Assembly (NCBI GenBank): GCA_003971905.1
Contig: RSEE01000117.1
Coordinates: 62,001-126,000, forward strand
DNA length: 64,000 nt
Source: Moniliella sp. 'wahieum'
Lineage: Eukaryota
Direction: 5' to 3'
Shown here: one piece after another, positions 1-64,000 of the stretch
Layout of the letters: every line of letters begins with the position of its first letter
How positions within the stretch are numbered: the stretch's first letter is position 1
Made by a program: the position numbers and the translations under genes
Notes under the pieces: generated by a model
What the model was told of the DNA's origin: nothing
What the model saw: only the letters and a program-made list of their open reading frames with translations
Database searches by the model: none

Positions 1-1456
1 CCCCGGCTTGGTCAAACTGCATGTCGCTAAAGACAAACGAGTCTTGGGCATGTCAGCAGCAGGCACCTTCTTTGCCGTGGCCCGGCCAAGAATGGTAGTG
101 AACACGGCGAGAAAATCAGTGTTCCAGCCCCAGTCCATGTCTTGGATGGAGGCTACCCGTTCCGTCAGATTCTTGCCCTCAATGTGGAAAAACTGGGGGT
201 GTTCACTGAAGGTGAAACGTGGTTATGCCATGGCTCGGCGGTGATCTCAGCAAGAAGAAGCCCGAGCGCACAAGCGACATGCATAGGCTCCCCGGACATG
301 CTCCCCGAAACATCCACCACAGCCAGTGCCGAAGGGAGTGTGCCCGCTGACTTGATGTGCTGAACAAAGGCGTCCCATTGCAGGTTGCACACCATACTCC
401 TTAGCAGGTTTTTGCCAACAGAGCCGCGGACACGCTCAGCCTCGTCGACAATGGTATGGGGCTTGAGCACGGCCGCATTCACCTTGGCTTTCCCGCCAGC
501 AACATCCATTAGATAGGTCTCAAACGCTTGGGGTCGTGCGTCGCAAACGAATCGGAATTACGCTGCATCGAGAGTGAGGGAACGGCATTGTAGTTGATGG
601 CCCCCCATTTTTGGGCTGACATGCTGACCTCGACGACATGCAGGCAAGCGCGGAGCGGGCTGAGATACGTTCGGCGGAGATGATTGCGTGCCTTGATTAA
701 ACAAGACGGCAGGACATCCCCCTTGTCGTCTCGCTCCACACCACTTGGTTGTAGAGCTTAAGTGCCACCGCATCGTATAGCCCCGTTTGCTTGTCCAAAC
801 TCTTGTCCTGCGAAGGCATCCACTTGGCCGCTAAGCTGACTTGGCCCGACTCAGCGACCATACAGGCCAAGTCCTCGGCCAACTGGGTGGCAAACAAGTT
901 CACTACTACCGCCTCCATCACGGGGGTTGGGATAGGCTTGAGGCGCATCTGAGCATACATATCCTTATACTTGACGGTCAATTGGGAATCATAAGGGGCG
1001 CACGTCGGTGTTGATCCCGATGGCGCCTGCGCCCAAACGCGGCCCTGTTCGCCGAGGCGAGACCGTCCATTTCGACTTGGTCCTCGTCAGTCTGTCGAAA
1101 CAAGGAAAGGAACGTGGCCAGGTCCCCCAGCATCCAAACTCGGGCACCCACTTGAGTGCCGTCAGAACCGTACTGGGATGCGCTGGCCATAATGCCTGCA
1201 AAGCGTAGAGCGCCACCCTGTTGATCGCCTTGCCCTCGCGTACGTCCAAAGCGTAGAAAATGAGCTTGAGCGTGTCCAGGGGGGACACCTGCCAAGAGGC
1301 CAAAGTGAGCTCCTGCGCGGCTGGACGTCGAGTGGTGTCCTTCAGACCGTAGAACAAGTCCACACGGGCATCCCGGGACGAAGCCTGAGTCAGGCCGCCG
1401 TTTTCGGTGTACGTGACAGACAAGGCCTCAACGAGAGCGTTGGGTGCGGTGGTCAT
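1..1456 (-). CDS. DUF2828-family (TROVE-like + vWA-like) protein, 3' end runs off the window; several frameshifts
   Basis: Stitched ORF pieces give YTENGGLTQASSRDARVDLFY, LKLIFYALDVREGK, SLAAKWMPS, YNAVPSLSM, LAVVDVSGSMSGEPMHVACALGL (MIDAS-like DxSxS) and FVFSDMQFDQA near base 10; ATG at 1456-1454. Confidence 0.85.
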
Positions 1457-4159
1457 GGCTAATGTGCTGTGGCGATAGCAGTCGCAGTAGCAATAGCGGC
1501 GGTGGCGTTGGGTGGTGGACCAGGGGTCGTGGGGTGGGGGCGGATCGCGTGGGCCCAGGTTAAAATACGTGTTGTGTATAGCCCCTGGAGCAAGTCTAGG
1601 GCCCCTCCATAACCCAACAATCACGCGTCATGACCGATGAGAGCCGGTGGCTCAAATCATGAATGACTTTAATGACTCGAATGCGGGCAGAGCAGTGGCA
1701 GTACCAGTGTGGCGCAGCGGCTGCCACACCGTCCCACCCGGGAACACTGTTCCCACACCGGGGGGACACTCGTCGTCGGTGCCCTGCGCCTGTGCCTAAA
1801 CGATCCGGTGGGGAAACACCGGGCAACGTCTTTATAGCCTCTTTTGTCGGTGGCTAGCCTGCTCTGCCCCGTTCCGACGCTCACTTGGGCCGATCCCTTA
1901 GCCCCTGCGGCCTCTTGTCATATGCAATGCACGTATCTGCCTTCTTGACCCTTGCCCGATGTACATTATATTGCCCGCGATGTACATTATAGCAGTCTTG
2001 ATTATGATAAGGCATATTAAGGTACATTATGCATTACACAACTGTGGGGAGGAAAATGGCACGGCAAATGGTATACGCGGAAGCTGTTAGTTGAAGCTTA
2101 ACCAGAAGTGGAGAACAATGTCACAGTCGCCCCTGGATGCATTTGCCCTTTGTGGTTCTCTCCCACCAGGCTGAGATCCTATTTTGTGGGACTCAGATGA
2201 GTCACTTTGCCGTATGTTCTTATCGTACCTGGTCCGGCTCACGCGGCAGTAGTTTCCTCTCTGACTCTTGCGGGTCGCTCCGCAAACTGCCTTGCCTTTC
2301 CTCGTTCTTCTTCTACTTTCACTCGAGGCAGCTATTCCTCCTCTTCTCCTTGCATTCGCAGATTTCTTTGCTCCCCGCCTTTTCGTCTGCCAACTACGCG
2401 TGTCTCTCAGCTCCCGTTTTTTTTTTTTTTTTCAGTCTGGTCTCGCTCAGTCCCCGACCTTCCCTTCGACCACCCAGTCCCTGGAGCCCCTAGCCCCAGC
2501 CTCAGTGCCATCCCCCGCTCCACAGTCTCAATCAGGCAGCGTTGTCCCCCGCAGTCTTTTTTCCCCCGTCCCCAAGTCCGAACGGCTGGAGCCTTGTTGC
2601 TATTGCCTCGACGGGTGCCTACCTGGCAATCTTGCTACCCAAAACCGCCACCTCTGCTTTTTAGTACATACGCCCAGAGGCCTCTTCTTTTGTCCCTATT
2701 ACTCTGCTCGGATCCACCATCAATGCCACCTACCAACATCCCACACGCAACCTCGCAAGATGGAAAGGGGCGTACGCTTCAGTGTTGTGCAGGGCGCAAT
2801 GCGCATCGCTTCGTCCCCAAGCTGCTGGTGCCACGCGCCCCCAATACTTCGTAGCGTCTCCCCTCCCCCCCCCGATACGCCAGACCAGACGAGAGGTCCA
2901 CTGGGTCCCTGTTGTAGAGCCGAATCTGGGAGCCTTCCAGGGAGGAAAGTGAGGAATCCTTACTGGGACAGCGCCTCGCCATGCAGGGTTCTCACGCCAG
3001 AACGATGCCGGCCCATTAACAGCTCCAGGTGGTCGGGTGCAGCCACGCACAGGCACCACGCTGCTGAAGAGAAAGGGGACGGGAACGAATGCGCATCCCA
3101 TATACTCTCTGCTTCTTGCTTACTGCCCGTCCTCGTTAATCCTTCCTGGCAGTATATCTTCATTGAATATGGACATGCAGTGCAATGTGGAACGTGCGTT
3201 GCATGGGGAGCCTTCTGTCCTTGCGCGCCTTCTCTCGCACCATGTGGGGCGGGAGGTGTGGTATTGTGGTTACGCTGGTGGGTACAGGATGCATCCAAGA
3301 CGAGAAAAATATACGCTGCGCGTCAATTGCATCGTGTTTGAAATGTAACTCTTTCCTGGTTGGTACTGCAACCGGTTGCGCACCTACCCCGCGCGTCCAT
3401 CGCATCGGCCGGATCCAACAGGCTTTTTTTGCTGACATGTGGCAAGCAGCCTGTGTGCACCACACGACACATGCGTACTGGTACTGAGTACTGAGTACTG
3501 GCAGTGCAACCAAGAGGGAAGATGACTTTGGTGAAGCAGAGAGTGGGCTGGGTACTGGGTGGGCAAGGGCGAGTAGGTACCTGTACGTCTGCTTTGAATC
3601 CCAGCTCTCGAGATGGAGGTCTTGGCGCTCTTGGCGGGGGAGGGTGGAAGCAGGGGCATGCCACCAGGGCGGCGAGGGGCTAGTGACTAGTGACATGTGA
3701 CAGCTGTGCATGGTTCGTGCGTGTGCCCTGGAAAGCTAACGCGCTAACGCTTGGAAAGGAAACAGGCAGGCTGCAGCGTTCCTGGCTGCGTGCTCCTCCC
3801 CGCTTTGGCATGGCATGTCCCCGCCGCCGCCGCACCCCCAGCGGCAACTGCGCCCTGCATGGCGCGGGTGTGAAAGACCGCCCAGGCACCGCAGAGGGGC
3901 AGTGTCGCCGCGCTGGCGGGTGGTGATCGTGATCGATTGATCGCGATCGCACAATGCACCTCTGGGCACCAGCGCACTGTCCCGTGTCAGCCCTCGGGCG
4001 GCAGGCCTGCCGGCAGCTGGATTTATTTGGTAACCCCGCACATGGGCAGACGACTGGGCAGACGGCTGGCGCTAGCCTCGCCGCCTCGGGTTCTCTCCTC
4101 GCACATCTCACACTGCGTCCCGCCCGCCCTCGCGCGAAGAAAACACTGTCCCCACCCAT

Positions 4160-4241
4160 CCGCATTTGCATCTGCATCCCATTTGCATCTGCATCCCATC
4201 TGCATCTGCATCCCATCTGCATCTGCATCCGCATCTGCATC
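4160..4241. repeat. Tandem repeat, about 17-bp unit TGCATCTGCATCCCATY, in the leader of the next gene
   Basis: Read directly from the sequence. Confidence 0.85.
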
Positions 4242-4329
4242 CTCTTCTCCTTGTCTGTGTTCCACTTCCACCTCCTCCGCCCCCTTATTTGCCTGTCCTG
4301 CCGTCTCTGCCTCTCTCCTCGCCGCCGCC

Positions 4330-6193
4330 ATGGCCAACGACGCTGCGTACGACGACCGTACCACCGGCTACGACGCCCACGAGTCCTATGGCCGCTACCA
4401 GCACGACTATGGCGTGAGCCATAGCCATTCCTACTCTCTCAGCCAGCACGGGTCGCCCGCGCAGCAGCGCGGTTGCGCGCCCCCCCTATCTACGAGTACG
4501 GCAATGGCCAGTACGATTACCCTACTGGTCTTGACCAGCCGCGCAGCCCGCTCGGAGACACGTACGGCTCGGATCAGGTGGCCACCGACGACGGCGCCTA
4601 TGGCGCCCGTGGCAATGTTACCCCGAACCCGTACGCTTCGAGCCAGTCGAGCGTACGAGATGTTTGGGTGGCAGACGAGAAACATGGTCGGGCGCGCGAC
4701 GAACGCCCTATGTTGTTTGGGTGTGTTGCTTTCTTGTCTTCTTCCCCCCCCCCCTTCCCCCGGGCGCATCCTCACGCTTGGCTGATGATTGCCTGTTCAT
4801 GGGGGGGATGACGGATGGTCAGTGATCTGACGGATTGGGGAATTACTTGACTAACCTTCTCCTCTGCCCTTCTCTTCTGTAGATCTATCTTTTGCTTTTG
4901 GTGCTGGCCATCATTGGCGTTGCGTGTGGGATCATGTTGGCCGTTGTTGTGCGTATCGTATCTCCTGCCTGTGCAAGCCAGCATCACTAACCTATACCCT
5001 CCTTCGCTCAGTTTGTCCGTCCCCCAACGTGGGCATTGCGGGCTACACCACGCCGCACCTGTACGTGCAGGGCAAATCATTGATGATGAACACGTCCGTG
5101 TACGCCGGGGTGTCCAACCCGAATTCAGTTAGTGCCAAGGTCAAGTCGGTGGACGCGACGATTTACGAGCGGGCGGTAGCGAACCAAGTGCTAGGCACGA
5201 CCCAGGCCTCCAACTTAAAAATCAACGCTCACGCCAACACCACCATCGTCTTACCTGTCCAGTTCGAGGTTGCTTCGACGGCCAACTTTTCGTCGGACGC
5301 TCATACGCTCACTAGCATGGCGCAGAGTTGCGGCTGGGACCTGGCTAGCTTGGCGAGCGCACTAGGCGTCCCCGTTCCTTCGAACTTGCATCTCCGTGCC
5401 GCGCCTGCCGCGCTGGCCAAACGGTCTGGCGCCGTACCCCTCTCATTGATCTGGCTATCAAGGTCTCCATCATGTCGCTCACCTTCCACACCCCAGTGCA
5501 CAACGTATCGATCGATGTCAGCTGTCCCAGTCTGGCCGACTTGATGGGCGGGTCGAGTGGCTCTTCCAGCTCAACCAGTTTGCCCACGTTCAGTTCACAC
5601 AGCGTCATCCCCACCCCTACATCCACCTCCCGTTCGTCCCGGACCAGCGGCAGTAGCTCCACGTACGTCTCCCTGTTTTTGAGTTTTTGACTTTTTGAGT
5701 TTTTTGGGGTTCGGGGTACGGGGGGGGTTGGCGCTCTCGTGCAGACCGATATGTATACAAGAACACTGACTGACATGTATACCCCTACAGGCCTACCCCA
5801 GTTCCCGTTCCCATCAGCTCCGCCACGCCATCGCAATCTGCCGCGCCCACATCGCTCACTTCGCTTCCTCCCAACGTGGCCCAATCGTTCATCAGCTCGT
5901 TCCTTGCAAGTAACCCCGCAGCAAGCTCGGTGGTGAGCGAAGGCGAGGGCCTGGGCGGCGCGCTGAGTGGCATATTTAGTTTCATCACACCGCCGGAAGC
6001 CTTCCCATTCGCCGGGCGCTTCCGACCGAGGTGCCGATGGCGTAATTGGTGCGTATTGCGTATGGTGTACTGCGCACTGCGTACTGCGTTACCCTTGGGA
6101 CGCTGCGCCGGTCGGCTTTTGTTGGAGCAACGGTTTGGCTTCATACTCACGAACAAGGGAAGAAGGAAGCAAGCAATAGCAGGTCTCATGTGA
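4330..6193 (+). CDS. Single-pass membrane protein with LEA_2/WHy-like domain and Ser/Thr-rich tail; multi-exon, 3' end uncertain
   Basis: ATG in GCCGCCATGG context at 4330; hydrophobic segment after the acceptor at ~4882; VSNPNSVSAKVKSVDATIY...LG...KINAHANTTIVLPVQF matches the NPN motif pattern of LEA_2 domains; intron ~5662-5790. Confidence 0.6.
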
Positions 6194-6834
6194 ACCCGCG
6201 ATGCGATGGACCGAGCCGTTAGCTTCCTTGCCTCGTTACCTTTTTTTCGCCGGGTGGTCTCGTTTTAGGTACCCTTTTATCATTTCCTTTCCCCTCCTAC
6301 CCTGTGCCCGCTGCTTTTGAACCAGTGCTCTGTATTATGTTCGTTCTCTCTTGGCTGTGTGTGTTGGAGTGGTGGGAGTGGGTGGTGCGTATCTTTGGTT
6401 TGCAGTTGGTTTCTTATCTTGCTTGGTTGGGCGTCTATCCCCAAGTACTGAGAGGTGCCCCTCCTTTGGGTGCGCGTCTATAGTATCCAATCCCAATCCC
6501 CCGAGCGATGTACGTTTCGGAAGTTCCCAGTCTGGCCGGTCGTGCCCAGCCACACCGATCGTTCCCCTGAGAAGCAGAGAAGCGCGGGTTGGACAGACTC
6601 TTGGGCCGACATTCCATGCGGCAGCCGATGGGCTCGATCCAACTCTGTGTTGGCTGTTCCTCGGTTGGTAGCGTAGGCTGCTACCCGTCGCATACATATC
6701 CGTGCTTCTGTTGAGCGTGTGTCGGCAAGGGCTTGTTGCTTGCTGCTATGCATCTATGCCTTGGAGACAACCGCCAGCGAGGCAGATCGAAGTGCACTGA
6801 CTAGTGACTGGGCGTCGGCTGGATGCTGGATGCG

Positions 6835-6905
6835 GGATGGATGATGGATGATGGATGATGGATGATGGATGATGGATGATGAACGATGGATGATGGATCA
6901 TCGAT
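6835..6905. repeat. (GGATGAT)n heptamer microsatellite
   Basis: About 7-8 tandem copies read directly. Confidence 0.9.
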
Positions 6906-7592
6906 CCAGCTGCACGTGGCACGCGTGGGCGTGCGGATCGCCCAAGCCCACCGCACCGCCGCAGCCTGCAAGCAGCGTAGCCGCCAGAGACGCATGGGGA
7001 CGGGGGCAGTGTGGGGGGGCGGAATAAGAACAAAGGAGGGGCACCCGCACAGGGCGAGTGTGTGCACGGGTGAGTCCTGCGTCCCGAGTTGAGACCTGCC
7101 TGAAGCCGCCTGAGTCAGGACTGCTGGGTGCTGGGTGGCGGCCGCATTCAATCTTCAATTTCAATGGTTGCGCCTGGCTTGGGGGCGCAGGGGGCGCAGG
7201 CGGCGGCGACACGCAGAGCGGGTGGCTGGGCGCTGGCCCAGCACTGGCCCAGCCAACACGCCGGCGGGGCGTCGTGACGCGTGCCGGTGCCATCACTCGT
7301 CACGCGTCAACCGCCACACATCACCGGTAGTGGCGGGGGCGATCACGCGTCGCTTGGGGCGAGTGAAATTCACTTGGGTTAGCCCTCGAGCAGGAGGGAG
7401 GAGTGGCGAGGCAGCAGCGCCGAGGCAGCCGCTGGGCGCGTAATCATTAATCACCGCTCGCCCGCACCGCCGCCCCTGGCCCCTCCAGCTCCCGCTCCCC
7501 CCTCCCGCCCGCTCCCGCTTCCCCCCGCCCCCCCCTCATCCGACGGCAGCCAGGCCGGCATGGCTGCTGCTCCGCCCCACCACCGCTAACCC

Positions 7593-10500
7593 ATGGACGT
7601 CTACACCGCCTCCCCGTCCCCGGCCTTCGCCCTGCGCCACCCCTTCGACGCCGCCCCAGCCCCGAGCCCGGCAGCCGCTTCTCGGAATTCTCCTCCACCA
7701 CCGGCACCCCCGTCTCCCGCGCCAGCAGCCTCGCCTTCCAGCCCGCCTCGGCCTCCGCCTCGGCCTCCGCCTCGGCCTCCGCCTCCTTCCCCGACACGCC
7801 CCACCCGCCCTCGGACGACGACTGGGCAGAGTACACAGCCGCCGACCCCCTGGACCTCGGCCCTGCTCCGTCCTCCTCGCCCCTCGTCCCCGTCCCCATG
7901 CCCGTGTCCCTGCCCCAGTCCCTGCCCCAATCCTTGCCCCAGTCCCCGCCCCGCCCCCCGCCTCCGCCTCCGCCTCCACCTCCACCTCCGCCGGCGCCAT
8001 TGGCTTCAGCGCCCACCGCTTCGAGCATGCCCACCGCCCTCCCCCCGACCAGCCCATGCACCTTCCCCTTCGTGCGGCTGCCAGCTTTGCCGACCCACAC
8101 CCGCCTCCGGCTACTGCCCACCCCCCTTCCGCCTCCGCCATGGCCCCCATTGACACCGCTCACACCACACCCCATCCACCCGCCCACCTGACCCACACGA
8201 CGCCCACATCTCCTCTTGATGCGTCGCTGTCTGGCTCTGGCGCCCTTACCCCCCGCACGCCGTTTGAGCGGACTGCCACTGATCCCTTTGGTGGTCTCTT
8301 CACCCCCTCCCTCTCGCCGCGCATGGACCGTGCCGGCTTAGTGGGCATCGGGGAATTGGCCAGTCGTATGGCCGCTGCTCCTGGCGCGCCAGAATTTGTC
8401 CCCGACCTCCCTTTGCCCCGCGTCAAGCCTCCGCTGCCAGAGGCCCAGAACCAGGCCCAGTCTCCTCTTTGGATCCCCACGCCGGCCCCAATGAAAGCCC
8501 AGCGGTCTCAGACATCCCATGAAGAGAGTTATCCGCCACCACCTTTCACTCGCTGGCACCAGCGGGACGCTTCCGAGGGCCAGCCTGTTCAATACGCTGG
8601 TTCTACTTCGAAACGCAGCAGCATGGGCTCAGGTTTGGTACGCACTCCCACCCCTATCCCTCTTCCTCACACCTCGCCTCGCCCTCCCCTCGTGCGCTGT
8701 TGTTCACCTTACTGACACCATCCGATTCCAGCCACGCCACGAGACTTTGCACATGCACACATCAAGTGTCAACACTGCCTCCTCGGGTCCCACTTCCTTC
8801 CACCAGTCTACAGCGAGCACCGATGGCCACCCGCTCCGCTATCGCAGTATGGTTGCTGGACATACGGGTGCAGCTGGCGACCGAGCTGCGACAGAGAACC
8901 CTGCCCTGCCTCAAAGTGTGACAACCCATCCACGCACGCCCTCCGGACGCTTCTCACGGCCTTGACCTCGACCTGGACGTAGCCGACTTTCAAGCATCCT
9001 TCGCCACCTTCCTGCAAGATCACCAAGAGAGGGAAAAAGAACGTACGCGAAGCAGTCGTCCTCATGCTGCTCCTGCTCCTGTCCCTGCCCCTGCCCCTGC
9101 TCCTGCCCCTTCGAGCACCCTCCCCTCCCCCCTCCTCAGCTATTTTCTCCACCCATGCTGGCACCTACAGTTCCCGCCCACCCAGCGGTGTGAGCGGTAT
9201 GAGCGGTGCGAGTGGGGGAAGCAATGGTCCTGACGCCCTCCTTTCCCCCTCGTTGGCTGGCACCGCATCTACCCAACTTCCCCTTCGCCCTGGAGAACAC
9301 AGCAACAATTCTCGTCGGTCCATCCTCCCCACCCTTTCGCGATTGCCGATCACACCTACCCGATCACGCAAGACGTCGGAATCCTTTTCGCGTGAGCCCG
9401 AGGCTCGGCTGTCCGTGTCGGGGCGGCAGCACCAATCGTCGGTTGCGGGATCGACCGAGGCGGACGAGTCGGTGACATCTGCCTCGCTTGTGCATTCGAG
9501 GACGAGCATCCATTCGCGCTCTCGTTCGGGCTCGGGTCTCGGATCGCCCTCCCTGCATCCATCCTGCTCGCCAGCGAAGCAGGCGGGAAAAAGGCAAAGC
9601 GACTGTCGGCTGTTCAGTCCCAATCTGGTTCGGGCCCCCCTGGACTCGGGTCCCGGTAAGCCGGACCCATTGGGCTCTCCCCCCTCGCAAGCGACGTTTG
9701 TGCGTAGCATGCGCCAACCCACCTACCCATATCGAGGGAGTGGGGTCGACCCCCCCGTGCCCAACGAGTTCCATTCCCCCACACCCCGACTGAGAGGATA
9801 CGATGATCCGATGCGCTCTCCTTCGGGCCCTAAGACGGAGATGCCATCGCCGACGCAGCCTTCGGCAAGGGCTAAGCGGACATCGACGTTGTTCGTAGCA
9901 GATGGCCTGTTTGTCCACCTGTTCCTCCGCTTCCTAAGGACTTTGAGTCGCGGCCTACGCCCTTGGTCCACTCGGCTTCGGTGTCGAACTCGATTACTGC
10001 CGCGCCCGAGGGGAGCCTCCCCCACAGTGGCGGCAGTTTTGGACCGTATTCTCCTTCGGCCAGCAGTGGCCTTAACGAGTTGCACCCGCCGCCTACCTCG
10101 GCGAATCTGGCAAGCCAAAAGACCCCTCCTCCATCGGCATGGAAGGGTTCGGTAGCGCTCGAGCCGGAGGGAAGTAAGTCGATGGACAGCCTTTCCAGTC
10201 GCGTTTCAGGGGCCGGCTCAGGATCGGGCTCAGGCTCAGGCTCGGGCTCGACCGCGTTGCCCTCGGGTGTTGTGACGCCTCGCAGGGGAGCGAGCCGGGA
10301 TGCCCCCCACGCTCCTACGGGCCACATGTTCAGTCCCAGCAGTTCCACTGCCCGTTCCTCGGCCGACTCGTTTGTCACACCGAACGGGTCGATGCGGCAG
10401 TCTCCTATGGGCCTGTCTCAACGAGGCAAGACGATGCCTGTTCCCGGGGGTGCAAATGCAAATGCAAATGCAAATGATGTGCAGCCGACTCTTCCCCCGC

Positions 10501-13500
10501 CCAAGTCGTCGCTGGAGGTGGCACCGGCTGCTTCCACCCTTGCGCCAACCAACCGTCGCAGTTCGGCCGGGGATTTTTATCCTCGCTCAGTCCGGGGGGG
10601 GATAAAAAAATGCGCGCGCGTCAGAACGCCGCCAACGTAGCTGCCCAAGCCAATGGCCTAGGGACCAATGCTGCGGCTCCTGGCAGCCTAGGACCGGCCA
10701 GTGGCGCGTCATCCCTCTCACCTCCCACTAAGTCCCGAGGCCGGTCGCAGTCGCGTGGCTCCTTGCCCATCGGTCACAAGTTCAGCCTCGCGTCGTTGTC
10801 CCATGCTTTCCGATCTCCCTCCACGCAGGACACCGGGACAAGAACGGCGCAAGTTGGAGCAACAGCAAGCACAGCAACCGCCTGCCCCGGTCCCCGTCAT
10901 CCCGGCTGCCTTTTCCTCGCATGCTCCTACTTCAACGGCCCAACAAGGTAAACAGCGTCCCTCCCAATCCAGTAGCGGCGACGAGAAAGCCAAGGAGATG
11001 GACAAGTTGCAAGAGAAAGAGAAGATAAGGACAAAGACAAGGAGAGCAAGTCCTTTTCCTTCCGACGCGTTTCGCTCGCAGGGAGGGAGACGCCTCATGG
11101 TAAGGGACGCAGGCTATCGGTCTTGCCCATCAAGTTTTCGGGCAAGGGAAATGGCTCGGTTCTAAGTCCTCGTTCCGGCGAGTCTACCTTACCCCCTCTC
11201 CCTCCGCCTGCCTTCATACCTTCTCGGCCGCCCCAGGCTGCCTCGGAGTCTTCCTCTTCGGCCAATGCCCCAGGGGTAGCGACGTCCGGAGTGAGGTCGC
11301 AGGGGAAACCCAACCACCTTCTCACCACCTCTCGCTTCTGCCTCCACCCAAGGGGGGCAGCGAACATTTCCCTTGCTACTGACTATCATGAGCGACTTGC
11401 CGTGCCTGCTGTGCCTGCTGTGCCTGCTGCGCCAGCCGTTCCTGGTCCCTCCCAACCCGCGGCTCACCCTGGGCTTATTGCGTCGGCTTCTACCAGCTGG
11501 GCTAGTTCGATGGGTTCGACGACACTGGCTTCCCCATGGGACATGAGTGTGTCGCAAGAATCAAGTTTTGCATCTAGTGCCCTTGATCCACACCAACGGA
11601 GCCAGCTCCCGCGTTCGATCGTTCTGCCACGCCCAAATCGCGCCGAACACCCACGTTTTTACGTCGAGCGATGAAGCGGGCGAGCCAGGTGGATCCTGAG
11701 ACGACCCGCGAGCTGGACGCAGCACGCAATGGCGCCGTCACCCCGTCCTCCCGTACTGCCCGCATTCGGAACTTGTTCCCCTCAGGTTCCACGCGGTGGA
11801 GTACCTTGCCTTTCAACGTGTCCTCTCTCCCGCCTGCGCCTGCTACGGGAACGGAGCCGTTGGAAGGGGGCAAAGGCGAGCCGTGGACTTCATCTTCGTT
11901 CGCATCCACACCTGCGTCCCAAGGCCCCTTCCGCCGGGTTAGCCTTACCCGCAATCGATCCAACTCGCGCTCGCTCAAGTCTCCCCGACAACGGACTACC
12001 ACACTTCCGGGAACGGTCAAGCCCCCCAAGAACCTAGACCAGGCGGCACCACGACTCAGCGTGCATGTGCCTCCGCTCCCCGGGACGCATGGCAACATGA
12101 TCGACACAGTATGAATGGCGTAGGGAACTCTCCTCGTTTGGGTAAACTGCCTATCTCGACTTCTGAAGCGACAATGGCATTACCGTCTCCGAAGTTGCCT
12201 CGCTCTCCTTCGCTGGCTTTGCCCGGCGCTCCTTCCAGAGCGGAGGGATGGGCGCTGTCCCGCCTCATCGCCTGCCACGGAAACCAAATCGGGTCCTACA
12301 TTGGCTTGGCCCTCTTCCACTGCCCCCCCGCTTTCCTCCTACACTCCTCCCCGTATCCCACAAGTGAGCATCGAGACCCAGGTCCCGATTCCAAGGTGGC
12401 CGCCACCCATCCTGCTGCTGCTCCTGATTCGCGGCGCGTATCCATCCAAGCGCCCCCTCTTGCACCCGAAGCGACTTTGGTCTCCAGCCCTCCGCAGACG
12501 TATGGGACCAAACCTTCCTCCCCTCCTCCTCCTCGGAGCACGGGGGCAATTCAAGCGCCTGATCCGACCTCAGTCCCGCCCGACTTGCCTGTTACGGCTC
12601 TCTCTCCTCCCATCATATCCATTCTGAACGCATGTGCTAAGGCCTCTACGCCAGCAGAAACCGAGGCGGCGATGCTGCGGGTTCGGCACTTCCTTTCCCA
12701 CTCTACGGAGCCCCTGTCGGCCAACGAACAAGGCATCCTCCATGGACTGCTGATTCGCGAAGCAGAGATGAGTGGGAAGGAACCTGAGTTTGAGATGGCC
12801 AAGCCCATTGAAGATCCGCCACCCGCCTCGCAGCCCGCACCTTTGGCATCTACCCTCGACTTGCCCGCGGCCTCGGCTCCCGTGCCGAAACAGTTATCGT
12901 CATTATCAGCCAAGCCCGACGCTACGCTGGGCCAGAGCTCGCTGCAGGACAAACGAGTAAGTGCCCAGTCGCAAGCCACGGTGGTAGGCCGGTCGGGCAA
13001 GCCAGGCGATTCGGGTGGGTCTTCTGCGCCGGAGCTTGAGCCGCAGGACGCGTCCCTGGCTCGCACATCTATTTCTCCAAGCCATGTCCGGGCGCGCGAA
13101 ACGTCTTCTCGGCCGACGAGCGCGGAAGTGGCGCAGGACCACGAGGACGATCGGTTGATTGGGGACGAGGAGATGAAGACGTACATTGAGCGGTACCAAG
13201 CGCGGAAGTTATCGCAAGGTGTCAAACAAGCTGATTTGGATCGTCAGTTTGAGTTTCCCGATCCGGACAAACCCTCGCGCGAGTTTAGTGTGCGACAGGC
13301 CGAGGTTATGTTTGGCAACAGGCTGTGCGAGTACGAGCTCAAGGAGATGTACGATACGATGCGCGACAAGAAGATCTACTATGCCGGCACGACACGCAAG
13401 CACATTGCGTACTTGAAGCGACCCGAGTTCAACTATGGCTACGACGACGACCGAGGGGACTACAAGGTGGTGTTGCGGGACCACTTGGCGTACCGGTACG

Positions 13501-15443
13501 AGGTGGTGCAGACGTTAGGTCGCGGGTCGTTTGGCCAAGTGCTCAAGTGTAAAGATCACAAGACGGGCAAGTGGGTGGCCATCAAGCTCATTCGGAATAA
13601 GCAGCGGTTCCATCACCAAGCGCTGGTCGAGACGAAGATTTTGGAGCAGCTGGTGGAATGGGATCCGGAGGACAAGTACCACGTTGTGCACATGGTCGAA
13701 TCGTTTTACTTCCGCAACCACCTGTGCATCGCGATGGAACTGATGAGCATGAACTTGTACGAGTTGATCAAGTGCAACTCGTTTGCCGGTTGCTCCATCC
13801 GTCTCGTCCGTCGCTTCACCCTCCAGTCCCTCCGTGCCCTTATGCTCACCCAGAAGCATAGCGTGATCCACTGCGACCTCAAGCCCGAGAACATCCTGCT
13901 CGTCAACCCGCGCAAGTCGGAGATCAAGGTGATTGACTTTGGTTCGTCCTGCTTTCAGGACCAAAAGTGTACACCTACATTCAATCTCGCTTCTATCGCT
14001 CGCCTGAGGTCATCCTCGGCATCAGCTATGGCCTGGGTACGTTCGCTTTTGTTTTTACCTCTCCATTTTGGTGTTTGGTGTTTGGTGTTTTTCTTTTTTT
14101 TTTATCGTTTGGATTGCTGACCTTCCTTTTGCTTGGGCGCAGAGATCGACATGTGGAGTTTGGGCTGCATCCTAGCCGAGATGTATACGGGCTACCCACT
14201 CTTCCCTGGCGAAAACGAGCAAGAACAACTAGCGTGTATCATGGAGATCTTTGGTGTTCCACCCAAAGAGTTGGTGGACAAAGCCTCCCGTGCCTCGCTC
14301 TTCTTTGACGCCGAAGGCCGGCCGCACCTAGTCAACTCGAAGGGCAAGAAACGCAGGCCAGGAACCAAAACACTGCAACAATCCATGGCCAAATGCTCCG
14401 ACCACCTCTTCCTCAACTTTATTGCTCGCTGCCTCGAGTGGGACCCGGCCAAACGCCTCACGCCCACAGGCTCTCGAACACCCTTGGCTCACCCACGTCT
14501 ACCCGCGCTCCAGTTCCGCCAAACGCATCTCTAGCCGAAAAAAGACCCTCGCACCGGTTCCCGCCTCGGCCGTTTCGGCCCCGACTACTTCGGCCCCGGC
14601 TACTTCGGCCCCGGCTACTTCCCTCTCGGCCGCCCCCAGCCTCACATCCTTCCTCAACTCGACTCGATCCACCCCAGCACGGGCAGCTTCAGCCAAGGTG
14701 TACTGGGTTCGCTTGCTACTCATCCCTCCGGAACACTCTCCGGGACCCTTTCCGGGACACCCTCTGGGACAACCTCTGGGGCCCACACTATCAACCCGCA
14801 GGGACCTTTAGTCGAAGCACCTCCCCCCCTCTCGGGTGCGACAGTCCGTTGGATCCTGTAGGTACGGCCACAGGATCCAGGACCCTGCTGGACCCTACTT
14901 TGCCCTCCTTGCCTGCGGCGGCGGCACCTACGGGCTCGGCTCGGGCTCGGGCTCGGGGTCGGGATCGGGATCGGGTTCAGGTTCGGGATCGGGATCGGGA
15001 TCGGGCTCGGGCTCGGGATCGTCGGGGGCGGCTGCTGGTGCTGATGGTGCGGATGGGATGGATGGGCCGGGTGAGTCGGACACGTCTTTGGTCCCTACCG
15101 TGCCGTCGCTCCAGCCCGGTTGTTGGGCGACGACTTGGATGCGGTCATGGCGCTGCTCAAGAGTTTCCCCGAGCCTGGTGCGGACGCGTCGGACAAGGTG
15201 CCTGTGGAACCCCAAGGTCCCCAAGGTGCTTCAGGTTCCCAAGGTGCTCAAGGTGCCCAAGATGCGCAAGGTTCCCAAAGCGGTACCACCACTCTCGATT
15301 CTGCCTGGCCCACTCATCCCGCTCTCCCCCCTCATTCCGTTCACCCCCCTCACCCTCCTCATCCCGTTCTTCCCACTCTCCCCACTCCTGATCTCGCCCA
15401 CCCCACCAATACTTGTCCCGCTCCCGTTCTCACCCACCTCTGA
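7593..15443 (+). CDS. Class-2 DYRK dual-specificity protein kinase (Pom1/DYRK2-like) with a very long Ser/Pro-rich N-terminus; introns and frameshifts
   Basis: DH box YDDDRGDY, LGRGSFGQV, VAIK, HCDLKPENILL, DFGSS, activation loop YTYIQSRFYRSPEVILG, IDMWSLGCILAEMYTGYPLFPGENEQEQL; kinase domain ~13490-14480; intron ~14037-14142; start and stop approximate. Confidence 0.9.
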
Positions 15444-16548
15444 CGTGGTGTGATGTCTTGCACCAATATCATTCGTTCTGTGATTGTGATTGTGGTTGTG
15501 GTTACCGGTTATGGCTGTGCTCTGGCTTGAAATCCACCGTTTTGTGTTGCTTGCCGTGACGAAGATGGCCTCCCGTACCTCCCGTGACCTCCCCCACCTC
15601 ATCGTTCGCAGGCTTGAGCCTGAGCCTCAACCTCAAGGTGACGCCTCATCCCCCCAGTACTCATGTCCTCAGCCAGAGTCCTCAGGCTGAGGCGCTGAGG
15701 CCTCCTGGATCATGGATCAAAGATCATCCGGCAAATAGGACCCTCGGTACACCCATTCCACAAGGTAGTTCTCGCAGCATGGAAGCGGGAAGCCCAGCAA
15801 CGTTGGTCCCACAGTCCCTAAACGTCTCCGTGCCAAATATCATGTTGCCGTTCCCTTGGTGGGGGGCACAGCCTGCTACAGCTACAACTACAGCTACAGG
15901 CATATTGGACGGGAAGCTGGACGTGGAATGCAGTGCATTGTGTTGGGGCCAGTGACTAGTGAGTGCCATCGGGTGGTGTTAACCCATGCTCACTTGTAGC
16001 CAAGGTCACTTCCATCATGCATCATGCATCATGCATTTCCAGCTTGAAGCTTGAAGTGACGTCGTGTGTGATGAGCGCGTGATGTTATGTCTGACGTGGC
16101 GTTTCCGACTGCATGATACCTTGGATTCGCCATCACCGCCTTCGCACTTTTGATCTCCATCGACCCCCATTTCCATTTGCGGCTCGTTGAGCTGCTCCTA
16201 GTCGTTTAAATTGGGACTGAGCAGTCATTTGGTTTGGCGAGGTGGATGAGCACGACGGCGTCGAAGGACGCTGACGCGCCGACGGAGCTGATGGATTTTG
16301 AGATCGGATGGGCAGATCGGATGGGCAAAGGACGAGACGGGATGGCTGGCTGGTCCCAGCGCCACGTTAGGCCGCCCTTGGTAACCGGTAACATGCGACA
16401 TGTGACATCAGCACGTCAGCCCAAATGTCGGCGTCAGCCTGCCTCGGCGTCGAGCCTGCTCAGCGCGTCAGAGCCCACGGCATTCTGGCTGGCCGAAGCC
16501 AGGCCCCATTCCAGAGCGCAGAGAGGGGAGATCGGGGCGGCGTGCTGA

Positions 16549-18155
<1,607 letters not shown>

Positions 18156-18372
18156 GTGTACATTCATGCATCATGATTCTTTCTTTGCCCTGCATTGCGC
18201 CCTGTATCTTTGTCGTCCTACAAGATACCTCAATTCATCTTGCGCTATCGTATGCTATTTTCCCCTCGGGGCTGATAGGCGCTAAGCCTCAGCCGTGGTA
18301 GAACCGGATTGGTGCAATATCTGCGGGACAGTGATGGCAATACGGATGGAGGGGGTTGGAGTGGGGGGGCTA

Positions 18373-19830
18373 CTAATGCGTTGGGAGGGGCCGATGTGAC
18401 AGCCATACGGGGGAGAAAAATTGGCCCGTGCGCTCGGGTGGGGGACGAGGGGCGGAGGCTGGTACAGGCAGAGCAGCAGCGGCCTTGGCAGCCGATTGCT
18501 TGACCTTGGCCACGGCGTACACCACACCGGCTGCAAACCCCATTGCGATCGCCAGCGCATTTCCCGCGGTAGCGTGCTCGCCGAAAAAGACATGCCCGAT
18601 ACGGACAGGGGCAATTTGTTCAGTGCGCCCGTCATCGAGTACGTCGTGCTGCTCGTCACACGAATGCACCAGGCCGTGGTAAATCCAATCATCATGGCGC
18701 ATGCACCGCTAAAGAGAATAGCAATAATCATCCCCGTTCGCTTGTCCGCAGGGAGCATGCATCAAAGTTGGCCACCGTCCAGGTCTCGACGATCCAAAGA
18801 GAATCAAAAGAATGGGCACAGTGAGGAAGTTGTTATAGTACATCGAGTCCCAGTCGGTAAACCCGGTGACCTTGATGCGCTTACGCATAAGGAGAACCTG
18901 CAACAAAAACAGATGCATTCCAGGGTCAATACTGTAAGGGATCCAGAAATGCAGAGGGGCAAAAAACGTACATAGGACCGCACTGCAAGGTTGCACGCCA
19001 TCCAATGTAGCCCAGCGAGTCATTGAGCTTGGAGGCAGGCTTGTTTTCTCCTGCCTTGGGAACTGGTGGGGTGTCCGCCCAGTACGCAATAATGGAGGAG
19101 ACAATCATCAGCGCAAATGCAGTGCTGGTCAAGGTGGTGATCTTGCCGCTAAACCAGATTTTCTCACCATAGGCAATGAGGACAATGGTCAGGTTCTTGA
19201 AAATGGTGTACACGCTCACGTTGAGGTGCTGGAGCGCCTTGGAGCCTGTGTAGATAACGGCGGCAAGCAAGAACGAATGGGAAACCAGAGTCCCACATCG
19301 CGCTTGTTGAGCCCACGAAGCGGATCCATCCGACCTGACATGCAATCAGTACGAGAACGACTCCCACCACCGACTGCGACATGAGCACCACCAGGTTCAG
19401 GTTGAAGTTGGGTCCTTGACGATGAACTGGGGGGGGAGGGGAAGGGGAGTGGAACCACCCACGTTAGCAAATCGGTGTCAAGCCAGAACGGAAAAGAAAA
19501 CGACACACCTTGTTGGCGACCGTCATGGTAATGGAAGACACAGTACGATAAGATGGCAGGCGCGCCTTGCCAAGCGCCGGCGTGTTTCGCATTGGGGCCG
19601 CTTCCAACAGCACTCATGTCAACCTGCACGCGGTTGCCCTCCGACGCAGGGGGTACTTGGTCCCATGGTGAGTCAGAAAGGGAGATTCTTCCTCGTCAGT
19701 CTCCTTGCTGGCGTACTCGAGCTCGGCGGGGACGAGTCGGTGGGGGACATGAAGGCGGAGGCGCTGCTCTGGGCAGGGGGTTGCCCGGGGGCGGGTAGGC
19801 GGGCTGGGCGCTGCGTGTCGCGTCGCTCAT
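18373..19830 (-). CDS. VRG4: Golgi GDP-mannose transporter
   Basis: [66 protein letters not shown] (GALNK signature); start codon uncertain (19830 or ~19751). Confidence 0.92.
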
Positions 19831-20373
19831 GATGGACGCGAGTCACGGGTCGTGGGCGGGGTGGCGGCGGCAGAGGCAGAGGCAGAGGCGGAAGGAGAGG
19901 CTGCGGCCGGCGCAACACTCGTCTGTCGGGGGGCGGTGGCGGCGCAGAGCAGCGCAGAGCAGCAGAACCGCGCAGACAGCAGAACGCGCAGCGCAGGCGC
20001 ATGCAGCCTCAAGGCGGCGGCCCAGCCGGCGCAAGACAGACGCGAGACACGTGCGGCCAGCGAACGCCCAGCCCAGCGCCAGTGTCCGCCTTGGCGCGGC
20101 TCGGCGCCACCATTCCACTCGCATTCCGCAGCACACGCGCACCTTACGTAACCCCCTCCCTCCCGCTGGTTCAGCGTGTGACGTGGCAGGCCGAAGTCAG
20201 GCCGCGCCTTGAGGGTCCTGGACTAGTCATGTGCTCCGGTGGGGCTGCCACGCTGTGCGGCTCCAGGCTGCTCCAGCCCAGCACCCCCGCCCCTCCCTCC
20301 CTCCCTCTGTCCTCCCGACCTCCACCCCCCACCACCACTCCTACCTTCTCTTCTGCCACCGTCTCCCATCGCT

Positions 20374-21218
20374 ATGACCGCCACCACCCTGCCCCCGCCC
20401 GGCCCCGGCCCCTGCACCCGCCGCGGCACAAGCCCGCCCCCGATGCTCAACCGCGACCTGGCCATCAAGAGCGTAGAGCACGCCCAGACGTATTACAACA
20501 TCCTCGAGGCCATGCCAGGCCACAAAGTCCACCTTACCCGCTTTGACGATGATCTCTACCGCGACTTTCTCGAGGCCTTCCCGGAGCTCGCTCCTCTCGC
20601 CGAGGGCGAGGAGACCGCGGACCCCGTCAGCACCATCACTGAGTTTTCCGTCAAAAGCCCCGAGGCTCAGCCCAAGTGGCAGGCCTTGGCGGCCAAGTCG
20701 CCGACAAGAGTACGTCCCCCCGCTGTGTTTCTTTTTGGGGTTTTGTTTCCCGCACGACCCCCCCCCCCCCCCCCCCCGCCTGCCTCCCCCACTAATCCGG
20801 TTCTGTTTCCCGTACCAGTTTCTGGGCTGCGCGATGGCACTCTGATCCGCAACAATGTCAACCAAGAGTACACCCAAACAACACCATGTTCCTCTGGCGC
20901 ATCCAGTTCTACTGCTACGAGATTGCTCGCAACCGTCGCGGGCTGAATGACTGGATTTTCGTCAAGGAGCAGCAAAATAAGAACAAGGTATGTACTCCTC
21001 CTCTGGACCCCCGATCCCTATGAGAGCGGGCGTTGGAGCGATCGGCGCCCGAGTCTCGAGCAAGTGCACAGCAGGAAAGGAGACGGGTTGTGCCTTTCCT
21101 CTCTCTGTAGGCGCTGAACATTGAACCCTCAAACGGGGGCCATGCCAAAGCGCAAGGAACATCGAATGTGCGATCGGGAGCTAACTGTGGTTGCGTTTTC
21201 CAGGCCAAATCGTCTTGA
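20374..21218 (+). CDS. PBDC1/YPL225W-family (polysaccharide biosynthesis domain) protein
   Basis: AIKSVEHAQTYYNIL, LTRFDDDLYRDFLEAFPEL, GTLIR, RIQFYCYEIARNRRGLNDWI; introns ~20710-20818 and ~20988-21110. Confidence 0.85.
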
Positions 21219-21949
21219 AAGTCTGCCTGAACCTCTTTTTTTCCGACCCATGCATGGACAGCAATGGTATATTCTTCTTCTGCTTCTCTGCCTATGCGCG
21301 GGCGATTTGGTACATGGGTCGGCGCGGCACCCCTCCCTGCTCGTGTGTTATGTCGGCCCCGTGGCCTGAAGAGTTGGGTCGTCAACGCGCCAGCCATGAT
21401 GTCCTGCTTTTGCAGACCAAAATGACTTTTGAACAAGGCAGTCTTTTGGGTGTTTGTATGCAGTTAGCAAAAGTAACGGTGTGCGACCGTTTTGCTAGAC
21501 ATATAGCACAGTCGAGGTGTTGCGGTGCACTAGGGATCGATAGTCCCAGTAAGGAGGTGCGTGCAGATCAGAAGGACTCTCAGATCTCAGATCTCATAGA
21601 GATAAAGTCTACCACGTTTGCTATCAAAACGCTAGGAACCCCCTACCCCCACCCTATCCACCTTCGAGGGCGGCGAAGAAGAGCGGCGGAATTAACGCGT
21701 AGCGGTAATGACATGTGGCATGTGACATGCATAGTGAGGGATGTGGCTTTTGAAATTTGAACCGCCTGATTACTAGAAAGAGCAGGATCAGATCGATCAT
21801 CGATCAAGTACCGAGGCCCTACCTAATCGAATCATCGGTAATCGATGTAAAGACTAGAAGACCACCGGCCTACGGCCCGGTCAGCTGGGGCTTCGCCCCA
21901 GCTTGATGCTTGGTGCACCGTCGCCATCTTAGCCCCGGGTCCGCCTTCG

Positions 21950-22058
21950 CCACCGTAGCCACCGGTCCACCGTTCCACGCTGGAGGGTGCTTGGTCGCCA
22001 CCTTAGCCACCGTTCCCCCGTCGCCACCGTAGCCACCGGTCCACCGTTCCACGCTGGA
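21950..22058. repeat. Direct duplication of a ~36-bp unit CCACCGTAGCCACCGGTCCACCGTTCCACGCTGGAG with internal CCACCG subrepeats
   Basis: Copies at ~21950-21985 and ~22024-22058. Confidence 0.8.
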
Positions 22059-22959
22059 GAGCGGAATAGTATTCACCCACTACGCCTCGGGTGGAATTTT
22101 ATCACCCATGTGCATCCGCCTGGCTGCGCCCGCCTGGAACGCGCCGGGTGAAACGTGCCAGGTGGCATGCTTGTGTAATTTTACGTAAAGTAAAAAGGGG
22201 GTCTGCGATATAAGAAGGGAGATACAAGTCGATCAAGTCTTGTAGCTTGAAGCTTGAAGCTACAAGCTGCGAGGTGCACCTTGCAAGCACTCGAAGCGCT
22301 GGTGGCCAGAGAATTGGGTTGCAGTCAAGCTTACAGTCTGCCTCAGAGGCCCGTGGGGAAGATACAGATAAGCGAGACGAGAAGCAAGCGTAACGCGTAA
22401 GTTGTTCCGCACGCGGTACCTGTGTGATGGATTGTCGCCCTATCAAGTTATAGATTTATCAATCATTGATGATGCATGATGCATTGCCGAATTATCGAGT
22501 GCGGAGCATCCTGTAGTCGGTTCGAATGAAATCTTTGGGCAGGTCCATAACCTTGCCATGCACCACGTGGCAGCAATGTGCGGATGTGGCTGCTGCTGTG
22601 GCAGGCTGTGGCCTGCTGCGCCTGGCCACCAGCTCGACCCTTCTGAGAGGGCCGGTGAATCGATGGAATCGAGCACTGAACGCACGGAATACATACCGCG
22701 CAGTGGGAATGGAACCCAAGGTTATGATCTGAGTCTGACATCGAGATCCAAATAATTAACCACAACTGAGACGCAGGCACCTATGCGCTGCGTACTGCGT
22801 GGCTGATTGCAGTCTAGTGCCTGCCCCGCTGCGTGAGCGCGCGCCCTGCTGGCGCGCTGGACTGCTGTGGTGTCCAGCTGTGTTTCCCAATGCCTCATCG
22901 GAAGATTTACGTACGATTCACCTTACCCACCCCCCCCAAAAGGGCGTGCTAGCAGCAGC

Positions 22960-25900
22960 AGGACCCCGGACATCACCCATTGCTCATCGGTGGAGGCACG
23001 TCCGTTCGTCAGGCCGATTTCACCCCTTTGCCCCACCTCGAGGGTGCAAACGAACGGGATGTGCCGATTTTGGCCGATTTTGGCCCAAATTTGCCCCTTG
23101 AACGGGATGAGCCTACCAGTAGGGTTAGAATTACATAAGACACTTGCCCCGTGCCGCACTTGCTTACGCAAGCACAAGAATTTAGGGTTCGGCTGGGGTG
23201 TCCCATCACGTCGCGTCGGGTGGTGCTGACTTAAGCGTGTTTTGGCCGCAACCATGTCTGCCTTTGCCTGCCTCTTCCCACGACGCGCCGAGCTCGAGAG
23301 CACTTCCAACGCGTCCCCCATGCTTCGCCGTGCAGCAGCGCAAGTGCTTTGCCTGCCTCCAAAGGTGCAACCATCCTGGCCACACGTGTTGGCGACAAGG
23401 CGTCGGATACAGTCCACTCTTCCCTTGATTTTCCTGTCATGGTCTGGGACGGTGTTTCTCGATGAGATGTACAAAGAGAACAGGCGGCACCTTCTCGGGC
23501 CTCCTTGACCGCGCGCCTTGTTCAAGCTTTTGGCCGTGACCCCGTGTCCGCTCTCTTGACTTCAAGCTGTCTTGGATGGATGTTCCAGGTCGGTGCACAA
23601 GGCAACTCAAGGCAAATGATGCCCTCAAAGAGGTCGTCACCCCTGGGCGAATGGTTCCAGACTGGCTTGTCCATATTGCTGCCGAGAGGTTGATCGACCA
23701 CTGGCGGACGGAACATCCGACCGAGCTTACGTCCTTCTTTTACATCCACAACGCGGGGTTCACCGAGGCGATGCAGCAGAATTTGGGAGTGGACCCCGGT
23801 TCTCTCGTGACGGCCGAAGAGGCACTCCAATTGCGCTCTTCCCTTGTTCGCATGCACGCAATCCCATCTGAGCGCCATGGCACACACTTTGCCATCGTCA
23901 ATATTACGGGCAAGTACTCAGACGATCCCCGTCGCGGGGGACTGCACTGGGTCCTTCTTGTCGTTGATGCGACCCACAGGCGGGTACAGCTGGCCAATTC
24001 CTTGCCTGTTTCGGTGCATGGGGCCATTGTTCCTTTGCTGTCGTCTTCCTGCAAACTGAAATCTGACTTATCCAGATCATGTCGAAAATTCATGGCCTCG
24101 CGCTCCACACGGTCGACATGGAGAATTATGGTCTGAGTCATAGGATGGACAAATATCCTGCTTCTGGCTACAACCACACCGTCTTTGACACTGCCGGGGT
24201 ATGTCTCGATATTCTCAAGACATTTCCATCGGCGATCAATATGGAGCACATTTGTGCCGACGCCGCCAATGCGGCACTGGTTCTGGCATCATGGGTGGGA
24301 ATGGGACTGACTCCTCATTCGGATCCTCAACCTGCACCAGCTGCACCTGTTCCCCTTCTCGAAGATGATGAGCCTTCCATCGTCCCCAACCACGACACTG
24401 TCTATGCCGCGATGCAACACTTTGTGGACCATCCTCAAGAGCCCTTCTCTCCCTGGGGAGAGGGCGATGCGGTACCCGCGACGTCTGACCCAGGTCCCGT
24501 ATCCGCCCACGATGGCACGGTGGATGAGGGAGATGAGGTGGTCTCCAAAACCAGGCTGCGACTGATGGCGTTGGTGGAGGCTCGAGAGCAATGCCTGTAT
24601 GTTTTATCTCACCCATATAGTACGCGACGACGGCCGCGATTCTAACAAACTCTGCAGCGAGAATTCTTCTGAGGTCAATGTTGACGCCGCTATCCAAGCC
24701 TCCCGCATGCGCATATCCAGCCTCCTGAACCCGGCCTCAAGCATGTCCCCTGTTATGGCTGTATCCAACCCGCCCCGATTGGACTCCAGTACGAACCTTG
24801 ACCGAAAGCTCTTTCTCTCCTTCAGGACGAAGGTTGAAGACAGCTTAAGCTCCCAGGCGGGGAAGAAATGGAATACTGCGGGTGATTGCGGTTTGGGCAA
24901 GACGTGTTCTGCCTTAAATGGATTGCACAAAAATGCGGAGGCGGCGTTGTACAGCAGTGTGCTGAAGGAGCTTCAAGATGGGCCTGGCGCTGTCATTTAT
25001 TCGGGGGCGGCCCGCAGGCTGCGATGGATGGGACAATCGAGACTCGAGCCCGTGACGGCTAACCAACAGGAGCGCCACGATCTTGTCGAGGAGGGTCGGG
25101 CGAAGAAGGCCAACGAGAAGCGGGTCAAGGCACTTTTCAACGTGGTAAAGAGGGTCAGCTTGTTGCCTTTGGACATTGCCAAGGGTGGTGTATTGCCGAT
25201 CACCCCCCTCACCATAGGGGATCTGGTCGTCTTCCTGTCCCTCGACAAAACAGAGGTGACACCCACCGTTCAGATCGGCCATGGCAAGTCCATAACACTC
25301 ACCATTTGTTCTTATTGCTGCTAACATTCGTATTCGAAGTGGTGAGCATGTACACACAGGCGTCGAAAACTGTACCCCACAGCTGGGTGAACAATTGGTC
25401 GAACTTATCTACGCTCTCGTACATCTCGCTTCGCTGCCTGAAAGAAGGGACCCAGCCCACGTACACGTCCAACATGAAGTGGTCACTCAACACGAGGCGT
25501 TACTACCATGTGCCAGCTTTTCAGGTCCTGCGACGTTTACCAGGCGAGCATGTCTTCAAGCAGGCCAAGAGCGACGATTATACTAATTACACTGTGCAGC
25601 TTTCTCCCCAGGCAGCCGCGATGTTCGCCATGGTGGAGAAGGAGCACTTTCTCACGCCCTTGCTGGTGGGGAAGTAGTCGCAGAGAATACCAATGGCTTT
25701 ACATGCAGTGCCGCCTGCTATATAGAAGCACCTGTTGCGTATCAATCAGAGCAGGAGCTTGGGATTTGGAGATGAAGTCTGGAGGGTGGGCCCACCTCTC
25801 AGTTTGAGGGCGTAGGTTAATTACCAAAGTTGGTACTAGCCAGTGGATGCTATTGTGCTATCGTCACTGCATGTTGCGCGAGGTTGCGCGCTACTGCGTT

Positions 25901-26208
25901 TCGAATATTTCATGTTGTGCCGCTTTGTAAGCCTGTGCCACCCAGGCCACCCCGCCAAACCCGATCACAACACACGTGGCCGGTTGAAACTTTGGCAAAA
26001 AAATTACCTAAGATCCGGATTTTGGGGGATTCATCTACCATTTTGCACCCCTGAACGGGATGTGCCACCCTTTTTTGCCCATTTTAGCCCCTAAATTTTG
26101 CACCCCCAACGGGATGTGCCGGCACTTTTTTGGCCCTGCGGGGCCCAAATTTGCACCCCGAACGGGACGTGCCTCCACCGATGAGCAATGGGTGATGTCC
26201 GGGGTCCT
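22960..26208. mobile_element. 3.25-kb TIR DNA transposon (apparently non-autonomous) with 8-bp target site duplication
   Basis: TIR AGGACCCCGGACATCACCCATTGCTCATCGGTGGAGGCACGTCC at 22960-23003 is the exact reverse complement of 26165-26208; GCAGCAGC flanks both ends (22952-22959, 26209-26216); subterminal GAACGGGA(T/C)G(T/A)GCC repeats. Confidence 0.9.
23254..25677 (+). CDS. Transposon-encoded multi-exon protein: Ulp1/NEDP1-like (C48) protease-fold domain plus an uncharacterised C-terminal region
   Basis: FAIVNITG...GGLHWVLLVVDATHRRVQLANSL; in-frame introns 24014(or 24029)-24075, 24597-24657 and GC-AG 25284-25339 join ORFs 23576, 24079, 24599 and 25306; 5' part frameshifted. Confidence 0.65.
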
Positions 26209-26709
26209 GCAGCAGCTGCAAAGTGCCCGAGGGGCGAGTGCCGAGGGACTGCATCTTGGTCAGGCCCCGTGCGAGGCTTCCCGGAGTGTGTCCCTGTGCG
26301 GCGGAAGGAGGGTGGAATTGCCCGTGATACGGGGGTGCAAGGCGTGCGCCACAATCACTTCGGTGGCAGGTGGCGTTTTGTTTTCTTTGTTCTGTCGCAC
26401 AGATCCAGCGCATCATGCATCATCACCATCATCACCATCATCATCATCCATCCAGCTATCAAGCTATCATTATATCATTCACGTTCAGTCCCCCTAGCCT
26501 AGCAGTAGCTTGCCCGGCGACGGACGCACAAGTCGCAGCCACTGGCGGCTAGTCTCTTCGCTAGCCAGCTAGTCAGCGCGCTGCGCCACTCAGCCGCTCA
26601 GCGTCCGTTTTCATGCATCATGCATCATGGTTGAACCTCCCCCAGATCTGGCCTCGACCAGCAATGGCAACACGCGCGCCTCCTGACCACCCCACCACCA
26701 CCTTCCGGT

Positions 26710-28262
26710 ATGAGCGTCATACCTCATCATCCCATCGCCGTTGCTGGCCCCAGCGCCAGCTTTGTACGGCATGATGTCTTTCTGCTCATGCTGGACTACA
26801 ACATATACGCCTCTGCCTTGCTGGGCATTGTCGCCTGGGATTATCTTGTGACCCTCAAGGATGAGATCAACATGTACCGCCATCGCGGTCCCAAACTCAT
26901 CTTGATCCCCTTCTTGACCGCTCGCTACGGCACCCTCGCCGCCGTAGTGACCAACCTAGTTCAGCTTCGCAATGGCCTGTGGCTCTCTCCCCGCGAATGC
27001 TACAACACCGCAGCATTGTCTTCCTCGGCATCATTATTACTGCAGCCACAAGCGCCATCTTTGTCCTGCGCACCTACGTCATCTGGCATCGGTCCAACTG
27101 GGTCCTGGGCGTGCTTTCCTTGTTGTGGGCGGCTCAGTTGGCTGGTACGCTAGCTGTCGGCAACGGGATCCGGCCTGCGGTGGTACCAGAGGAAGACAAT
27201 ATGTGCATGATGCTGATGCCACACCGCCACATCTCATGGGTCATTTATGCAGTGAACATGATCTTCGACGCGCTCATTCTTATCTTGGCCCTCGCCGCGT
27301 TGTTGAACCCGTTCAACCCCATGATGAACAGCCACGCCGGCAGTTCCGACAATGGTGCCTTGCCTAGTCCTCAGCCTCATCGCAAACGATCCTCAACCAT
27401 TCTGGTTCGGTGGATGGGTGCGTTCCGACCGTCGCTCCAGATGCATCGAATCCAAGCTAGGTTTTTATCGGAAGGGTTTGTCTTCTTTTTTTGCGCCCTG
27501 CTGGTCAACTTGATCAACACATTATTCCTCACCGTCGGCGGTTCTTGGGCTTACGCCAATATCAACACTACCGCTGCCATCGCAGTCACTGGCATCTGTG
27601 CTGGCCGAACTGTTCTGATCAAGCTCGCCGTTGATATTCCCACGCGAAAGTCGTCTATCACCCCACCCTGGCCTTCGTCCCAAGCCACTGGTGTCTCCAA
27701 CCCCGATGCCGACATGCCACACTCCCACCACTTCCCCCCAGTCCAAATTGAAACCGTCACGACGCAGACGGCCGACCAGCTCGATGGATATGAAGCCAAG
27801 CTTGGCTCCCCCCTGCCTTCAAGTGGATTGAATTCGAAACTCACACCCCTCTCGGTTGTTGATGCTTCCGATTGGGCTGTGGAGGACACTGGCAGCATCC
27901 ACTCCACTGGCGAAGGAATCCCGAATTACCCCCGCTTGCGGGGCGGATACCGTGTCCCCTCTCTCAACTCAGTGCATGCTGCAATGGCGAATGGAACGTT
28001 GGGCTTTTCGCATTCGCGAGAGGATCTGGGATCACCCCCTGCGGGCGGAGAACAGGACCATCCTCTCTCTTCCCCTTCCCAACCCAATACGCATACCCCC
28101 ACTCCGCCCTCCAGCAGTCCCACCCACGATGTCCATCCCCCCGAGCGTCCGACAGGAGCGGCTGCTCTCACCACGCAGCTTTTCTCTCCGCTTGACTTTA
28201 CCCCATCAAAACCGAGCGAAGATGTAGAAGTGCTACGCGACCCTTTACGCCAAAGCAGTTGA
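26710..28262 (+). CDS. DUF6533-type fungal multi-pass membrane protein with disordered C-terminal tail
   Basis: ASALLGIVAWDYLVTLKDEINMYR N-terminal signature, RYG, LRTYVIW, several TM-length hydrophobic segments; one frameshift near 27010. Confidence 0.75.
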
Positions 28263-29279
28263 TCTGTTCATTACCGAGACCCTATTGTTTTCTGTCCTTA
28301 CTTCAACCCTCTCATGTCACTGTGCACTGCACTTCCTTGTCACATGGTGTTTTACTTTATTCATGTACCGAGTTGCCATTTGTTCTCTGTGCTGTATACA
28401 AACCCTTCGTCCACTTATAGTAGGAGATAACCTCGGTTCAGCCTCCAAACGTGTACCAACGCCGCATTAACCAGCTGTCAATTTTTCAAGGTCGAATGAT
28501 ATGGGTGTGAGATCATACAGAAATAGGGGATTGATACGATAGCGGATTCAATCCAGGTCGAGGCATGGCCTGGTTTCCAGGACTGAGCCTACAGGTATAC
28601 AACAGGCTCAGCGGCCAATGTGGTCTGGCGTTCATCTCATTCGAGCTGTTAAACTTAAGAGATCGGCTTTGGTTCTGGGGATTGACAAAAGGCGAGACAA
28701 CAGGCTGCTCCATCGACATGGAATCAACGACATCAGCAACGCTGTCGCTGGTGACCACAACCTGTGTGAAATGATGGAAAGGGTATCTACCTGCTGCCAC
28801 ACTTTGTTGGGCGACTGGACTCAGACCAGTGACTAGTGACCGCAGAACTGACGATTAATTGCGAGTGCCAGTGTTGCGCACTATGGATGCTTGGGTTCAA
28901 TGTATCACCCCTCGTACACCGGCTCCATTTCTGTCCTGATCGCCTTGTAGTATCCGTGACAGAACTTGATTGTTACCCATTCCCCCCGCCTATTTCCATC
29001 AACTAGCCAAGTTCTTGCACACAGTTTGTGCACTATCATAGCGTCCCACACAGACTGCTGTTCAACGTTCAGTGTTGACACTATAGATGCGGGACTGAGA
29101 TTCCTACTATGAAAACAGAGTAGTAGCAGTAGAACAATCGCGAGGCGTGTTGCGGAAAAGAGACTCGAAGAAAGAAGCAAAAGGGTATAAAAGCGAAAGC
29201 ATTAGTGCGAGGCCTGGGGATCGTTTGGAGAGGACCCAACCAAGATCTGCGTAAGTAGGGACAAAACAATGCGGGCCGA

Positions 29280-30905
29280 TCAGGCTTGTTCGACCTCGGA
29301 GGCAATGGACTTGCGCTCCTCCAGGTCCGACACCATTTCGTTGTCGATGTGGGTGGCGATTTTGGAGCGTGCCCTGAGGCGAGGCCCCCAAGCAAGAAGG
29401 ATAAAGGGAATCGCGCCCAAGATAGTTGCAATGGCCGCCAAGATGGAAGAAGAATATTGTGGCTCCCAGCCGCCGTTGTGGGTGTGATACATCACCCACC
29501 CAAACAGCGGGAACGAACCAGCAGCCAAGTTGCGCAAAAGGGAGACAGCGGCAATCGCACTACTGCTACTGGCCTCGTAGGCGTCGCTAAGATACTCAAA
29601 CGACGCAATGTAGATCAAGGCGGCGCCAAATTGGCAGAAGCCGAATCCAGCGATCGCAGCTGCTGGATGCGCTTCTGGAATGCCAGTCCAAGCGAACCAC
29701 CAGAGTCCAACAGGCAGGGCAACACCACCCACAGCGGCGTAGTAGTATAGTCGACTCTCTGGGTTCGGGCGTCGATTTGGCCCATTCTTAGCGTCCCGGC
29801 GGTAGAGGTAGTCCTGATGGAAGTGGAATACCCAAGCGACCAGGGCAGCGACCGTGGTGATCCCAAGTGCCAGACTGCAGTAGATTGGTTTCCAATGGAA
29901 GGCGCGTTGGAAGGTAATCGGAAGACCGACCATGGCGAGGAAAAGCACGCCCCTAATAGGTAGCATATAGGTCAGTATCCTCAGCCCGAATAATGGATTT
30001 TTGTGATAACATGTAGACGTACCAGGCAAACCCGACCCAGATAGAAAAAGCGGTACAGATGGGTTCAAGGAGTAAGAGACGGAAAGGGAGAACAAGAGAG
30101 CGCAAATTACGTTGAAGAAGCGAGATGCGATTTTGATCCATGCGGGAGATGTAGATAGTATGCAGACCTTTGGCCTTGGCTTCCGCAGTCATCCGGCGGG
30201 CCCTCCGACGCAGGAGCACGTTGGCCCGCGTCTCCGAGAAGGTGAAAAGCATGAGGAAGAAGGTGAGGAAAGCAAAAATGCACTGGTACCAGAAAGCCCA
30301 GTGCCACTCATGCGGTCCGGCACCAGCCAAGACAGCAGAAGTAAGGAACGGGCCGAGACCTTGGCCCGCATAATTGCCCACAATGAACCCGGCAATCCAG
30401 ACCCCGCGACTTTGGGCAGGGAAGATATCGGCCAAGGTACCGGCAACCATGGAGTTACCAGCACTGTTGGCGATGCCATGGAAGAAGCGTGTGATGACAA
30501 AAGCCTCAATATCTTGCCCAGCGCTTGAGGGATCATAAGCACAGCAAATAGAAACGAAGAGATCCAGTAGATGGGTGCACGTCCCGTCGTCTCGGACAGA
30601 GGGGCGGTTAAAAGGGCACCAAGCGCAATGCCCGTCATTAGTGTTGTGGTTCCCAAAAGAAACACGACGTTCCCGACGTGCATTTTGGGTCCGAGCACGG
30701 GGAAGAGGGGTGCATACGTGCTGGCCAGCAAGGCAAAGTCGAATGCAATCCAGATCATCAGACAGCCCGTGTAAATCCGCTTGGGCAATGGCCACTGTTG
30801 CGGGTTTTCCGCATCATAGGGTTTGTCAAAGTCAATGAAGATCACGTCTTCTCCCGTCTCTTCAGTCTGCTGCGCCGGGGTCCCGACAGATTCGGTTAGA
30901 GCCAT
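29280..30905 (-). CDS. MFS transporter, DHA1 (drug:H+ antiporter / polyamine transporter) family
   Basis: DAENPQQWPLPKR, APLSETTGRAPIY, ITRFFHG, GTLADIF, ETRANVLLRRRARR, PESRL, YLSDAY...SSAIAA...RNLAAGSFPLF; intron ~29965-30020. Confidence 0.92.
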
Positions 30906-32820
30906 GCTCGGCGCGGCAGAGATTTCCCTTTGCTCTTACTCTCCCTATCCTTTTCCGTGGACGCACCCCATACCAAAGAGGAATGTGAACCAGAGGAAGA
31001 CGCGGGAGATAAATGAGGGCGTTGAGGGTCTTGCATATGCCGTAGCAAAATAAAGATGTTACTCGGGTGTGTTGATGTGGTGAGAGGGTTGGTGGTAGGT
31101 TTTACTGTAGAAGCGAAGTGGTAATGCTGTGGGATGGCCAAGCCAGTTCGAAGCGTTTTATACCAAAGCACCACCTCTCTTCGCATCATGCATCCTCTTT
31201 CCCGGCCTTCTCCCCCCTTCTCATCCAGCTGGTGTGCCGAATTTTGCCGTATTGTGAGACTTGGACGTGCGCGGCAAGCACCATGTTGCCACCCCCCCCC
31301 CCGCACGTTCTCCCGGTACTTTGCGGGGAGAGTGTGGGAAGGACCGGGACGGGGGAACGTGGTAACGCGTTAGCGTTAATAGCGTAATGCAGAACGGCTA
31401 ATCCATCAAGTGGAACGTTAAATGATTAGCGAAATACGGCACAAAAGGTTATTGCGGCTCTGATGCAACGCATACGCTGTAACGCGGTAACGAAGTTCGA
31501 AGGGCTGGGTGCAGTGTGGGTGCATTTGTGATCGATGATCGATTCGATCAGGCATGGGGCCTGGGGCCTGGGCAGGCCTGGGGACCGGGGATCGGTGACG
31601 CCCCCCCCCCCGCCGGCCTGAGGTTCAGGCCGGCGCCTCCCATACGTATATGAGTGGCGTGGGCGGACACGCGATGGGGAGCCAGCCACCCGTCGAACTT
31701 GCCACACTTCCGATGATCGATGAGATCGAGATTCGATGAAATCGATTGAGCTGAGAGCTGCTGGCGGGTTGGAGTCTGAATCTGACATGTGAGCTCACTT
31801 GTAATATACGGTGTGGGGATCGTCTGACACGGACTGTGGCCGCACACCCCCCGGCGGGGCGACTCATCCGCCGTCGGTTATTTCGGCGATCCATTCGACC
31901 AAAAAAATACTTCTCTCCACCGTGGAAGAGGAGGCAGGCCATGGGCAGGCCTGGGCGAGTGCTGTGGATGAGCCTACTTACATGTTGTACAGTGTCGCAT
32001 GCACATCATGTCACCACCATTGAATCCATGTCATGCATGCATCATGCCTTTGGTATACGAGTACATGCAGGTCCCTCTCTTACGGATGTATTACTGAGTA
32101 CTAATGCATTGATGGAGCGAGAGGTCCTGGCAGGTCCTGGCCCTACCAGACCCTACCTCTCCGGGGAAGTCGCTCGAACATGGGCCCGGCCAGTGTTGCG
32201 GAGAAGTGTGGGGAACAGGTGATATGCATTTCGGGGTATGGCCTGGTACAGTGGTCTGCCCACAGACGCCTCTCTCATTCAACACGCGCTCTAATTCAGA
32301 TCTCACGACACCAGATGGCAGAGACCGCCCATATATGAATAAGGTCTTTTAGACCTTGAATTGGTATACTTGGGCGCATGTGAAGTAAATGGATCTAGTC
32401 GAAGTAGCTCGAAGCTTGAAGCTTGAAAAGAGGGCGGAGTTATAGGGGAAAGCGCGAGTGAAACGCCGCCGGCCTATGAGATTTGAGATCTGAGACCTCT
32501 GTGGCATCAAACGCCGCACAACGGTCCAGGCTTGATAGAGTAAACACATCCGACTCGCATTGTTACTTTTGCGTGTGTCCCTGTTGAGATGTATTATAGT
32601 TGGTGCATGATATAGTAACGCTTGGAGGGAAGTGAGCCCATATCCGTCTTTGATGGGAAGTAATCAAGTCGGCGATCTTCCTCGGAAGGGGTCCGCCACA
32701 GTTAGTGTGGCCTCTCCCATTTGTGAAACAGTGGTAAGGGATAGTCGGCTGTGCGGATGGAAAGTGCAGAATCGGATATTTGAGAACAAAAACATGACAA
32801 GTGCATCCTGTTTTGTGTGC

Positions 32821-33830
32821 ATTCCATTGACAGAGCTTAAGGCTGGGACAGGGGAACGCTACGTCTAAACCGAACCGTTCATCTTGCGGGGGTTACTTGG
32901 AAGCGCCACCAAGATTAAGGGACCAGGGGGATCGCCAGGATATCAGGACCCTCCGGCTCACGCCATCCGGTCCCGTACCCTAGGAAGCGCGTGTGGACAC
33001 GGAGGAACGTGGTTGACATACGAGCGAGGAACCATTTCCACTGAGACTTAGTAGCCAACTCCTTCCAATGCGCAAACAACTTGCCCGCCGTCTTGGTGCC
33101 GTAGTATCCTCGCGTCGTCAAAACCAGGGGGAAAAACGGTTCTTGAGTGCGTCCCTGGTACTTGGCGTTCTTGTCGCATTCTGCTTGTTCAAGCAGCCGA
33201 AGCAGTTCCTTCTCCCGGCGTTCCAAAGGCGACGCAGTGCTCTCATGCACCACCCGCCGGTACGCGCTCTGCGCCTCCTGCGATCCCGTGTCGCGCAGCG
33301 TGTGGTCTACCTCCATTCCGGTTCCTCCCAGTGCTCCGGGCCCCATCACGCGGTAATCGGTGCGCTGTGCCTTCCGTCCGCGCCTCGTCCCATCCTCTTC
33401 CTCCACCATAGGTTCGTTGTGGACGTGGGTGTCGGGGATGGAGCGGAGGAGCTGGAGAATGGGCTCCCGCACTGCCTCATGCAACGCACCAAACTTGGCC
33501 TGGGTGCGGGTGCAGGACATGATATGTTCCAGCGAGGACATGATGCCGCACTTGCACATGCTGCGCGTGGTGCGGCACAGCGTGCGGAGCTGGAGACCAA
33601 CCTGGACCTGCTGGTCAGAGAGCTTGAGGTACGGGACGGATGGAATGGCGGAGAGCCAGTTGTGGCTCAGCGGGTTGCTGTGCTCAACCACATGGCGACC
33701 ATCGGCAGCGTCCAGCTTCTGGAGCAGCTCCTGTCGACTTTGCTCCCACATCTCGCGGCAGCGCTGGCGTTGCTTCGTAAATGCGTTGGCCCTTGCCGTT
33801 TGCGGTCCCGAACGGCCTGTTTTCATATGT
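32821..33830 (-). mobile_element. 5'-truncated RLE-type non-LTR retrotransposon (CRE/Cnl1/MoTeR-like), C-terminal zinc knuckle + endonuclease + 3' UTR
   Basis: ORF 32915-33826: WLSAIPS...LSD...GLQLRTL, CKCG-x6-H-x3-C knuckle, HEAVR, EP, RTD...VD...KNAKY, FFPLVLTTRG; no RT domain present. Confidence 0.85.
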
Positions 33831-33867
33831 TTTCATAGGGAAGGGCCAAAATCAGTTTTCGCATTGA

Positions 33868-34422
33868 GCTCAACGCACTGACTACCGCATGATGGGACCT
33901 GGAGCAATCGGAGGATTAGGAATGGAGGTGAACCACACTCTGCGCAACTCGGGAACGCAGGAGGCGCAGACCGCGTACCGGAAGGTGGTACATGAGAGCA
34001 CCGAGCCGCCTTTGGAACGCCGGGAGAAGGAGCTGCTCTGGCTGCTGGTACAAGCAGAATGCGACAAGAACGCCAAGTACCAGGGACGCACCCAAGAACC
34101 ATTTTCCCCCTTGGTTTTGACGACGCGAGGATACTATGCCACCAAGACAACGGGAAAGATGTTTGGGAACTGGAAGGATTCGACTACTGACTCTCAATGG
34201 AGATGGTTCACCGCTTGGATGTCTATACCACGTTCATCTGTATCCACAAGTGCTTCCTCGGGTATGGGAACGGATGGCGGGCACGAGAGGGTTTTGATCT
34301 CCTGGCGATTCTCTTGGTTCCTTAAGCGGAGTTGGCGCTCACAAGCAGCACACGCCGGATGAACAGGTCAGTTTAGGCGCAGCGTTTCTTTCTCCCACAG
34401 CCTTAAGCTCTGTCAATGGTAT
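33868..34422 (+). mobile_element. Second, shorter and degenerate copy of the same RLE retrotransposon family, opposite orientation
   Basis: AQRTDYRMMGPGAIGGLGMEVNHT...AECDKNAKYQGRTQEPFSPLVLTTRGYY; shares the 3' end CAGCCTTAAGCTCTGTCAATGG (34398-34419) with the left copy (32824-32845, reverse strand). Confidence 0.85.
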
Positions 34423-35275
34423 GGTTGCAGAATAGAGATCTGTGTGGACCACATCTTTCGTTCACCGTAGTATCGTGGTATATACATTTTCTGGTACGAC
34501 GCTTGATCTTGTTCCCTGCTCTTCTGGTTCCATCTCTTGTGGCTCCGCCATGATCCGTCTCCCCCTCTACTTCCTCTCTCTTGGACCGTTCGCGGGTGCG
34601 ATGAGGCCTGAGGTCGATAAGGCCTGAAGGAGAAAAAAAACATGTGATAAGATGGACCGAGAGGCGGTTATATCCTTGGTTGTTGTTTCTCTCTCTCTTC
34701 TGGAACGATGCCAAACTAGGCGTCCTACCACGCAGCGCATTGGCGGCTGTTCGTATCTACCTACTAAATTTTCGTCACAACAACCATGTGGCCAATATCT
34801 GCGCTTGCCATGTCTCCGCGATGCGCCCGATGGCCGTCGGCAGCCTACTCGGTGGCATCGAGTATACCGCGAGTACTAACGACGCACGACGGGCGCAGTG
34901 CCGGAGCGGCGAAGCGGACCGTGCGCGACACCTGGCTAATTACCGGGGATAGGGTCCGCACGGGAGCAGTGTTGCCACCCGTTCCGGTCCCGTCCCGAGG
35001 GTCCAGACGAAAGCGCCGGCACATCAGGAGGCGCAGCGCCAGCCCAGTGTAGGCGAGGCTGAGCGTTGATCGATCGCTGATCCACTCCTCTCGTTAATTT
35101 CATTCCTTTTGTCGCCATTACGCCCGAATTCAGCCGGCCTCAATTAATGAGTGTCCGTGCATAAAAACAAAAACACGGGCCTGTCTGGGAGGTTCCCGAG
35201 GCCCCACAGCCGGCGAATTCTCCCGTGTGCTCCCTGTGCTCCCGTGTGCTCCCTCTTGCCCCCACCCTTCGACGC

Positions 35276-35282
35276 TATATAA
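35276..35282 (+). promoter_or_regulatory. Candidate TATA box upstream of the pirin-like gene
   Basis: TATATAA in a GC-rich context upstream of ATGs at ~35312 and 35517. Confidence 0.35.
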
Positions 35283-35516
35283 CCCGCGACGGTCCAGCCC
35301 CCATCCCACCCATGTTCAGCACCTCCCCACGCACATTCGCCTCGGCCTTGGCCCTCGCTGCTTCAGTATATGTCGCTGACCTCGGCCTCAATTCGGGACG
35401 CATCTCCTCCTCCCTTGCATCGCACATTGGTCTTTCTTCGACCCCCGCGCTCCTCCAAAGCTCCAGTTCTCCCCCCCACCTCCTCTCCCCGCCTCTCCAG
35501 CTCACCCCCCCACACC

Positions 35517-36532
35517 ATGTCCGACTCTCTGCCCCTCTCCTCCACCGCCACCGTCGTGCCGCGCCGCTGGAACCAGCGTGGCCATGCGGACCACGATTGG
35601 CTGAAGACCTTCCACACCTTCAGCTTTGCCGACTACTTTGACCCGCGTTTCATGGGCTTCAGCAACTTGCGCGTTATCAACGAGGACCGTATTGCTCCGG
35701 GAACGGGCTTCCCTAACCACCCCATGCTGGCGCTGAGATCGTAAGTACCCTGCTCTGCCTGCTGACCCGCCCTCCCCCCCCTCTTTGTTGTAACTAACAT
35801 TCTCCTCAGTTCTCTATTGTCCTGGGCGGCGAGTTGACCCACAAGGACTCGATGGGCAACGTTGAGGTCCTCAAGCAAGGGGACCTGCAGTTCACTCACG
35901 CTGGTACCCGGCCTGGCATCCGTCACTCTGAGTACAATGCCAACAAGACAGAGGAGTGCCATTTCCTCCAGATCTGGTACATGCCCGACCAAACCGTTAG
36001 CCCGCAGTACTACACTGCGCCCAAGTCGGACTGGACCAACCGGTTGGTCACGCTGATCAAGCCCTATTCCACTCTCACCAAAGAAGAGCAGGCTCGTACC
36101 GGCCTTCTTCCTTCTGGTGAGGCGATCCCTGCGCGCTCCTCTTTGGTCACCCGCACTAGCACTCTCCACCCGGGTAAGACGGTGGAGCACGCGATTGGGG
36201 TGGATACGGATGTGGCGTCGCAGACGGGCACCGAACGGTGGCTCTACGCTCATGTGGCCTCCATGTCGGGTTACAAGGACCCTGACCTGGCTGCGTACCA
36301 ATACAAGAACGAGGCCAAGTTGACCGTCAAGACGGCCAACGGCCCTGTCACCTGTCAGAGGGGGATGGCGCGTTCATCAAGAAAGCCCATGTGGGGGAGA
36401 AGATTGAATTTGAGTCGACTGGCCAATCGCCGGCAGTGTTTGTGCTGTTTGATTTGGCGGCAAAGGAGTAAGTCCTACCTTTTCCTCTTTTCCTTACACA
36501 TCCCGCTTACACGATTCAAAAGCCTGATGTGA
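35517..36532 (+). CDS. Pirin-family cupin (YhhW / quercetin 2,3-dioxygenase-like)
   Basis: [48 protein letters not shown] (restored by one missing C), [22 protein letters not shown]; intron 35741-~35808; 3' end uncertain. Confidence 0.9.
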
Positions 36533-37218
36533 GCTGTGCTTGATAGGTCTTTCTTTGCTTCTGTGGCTCCCTTTCTGGTGCCTCTCGTTCGGCTGGGCTT
36601 GCTTTTCATCCTATTTTATCTGGCTTGGCACTGGCTTGTTCGCCGTCGCTGAGCTCAATCTCTCATGTACCACAACTCCTATTATGACTTTCATCCACCT
36701 TGGTCCTTTGCTGTAGCACTACTATAACTTTGGAATGATGTATAGCGCCATATTGTGCATCATGTTCGCAAAGGTACTGAGGGTCTGTGAATCGTCAACA
36801 CGCTGTGGGTGTTGGCTGATGCCCTGATATCCTTAAACCCATAAATACACGTCGCTACAATATCTTCTGGGGTGCCCCCCACCCCCACCTCCCGCGCTCT
36901 CCCAATCCCTCCCTGCCCTCTCGTACAGTTTGCTATGATTATCATATAGGCAAATTGGACTTGTGCGCACTGCCACCAACAACCAACTTCTACTCTGCAG
37001 GCTGATGTGCAGGCACCGTAGTGTCTTTTCGCCGATGCCCACTGACTTTCAGTCCGATGCCCACACCCATCTCACCCCAACAACAGTTACCCAAACGGAA
37101 TGGTTGAATGCAAATCTGGAAACTAGGTTGGAGACAGAAAATATGTGAAGGGAGGGATGGGAAGAGGAGCAGATTAAGATAAGTACCGCGCTTGAGAAGA
37201 TAAACCCAGCATCATGAA

Positions 37219-40200
37219 TCACCAGATCCACGACGAGCGGGGAGCCGGACGACTACTCTCCTTGGGAGGAATGATCAACTCTCGTACCGGACGGGGGGCA
37301 TACAAATCTTCCTCCCACCCAGTCTGGTCCTGCTGCAACGGCGGGGTCTGCAATTGAATCGTCTTGCCCGGTCCGGCAAACGCAACGAGCGGGAGTTGGG
37401 GGTGAAATGTGACACACCCCGGTGGCGGCGCATATTTGATGCTCGTGCTCGCCGCCAACGGGTCCGTCTTGCGCAGCGACTCTACCGCCCGACGCAACTC
37501 TTGGGGCGACCGGGCGACCTGGGGTACAGCGGGGGTGAAGTGCTGTAGAGGCGTACCGAGGGGCTGGAAGGGGTCCAACGTGGCAGCGAAAGGCGCGACA
37601 GGTTGCCCTGCCTTCCTACGGGGTTGGTTCGTGGCTTGCTCATCGCAGCCAAAAGGGGGATGCGGTCGTGCACGGCAAACCCAGCCACGGCGGCCCGGAG
37701 AGCCGGCTGCACAGTATACTGCCCTACCGACGCCGTGGCACGCAAATCCCATAGCCGCACGGACCCATCCACCGCACAACTGACCAATTCACGGCCTCCA
37801 AAGGATTGAATGTGCACTCCACGAATGTAGCTCCGGTGCTCCTCCCACACTCGGACCATCGCGCTGTGGGGCGGATTGCGTCGGTCGAAGGCCCGTACCG
37901 ACCCGTCGTGCCCACCAACAAAGAAGAGGTCCCCTGCGTCCTTCTCGCTCGCCAGCGCCATTACGGAGGAATCCATCGACGTGGGCACATCCTAGCCCAC
38001 ATAATGGTTAGGGTCTAAGACCAAACACGGATGGGGGGGAGAGGAGACGTACCGAAACACAAGTTTCGCGATGTGCGTCCCAGACGCGTACCACGGGCGA
38101 GTCCCCCGCAGCAAGTAGGTGACCCGTAGCTTGGACCCAATCGAGGTGAAGCCCAGCGGGGTGAACGTTCTCGAGCGCATCAGGCAGGGCACGGAACGCA
38201 GCTAACAGCTCGGTGGGGCCGGGGAGAGGTACGGAACTGTTCGTCGCTGTGGGAAGCAGACGGTCGTAGTGGCGGAAGATGCGACGTCTCCGTCTGATGA
38301 GCCCGTGACCAGCAGCGAGGCATCCGCCGCTTCGTTCAGGAAGGCCAGGGCAGTGACATGCGTCCGAGCGGATTCCCATTGGCAAACTCGTTCAGCACTT
38401 GCCGCGACGCCAGTCCCAAATGCTCACCACATCCTCCCCACTGGCCACGGCAAGGTGGTCTTCGAATTGGTGGAATGCAAGGTGGTGGGGCACCTCACTG
38501 TTTCGTAGACTCTTCAGTTGGCCCGTCCAGGGCGTGGTGGCTGTCCCAATGTCAGTTTGGCGGCTTTTTACAAAACAAGCAACGAAGACGACGTACCTGC
38601 CCCAGGGGCATCGGCTTTACTCTGCCGGACAATGCGGTCGTTGCGGTGTTGTTTGTAGGACTGGACGTTGGACGCTACCGATCCCGGTTCATTCGGTTCT
38701 GGGTCGCGCATCTGCGGCATGGTGTACATCTCTGCTGCCCAGCCATACAGTCGGCTCATAAGAGGAAGTGTATCCGCCGCAATTGCCTCGCCCGTCACGT
38801 TTTCTGGTGGAGTCGGCTGTCCACGGCCGCGGAAGCGCAGAAGGTCCCGAGCAAGCAGCTCAGCTAGCGCATCTACCACACCCCCTTCGGGAGGAGTGCG
38901 AGCTTCCCGTACAGGAAGGGGGGTAGCTGCGTACTCCACACCCCCACCGGGGGGCATGGGCTTACGCAACCGCATCGCCGGCTCAGACGGCTCTGCAGAG
39001 TCGAGGTTTAACGCTGCAAGACGGTCCTCTGTGCGGGGCATGTCGATGTCGGGAGTGGAAGGGCGGGAAAAGCCCAAACCCAACGCACGTGCCGCTTGGC
39101 CAAACCCACCCTTTGTCCAAGCGTCGGGGGTGGAGGGGACCGTTTGTGAGCCGTGGTGTGGCGCATGAGAGAAATAGTCCTGCGGTGGCGAGGGTTGGGG
39201 AAGAAGCGCGCCATCAGCGGAGGGGGACCAGGTTGATTAGCACGCTCCCTGAGGCGACAGCCGCGTCAGACGAAAGTAGATGGGCGGTGATGTAGTCCAC
39301 CTGGGTCGAGGCCAGTGCAGCCACGTCGGGGAAGGGATCGACGCTAAGGTCAAGGAGGGCATCCAAAATGCTTCTAAAGGCAGAAAGGTTGTCAATGTCC
39401 GTCTCCTCGAAAGGCGTGCGTTGGGCCAAGGCTCCCCACAAGCGATCCAAGAAGCGGTCCAGCTCGTCCGTCTCAGGATCGATCACTTTCTCCCCCATGT
39501 CTTCATCATTGCCCACACACCAAATGTAGAGGTACATGGCCAGTGCGAACCACCCCGCATACTCCCGTACCAAGGAGACATGGCGATGAGAAATTCTCTG
39601 CGCACCAGAGGCGAGGGATCCGAATGGCAAGACAGCATTGCGACTACCAGCCCAACCTCCACGTCGCGCTGAATGGCATCCGGCAGGCCTGTGGATGAGC
39701 CCGTCCCCAGAACAACAGGACGCGAGGTACCGCCAGGAGTATTAGGATCACTTGCTGCGGCGCGCGTGGCGAGCGAATGTGTGGTGGGAGTACTGGGAAT
39801 ATCATCGGTTGGAGTGCGAGCTCCTAGGAACGTGCCCAGAGCATAGAGCAGGGCGGAGCGCACCTCAGGTGCCGGGTCGGACAACATGGAGACCAACTTG
39901 CCATGCGCGTCCATATCCAGTGCCTTGGTCTTACCCACCTCAGACCCGTCCCAGAGACGGGCAAGACAGAGCGCCGACCACTGCCGGAGGAGGAAATCGT
40001 CGTCGTCCAAGTGCTCGATGCAAGAGTTCATCACGTCCGTTGCTTGCAAGCACATGAGCTGTCCGAGGGGATAATCGTAGGAAAAGACAGAGAGGATAAA
40101 GGCACACATTGCCCGGTGCTCGGAGACATGGGGAAAGTCGGGCGCGCCCCAAAAGCTCGGCGGCATGCTCATCGCAGGCTGGGCCTGATAGAAAGGGGAC

Positions 40201-42189
40201 AATGCGTTGGAAAAATACTTAAACCCGTCGTCCCGCACCAAGTCATACTGACAGGACCGGTCCACCGCCAGGATGCGTGCCCAAATGTAGATCAGTACAG
40301 GCTTGAGATCGAGCGCGGGATTGAAGCAGCTTAAGCACATAGGGGAAAATCCCAATGCTTAGTGCTTGGTTCACCGCCCAGGGGCCCAAGTCCAAGAAGG
40401 AGGAAAGAAGGACAAGAGCACGAAGACGATGTACTTGGGAGAGGAGAACCTGAAGCACAACAGGTAGCTGCTCAGGCGGCTCCCGCACTGGTTCGCCCAC
40501 ATCGTCCTCGTACTCGAACGTTTCTGCTATTACTACCCCGAGTCGCCCATGGGCCGACGGTTCATGGGCGTCCGCGAGGCCCCAGCCTGTAGGATCCAGA
40601 CCTCAAACGCAGATAGTTGATCCGTGAAGAAGGATGAGGACTTGTGCTCCACCCCTTCGAGCTCGGGTGGAATGGGGGTGTTGTTCTGGGCAAGGGCCAT
40701 GGCGGCGTTGGCGTGCCTCACGAGCAACGGCAGCTGCTGGATCATCTGGTCCAAGGCCATATCCCAGTCGGCCCACATGCGGTGGTTGTGAGTTTCGGGC
40801 AGGGCCGGGTGACTAACGGGGGTGCAGTGGTACAGCCGCATAATTCGTTCAGCCAAGAGAAAGTTGCGCATCAAGGCAGCAACCAGCAAGTCATCTCGGA
40901 ACAGGCGGCGGAACAAGGGGCGAGGGAAGGTGGACCATGCAATCGTATCGGTGATGGAAGTGAAGATCCAGTTCAGTTCGCCCAGGGGAGTACGACGATC
41001 TTGCAGTCGGCCCGGAATATCCATAACAAGCTGAAGATCGGTATTGGAGTTGAGCTTGCTGTTCTGGATCATGTAGACCCGCAGACTCGTCTCGATAGGC
41101 GAGGTCAGACATGAAGTGAACAGGTCGGCCGGCAGCTCTGGCGCAGTGGGGAGCGTCTCGTCCGCAGCACAGGCTGCGAGGTGGATTGACTCGCGAACCG
41201 GGAACGAATCGGTTGCACCTTGCGTACCGGACGCCCCCCCGAGGCAGGGGCGGTGTTCGGATCCCCCGAGGCAGCGGGAGTTGTCCCGTTGGAGCCACTC
41301 TTCTCCTGCCCTGCAGCGGCGGCGGCGGCAAGGGCAGCGCGTCGCTCGGCAAGCCGATGACTGTGGTTGACAATGTTACCGGCATTGCTTGCATCCCATA
41401 CATAGATGCATGGGCTACCGAGCGATGTTTGGAGTTCTGCGAGGGTGACGGGAATGTACTGGGTGTAGGCGCGGTTGAATACCCAAATCTCACCGCTGGG
41501 GGTAGGACGGGGTACGCCATACCCATTGTAGTAAAAGAGCACACGTTCGTCCTTGGCGACGCGCCGTTGATTGGCACAGTTGCGCTTCATTTCCTCAACG
41601 ATCGGATCGGGAAAGACCTTGTACCTGTTCTTGTACTGAGTGTCTCAAACTGGGTTTGCAACGCCCTGCCGATCGTATTGAGGGCCTTGGAATTCTCCAG
41701 CTCGCTGGGTTCGATCCAGCAAAGCATGCTGGCTGATGGCTGGGCACGGTTCGCATCGGGAGGCTCGACACCAATGTTGAGGCACAATGTGAGGCTGGCA
41801 ACAATAGTCCTGAGGCGATCCTTCATACGCCAGTCGGGCGCATCACGCGGGTCACGCGGGCGGGGAAGACCATCGGTGCGATGACGGCGGTGTGTAGAAC
41901 GTGATGTAGTTGATGGGGACCGGTGGGTCGGGGGCAAGGTCGTCAGCACGGAGGAGCAGGGCGCCGTGGCGGAGCTGCTCGGCCTCGGCCAGCAGGGCGG
42001 CATGATGGGCCTGAGGATCAACAGCATCAGGGGCGGCATTGGGATCGGACGGGGGGCTGGGGCTGGGGCTGGGACCAGCGTCGGCAGCGGGATGGGGACC
42101 GAGGGTGCCGGGCGCAGGGTGGGAGAGGCCGTTGGTGAGGGGTGGGTGGGGTGGAGGCGGCCGTTGGGGGCGGCAGAGGCGGTGGCCAT
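37219..42189 (-). CDS. KOG1: TORC1 subunit Raptor
   Basis: WRMKDRLRT...[79 protein letters not shown] repeats and C-terminal WD40 repeats; many frameshifts. Confidence 0.96.
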
Positions 42190-42506
42190 GGCGCGTGGCG
42201 CAGCACGCAGCACGGGCGAGCGGCAGCGGTTCGAGGCACGAGAGGAGGTGGAGGCGGAGAAAGGAGAAGCACCGTCCAAAAGGGGGATCGATTACTAGCT
42301 GGCTGCCTGGATGCCTCCCGGGCAGCTGGCGGACCGAACAGCGCGGCAGCCAGCGGTCAGCTGACCACCCGTCCCAAGCAGCCCGGCGAATACGTAAGCA
42401 GTAATAAGCCCCGCTGCACCCCAACGATCATCGATCATCGATCATCATCGATCAACGTTCAACGCGTGTGGCTTCCCATTATGGTACGCAGTGTGCACAT
42501 CACCAG

Positions 42507-42587
42507 GGACGGCTGGCGCAATGGTAGCGCGTCTGACTACGACTGGTTGTAATCAGGAGGTTGCAGGTTCGACCCCTGCGTCGTTCG
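42507..42587 (+). tRNA. tRNA-Arg(ACG) with 9-nt intron (42543-42551)
   Basis: Acceptor GGACGGC/GTCGTTC, D arm GCGC-AATGGTA-GCGC, anticodon arm TCTGA-CT-ACG-A^A-TCAGG, T arm GCAGG-TTCGACC-CCTGC; oligo-T at ~42607. Confidence 0.92.
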
Positions 42588-42606
42588 ACCCGACTTGGGC
42601 GTCCTA

Positions 42607-42612
42607 TTTTTT
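42607..42612 (+). terminator. Pol III oligo(T) terminator of tRNA-Arg
   Basis: T run about 20 nt after the tRNA 3' end. Confidence 0.7.
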
Positions 42613-42799
42613 GCTTTGCGATATTATTTTTTCAGAACTCCATTTCATTTGCATCATAACATGGACCGAAACCGAGACGCATGCTTCATCAGGTGAGCCT
42701 CTCGTCCACCAGGCTGCCTCATCCACCTGGCTTGCCCATCCAACCGACCCGCGCTTGCCGCAGCCTCCCACAGCTCACGCCCCCTCGGTATCATTCCAT

Positions 42800-43755
42800 T
42801 CACTTTTGCAGCGCAAACACTGCCGTCCAGACATCAAGTGTGGCCACAGGCTCCCCCTTGGGAGGGGTGACCTTCTGGAGCGCTTCCAGCGCCTCCGCGT
42901 ACACCTTTTCCTGAGCGTCCCCTGCCTGCTCTGCTGCGGCACGGAGGGCACGCAAATGCGCCCTCGCAGTGCCCACTTCCCATAATCCGTCATTAAGGGC
43001 TGGGGAGGGTAGTACCTTTTGCCGAATGAGCTCGTACCCATTTTGCCGCATCAGCTTCACCACCTCAGGGACAGGCAGCACGGTGCGGATGTTGCCCTCC
43101 GGAATGGGGAAAGTGCGTTGGATATTGACAGCCATGCGATGGGCTGGAGCAGTGGAGCTTCCATCCAGGTCCCACTCAGCCAGACAAATGTATGGGACAC
43201 CCTTATCTTTAGCGCTTGTGATCATGGCGCGCACCGCCTCCTCGTTGGCAAAGTACCAAAGAGAGTGTAGGAGGACCAACACATCTACTTCGGGAAGAGA
43301 GGGAAGGAGGCTTGCGTCGCCCTGGTGAAACTCAAGGAAGGAGCCTAAGGGTCCACTGCGGAGATGGGCTTGTGCCTGTCCAAGGGTGAAGGGACTGCCA
43401 TAGTCGAGCCTGAACAAAACAATGTCAGCGCCAGTGCTTAGTCTTGCCTTCTCACCATGAAGAAGACGTACGAGCCAGGGTCAATGCCATAAACTTTGCC
43501 CTGCCCCTTCTTGCTCATGATCGAGGCCAAGACGGCCGTTGCGTCGCCTTGTCCGCACCCAAGCTCGGCCACCCTCTGAAATTCAGCCTCGCCAAACTCA
43601 TGGGAGTGGGAAGGCTCGGGGGTCAGCCAGGCACGCAGGATCTCGATCCGCTCTTGAGTCTGACGGGCTTGCTCAGTCTTCCCTGATTCGTCAGGGAGGG
43701 CACACAGGCTGGCAATTGCCTGGGCGTCCAGGCTGTCAAGAAGGGAGATCGACAT
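42800..43755 (-). CDS. Class I SAM-dependent methyltransferase (UstM-like fungal family)
   Basis: VAELGCGQGDATAVLA, VYGIDPG, DYGSPFTLGQAQAHL, LLHSLWYF, LAEW, NIRT; intron ~43411-43470; ATATAAA on the minus strand at 43805-43811. Confidence 0.85.
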
Positions 43756-44991
43756 CTTGGAAGTTAAGAGCTAACTTTGGCGCCATTCCCCGAATGGGGG
43801 AGCCTTTATATCGAAGCGTTGGTGTGGCTATCACATCACACGGTTCCCAGAGCGCACGCGTTCACGGCCATAAGCTACAAGTCACTAGGCAGCTCTAGTC
43901 GACAATCGATAAATGTCCAATGTTCAACGTTCAACGTGTTCAATTACTAAACGTGCAATTTCGTCCAATAGATTTGAACTGCAATAGACTCGAACGCACT
44001 CATTCGAGTCATTCAAGTCGCAACAGCATCACATGGTATACCACCGCCATCATTCGACAACCCACATGAGCGATTGAGCAAGCTATCGGCTGCCGTTGGG
44101 GGTCCATTTCCCCGTTCCTTGTGGTCGCCAGTAGTATAGGCATGTCCTATGTTCTTCCAATAAGGTATTAACTTGTCCAACTCATGGGCGACTGCGGGCG
44201 TGCCAGCCTGTGCCAACCCGGACGCCTGCTGAACCACCGCGGGTGGCTCTCGTGTGTTTTGGCCAACATCCCTTCAGTCTCTCCAGGTCCCTCCTGAGCC
44301 TCAGGCCTCGCAGTTCCGTTGTTTTCTCGCTTCTGTTTTCCGCCGCAACCTAGCCCGGCCTAACCCCTGGTGACCACTGACTGCTTCTTGTTTCTCAGTT
44401 GGATTGCATCACCCTCGAGGATCATCAGGACTCTAGGTCTCATCAGTACCATCAGTGCCGATACGCCCCCCGTGCCATCGTCTCTCTTGTGTATTGAGTT
44501 CAATGCCATGTCTACGGCAAGAGCGGGCTGGCCGTCTAACTGCTGAGCCTCAAAAGCATTGCATAACTCAGGTACGCATTACGTCTAAATGTTCGAGGAC
44601 GGGCGACAAGCAAACGAAGGTGTATGTTGCTAGCCCTTGCGGGAGGTTAGCGCCCGCAATCCGAGCCATTCTGTTTATCGCTTATCGCTGCTAGGCCCCA
44701 GTTTGCACCCCAGTCCGACGACAATGAGAAGGCCATTGCGGCAATATTTCCCTGACGTTCGTTCGTCTGGGAAAACGACTGCTCATTTCCCAAAAACTAT
44801 GACGAAGTGCCTGAAGCACACGACAGCCTGTAGGCTGAATGAGAGCCATAGAAGCAATATGCGTCAACGATCCTTGGCGGACCAAGGTTTTGGGTGTACA
44901 GGGAGCACCGCTGATGCTCAGAACGCCCCCAGGGAGGCTACTTGAAATAGAGAACCTCCAGACCAGAGGGGCAGGAATGGTTGAGTCCAAC

Positions 44992-45426
44992 TTAGTTCTT
45001 CGGGGCGATCTCCGAGACCTCGAGGCCGGGGGGAAGGGACTGCTTGAGCTTGGCAGCCATCTCGGCGTCCTTGAGAACAAGAGTGTAGAGGTTCTTGCTG
45101 GTGCGGAGCTTGAACTTGTAGACCTTGTTGTCCCCCTTCTTGCTCTTCTTGCCCTTCTTAGCGACAACGGAGGGCTTGACCACAGAAGTCTTCAGGCGCG
45201 CCGCAGTCGCATCCTTGCGGCGGGCGAACTCGAGGAACTGCTTGATCTCAGTGATTTGCTTGGGCTGGAATCGAAGAGTAAGTCAGTACACCGCTTGCGG
45301 CCTGGTACATATCCCGGGCCAAAACAACCACCTCTCCCTGATGAGAATTGCCCTCAGTGGGGTAAGGCAGGGATACCGCAGGGATAAAGCAGCTGTGAGC
45401 AGCAGGGGCATGCGCGTACTCACCAT
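44992..45426 (-). CDS. RPL38: 60S ribosomal protein L38 (eL38); exon 1 is the ATG only, intron 45423-45265
   Basis: [20 protein letters not shown]...[35 protein letters not shown]^GTGAGT donor, CTGAC branch point, CCAG acceptor. Confidence 0.95.
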
Positions 45427-45869
45427 CGCGATTAGTGTCCGAGTACTTGGCAACAAGCAAGCTGGGCCGCGCCAACTTCCTAGCAACGGCTTCGAGTGTT
45501 AACCCTACAGTGACCCAGGAGATTCCCAACCCTATCGGTTTCCTGGCGCAATAAAACGGGTCCGTCAAGCGTGAAATGTTGCATTCGCTTTGCCACGCCC
45601 GGTTTACCCCACCTTCCCTCCCCCCCTACGAATCCGTCTACATCACTTGCACGAGGATAGCCGCAGCGGTAAGGTGGCGCGGCACGTCTACGCTTCTTCC
45701 CGCACGGTATGATACAGATGGGGCTCTATTTTCCAGATGATGAATGATGCATGATGGGAAGGGGGCACCAAGAATCGCATGCTGCCACCCGTATTTTGAC
45801 ATCACCTTTGCTGTCGAAGTACGAGACAAGCGAGCAAGCCGAGGCCCGCCCCCAACAACCCACCCAGGG

Positions 45870-47582
45870 TTAAAGCCAGTCGATGACTTGGTAGGGGAGG
45901 CTCGGCTCGCTCAGACATTGCGGGCGAGGCCGACCGGGTAAGGTGGGAAAGCAAGGTGGCATGCTGGTTAGATAAGAGCTGCCAACGTAGATCTTGTGCC
46001 TGCTCCCAGTCCTGTGCGCAGCGGTGTCCGACGCTAGCATGGCCTCCAGTTGGGTCAGACGCACAGCAAAGTCATCCTCGTCACCCTTGTTCGCTGCATG
46101 TCCATCTGCCCGGCCATTGGATGCGCCATTGGACGGAAGCAAAAGAGCTTCTAGTGCGCTCAATCGTAGCTCAAAGTCCGACGGCTCCGTGGCATCCCGT
46201 TCCGGTTCCATATGCCCATTGAGTCTTGGTTCAGGCTCAGAGGTTTCAACGAAAGTATCCTCACTGGCGATGCTTGCATCATCCCCCCCGTCGTCCTTAG
46301 GAAGAGACTCGATATACTGACGCAACTCTGCCAGGTCCGATTGAAGGCGTTCCTGCTGCTCCACGGTCGAGTCAAGAATGCGCATCCTCTCGGTCTGGGC
46401 CTGGAGGGCGGTCTGCACAGCCTGTAAGGTCTTCTGCAGCGCCAACACCTCGCTCGAGACTTCGCTTGCCTGGGGTGAGGGGACAGATCGTGCCTCGTGT
46501 TCCGGCGCAACTGATTGGTGCGCCTGCTCCAACCCAGAGCGGGCCTGGTTGATCACTGCCCCAGTTTTGCGACTTTGTTGGATCTCGCTCTGGAGTCGCA
46601 CAAGGAGTCGGTCAAACGACATGGTCGCCTGCCCCCCTCCCGGCCTAACAGATTGCCGTGGGTTGCCACCCACAGCACCTTGGCGCATGTACATCGGCGG
46701 TCCCTCGGATGAAGGACCGATCCCGATCCTACACCGCCCATACCGCCAACACTCCCATCCGAAGTATCCGTTGCGCCGGTTTGAGCGGCTACCAAGGCGG
46801 GCGGAGGACGACCGCCATGGTAGATCCGGCCAAAGTCAGAGCGAGCCAGAAGCGCCTCCTCCGCTGTGGAGAGTATCTGGACCTTGCAAGATACCTTGTG
46901 GTGGAGGATGGTGTGGTTATCCTCGCCAGCAATGTCGATTCCAAACTCGACCAAGTCATCCGAATGGAGCGGGAAGGCATTACTCTCTTGACCATCGCCA
47001 CTCAGGCGCTCGCCATTAAGGAACGTGCCATTTGAGGACTTGATATCTTTGATCCATACCTATGCACCGTGTCAGCAATCTTTCAAGGAAAGACGGAGGA
47101 GCAGGACGAACTTGGTCATTCTCCAGCCAGATCTCAGCATGCATCCGACTCAGCACCTTGGAGTCAAAGTACCCATTGGTAGGCGATGGGGAAGTTTTGT
47201 TGTTGGTTTTGCCGGCCAATCCGGATTCGCCCGTTCCCGAGAGCAATCTGTTTGGGAAAGAAGCTGTCGTCTACCGAGAAGAGATGGAGAGCGGGGTAGA
47301 TGAGCTCGTCGGGATAGGGATAGGCGGGGTTGGGTTGGCTTGTCGGTGGTTGAGGGCTTGCGGAGGACTCGGACGCTGGTTGGATGTGCGTTTGCTGCTG
47401 CAAGGCCGGTTGCATGGGCGCCACTGGTGCCGATGATGGCGTTTGAAGGGCGCGTAAGTTCGTTGTGCCAGAGGCAATGGTCGTGGTTGGGGCTGCGGAT
47501 GTGATTGCTGTGGGGCGGGGGCGGGAGGGGGGTACGTTTCATCAGTTGGTGGAAGGGAGGGGGAAGGGTCTGCGGAGGGCAT
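45870..47582 (-). CDS. FHA-domain coiled-coil protein (Far10/Vps64/SLMAP-like, STRIPAK subunit)
   Basis: IRIGRQ, NGYFDSKVLSRMHAEIW, IKDIKSSNGTFLNGERLS, VEFGIDI...ILHHKVSCKV, SFDRLLVRLQSEIQQSRKTG, then coiled coil; ends approximate. Confidence 0.85.
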
Positions 47583-48663
47583 AGGTGGTGGAGAAGGCGG
47601 AGGGTACGCAGTGGTGTCAGAACCTAGTGGCGCTCTGACTGTGTTTGGGCGGGAGCGGAGGCAGCAGCGACGACTGGGGCGGGGAGAGCGCATCAGAGGT
47701 TGCTGGGCCTGGGACGGGGGGAGTGAGGAGAGCGGGCATGGCATGTCCGCTTGCTGAGCGCTGGTTATGTTCGGGAAGACGAGAAGAAGCACGTGAATGT
47801 GTGGTGTGTATGGGCGGCAAGTGTGGTGACGTCGGAGGGACGGTTCGGCGGGGCGTGGGTTCACACCAGGTCAATGTGGTGGTAGCTGGGCAAACACTGC
47901 TGGCTAGGCTACACCCTGGAGCTTGGCTTGCATGCTGACGCGTGAAACAGATTAGGTAAGCTGCTAGGACGCGTCTGTGTGCCAGTCGCGTGTTCGGTGA
48001 TGAGTGAGTGAAGTAGATCGCGTAATGAGGCGCCTTAGCTGAATAGGCAAGTCAGTCTGACGCACCTTTGGTAGACGAACATGGGGCTTTCGGTCCCAGT
48101 CTGGGTCTGTGGGGCGGGTCAGTACTAGAGTATACTAGCGCGGGACGCAGAACGTACCCAGCAGTAGCCATTCTCGTAGGTGTACAGCACGACGAACGAG
48201 GCCGTGGCAATATAGACTGAGGTTTTGGGGATCGTGCTTGCGAACAACCTCCTCATTTAGCCTTCGCCGAGCTTTCTCGTCCATCACGTTGGTTAACCCG
48301 TTGGGGTTGGGCGAACCACAGTCATTACCCAAAATGCGTCCCAGCTCAAAGTGCCTGGGGCCTTGAGGCTCAGGCCTGAGGGCCTGGGAGCCAAACGATC
48401 TGTCCTGAATATATGTGGACACTTATACCACTGGGACACATACCCTCTGTTCCGCTTTGTTCCGCTGTCGGGGCCCTGACGCAGGGAGGGTACCGCTACG
48501 CAGGCCCTATCTAGTAGCTGGATTAAAGCGCATTCAATGTTCATTGACTAGTTGTGGTTGTCGATCAGGCCGGCCAGGTCGATCATTGGGCGGTTATGCA
48601 TTATGGTCCCCAGCTTTAACCCTCCTCGTTCCACCATCGCTCAGCGCATCCAACGTGAGCCAC

Positions 48664-51600
48664 ATGCCACCCACACCACCCTCTGCCACTGTCAACGCAC
48701 TGCGCGCCATCCCGCGCGCCCAGCAGAGCGCCCAACATGGCGAACTTGTCCGCTCGTTTCAAGCTTTGGTATGTATACAACATAGCCACTGTTACTCTTC
48801 TCCATTTCTCTCGCCAACATGGCATGCATGCTGACCGATGATCCCCTTCCCGGCATCTGTATGCCCCTAGCTTACTCTGACTCCCGTCAAAACGAGTAGA
48901 GAAGAAGTCTCACGACTAACTAACCCGCAGCTCCAAAAGCAAGGTGCGGATGACCAGTTCGGCGAGGCCCTCGTGCACTCCCTCGTCACCAGCATGGGCG
49001 CGTACCTTCCCGCCGTCGTATGCCTGGGAGAGTTTATCCTCGAGCGCAAATTAAAGGCAACATGGACGCTTGTCAGCGATCCCGCATGTCTGCCAAGCCT
49101 CTAGAGCATGTGCTACCCCCCTCATCGCGTTTCCAATTTATGCGATGGATGTATAGGCTGACCTCCTGAGAAGCCTGTACAGCCCGAGTTTTACGCATGG
49201 CAGATGCTCCTTCGTATCCTGCAAAACAAGACGCTTGATGCTCTAGATGAGATCCAGGACAAGGCACCACCATCAGTCCAACGTGAGTTGCTATCCTTCT
49301 TTGGTCATTTCGGTGTTAAGCTCAACGGCTGACTTTTCTGCCATCATTACATGTATAGTCCGGACCATTATCCTCACCACATTTCTCCCGCATGTAGTTC
49401 AAATTCTGCGGGTCGCCTCCGAGTACCCACATCTTATTACAACCCGGACGACCGAAACAGTATGTTCATATATGCACGTAATACTCGGCATCTGTCTAAC
49501 GACAGTAGTGCGCCATGTCATGCATGGACCTTATGCGAGCTTTTGGAAGTAAGCAACCGTCTCAGATGGCCTCCAGGGTACTCAACCCGTGCGTATCCCT
49601 CCATGTTCGTATCAGAGCACTATTGCTATACTAATGCTGCCCATCAGACCTGCCCTGGGGCGTCTTTTGCTGCACTGCAAGGATTTGAGTGCACTGAAGC
49701 ATTTGGTAGCCATCACTCACTTTCTCCGCCCTGAGAAGAAGGATGATTGGCCACAGTACTTTCGCGATGTGTTTTCGTTCTGGGAGGGAGGTAGTTTTCC
49801 TCTTACTCTTGGATTCCAAAGGGGACTTTTGCTGCCTCTTTCTGGAGGGGACGCTCGGCTTTCGTTTCAAGAACAGCACGAGGAAAATCAACGCATGCAT
49901 CGCAATCCTCAATTCCCTAAAGTCCAACGAAAAGAGTTTTGAGCAGGCTGCACTCCAGCTGGCTCTAGAGTTTACAGATATTGGCGAGGGCCGGCCATTG
50001 TGCACTAGCATTGAGCGCCACGGCCAACAGGGGGTCCAAAAGGGGGTCCTGTGGGTGCAAGAGAGCGGCCCACTCCTTGTTCTGGGTACAGGGGAAACGA
50101 GCCAGGTTTACTCCACGACTTGGGAAGGGGTCAAAGGCATCACACTTGGCACAACACTAGAGTTTACATCCCTCCCTTGGACGGGATGGGGGAGGTTTCA
50201 CCACTCCAAGTTGGAAGTATTATTATGTTGAACAGAGAGGAGACGCGTCAAGCGCTCCAGTCATTCCAATCCCCTCGCCGTCTTCTTCGACCTAATGGAG
50301 GAATTGTGCGTACATTCCTTCCTAATGGATCCGATAGTCCAAATGCACTTAAAAGTGAAGTCCCTCTCAAAAGTGCTATGCCTCTCAAGAAAACTCAACC
50401 TAGTGACCCCTGGGGACCCACTCTCCTCCCTAGTCACCAGGGGTCCACGATTCCGGAACTACCCTGTACCCATTGGATTCGGATATGTCCCACTTCCGTC
50501 CGCACAGCTCTCCACGCAAGCAACAGCTCCCCTTTAGTCCAACGCTGAAAGGATGGACAACAGCCATGTTACCAAGGACCAAACCCCCAAGAATGCGCCC
50601 TTGAATGCAGTTGATGTGGCGGCAAGCTTATAAAGACGGCCGAAGTGCAGGTGGCCACCACCATGCCCAACATGATATCCGATGACCCCATTTCTACCTT
50701 CAATAAATCTCGGAGCACGTCACGAGAGAAGTCCGGATCGGGTGACACGGATGAAACTCAAGTCCATCAGCCGGCGCCTCCCCGTACAAAGCCACGGTAG
50801 ATCCGAGGGTGGATATTACTTATCCTTTGCCTAAGGATCCTCACCCCCCGACCTTGTCCAAGCGCCCTGCGGATGAGTCTTTCTCTCCGCGTGGGAAACA
50901 CCCACGCGGACCTCTAGTACCAATTTCGAAGATTCTAGACCCCGAAACCATCCGGAAGATGCAGGTTCCTGCAATGAGGGAATCCTCGTTTTCTGCGAAC
51001 CATGCTCTCCCAGCCCCACCCTGCTCTCTCAACCCACCCTGCTCTCTCAACCCTGCACCCTTATGCCCCAGAGTGACGTTCCCAGTCCCCGTGTGCCTCG
51101 CGGTCCTGAGAGAAAAGAGCTGCCTGCGTGGCATGAGTCTTTCAACATGCTCACCTCCCTGCAGCATTCATCATCAGCAAACTTGCATGTCCAGCCTTCC
51201 GCGGGGAAGAGGTGGGTGATTCCAAGGCAAGAGACGGCTACTGGAGGCTTGGTTTCTCCGTGGAACCATACGCGGGAGACAGGGGACACGGGGCAGTTTC
51301 CGGGACTGCATCGTGTGCTGTCCGTTGCTGCAGAGGTACGTTTTTTCTGATTATTCATTCCTCTTGCATAACAAGGCCCATCTTAGGAAGAAAGTATGTG
51401 GGTACTGACAGACAAAACAGAGCATGTACACGTATCTTGAGGACAAGATCACATTGAGGAAGAAACACGTCCGCACTCTTTTGGAGCAGATGAATGCTTC
51501 TGTCGCACAAGAGATGAGCAAGGTGCAGAGTCTAGTGTGCGTATCCACTTCTATTATGCCTAGAAATACCTCTGACCTATGAAGGGGATATGTGGACGGT

Positions 51601-51764
51601 TTAATAGGCACGAGGCGTATCTTGCTTCCCACCGTCTAAGTCAAGTGGCCGAACAGGTGAACGCATCACGCAAACACACATCCTCAGATACACTCCAAAT
51701 GGGACAGCTCTGTGGGCAATTGGAGAGCTGGATGGAGCGCGAGCGCCGGGCACTTCGTGAGTGA
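48664..51764 (+). CDS. Multi-exon hypothetical protein with C-terminal coiled coil (unassigned)
   Basis: Canonical introns (GTATGT 48769...CTGAC...TAG 48870; GTACGT ~51336...CTGAC...CAG 51420), successive plus-strand ORF fragments, terminal helical segment ...QLESWMERERRALRE*. Confidence 0.45.
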
Positions 51765-52755
51765 GAAGGACTTTTGCCTAATAGTGCCGCACAAGCAAAT
51801 CCCCCTGATAGGAGGAGAACTATTGTCTTCGCCTCCCTGTGGTTTCAAAGAACAATAACACACACAACCCGATACCGATAATACATTGAGTCAAAATGGG
51901 TGTCACCGCAGCTACAGGGAGATCTTCTATAGCCTATCGCATCCTATTTTTCAGGAAGATTGTAAGTCGGGGGGCCTCGGTGGAACCGTATTTGGTATTG
52001 GCAACGCCTGGGAGAGAGCAAGGGGCGGATTATACACATAAATATAGAGGCTTTTGCGGCCGAAGAAGAATATGAAGTTGCTAATGGCTAACAGTGTCCT
52101 GTATAGGAGACCTGTGAGTGGATTAAAAGGAGCAACATGAAATTCCCCATTACAAGCTGATACCGTTCCACCCCTGTGGCAAGGCGATGGAAGTAATACA
52201 TCGTGGGGAGAGCGGGTTCTTTGTCATTTCTCACTCTCACTCCACCCAACACGGGTGTTGGTAGTACAGGTGTGCCCAAAGTGATGAAGAACATTTTGCT
52301 CTGACCCAGAGAGAGAAAGTGGGGCATTTGTGGTGGAGGTACCATAGCATGACGGTTGGTTACTGTAGAAACCTCCACATAGCTGATGGGTTGGACGGTG
52401 GATGGATACCGGTGAATCCGAGAGACCCCTCAGCCAGCCCTCTCCGCTGAAGCTTGAAGCCCTGAGACTCGGCCTCAGGCCCGGGGTTGGGGCACGTGAC
52501 CAAGTGGGGCGAGTGAGCCACTGCGGGCACTATACCGCAGATTCAGCGTGGGTAGTACACGGCGTACTTACATCATCAATGCCATCTCCGAGAGTTCAGG
52601 TTCAGGGTTAACGTTGTTCAGCTTATGTGGCAGCTTGCGGCTGAGGTTAGCCAGGCAGATCTGCCAAAAGTCGCGCTCCTCTCTCGTCTTGCCTCCCTTC
52701 CACCACCATTCACCCCTTGCCCCAACCCCTTCGTCCATCGTCTCCCACCTCCACC

Positions 52756-53808
52756 ATGGCGAGCAAAGCAGCTGCCAAGCGTGTATGTTACCGTTTTGTC
52801 TCTCTTCTGCGACCTGAGCTGACCCCCGCCCCGCCGACCAGGGCAAGGAGACTATCAACATGGAAACCGACCCCCCGCCCTACTGTTACGCCCGTCCCCG
52901 CGAGGATAATGTTCTCGAGTGGCACTTTATTCTCCGTGGCCCCCCCGATACCCCCTATGAAGGAGGGGAGTACTGGGGTCAGCTTCTGTTCCCGAGCGAC
53001 TACCCCTTCAAGCCTCCGTATGTATGCCCCCTTCCCCCCTGGCGATGTTTAGCTTACCACGGCTGTGACAGAGGCATCAAGGTCCAGACCCCCAGTGGCC
53101 GTTTCAGTCCTAACACCAAGATCTGCACTTCGATGAGCGACTTCCACCCCGGCAGTTGGAACCCAAGCTGGAGTGTGACCAACATGTACGCTTCCCCCTT
53201 CCTCCTCCCCCTCCCTATCCTACCCCCTTGTGCGGACTAACATTGACTCGCGTTAGTCTCGTGGGCCTGCTATCGTTCATGACAGGCGAAGAGATGACGA
53301 CTGGAAGTGTTTCGGCCAGTGCGGCCGACCGAAGGGCGTATGCACTTGCCTCGCATGCCTGGAACATCAAGCAACGCAAATTTGTCGCCCTATTTCCCGA
53401 GTACGCCCACGCTACCGCTACACCCCTGCCCAACATGGGTCAGCGCCCCGCTCTTCCGCCGGCCAACCCTGAGCCAGCTCCTTCGGCCGAGGCTGCTGCC
53501 ACGACTGCCTCGGCTGTTTCGCCCGCTTCGACCGCTTCTGTTGCAGCACCCTCTATCGACCCTACGCCTACCGGCTCCACGGAGGAGCGGCCTTTGACGG
53601 GGATTGCGGCACGGCGAGCCAATCGGAAAGCCAACCGGGGAGGCAAGGTAAATGAACTTCCGGGTACGCCCCCCCACGGGGACTACTAAACACGTTGTTC
53701 AGCCTTGGTCAACGCAAGTTGGCCTTTGCTGCGGCGGTGGTGGCGTACCTGTTTCTTAGTCGACTAGCAAGTCGGGTCGGGTCGTATGCTGACGCTCCCA
53801 CCGCTTGA
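52756..53808 (+). CDS. UBC6: ER-anchored ubiquitin-conjugating enzyme E2 (Ubc6/UBE2J2 type)
   Basis: [56 protein letters not shown]...[11 protein letters not shown]...WNPSWSV, GLLSFM, C-terminal [21 protein letters not shown] at 53806-53808. Confidence 0.95.
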
Positions 53809-54540
53809 TTAGTGATTTGTGCCCTCCTAGCCACCTGACCACTTTGGTCATGGGCAAACGTTGTGGACCCCCCTCGTTTCTCTTCAACGTACCTTTTATT
53901 GTATCAAGGAAATGTGCGCAGTCAATAGGGCTGTAGAAGTGTGTGCGAAAGGCTAGAACGGCTCAATATTCAATGGTTTCGAAGCCGAGACGGAGGTTTT
54001 GACATGCGCAAATCCATCTCCCGATCAGCCCCTCGTGACTGCATAGCTAATCGAAAATGCCGGTAACAAGGTTCCGGATAGATATGTGAGGATGCGTACG
54101 AAATTCAAGGTGGGCAAGGCCCACAAGATTGTGCACCAGAAATTTCGATTAGCCATGTGCTGTTCCTCATCCTTATTTCCGATGTCGAGTCACTCTCCTC
54201 GTTTCTGTGGCGTTCCGGTACCTCCCAGACATCGGCTCTGGGATTGGGGTTGTGGGGGGGGCTTGTCTTGACCCTCCTTGGTTTCAGCTAGATTCAGGTG
54301 AGCTTGGGCGTGACCTCCTCCTTCTCTGTTTCCATCTCCTGATCATAAACATCCATGAGGCTCTGTCGTTTCCTCAGGTGCTGGCGCCGCGCGGGCTCTG
54401 CTCCACGCCGGGACAGAGCCCGCGCCGGGACGCCAATCCACATATTGGCTGAATATGGTGGGCGCTTGCGACTGGAGCCTTCAAGTCGTCCACGTCTTGA
54501 CTTACAGCTGTCGCAGCAGGAAGCACCACTGTCTTGAATC

Positions 54541-54578
54541 AAGCTTCAAGCTTCAAGCTTCAAGCTTCAAGCTTCAAG
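54541..54578. repeat. (AAGCTTC)5 heptamer repeat
   Basis: Five perfect copies; related arrays at 58082-58107, 22244-22261, 16041-16056 and ~32411-32427. Confidence 0.95.
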
Positions 54579-55835
54579 GCGCTTTTAGGATTGCTTGTTA
54601 CAGGAACAGCGGACGAAAGTTCATTGTCACACGGGGCATCGCCACCTCCCTGTAGCTACGGCCTGCTACGGCTCTCGATCGACCAGCCACTGAAGATGGC
54701 CTGCCGTTGATCCGCTGTTTTCCTGCAGTGACGAATACGCGTTAGTTGCATGCTAGGTTCCAACCACTTAACCGCACGTTTTTGGCTGGTTTGAGACGGC
54801 TGGCGAAGCACGACCAGGTGCTCCCGTATGCTCCCGGAAGCGTTCGAAGGCCAGGCAGGTATGGGAGGGGAATGGGGAAGGGCAAGGGCAGAAAGGAGTA
54901 GTATGCAACGCAATAAGATCGAACCGGGCATTGAATATTGAATCTTGAATCTTGACCCTAGAAGGCGCTGGACGCTGGGGGGTCGATGCTCCGGATGATT
55001 GTACGTCACGCCTGTTGTCACATGTTCTTCGATCTTCTGTGGCCCTGCTGCCTCAGCCTGATGGCCTTGGACGCCTTGAAGCTTCAAGAGTTACTCACTA
55101 GTCACTAAGCTAGTCACATGTCGTCGCGACTGTAGTCGTTGTTCAAATTTGTGTGTTCAACGGAGTTCAACATTCCTAGGTTCAACACGTTCAACGTCAA
55201 CATTCAACGTAAACCATAGTCCCCATCAGGCGAATCAGGTTGACTGGTGTGAGGAACTCAAGTTGGGAGCGGCAGCGTGGCCAGGACACTTAGATTGTCC
55301 AATGAACTTCTGTCGAGGACGGGTTCGCCGTGTTCATCGTTCGTCCAAGGTTCCACCAACCCATTATAGCCAACACTCGTTCTACCCATTCGTTCTCACA
55401 TTCGCGCAGCATTAGGCGGAAGAATCGACTTGATCGATCGGTCCCTGAAGACGATGGACTACGCTACTACTGCCTCTTCCTCGACCGCAGAGCTCAGCTG
55501 AGCAAACATTGAGGAGCGGGATCGAATCAGCGACCCCGAGATACGTCCGTATTTACATTAGCGCATTAGCACCCAACTGCATGCGAGGCGAAGGCGTATT
55601 AGGCCTTAGGCCAAAGAGTATTCAAGGCGTTCAAAGACAAGTTGCAGTGAAGGCGCATGTACATTTGAACCTACAAAAACCCCAGCGGGGGAAAAAGAAA
55701 CAAGATCGTCATAGCGGCGAAGAACGACAATAGGGGAAGGAAGCCGTACCGCAGATCGCAGAGCAATGCCGTGGTGCAGGTGGTATCGAAGCGCTGATAT
55801 ACGCAGGGCAGACGGGAGCCGGGCTCATGCACGGC

Positions 55836-56414
55836 TTAAGCTCGCGAGCTGCCGAACGTCTCCTTAAAGTCGCCGCCACGGAACGCGCCAGCCCCAATGG
55901 TTGCAACCACACAGAGCATAAATGTCGTCAGACGAAGTTAATGAAACCAAAGGCAATCAACGTCTCGTTCGCAGAGCAGTACTTGAACGACGAGTGGAGC
56001 AGTTCTGAGCACCGCCCATGGACGCAGTCAGAGACGCAGCAGCGAGAGCCAGAAGACCCAGTCAAGGAAGATAAAGATGAGGTGCGAGACGATCGAGGTG
56101 ACACACCGCCAATGCCGGTGAGGAAGCAGACAACCTAGAGACCAATCAAACAAGTCAGAAGGGCTGGGAATCGGTAGTGTGGATCGGGGACTATATACGA
56201 CATAAGCCGTGGCAAATAGGAAGGAGAACCAGCCGACGAAGAGGAAGAAGCGAACGCGGGCCTTAACTGAGGACTTGACGTCCTTGGCAGCGTCCTTGGC
56301 GTTGTAGTCATGCACCAAGACGGAGGCGATGATGGCGACGACGAGGGAGAACAATGACAGCACGCCTAGAGTGACAGGCGCGCCGCGGCGAACAATAGTG
56401 CTGGCGTCAACCAT
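55836..56414 (-). CDS. MARVEL-like four-TM membrane protein
   Basis: MVDASTIVRRGAPVTLGVLSLFSLVVAIIASVLV...RVRFFLFVGWFSFLF...SIVSHLIFIFLDWVFWL; intron ~56136-56198; TAA at 55838-55836. Confidence 0.7.
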
Positions 56415-59400
56415 TGCAGAGGAAATAAGAAAGTAAGGGCGAGTAGAAGAAGCGGAAGTGGCAAAGGTTAGGTGGTGGGGGGGGTACGACAGGAGAAAGA
56501 GAGAGAAAGGCCGCAAGTAGTGCGTTGCCGGGCAACCTACTTATATCACCGCGGCCTGGGGAGGGGCGGCAGGGCGACAGGCCAGTGACGGCAGGCGGGC
56601 AGTGTAGGATTCGATGAGACCTCACATTCCCCGTCAATGCCGTCAGTACACTGGGTTAGCGCCGAGCTCAAAAGAGCACTCGCGGCCGGCGCGCACGCAT
56701 GTTGCACTACCCCCGTGCCGGGTACTAGTCCGGTCTCGGCCGCAGTGGCCTGCCGCCCTTGCCCGAGTGCAAGTCCGCGGGGAATGCGCAGCCTTGCACT
56801 GCCCCCGTGCGTCGCTGAACTCTATGCGTTGGGGAGGCAGGTCGCGCGGGCAGCTCAGCGCCACTGTCGGATGTGTTGCCGCCGTCGGTGGCGGCACATG
56901 CTCGCACTTTTGTTCGCTTATTTTTTTTTTTAGCTGGAGGCACCCCGGGCACCCAAGCGGTGTGGGCATGGGGCGTGCTGCAGCCACACAAGCCAGCGGG
57001 AGCTCCTGCTGAGGGCTGAGCTGCTCAGGCGCTGTGCCGGATGTTGCGGCGCGCAGGCACTGAGGCACTGTGCGCTAATGCGAATCGCTGGGGCGGGCTC
57101 GCACATGGCGCTGTGGGCCATTGGGGGCCATGCGCCGTGTGACAATGTGACGCAACCTGACCGCCGATCATTTTTTCTGTCAGCCAACTAATATAAACGC
57201 GTAACGCGTCACTGCGTAGCTGCAACGCCTGACGCCTGACACTGACCCCAACGCCGGGGGGCGGCAGCCGCGTCCCGAGAAGAGTAAGCACGGGTGGACA
57301 TTGCATGGACCGGATGCAGGTTGCAGCACAGCACTACCACCGGTCCCATCCCTTCCTTCTGAATCTGACGCGCCGTGTCATGCACGTCGGGCCCTCAGGT
57401 AATGCGTAAGATTAGAGTTACTAATGGCTGTGGCCCTAGCGATGACCACCTTCTGGCGCCTGTTACATGTTATTTCCAGCCTCTTGGCCCTTGAGCTCGA
57501 CCGGTGACCGAGACGCGTAAGTAACTCGGGGTGGTACTGGTACTCTGACTCAGTACTACTGAGTAACTGAGTACTCAGACTGAGTACTGAATAAGGAATG
57601 CTGAGTTGCTGATGATCGTCAACGGGCCCTTCAATTGGGGTCAGCGTGTCAGCGAGTTCGGCCACCCAAGCATCATGTGCATGCACCTGCATGCACTCGG
57701 AAGAGAGTCTCAGCGTAACACATCCATCACAACCACTAGGCGTACGTACTTATCATCGATGTTCGACGTTCGGCATCCATCTCAGATCTCAGATCCCTCA
57801 GATCCCCCAGATCCCCCAGATCCCCCAGATCCCCACAGGCTCAGACCTCCGAGATCGCTCAGGTCTCTTCTCAGAATTCATCGGTCATCAACATCGTCGC
57901 AACCACGCTGCGTTTCGCGTTCTAGACACCACTTTATGTTGAACTTGAACTTGAACTTGAACGTTGAGTTGACGTTGATTATTGATCGGCCTTTCGCAGC
58001 GGTCGCAGTCTCTCGTGATCTGACGGATCTGACGGAGCCAACACCTCAGTATGCATGAACCTGTTCAGCGCTTCGACATTCAAGCTTCAAGCTTCAAGCT
58101 TCAAGCTCCCTCCGGCTTCCGCTTGCGGGAAAATCAACCTCCCATTCGCGTTGCATCGAACGAACGGCTGGCTGGGCCGAAGACAGAAGACAGTTCGATG
58201 TCGAACGCTGTCATCGCAGCAACGTGTACGATGCTCGATCGCGCGCAGAACAACATCGAATCATCCATCGCAGTGCCGTCAGGTGTACCATCATGCATCT
58301 GGCATCAGATAAATCAGTGTTCAACTTGAACGTTCACTGAACGTTACTAGTTAGTTACTCGCGTTACTTGTGAACGTGTGAACGTGACCCATGTGAACCT
58401 CCATCTGCCCCAAGCCTGCCCCAACCAACCATTTCACGTCAGCATCACGTCATCATGCACAGGCATCATGCATCATGAGCTCATGCATCATGTGTACGCA
58501 CACATGGACACTTTCAACTTTGAAGGCATTTGAAATGTTTAGGCACTACCCTCGGGCCTCAGGCTGAGGCCCCATCGGCCTCTCCTGCCCCAATAACGAA
58601 TCCCACCAACCCGACGAGATGCTTGCAAAAAAAGCAGTCCGAAGCGAGGCTCCGCAGATTGTGGAGGGTATACAAAGCCACCACACCACATATCCCTCCT
58701 TCATTCACACGTTTCATGAGCGAAGGATCTGACCACCATGACAGAGCCCCTCGGCATCTTATTATCGAGTCCATTATATGTAGCCTTTTGGAAGGACATT
58801 TGCAAACTAACTTACGCACAGAAGGATCATATAAGTAGAGTAGGAAACGCTTTTTGTGTCGGCATGACGACGGATGAGAAGTCTGAAGGTCGCTCATCCG
58901 TCGGCGTTCGTGCTGACAGCTCGAAGAGCCCCGAGTCCACATTCTACGGGAGAGTCGTTATATATTAGCAGGTGAGAAAGGGCTCTCCCTCTGCCTCCCA
59001 GTATTCGTTTCCAAACCAGATGAACTATATACGGGGGTGGATGTGAACGAGCATGATGGATGTGTGAGGTATGGGAACCATCCCCAATATTCTCTTCAGC
59101 TCTCTTTCTTTCCAATAATCGAAATGATCCACATCTTCTTAGCATCAGTCTTGTTCTTGGCATAATGTGGTGGCATGCTTGCGTCGTAATGACGACAAGG
59201 GGAAAGAACGGAAAATGGGCGGATCCCGGATGCTTTGCGTTCTTCTTGCAATCAGCCTACTCGAGTAGCCACATGCAGCTCCTTCTCTCGAGGTTCCATA
59301 ATAGTGAATTCTCCTAAGACCTCGTTTACCGCCTTACGGGAATGCCCCGTAGCCACATGCGAAACTGAACCCTCAAAAGGTGTGTTGGGCCATCTCCATC

Positions 59401-61879
59401 CCTGAGAGATCCTTCAAATGCACCTTCTGCATGGTTCCATTACAGGGTAGTCCGTATACTTCTGTGTGCCCTTCTCCCTGGCCTTGTTCCTTGTTTCCCC
59501 CAATGACCCCAATGACCATGTTCGTCCTGCTAGGCCAGCATTGCACTCAAGGTGGCATCCGATGCGTCGGTCTCGATGCGGAGAAGGCAACAAGGATCAT
59601 AGTGGCAAGTGGAATGTGAGGACTGAAGTGAAGGTCCGCTTCAGGTCGTCTAAGGCACTTTGGCGACCTATCAAAACGCCGCTGGGTCTTACGGATGAGG
59701 TCCTCAGAATGTCAGAGGGAAATGTCAAGATCGTTCGTGGGAGTAAACTACAGGCATCGGGCAGGGAACAGAAGCAAAAGGGAAAGGAAAGAGCGAAATA
59801 AAAACGGGGATCAGAACTGGACATTGTACAGCGAGCGTAGTCAATCTCGGGGGCACGCAGGCTCCACATCAATAAAAAGGACGAATATGTTCCCCCATAG
59901 ATAGTCAATCTCCCTTTAATTGCTGTCTTTTACTTCGGTGTTCATGTATCTTCTGGGGTTGAAGCTCAACTTGGGCACCAGTTGCACTCCCAGCGTATCG
60001 AAGAAGTATCTGCAGTCCCATCTGTGCCCATCCATTCAATCCATTGATACTGATGAAAGGCTTTTTTGTTCCAGAGCACAGCTGTGGGAATTGTCTCATG
60101 GTGCCCTATACGATCCACCACGGCAGCACACTGCGCTTTATTTTGATCGGAGCGTAGTGTTCTATGGGAGTTTCCGAGTTGATGGGGCGCCAGGGTGATG
60201 TTTCCCCCTCGGTTCCATGGGTTTCATCCCTTATTGGTTGCGGGCAGGGCATGGGTGTTTAGGGTGGTTTGGGGATGAGAGAAGGTTTCTTCGGGAGAGG
60301 CCAGAGAGCCTTTTCCGATTTTGTAACTCTAATGGCTTACTTCTCCAGCGATTCTGTTGGACAGCAGAGCTGAATGCATTGATGGTTTAAAGACAAGGTG
60401 CGGAACTTGGCCCAGCAGAAGAAGCAAAGAGGATGGGGATCATGGAGCTGGGCGCTAGACCAGTCTCTCAGACTCGATCGAGCACGATCGAATCTGGACT
60501 CAGCTCCTCGGCCGACTCGAGAGGACCGGAGGACCAAGTCAGCATGGCTTAGAGGTTTTATTGGCCCTTAGACCCCCCGGTCAACAATAAGAAGAAGAGA
60601 CACAGCCTCGACGAGCTATTAAACGGAACTGAAGATGATCTTCAGGACGAGGAAGCCGCATTGACCGCAAAAAGCGAGAGAGGATGAAACAATAATTTTT
60701 TGCCCGCGTTTATAGGGTAACTGGGTTCCAGATGCAAGGACCCCTCACGGTTAATCGAGCCCGAATTCTATTGGTGGGGGTCCGAACGGGGAGGGCTAGA
60801 GACAAATCAAATTTCCTTGACCAGCCTTGATCAGCTTGGTCACTGTTTCAGCTGGCGTAGGAAGGTGCGTAGTAGTAAGGGCGGGATCGAGCACAAGATA
60901 TCGTTCCTCTGTAGTCCGTGGTCCCTTGGGGTTGGCTGAGAGAAGGCCGCGCAGGCAATGAGACAAAGAGAGTCTCCTTATTCAGACGGAGAGGTCCTGT
61001 CGCAGGAGGAACTCAAATCGCTTGGGATGGCAGCACGATCCGTACAGATTGGACTGTGGATCCCAGAATTCGACGGCAATATATGCTTACACGTCCATAG
61101 CAGCAGTCGACAAAAAGCTAATGGACATTGAAAGCAATAGCCTTCTTGGTAGAGTGGAGACTGCCAGGCCAATGAGTTGGTTGCAAAAACGGAAAGGGAC
61201 CCCAAGTGAAAGATGCATTAGATGATTGTAGACGAAAAACGACCCCCTGACTGCTTGGTTCAATAGCTCTCAAGGGTCATACTACAGACAAGATCTCTAA
61301 GGGGACCAGTCCGGGGGTCTTTCGAAAAAGGAACACATACCAATTGGGGAAGGCTTATCGGTTACCACCCTCAGCCAGGAACAGAAACACAGTCAAATCC
61401 AAGAATGTGGCCCGGGGAAGAGTATCAAAAGAAGGTCTCTCCGCTCTCTCAGCCCCAGACAGGAGAAAAGTCCATCAGGCATGAGGCATCTCATGAGGGA
61501 AGGGCCTCGCAACGAAAATGAGACCCCATCATCACCCGGAAACAAATGCCACAGGTCCGGAAGCTCAACTCAATTCTCACTAGCGTTCTACTACCACTGA
61601 AAGAAAACAAATTCAAGGAGGATATAAAATCAAGGTCCAACCAAACAAAACGTGCGATGGATCGATCATCTCGAAAGCATCATGGCCACCAGGAAGGGGT
61701 CGACTTGATTCAGGCCCCAGTTAGCTCGGATCGAAAGGACCATGATCTATTGTTCAAGCGCAAAACGGAGTAAACAGTTTCTTCAACAGGCGAGTCAGCC
61801 TATAGTCAGCCCAATCTTTACGCTGACACAACCCAAGTAAGGGAGAAAAAGAGAGAGCAGGTGGGATCGCTGGGTTCGC

Positions 61880-62240
61880 CCACGTCCACCGTCACCGGTG
61901 TTGAGAACATCACGCTCCTCCTCACAACAAGGCGTGTGGTCACCAGTCCACGGAGATGCCCTCCCTCTGTCACAAGGACGATGGGCGCTCATCTCTTAGT
62001 TCTATATGCGAGCAGGCAAAGAAAATGTGCAACCCTACTGCCCGCCGACCTGCACGTGTGGCCGGGGCGGGCGACGCCAATCATCGGGCATATGACAGAG
62101 TCGCGTCGACGCGTCCCTCCACCCCGCCGGTGCCCCCATTGCGACACCGACGCCCACACTCGCACACGGTGCCCCTTCAATCCACGCCCACGGTTGTGCC
62201 CCCACTGCGGTCGACCTGGCCACAAGGCTGCCGCGGAGCG
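61880..62240 (+). pseudogene. Degenerate CCHC zinc-knuckle coding fragment (gag-like remnant)
   Basis: One perfect C-x2-C-x4-H-x4-C (CPHCDTDAHTRTRC), a truncated second (CPHCGRPGHK) and a frameshifted upstream PRRCP unit. Confidence 0.5.
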
Positions 62241-63401
62241 GTGGAGCAAGGGGAAAGCAATTGGGGTCTTTGCGACAAAAATAAGGTGGGGGGGGGAGAG
62301 GACAAGAAGGGGGGGAGGACAAGAAGAGAGGGGGGGACAAAGGGAATTGGTGGAAGGATGGAGCAAGGATGATCGATGGTCCAGCGGTGGCGGGCTCGAT
62401 CCATGTAACGTGAATTACGACGACCCTGTCGCAGGTGGACCCTGCCAGGGGCTCACTCAGGTTGATGGGGTACAATCCCTTAAGTGAAAGACGACTCACG
62501 GTAGTTTCGGGCTTGGGCTACTTGGTGGATCCGAGCGAAGAGGAGAAGCATTGGGCGTGAAGCCGAGGCGGCTGCACGCGTGGCGAGGCTGCGTATACGC
62601 CGGCTGGAGGGTAGTAACGCGTCGGAAGCCTACGGGGCTGAGAGACGGGTAGATGCAGTGGAGCGGACAGACACTGCCAGGGCTGAGGCATGGCAGTGGT
62701 TGTGAAAGGAACCCACGCGACATGCTGTGGTACGGGGAACCGACGCGGCTGATGGAAGGCTCGCGCGACTGGGCAGATGGAAAGCTGGAGGACGAGGTTG
62801 GATGATGAAGATGATGCAGCTAAGTGGAGAGGTTGCCTGTATTACTGAATCAATTGGCTGGAAACGTTCAGGAGTTGGACAGGAAAGGCGGGAAGGGACG
62901 AGAACGGAAGGTGGGATAAAGGATCCCCACCAATCGAGGATGCTGACTGTTGGTTGCCCCCTCTTTTTGGTAATCCCCTTCTGTCTAAGCCCCATCGCAC
63001 TGGGATAGATGTTGACAGAGCGAAGCAGACGAAGCTGCTAAGAGTGCGACTGGGAGCACTCGCGATCCTATGGATGAGCTGCAAAGCAGCCTTCAGACAG
63101 GCGTGAAGGCAAAGGGGTGACCACAAGTCTACAAGCAACATCTGAATTGAAGGGAAGGAGAGACAGGAGAGAGGGAAGGGAGATGAAGCGAGCAGGGCGT
63201 ACGCGCCCTGCGAGCGGAACTCTTCCGCCCGGGTAAGTGAGGCGTCACCGATCCACCGAGGGCCGTGCAAGGGAACCCCAGCACTACCCTCCAACAGAAG
63301 CAAGCGAAGGCAGCGAAGGCACTAAGAGTATCATCCGATAGCACTTCCTCGTGCATCATGTGTGAGAAGGCACAGCCCGGGGGAAATATGAGGAAAAGAA
63401 G

Positions 63402-63473
63402 AGACTCGAATGGGATTCGAACCCATGTCATCGCCTATTGGCCAGGGATGCGTTACCACTACGCTATCCAGCT
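63402..63473 (-). pseudogene. tRNA-like Pol III element (pseudo-tRNA or SINE head)
   Basis: 72 nt; A box TAGCGTAGTGG, B box GGTTCGAATCC, perfect D and T stems; mismatched acceptor and anticodon stems and no U33. Confidence 0.75.
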
Positions 63474-64000
63474 GGGATAGAGCCGCTGCAGGATCACAGT
63501 CTAACATCATGCGAGCACGCGTTCACCTTGCGCATGCATCTGCCTTCACCCATCAATGAGAAAGGCATCGCTTGGTATTACGGTCTCTATTTCCGACAGT
63601 GTTGAGCGTACCGCCGCTGCGAGTAGGTCCGCTGATGCCTTTTTGCTGCTTCGCCCACAAGTCATATGGACTCGACTCGTTCCTTGGTACGCGGCACGCG
63701 CCTCCGTTTTTTCGGGCTTCAGTCGGGCATTTCACAGCCACAGCGAATGCCCCTCCCAGCTTTAAGCTTCAGGGAGAAGGACAAGGGGAACCAGTGGGAG
63801 CTCTCAGGGGACTGTACGTTGATTCTGCTCTTGCTTCTTCCCACGAACGATCGCCACATCCTTTTGGCCTAGTCTCGACTCTGGTCTTTGCTTTAGCCCC
63901 GACTGCGACATTATTATTGGTGGGGAGGAGCAAGAGCAGAGGACATGGTGCGAAACGCTCTGGACGTAGCCTCTCGATGAGTGTTGAGGTTTTGAGTACT

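Follow-up and report, generated by a model that had tools for sequence, protein, structure and literature searches.

A TIR-bounded insertion with a single orphan gene and no recognisable transposase in Moniliella sp. 'wahieum'

Results

Structure and boundaries of the element

A window of 64,000 nt from Moniliella sp. 'wahieum' was analysed, and all copy, repeat and k-mer counts given here refer to this stretch. The window contains a single well-formed insertion of 3,249 bp (22960–26208), which is bounded by TIRs and carries a single predicted gene (Table 1). The host genome is GC-rich and of fungal type, and the insertion occupies an intergenic position between two genes, with a membrane-protein ORF ~0.8 kb downstream; the next ATG ORF after the element starts at 26997.

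Table 1. Coordinates of the element, its flanks and the predicted gene within the window.
Feature	Position	Strand	Description
Left putative 8-bp TSD	22952–22959	.	GCAGCAGC, identical to 26209–26216
Left TIR	22960–23003	+	44 bp, perfect; reaches ~23008 allowing one 1-nt gap
Left subterminal region	23052–23113	+	14-mers at 23052–23065 (exact) and 23100–23113 (1 mismatch)
Mini-array	23063–23085	+	GCCGATTTTG x2.3, inside the left subterminal region
Exon 1	23576–24007	+	ATG at 23576; 144 aa; possible end 24013; HWVLLVVD...N motif
Intron 1	24008–24075	+	68 nt; CTGAC branch-like site, CAG acceptor
Exon 2	24076–24596	+	~174 codons; from codon score and splice sites
Intron 2	24597–24657	+	61 nt; GTATGT...CTAAC...CAG; clear
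Exon 3	24658–25287	+	~210 codons; end could be 25255 or 25267
Intron 3	25288–25346	+	One of at least three in-frame solutions
Exon 4	25347–25677	+	TAG stop at 25675–25677
Right subterminal array	26040–26173	+	2.5 copies of a ~55-nt unit (TTTGCACCCC + 14-mer)
Right TIR	26165–26208	-	44 bp, perfect
Right putative 8-bp TSD	26209–26216	.	GCAGCAGC

The 44-mer that forms the TIRs has exactly two occurrences in the window, one per strand and with 0 mismatches (44/44 identical), against an expected count of 0.00 over 100 shuffles. The perfect TIRs reported in an initial annotation of this DNA were thereby reproduced, and the same pair was recovered by a separate repeat search. With blastn, the arms lengthened to 49/50 identical columns, the single gap falling in a CC/CCC run. 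The assembly may contain indel errors, which bears on this 1-nt gap and on the third intron of the gene. Among the other inverted repeats of at least 28 nt in the window, the only one with both arms in one locus was an 85% pair at 33–34 kb, and the remaining inverted pairs were 28–32 nt long and either microsatellite-like or scattered.

Both boundaries are flanked by GCAGCAGC, as the initial annotation had also stated. This 8-mer occurs 14 times over both strands of the window, an over-representation relative to the 4.67 occurrences expected; nine of the 14 are on the + strand, which corresponds to ~1.4e-4 per + strand position. From these counts, the chance of an identical 8-mer exactly at the boundary was estimated at ~1e-4. 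The element sits in a short (GCA)n tract, and the earlier caveat that shorter duplications would also fit proved justified: the boundaries can be read as AGG..CCT with 8 bp, as CAGG..CCTG with 6 bp (CAGCAG) or as GCAGG..CCTGC with 4 bp (AGCA). The empty site is identical under the three readings and was reconstructed as ...GTGCTAGCAGCAGCTGCAAAG.... A coding-region target was considered and rejected, as the reconstructed empty site is crossed by no gene-like ORF.

No second copy of the element, fragment of it or related protein was found in the 64-kb window with blastn. A 24-mer of the TIR had 0 exact matches in metagenome contigs, and a 16-base stretch of the TIR had no match in a full-text literature search. 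Recent movement had initially been read from the identity of the TIRs, which is a weak sign of recency because their 88 bases would remain identical at ~1% divergence. The uninterrupted reading frame of ~1.9 kb is a better sign of youth or selection than TIR identity.

Subterminal repeats

Five direct copies of the 14-mer GAACGGGATGTGCC are present within the two ends of the element. When up to two mismatches were allowed, the window yielded six matches, 5/6 of them in the element ends, compared with 0.59 expected, and a count of six was reached in 0/100 shuffles. The 14-mers of the right array are at 26053, 26107 and 26160, the last array copy overlaps the TIR, and the inner end of the left TIR contains a further copy that is inverted and 1 nt shorter. 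Transposase-binding sites typically take this form, with motifs reiterated close to both termini of an element.

Gene model

The single predicted gene lies on the + strand (23576–25677), comprises four exons and encodes 624–637 aa. It spans 2.1 of the 3.25 kb, or 65% of the element, and its reading frame is intact. Codon usage is host-like in all four exons; the codon-usage log-odds were highest in the frame adopted here for 4/4 exons, with each score equalled in 0/2000 shuffles, and in-frame GT..AG solutions were found for 3/3 introns. The initial description of one internal gene with three introns that join in frame is thus corroborated at the level of prediction by codon scores and splice sites. 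The donor of intron 1 is ambiguous between 24008 and 24014, the latter giving an intron of 62 nt. For intron 3, the alternatives are 25256–25359 and 25268–25359, with a CTAAC branch site at ~25319–25323. Exon 2 is presumed to encode the second half of an N-terminal domain, followed by an acidic proline-rich linker.

Two other exon assignments were discarded. A last exon in the frame ending at ~25586 had a codon score of -0.097, whereas the frame that stops at 25677 scored +0.214. A 5' ORF at 23254–23505, tried as first exon, had a codon score of ~0 and did not splice in frame by eye, its donor at 23365 being in phase 0 versus an acceptor at 23588 that needs phase 1.

Domain and homology searches

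Sixteen exon or ORF translations from both strands were searched against Pfam with curated cut-offs and were also inspected at E values up to 10. None of the 16 reached a curated cut-off, and at E up to 10 there was no hit to a zinc finger, to an HTH or to a nuclease family, DDE/RNase H included; as far as Pfam sees, the element therefore has no visible DDE transposase, as first noted. Equally, this search returned no family of a hAT transposase (BED finger, catalytic core or C-terminal dimerisation domain) at E up to 10 and, in the element translations, no KDZ transposase domain (PF18758), CxC zinc-chelating domain or MULE transposase domain, with or without a SWIM finger. An integrase domain or remnant was likewise absent by Pfam from all ORFs of the element.

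Sequence relatives of the protein were sought exon by exon. For exon 3, the largest, phmmer found 0 relatives among 1.84 billion representative proteins, and of 214 peptide-pattern stretches in metagenome contigs 0 were confirmed by tblastn. Exon 1 gave 849 candidates among longer proteins and 34 among proteins of similar length, and exon 4 gave 72 among longer proteins, none of which scored. Against PDB sequences, exon 1 retrieved nothing related (only coatomer delta, E 0.4) and exon 3 only an OmpA-family protein (E 1.2), while exon 4 and residues 1–90 of exon 2 had 0 matches. The single-sequence AF2 model of exon 3 (mean pLDDT 35.2) was mostly helical, with long helices and a small strand region, but its confidence is too low for this to carry weight.

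A candidate Peptidase C48 domain

The gene product had initially been described as a protein with a protease fold. This proposal gained a lead from the Atlas language-model look-alike search with exon 1, in which the top clusters carried PF02902 (Peptidase_C48) with a score of 0.93 (171–174 of 256 features shared, 23/30 matches in the C48 family set, recognition value 2654), but it gained no support from Pfam, PF02902 being absent from exons 1 and 2 at E up to 10 when the exons were searched separately. As the candidate domain is split by intron 1, a weak match of the whole domain to PF02902 is possible despite this per-exon result. The Foldseek check of the fold, which had been suggested at the outset, was run against the PDB with the AF2 single-sequence model of exon 1, which at a mean pLDDT of 45.2 is, like the exon 3 model, of poor quality for structural comparison; it gave 0 matches at E ≤ 0.001, with unrelated top rows. 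Co-prediction of exon 1 and residues 1–90 of exon 2 as domain halves gave no answer (score 0.00) and speaks neither for nor against.

The signature of clan CE is a His-Asp-Cys triad plus an oxyanion Gln, in the arrangement HW...D...Q....DCG. In a by-eye alignment, His124 falls within LHWVLLVVD, and Asn141, 17 residues on, occupies the position expected for Asp. In the same kind of alignment, exon 2 reads NHTVFDTAGVC, which has no DCG and places the Cys four residues further on. Because the expected DCG is absent as such (FDTAGVC), protease activity is doubtful. A full-text literature search for Peptidase_C48 in fungal transposable elements returned nothing relevant. On the strength of the look-alike lead and the HW...N motif, an N-terminal Ulp1/C48-like (clan CE) domain is probable in this protein, and its catalytic site is possibly degenerate.

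Discussion

Comparison with described elements

That a fungal TIR element can be mobile while lacking a DDE ORF has already been published for Cryptococcus T1 (PMC9942834). As described there, this element of Cryptococcus deneoformans moves, carries TIRs but no DDE/DDD ORF, and inserts between genes. Like T1, which measures 2.7 kb, the present element is a small, intergenic fungal TIR element with one ORF and no DDE/DDD; according to the same account, the function of the T1 ORF is unknown and T1 is thought to be possibly non-autonomous (PMC9942834). T1 differs in its TIRs of 11 bp, its 258-aa coiled-coil ORF and its five full copies (PMC9942834), whereas the element described here, compared by description only, has TIRs of 44 bp and a spliced ORF of ~630 aa with a possible C48-like domain.

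By analogy, the behaviour of the element may resemble that of T1 and of Ulp1-carrying plant MULEs. Ulp1 domains are reported from Mutator and Ginger1 elements (PMC2836005), and the Kaonashi/KIU VANDAL MULEs are DNA transposons with a Ulp1-like protein as a non-transposase gene (PMC13317346, PMC2836005), a likeness that is tentative here. KIU and VANC are described as sequence-specific anti-silencing proteins (PMC13317346) and as recognising short motifs that lie in non-coding regions of elements of the same family (PMC13317346), which would be a plausible model for the 14-mers. These plant elements are, by the same sources, non-TIR; a MURA-type transposase is one of their three genes, and their Ulp1 domains match pfam02902 (PMC13317346, PMC2836005); in contrast, the present element has clear TIRs, one gene, no MULE domain and no Pfam C48 match.

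TSDs of 8 bp are given for hAT elements, with 5–7 bp in hAT5/6/7, and for Zisupton (PMC12730594). The 8-bp reading is thus compatible with hAT and KDZ/Zisupton, with the length itself ambiguous (8, 6 or 4 bp). TIRs and, if the 8-bp reading holds, TSDs of that length are shared with fungal KDZ (Zisupton/Dileera/Kyakuja) and hAT elements (PMC12730594, 10.1101/2024.08.15.608186, 10.1101/2025.05.19.654958). Epigenetic accessory genes are described in fungal DNA transposons (PMC12730594), and fungal members of KDZ and hAT carry accessory genes whose function is given as unknown or epigenetic (PMC12730594, 10.1101/2024.08.15.608186, 10.1101/2025.05.19.654958). Unlike the present element, KDZ elements are described as 6–11 kb long with KDZ and CxC domains, and those of Cryptococcus have TIRs of 139–241 bp (PMC12730594, 10.1101/2024.08.15.608186, 10.1101/2025.05.19.654958); hAT elements encode hAT transposases, of which none was found here by Pfam.

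Ginger1 offers a further likeness: its TIRs measure 40–270 bp, its genes are spliced and its protein includes a Ulp1 domain (PMC2836005). As described, however, its Ulp1 domain lies C-terminal to a Gypsy-type integrase, its TSD is CCGG or CCGT and its termini are TGTNR (PMC2836005). Here no integrase was found by Pfam, and under the 4-bp reading the duplication is AGCA and the termini are GCAGG.

Interpretation

We favour, with a probability of about 0.55, a class II TIR insertion that belongs to an unclassified family, lacks a recognisable transposase, is probably moved in trans and carries the orphan gene as an accessory. A transposase would recognise the TIRs and the reiterated 14-mers, excise the element and reinsert it via a staggered cut, the fill-in of which would yield the GCAGCAGC duplication. 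Because no ORF of the element resembles any known transposase, a longer relative at another place in the genome would most likely provide this enzyme in trans; the present copy would then be non-autonomous. The resident protein of ~630 aa, with a predicted layout of N-terminal Ulp1/C48-like domain, acidic linker and C-terminal half, would be retained by the element as an accessory factor, for instance a counter-silencing factor, a SUMO-pathway factor or a binder of the 14-mers. Such a role is modelled on VANC/KIU of plant VANDAL MULEs and on the TET/JBP genes of fungal DNA transposons.

The evidence base for a non-autonomous element consists of one copy within the 64-kb window. An intact ORF over 65% of a perfect-ended element is expected of an autonomous element and not of a deletion derivative, so the gene itself disfavours that part of the interpretation. 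The element may instead be autonomous, which we regard as a possible but considerably less probable reading: the ~630-aa protein would be its own transposase, either a highly diverged one of a known superfamily or one of a new superfamily, and would bind the 14-mers and TIRs as well as catalyse excision and integration. It is the lone intact ORF between perfect TIRs, nothing assigns it another function since it has neither relatives nor a Pfam family, and T1 is described as moving without a recognised transposase (PMC9942834). This reading is weakened by the Pfam search at E up to 10, in which zinc finger and HTH families were as absent as DDE/RNase H and other nucleases, and the predicted helices and strands of the C-terminal half add nothing at their level of confidence. 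The one positive lead points to a cysteine-protease fold, which is, to our knowledge, not among the known transposase folds. Unlikely, in our judgement, is the stronger proposition that the element needs no transposase other than the orphan protein, which would then stand for an undescribed cut-and-paste superfamily of eukaryotes, be built around or fused to a clan-CE-like domain, and recognise GAACGGGATGTGCC.

It is very improbable that the locus is no transposon at all and consists of a host gene between an inverted duplication, with GCAGCAGC as a pre-existing microsatellite. The short (GCA)n target, the over-representation of the 8-mer and the single copy seen in the window would fit such a history; against it, the perfect 44-bp arms stop exactly at the duplicated 8-mers, the subterminal motifs are reiterated at both ends as in transposase-binding sites, exon 3 has no relative among host-type proteins (1.84 billion representatives), and the sole comparable inverted repeat of the window is the 85% pair. 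Least probable of all is a reduced Ginger1 or Polinton/Maverick-type derivative that kept a clan-CE (Ulp1 or adenain-like) protease and had its integrase deleted, which could account for the TIR length and a Ulp1 domain, given that Ulp1 is fused to Ginger1 transposases (PMC2836005) and that Polintons are described with TIRs and a Ulp1-like protease (PMC4405056), and for a 4-bp TSD, but which is contradicted by the differing TSD and termini of Ginger1 (PMC2836005) and by the absence of an integrase remnant from all ORFs in Pfam, and which builds on a protease assignment that is itself unproven.

Significance

Should there be more copies and an empty site, the insertion would represent a young, possibly active family of fungal DNA transposons, the only gene of which is without relatives in a library of 1.84 billion proteins, as judged by phmmer with exon 3. 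One possible outcome would be a type of transposase missed by current profiles, which is the same question as that posed by Cryptococcus T1. Another would be an unrecognised autonomous partner together with an accessory protein kept under selection by a non-autonomous element; like the VANC/KIU and TET/JBP cargo genes, such a protein would bear on how transposons evade silencing by their host.

Element boundaries and subterminal repeats

The initial annotation placed perfect terminal inverted repeats (TIRs) at both ends of the element, the 3,249-bp insertion at 22960–26208, and an identical octamer on either flank; sequence reading combined with a repeat finder bore out these TIR coordinates, and the octamer, the putative target-site duplication (TSD), was seen at both boundaries (see the table). 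Searched over its full 64 kb, the window holds exactly two copies of the TIR 44-mer, both without a mismatch, and the 44-mer was absent from 100 dinucleotide-preserving shuffles. When the element was aligned to the window with blastn, the arms lengthened to 49 matches over 50 aligned columns, differing only by a single-base gap within a run of C.

The octamer GCAGCAGC is commoner in the window than expected (14 matches on both strands, nine of them on the + strand, versus 4.67); despite this over-representation, the chance of its occurring at one given position is about 1e-4. A third copy at 23332–23339, within the 5′ non-coding part of the element, is probably coincidental because the 8-mer is so common in the window. 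The dinucleotides that abut the two TIRs, each a GC at the inward end of a GCAGCAGC copy, are mutually complementary, which leaves CAGG..CCTG with a 6-bp TSD and GCAGG..CCTGC with a 4-bp TSD as further readings of the boundaries, as had been cautioned beforehand; the predicted empty site is identical for the 8-, 6- and 4-bp readings.

The 14-mer GAACGGGATGTGCC matches the window six times at up to two mismatches (0.59 expected; no shuffle reached six), and five of these matches lie in the ends of the element. On its inner side, the left TIR ends in a shortened inverted copy of the 14-mer, the final unit of the right array continues into the TIR, and a GCCGATTTTG mini-array is also present at the left end. 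Transposase-binding sites of many TIR families consist of reiterated subterminal motifs in asymmetric orientation. The observed structure is real and well beyond chance, and the element is built like a cut-and-paste TIR element, with a TSD and an intact resident gene.

Features of the element and its resident gene (window positions)
Feature	Position	Strand	Description	Basis
Left TIR	22960–23003		44-mer AGGACCCCGG...GGCACGTCC	Sequence reading, repeat finder
Right TIR	26165–26208		Exact reverse complement of left 44-mer	Sequence reading, repeat finder
Putative TSD	22952–22959 and 26209–26216		GCAGCAGC, directly outside both TIRs	
14-mer matches in element ends	23052, 23100, 26053, 26107, 26160	+	GAACGGGATGTGCC	Pattern match, ≤2 mismatches
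Right subterminal array	26040–26173		~55-nt unit (TTTGCACCCC + 14-mer) ×2.5	
Coding segments	23576–24007, 24076–24596, 24658–~25287, ~25347–25677	+		Codon signal
Intron 1	24008 or 24014 to 24075			
Intron 2	24597–24657		Textbook fungal signals GTATGT, CTAAC, CAG	
Intron 3	25288–25346, 25256–25359 or 25268–25359		Several in-frame solutions	

Resident gene model

Coding potential was scored by codon log-odds, using three host ORFs of the window as the training set. All four segments score highest in the frame of the model, and the observed value was reached by none of 2,000 shuffles for each (z 3.7–6.0). With in-frame solutions found for the introns, the computed model agrees with the spliced gene of the initial annotation. 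The predicted product, hereafter the orphan protein, has 624–637 aa, a pI of 6.5 and an acidic, proline-rich stretch at approximately residues 230–310. Two candidates were rejected by codon score: a last exon in the frame ending near 25586, the score picking instead the frame that ends with TAG at 25675–25677, and an upstream ORF at 23254–23505, which carries no coding signal.

Of note, an ORF for a DYRK-type protein kinase at 12111–14120 (Pkinase E 1.7e-28) changes frame by 1 nt within its catalytic domain, at 13950–13975, between ...DFGSSCFQDQK and VYTYIQSRFYRSPEVILG, a junction too tight for an intron. Either the assembly is wrong by 1 nt here or a conserved kinase carries a real frameshift; the assembly may contain indel errors, and single-base details in the window may therefore be assembly errors.

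Identity of the orphan protein

Pfam was run at curated cut-offs on 16 translations, comprising the exons and, on both strands, the other ORFs of 120 aa or more, and none reached the cut-off; sub-threshold rows were noise only (US22, E 0.2; ZNF462 finger, E 0.02–0.04; Hint_2, E 0.2–0.3). No hAT, MULE, KDZ, P, PIF, Tc1 or integrase domain was found among these translations, in keeping with the earlier statement that no DDE transposase is visible. Exon 3 (209 aa) had no relative at E ≤ 0.001 among 1.84 billion representative proteins (phmmer), word-indexed searches gave none for exon 1 among longer and near-length proteins or for exon 4 among longer proteins, and PDB sequence searches yielded no meaningful match.

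The only positive outcome came from a language-model look-alike search with exon 1, which placed it nearest to two clusters of Ulp1-type Peptidase_C48 (C48; PF02902, clan CE), with scores of 0.93 and 0.92, 171 and 174 of 256 features in common, 23 of 30 hits in the family set and a recognition value of 2654; by the tool's calibration this is a good lead, short of proof. In C48 proteases, the catalytic His is followed by an Asp and then by Q....DCG with the Cys nucleophile. By eye, exon 1 reads PDWL...L and then LHWVLLVVD, with Asn 17 residues past the His at the position expected for the catalytic Asp. Exon 2 has GYNHTVFDTAGVC in place of Q....DCG, so the canonical nucleophile position is not conserved; a Cys lies four residues beyond it. 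AlphaFold2 models computed without an alignment were unusable (pLDDT 45.2 for exon 1 and 35.2 for exon 3), and Foldseek with the low-confidence exon 1 model gave no match at E ≤ 0.001. These profile and fold tests were made on separate exons, and intron 1 splits the putative C48-like domain. The protease fold first suggested for the resident protein stands as a lead through the language-model result, but went without a match in Pfam, PDB and Foldseek on separate exons. Our estimate for a clan-CE fold in the N-terminal ~220 residues is roughly 70%, and any protease activity there is doubtful; the C-terminal ~320 residues received no assignment from the searches made.

Insertion site and surroundings

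The window is ordinary gene-dense, GC-rich DNA (50–65%) with short spliced genes, among them Pfam matches to a protein kinase, HEAT repeats and an MFS transporter. Joining the flanks across the insertion point produced no gene-like ORF; to the left, the nearest gene-like ORFs end near 21 kb, and to the right the next ATG ORF (421 aa, + strand, membrane-protein-like by eye, no Pfam family) starts at 26997. This puts the element in intergenic DNA, ~0.8 kb upstream of a gene. Neither blastn nor tblastn found a second copy or fragment in the 64-kb window.

Other repeats in the window include a 74-nt tandem duplication (21912–22059, 88% identity) ~0.9 kb left of the insertion, and microsatellite-like CTTGAAG/GCTTCAAG tracts at 22238–22287, 54529–54592 and 58070–58119. 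A 356-nt inverted repeat (33015–33370/33868–34223, 85% complementary, arms 497 nt apart) overlaps ORFs of 303 aa (−) and 273 aa (+), both without a Pfam family; the former (…WLSAIPSVPYLKLSD…CKCG…EH..SC) resembles by eye a retroelement protein in its C-terminal portion, and the locus may be another, older mobile-element remnant.

Comparison with known families and proposed mobilisation

TSDs of 8 bp occur in hAT and Zisupton/Dileera, among others (PMC12730594), and in Cryptococcus KDZ elements (bioRxiv 10.1101/2024.08.15.608186, 10.1101/2025.05.19.654958); the element is not filed under any of these families because their defining transposase domains are absent from it by Pfam. In Ginger1, Ulp1 is coupled to an integrase, the duplications are CCGG/CCGT and the ends TGTNR (PMC2836005); the element shows neither these duplications nor these ends. 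Polintons share an Ulp1-like protease and TIRs (PMC4405056) but measure 15–20 kb, and no other Polinton part is present here. No fungal TIR element with an Ulp1-like sole gene was found in the portions of open-access full text available. We regard the element as a class II TIR element that is so far unclassified, its single gene an orphan that may be C48-like.

As no part of the element looks like a transposase, mobilisation in trans by an unseen autonomous relative is the simplest reading, and we infer that the element is non-autonomous; the overall interpretation of the initial annotation is reasonable as a hypothesis. The main rival, in which the orphan protein acts as the transposase of its own element, is favoured by an ORF occupying 65% of a perfect-ended element, and we rate it as unlikely; the boldest reading, a new transposase type, is more improbable still. 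In the proposed mechanism, a transposase would bind the TIRs and 14-mers and make a staggered target cut, the repair of which would duplicate 8 bp.

The closest system by behaviour is T1, a Cryptococcus deneoformans DNA transposon of 2.7 kb with 11-bp TIRs, which has no DDE/DDD ORF but only a 258-aa ORF without known function; it sits between genes and its mobility was demonstrated (PMC9942834). On that account, a fungal TIR element that moves yet shows no transposase is no new phenomenon. If the element is mobilised in trans, it would have kept its own protein as an accessory factor, for which the literature offers two models: the VANC/KIU proteins from VANDAL MULEs of Arabidopsis, whose targets are short motifs in the non-coding DNA of their own family, which relieve silencing and in some cases carry a transduplicated Ulp1 domain (PMC13317346), and, in fungal and oomycete DNA transposons, epigenetic cargo genes such as TET/JBP and SET (PMC12730594).
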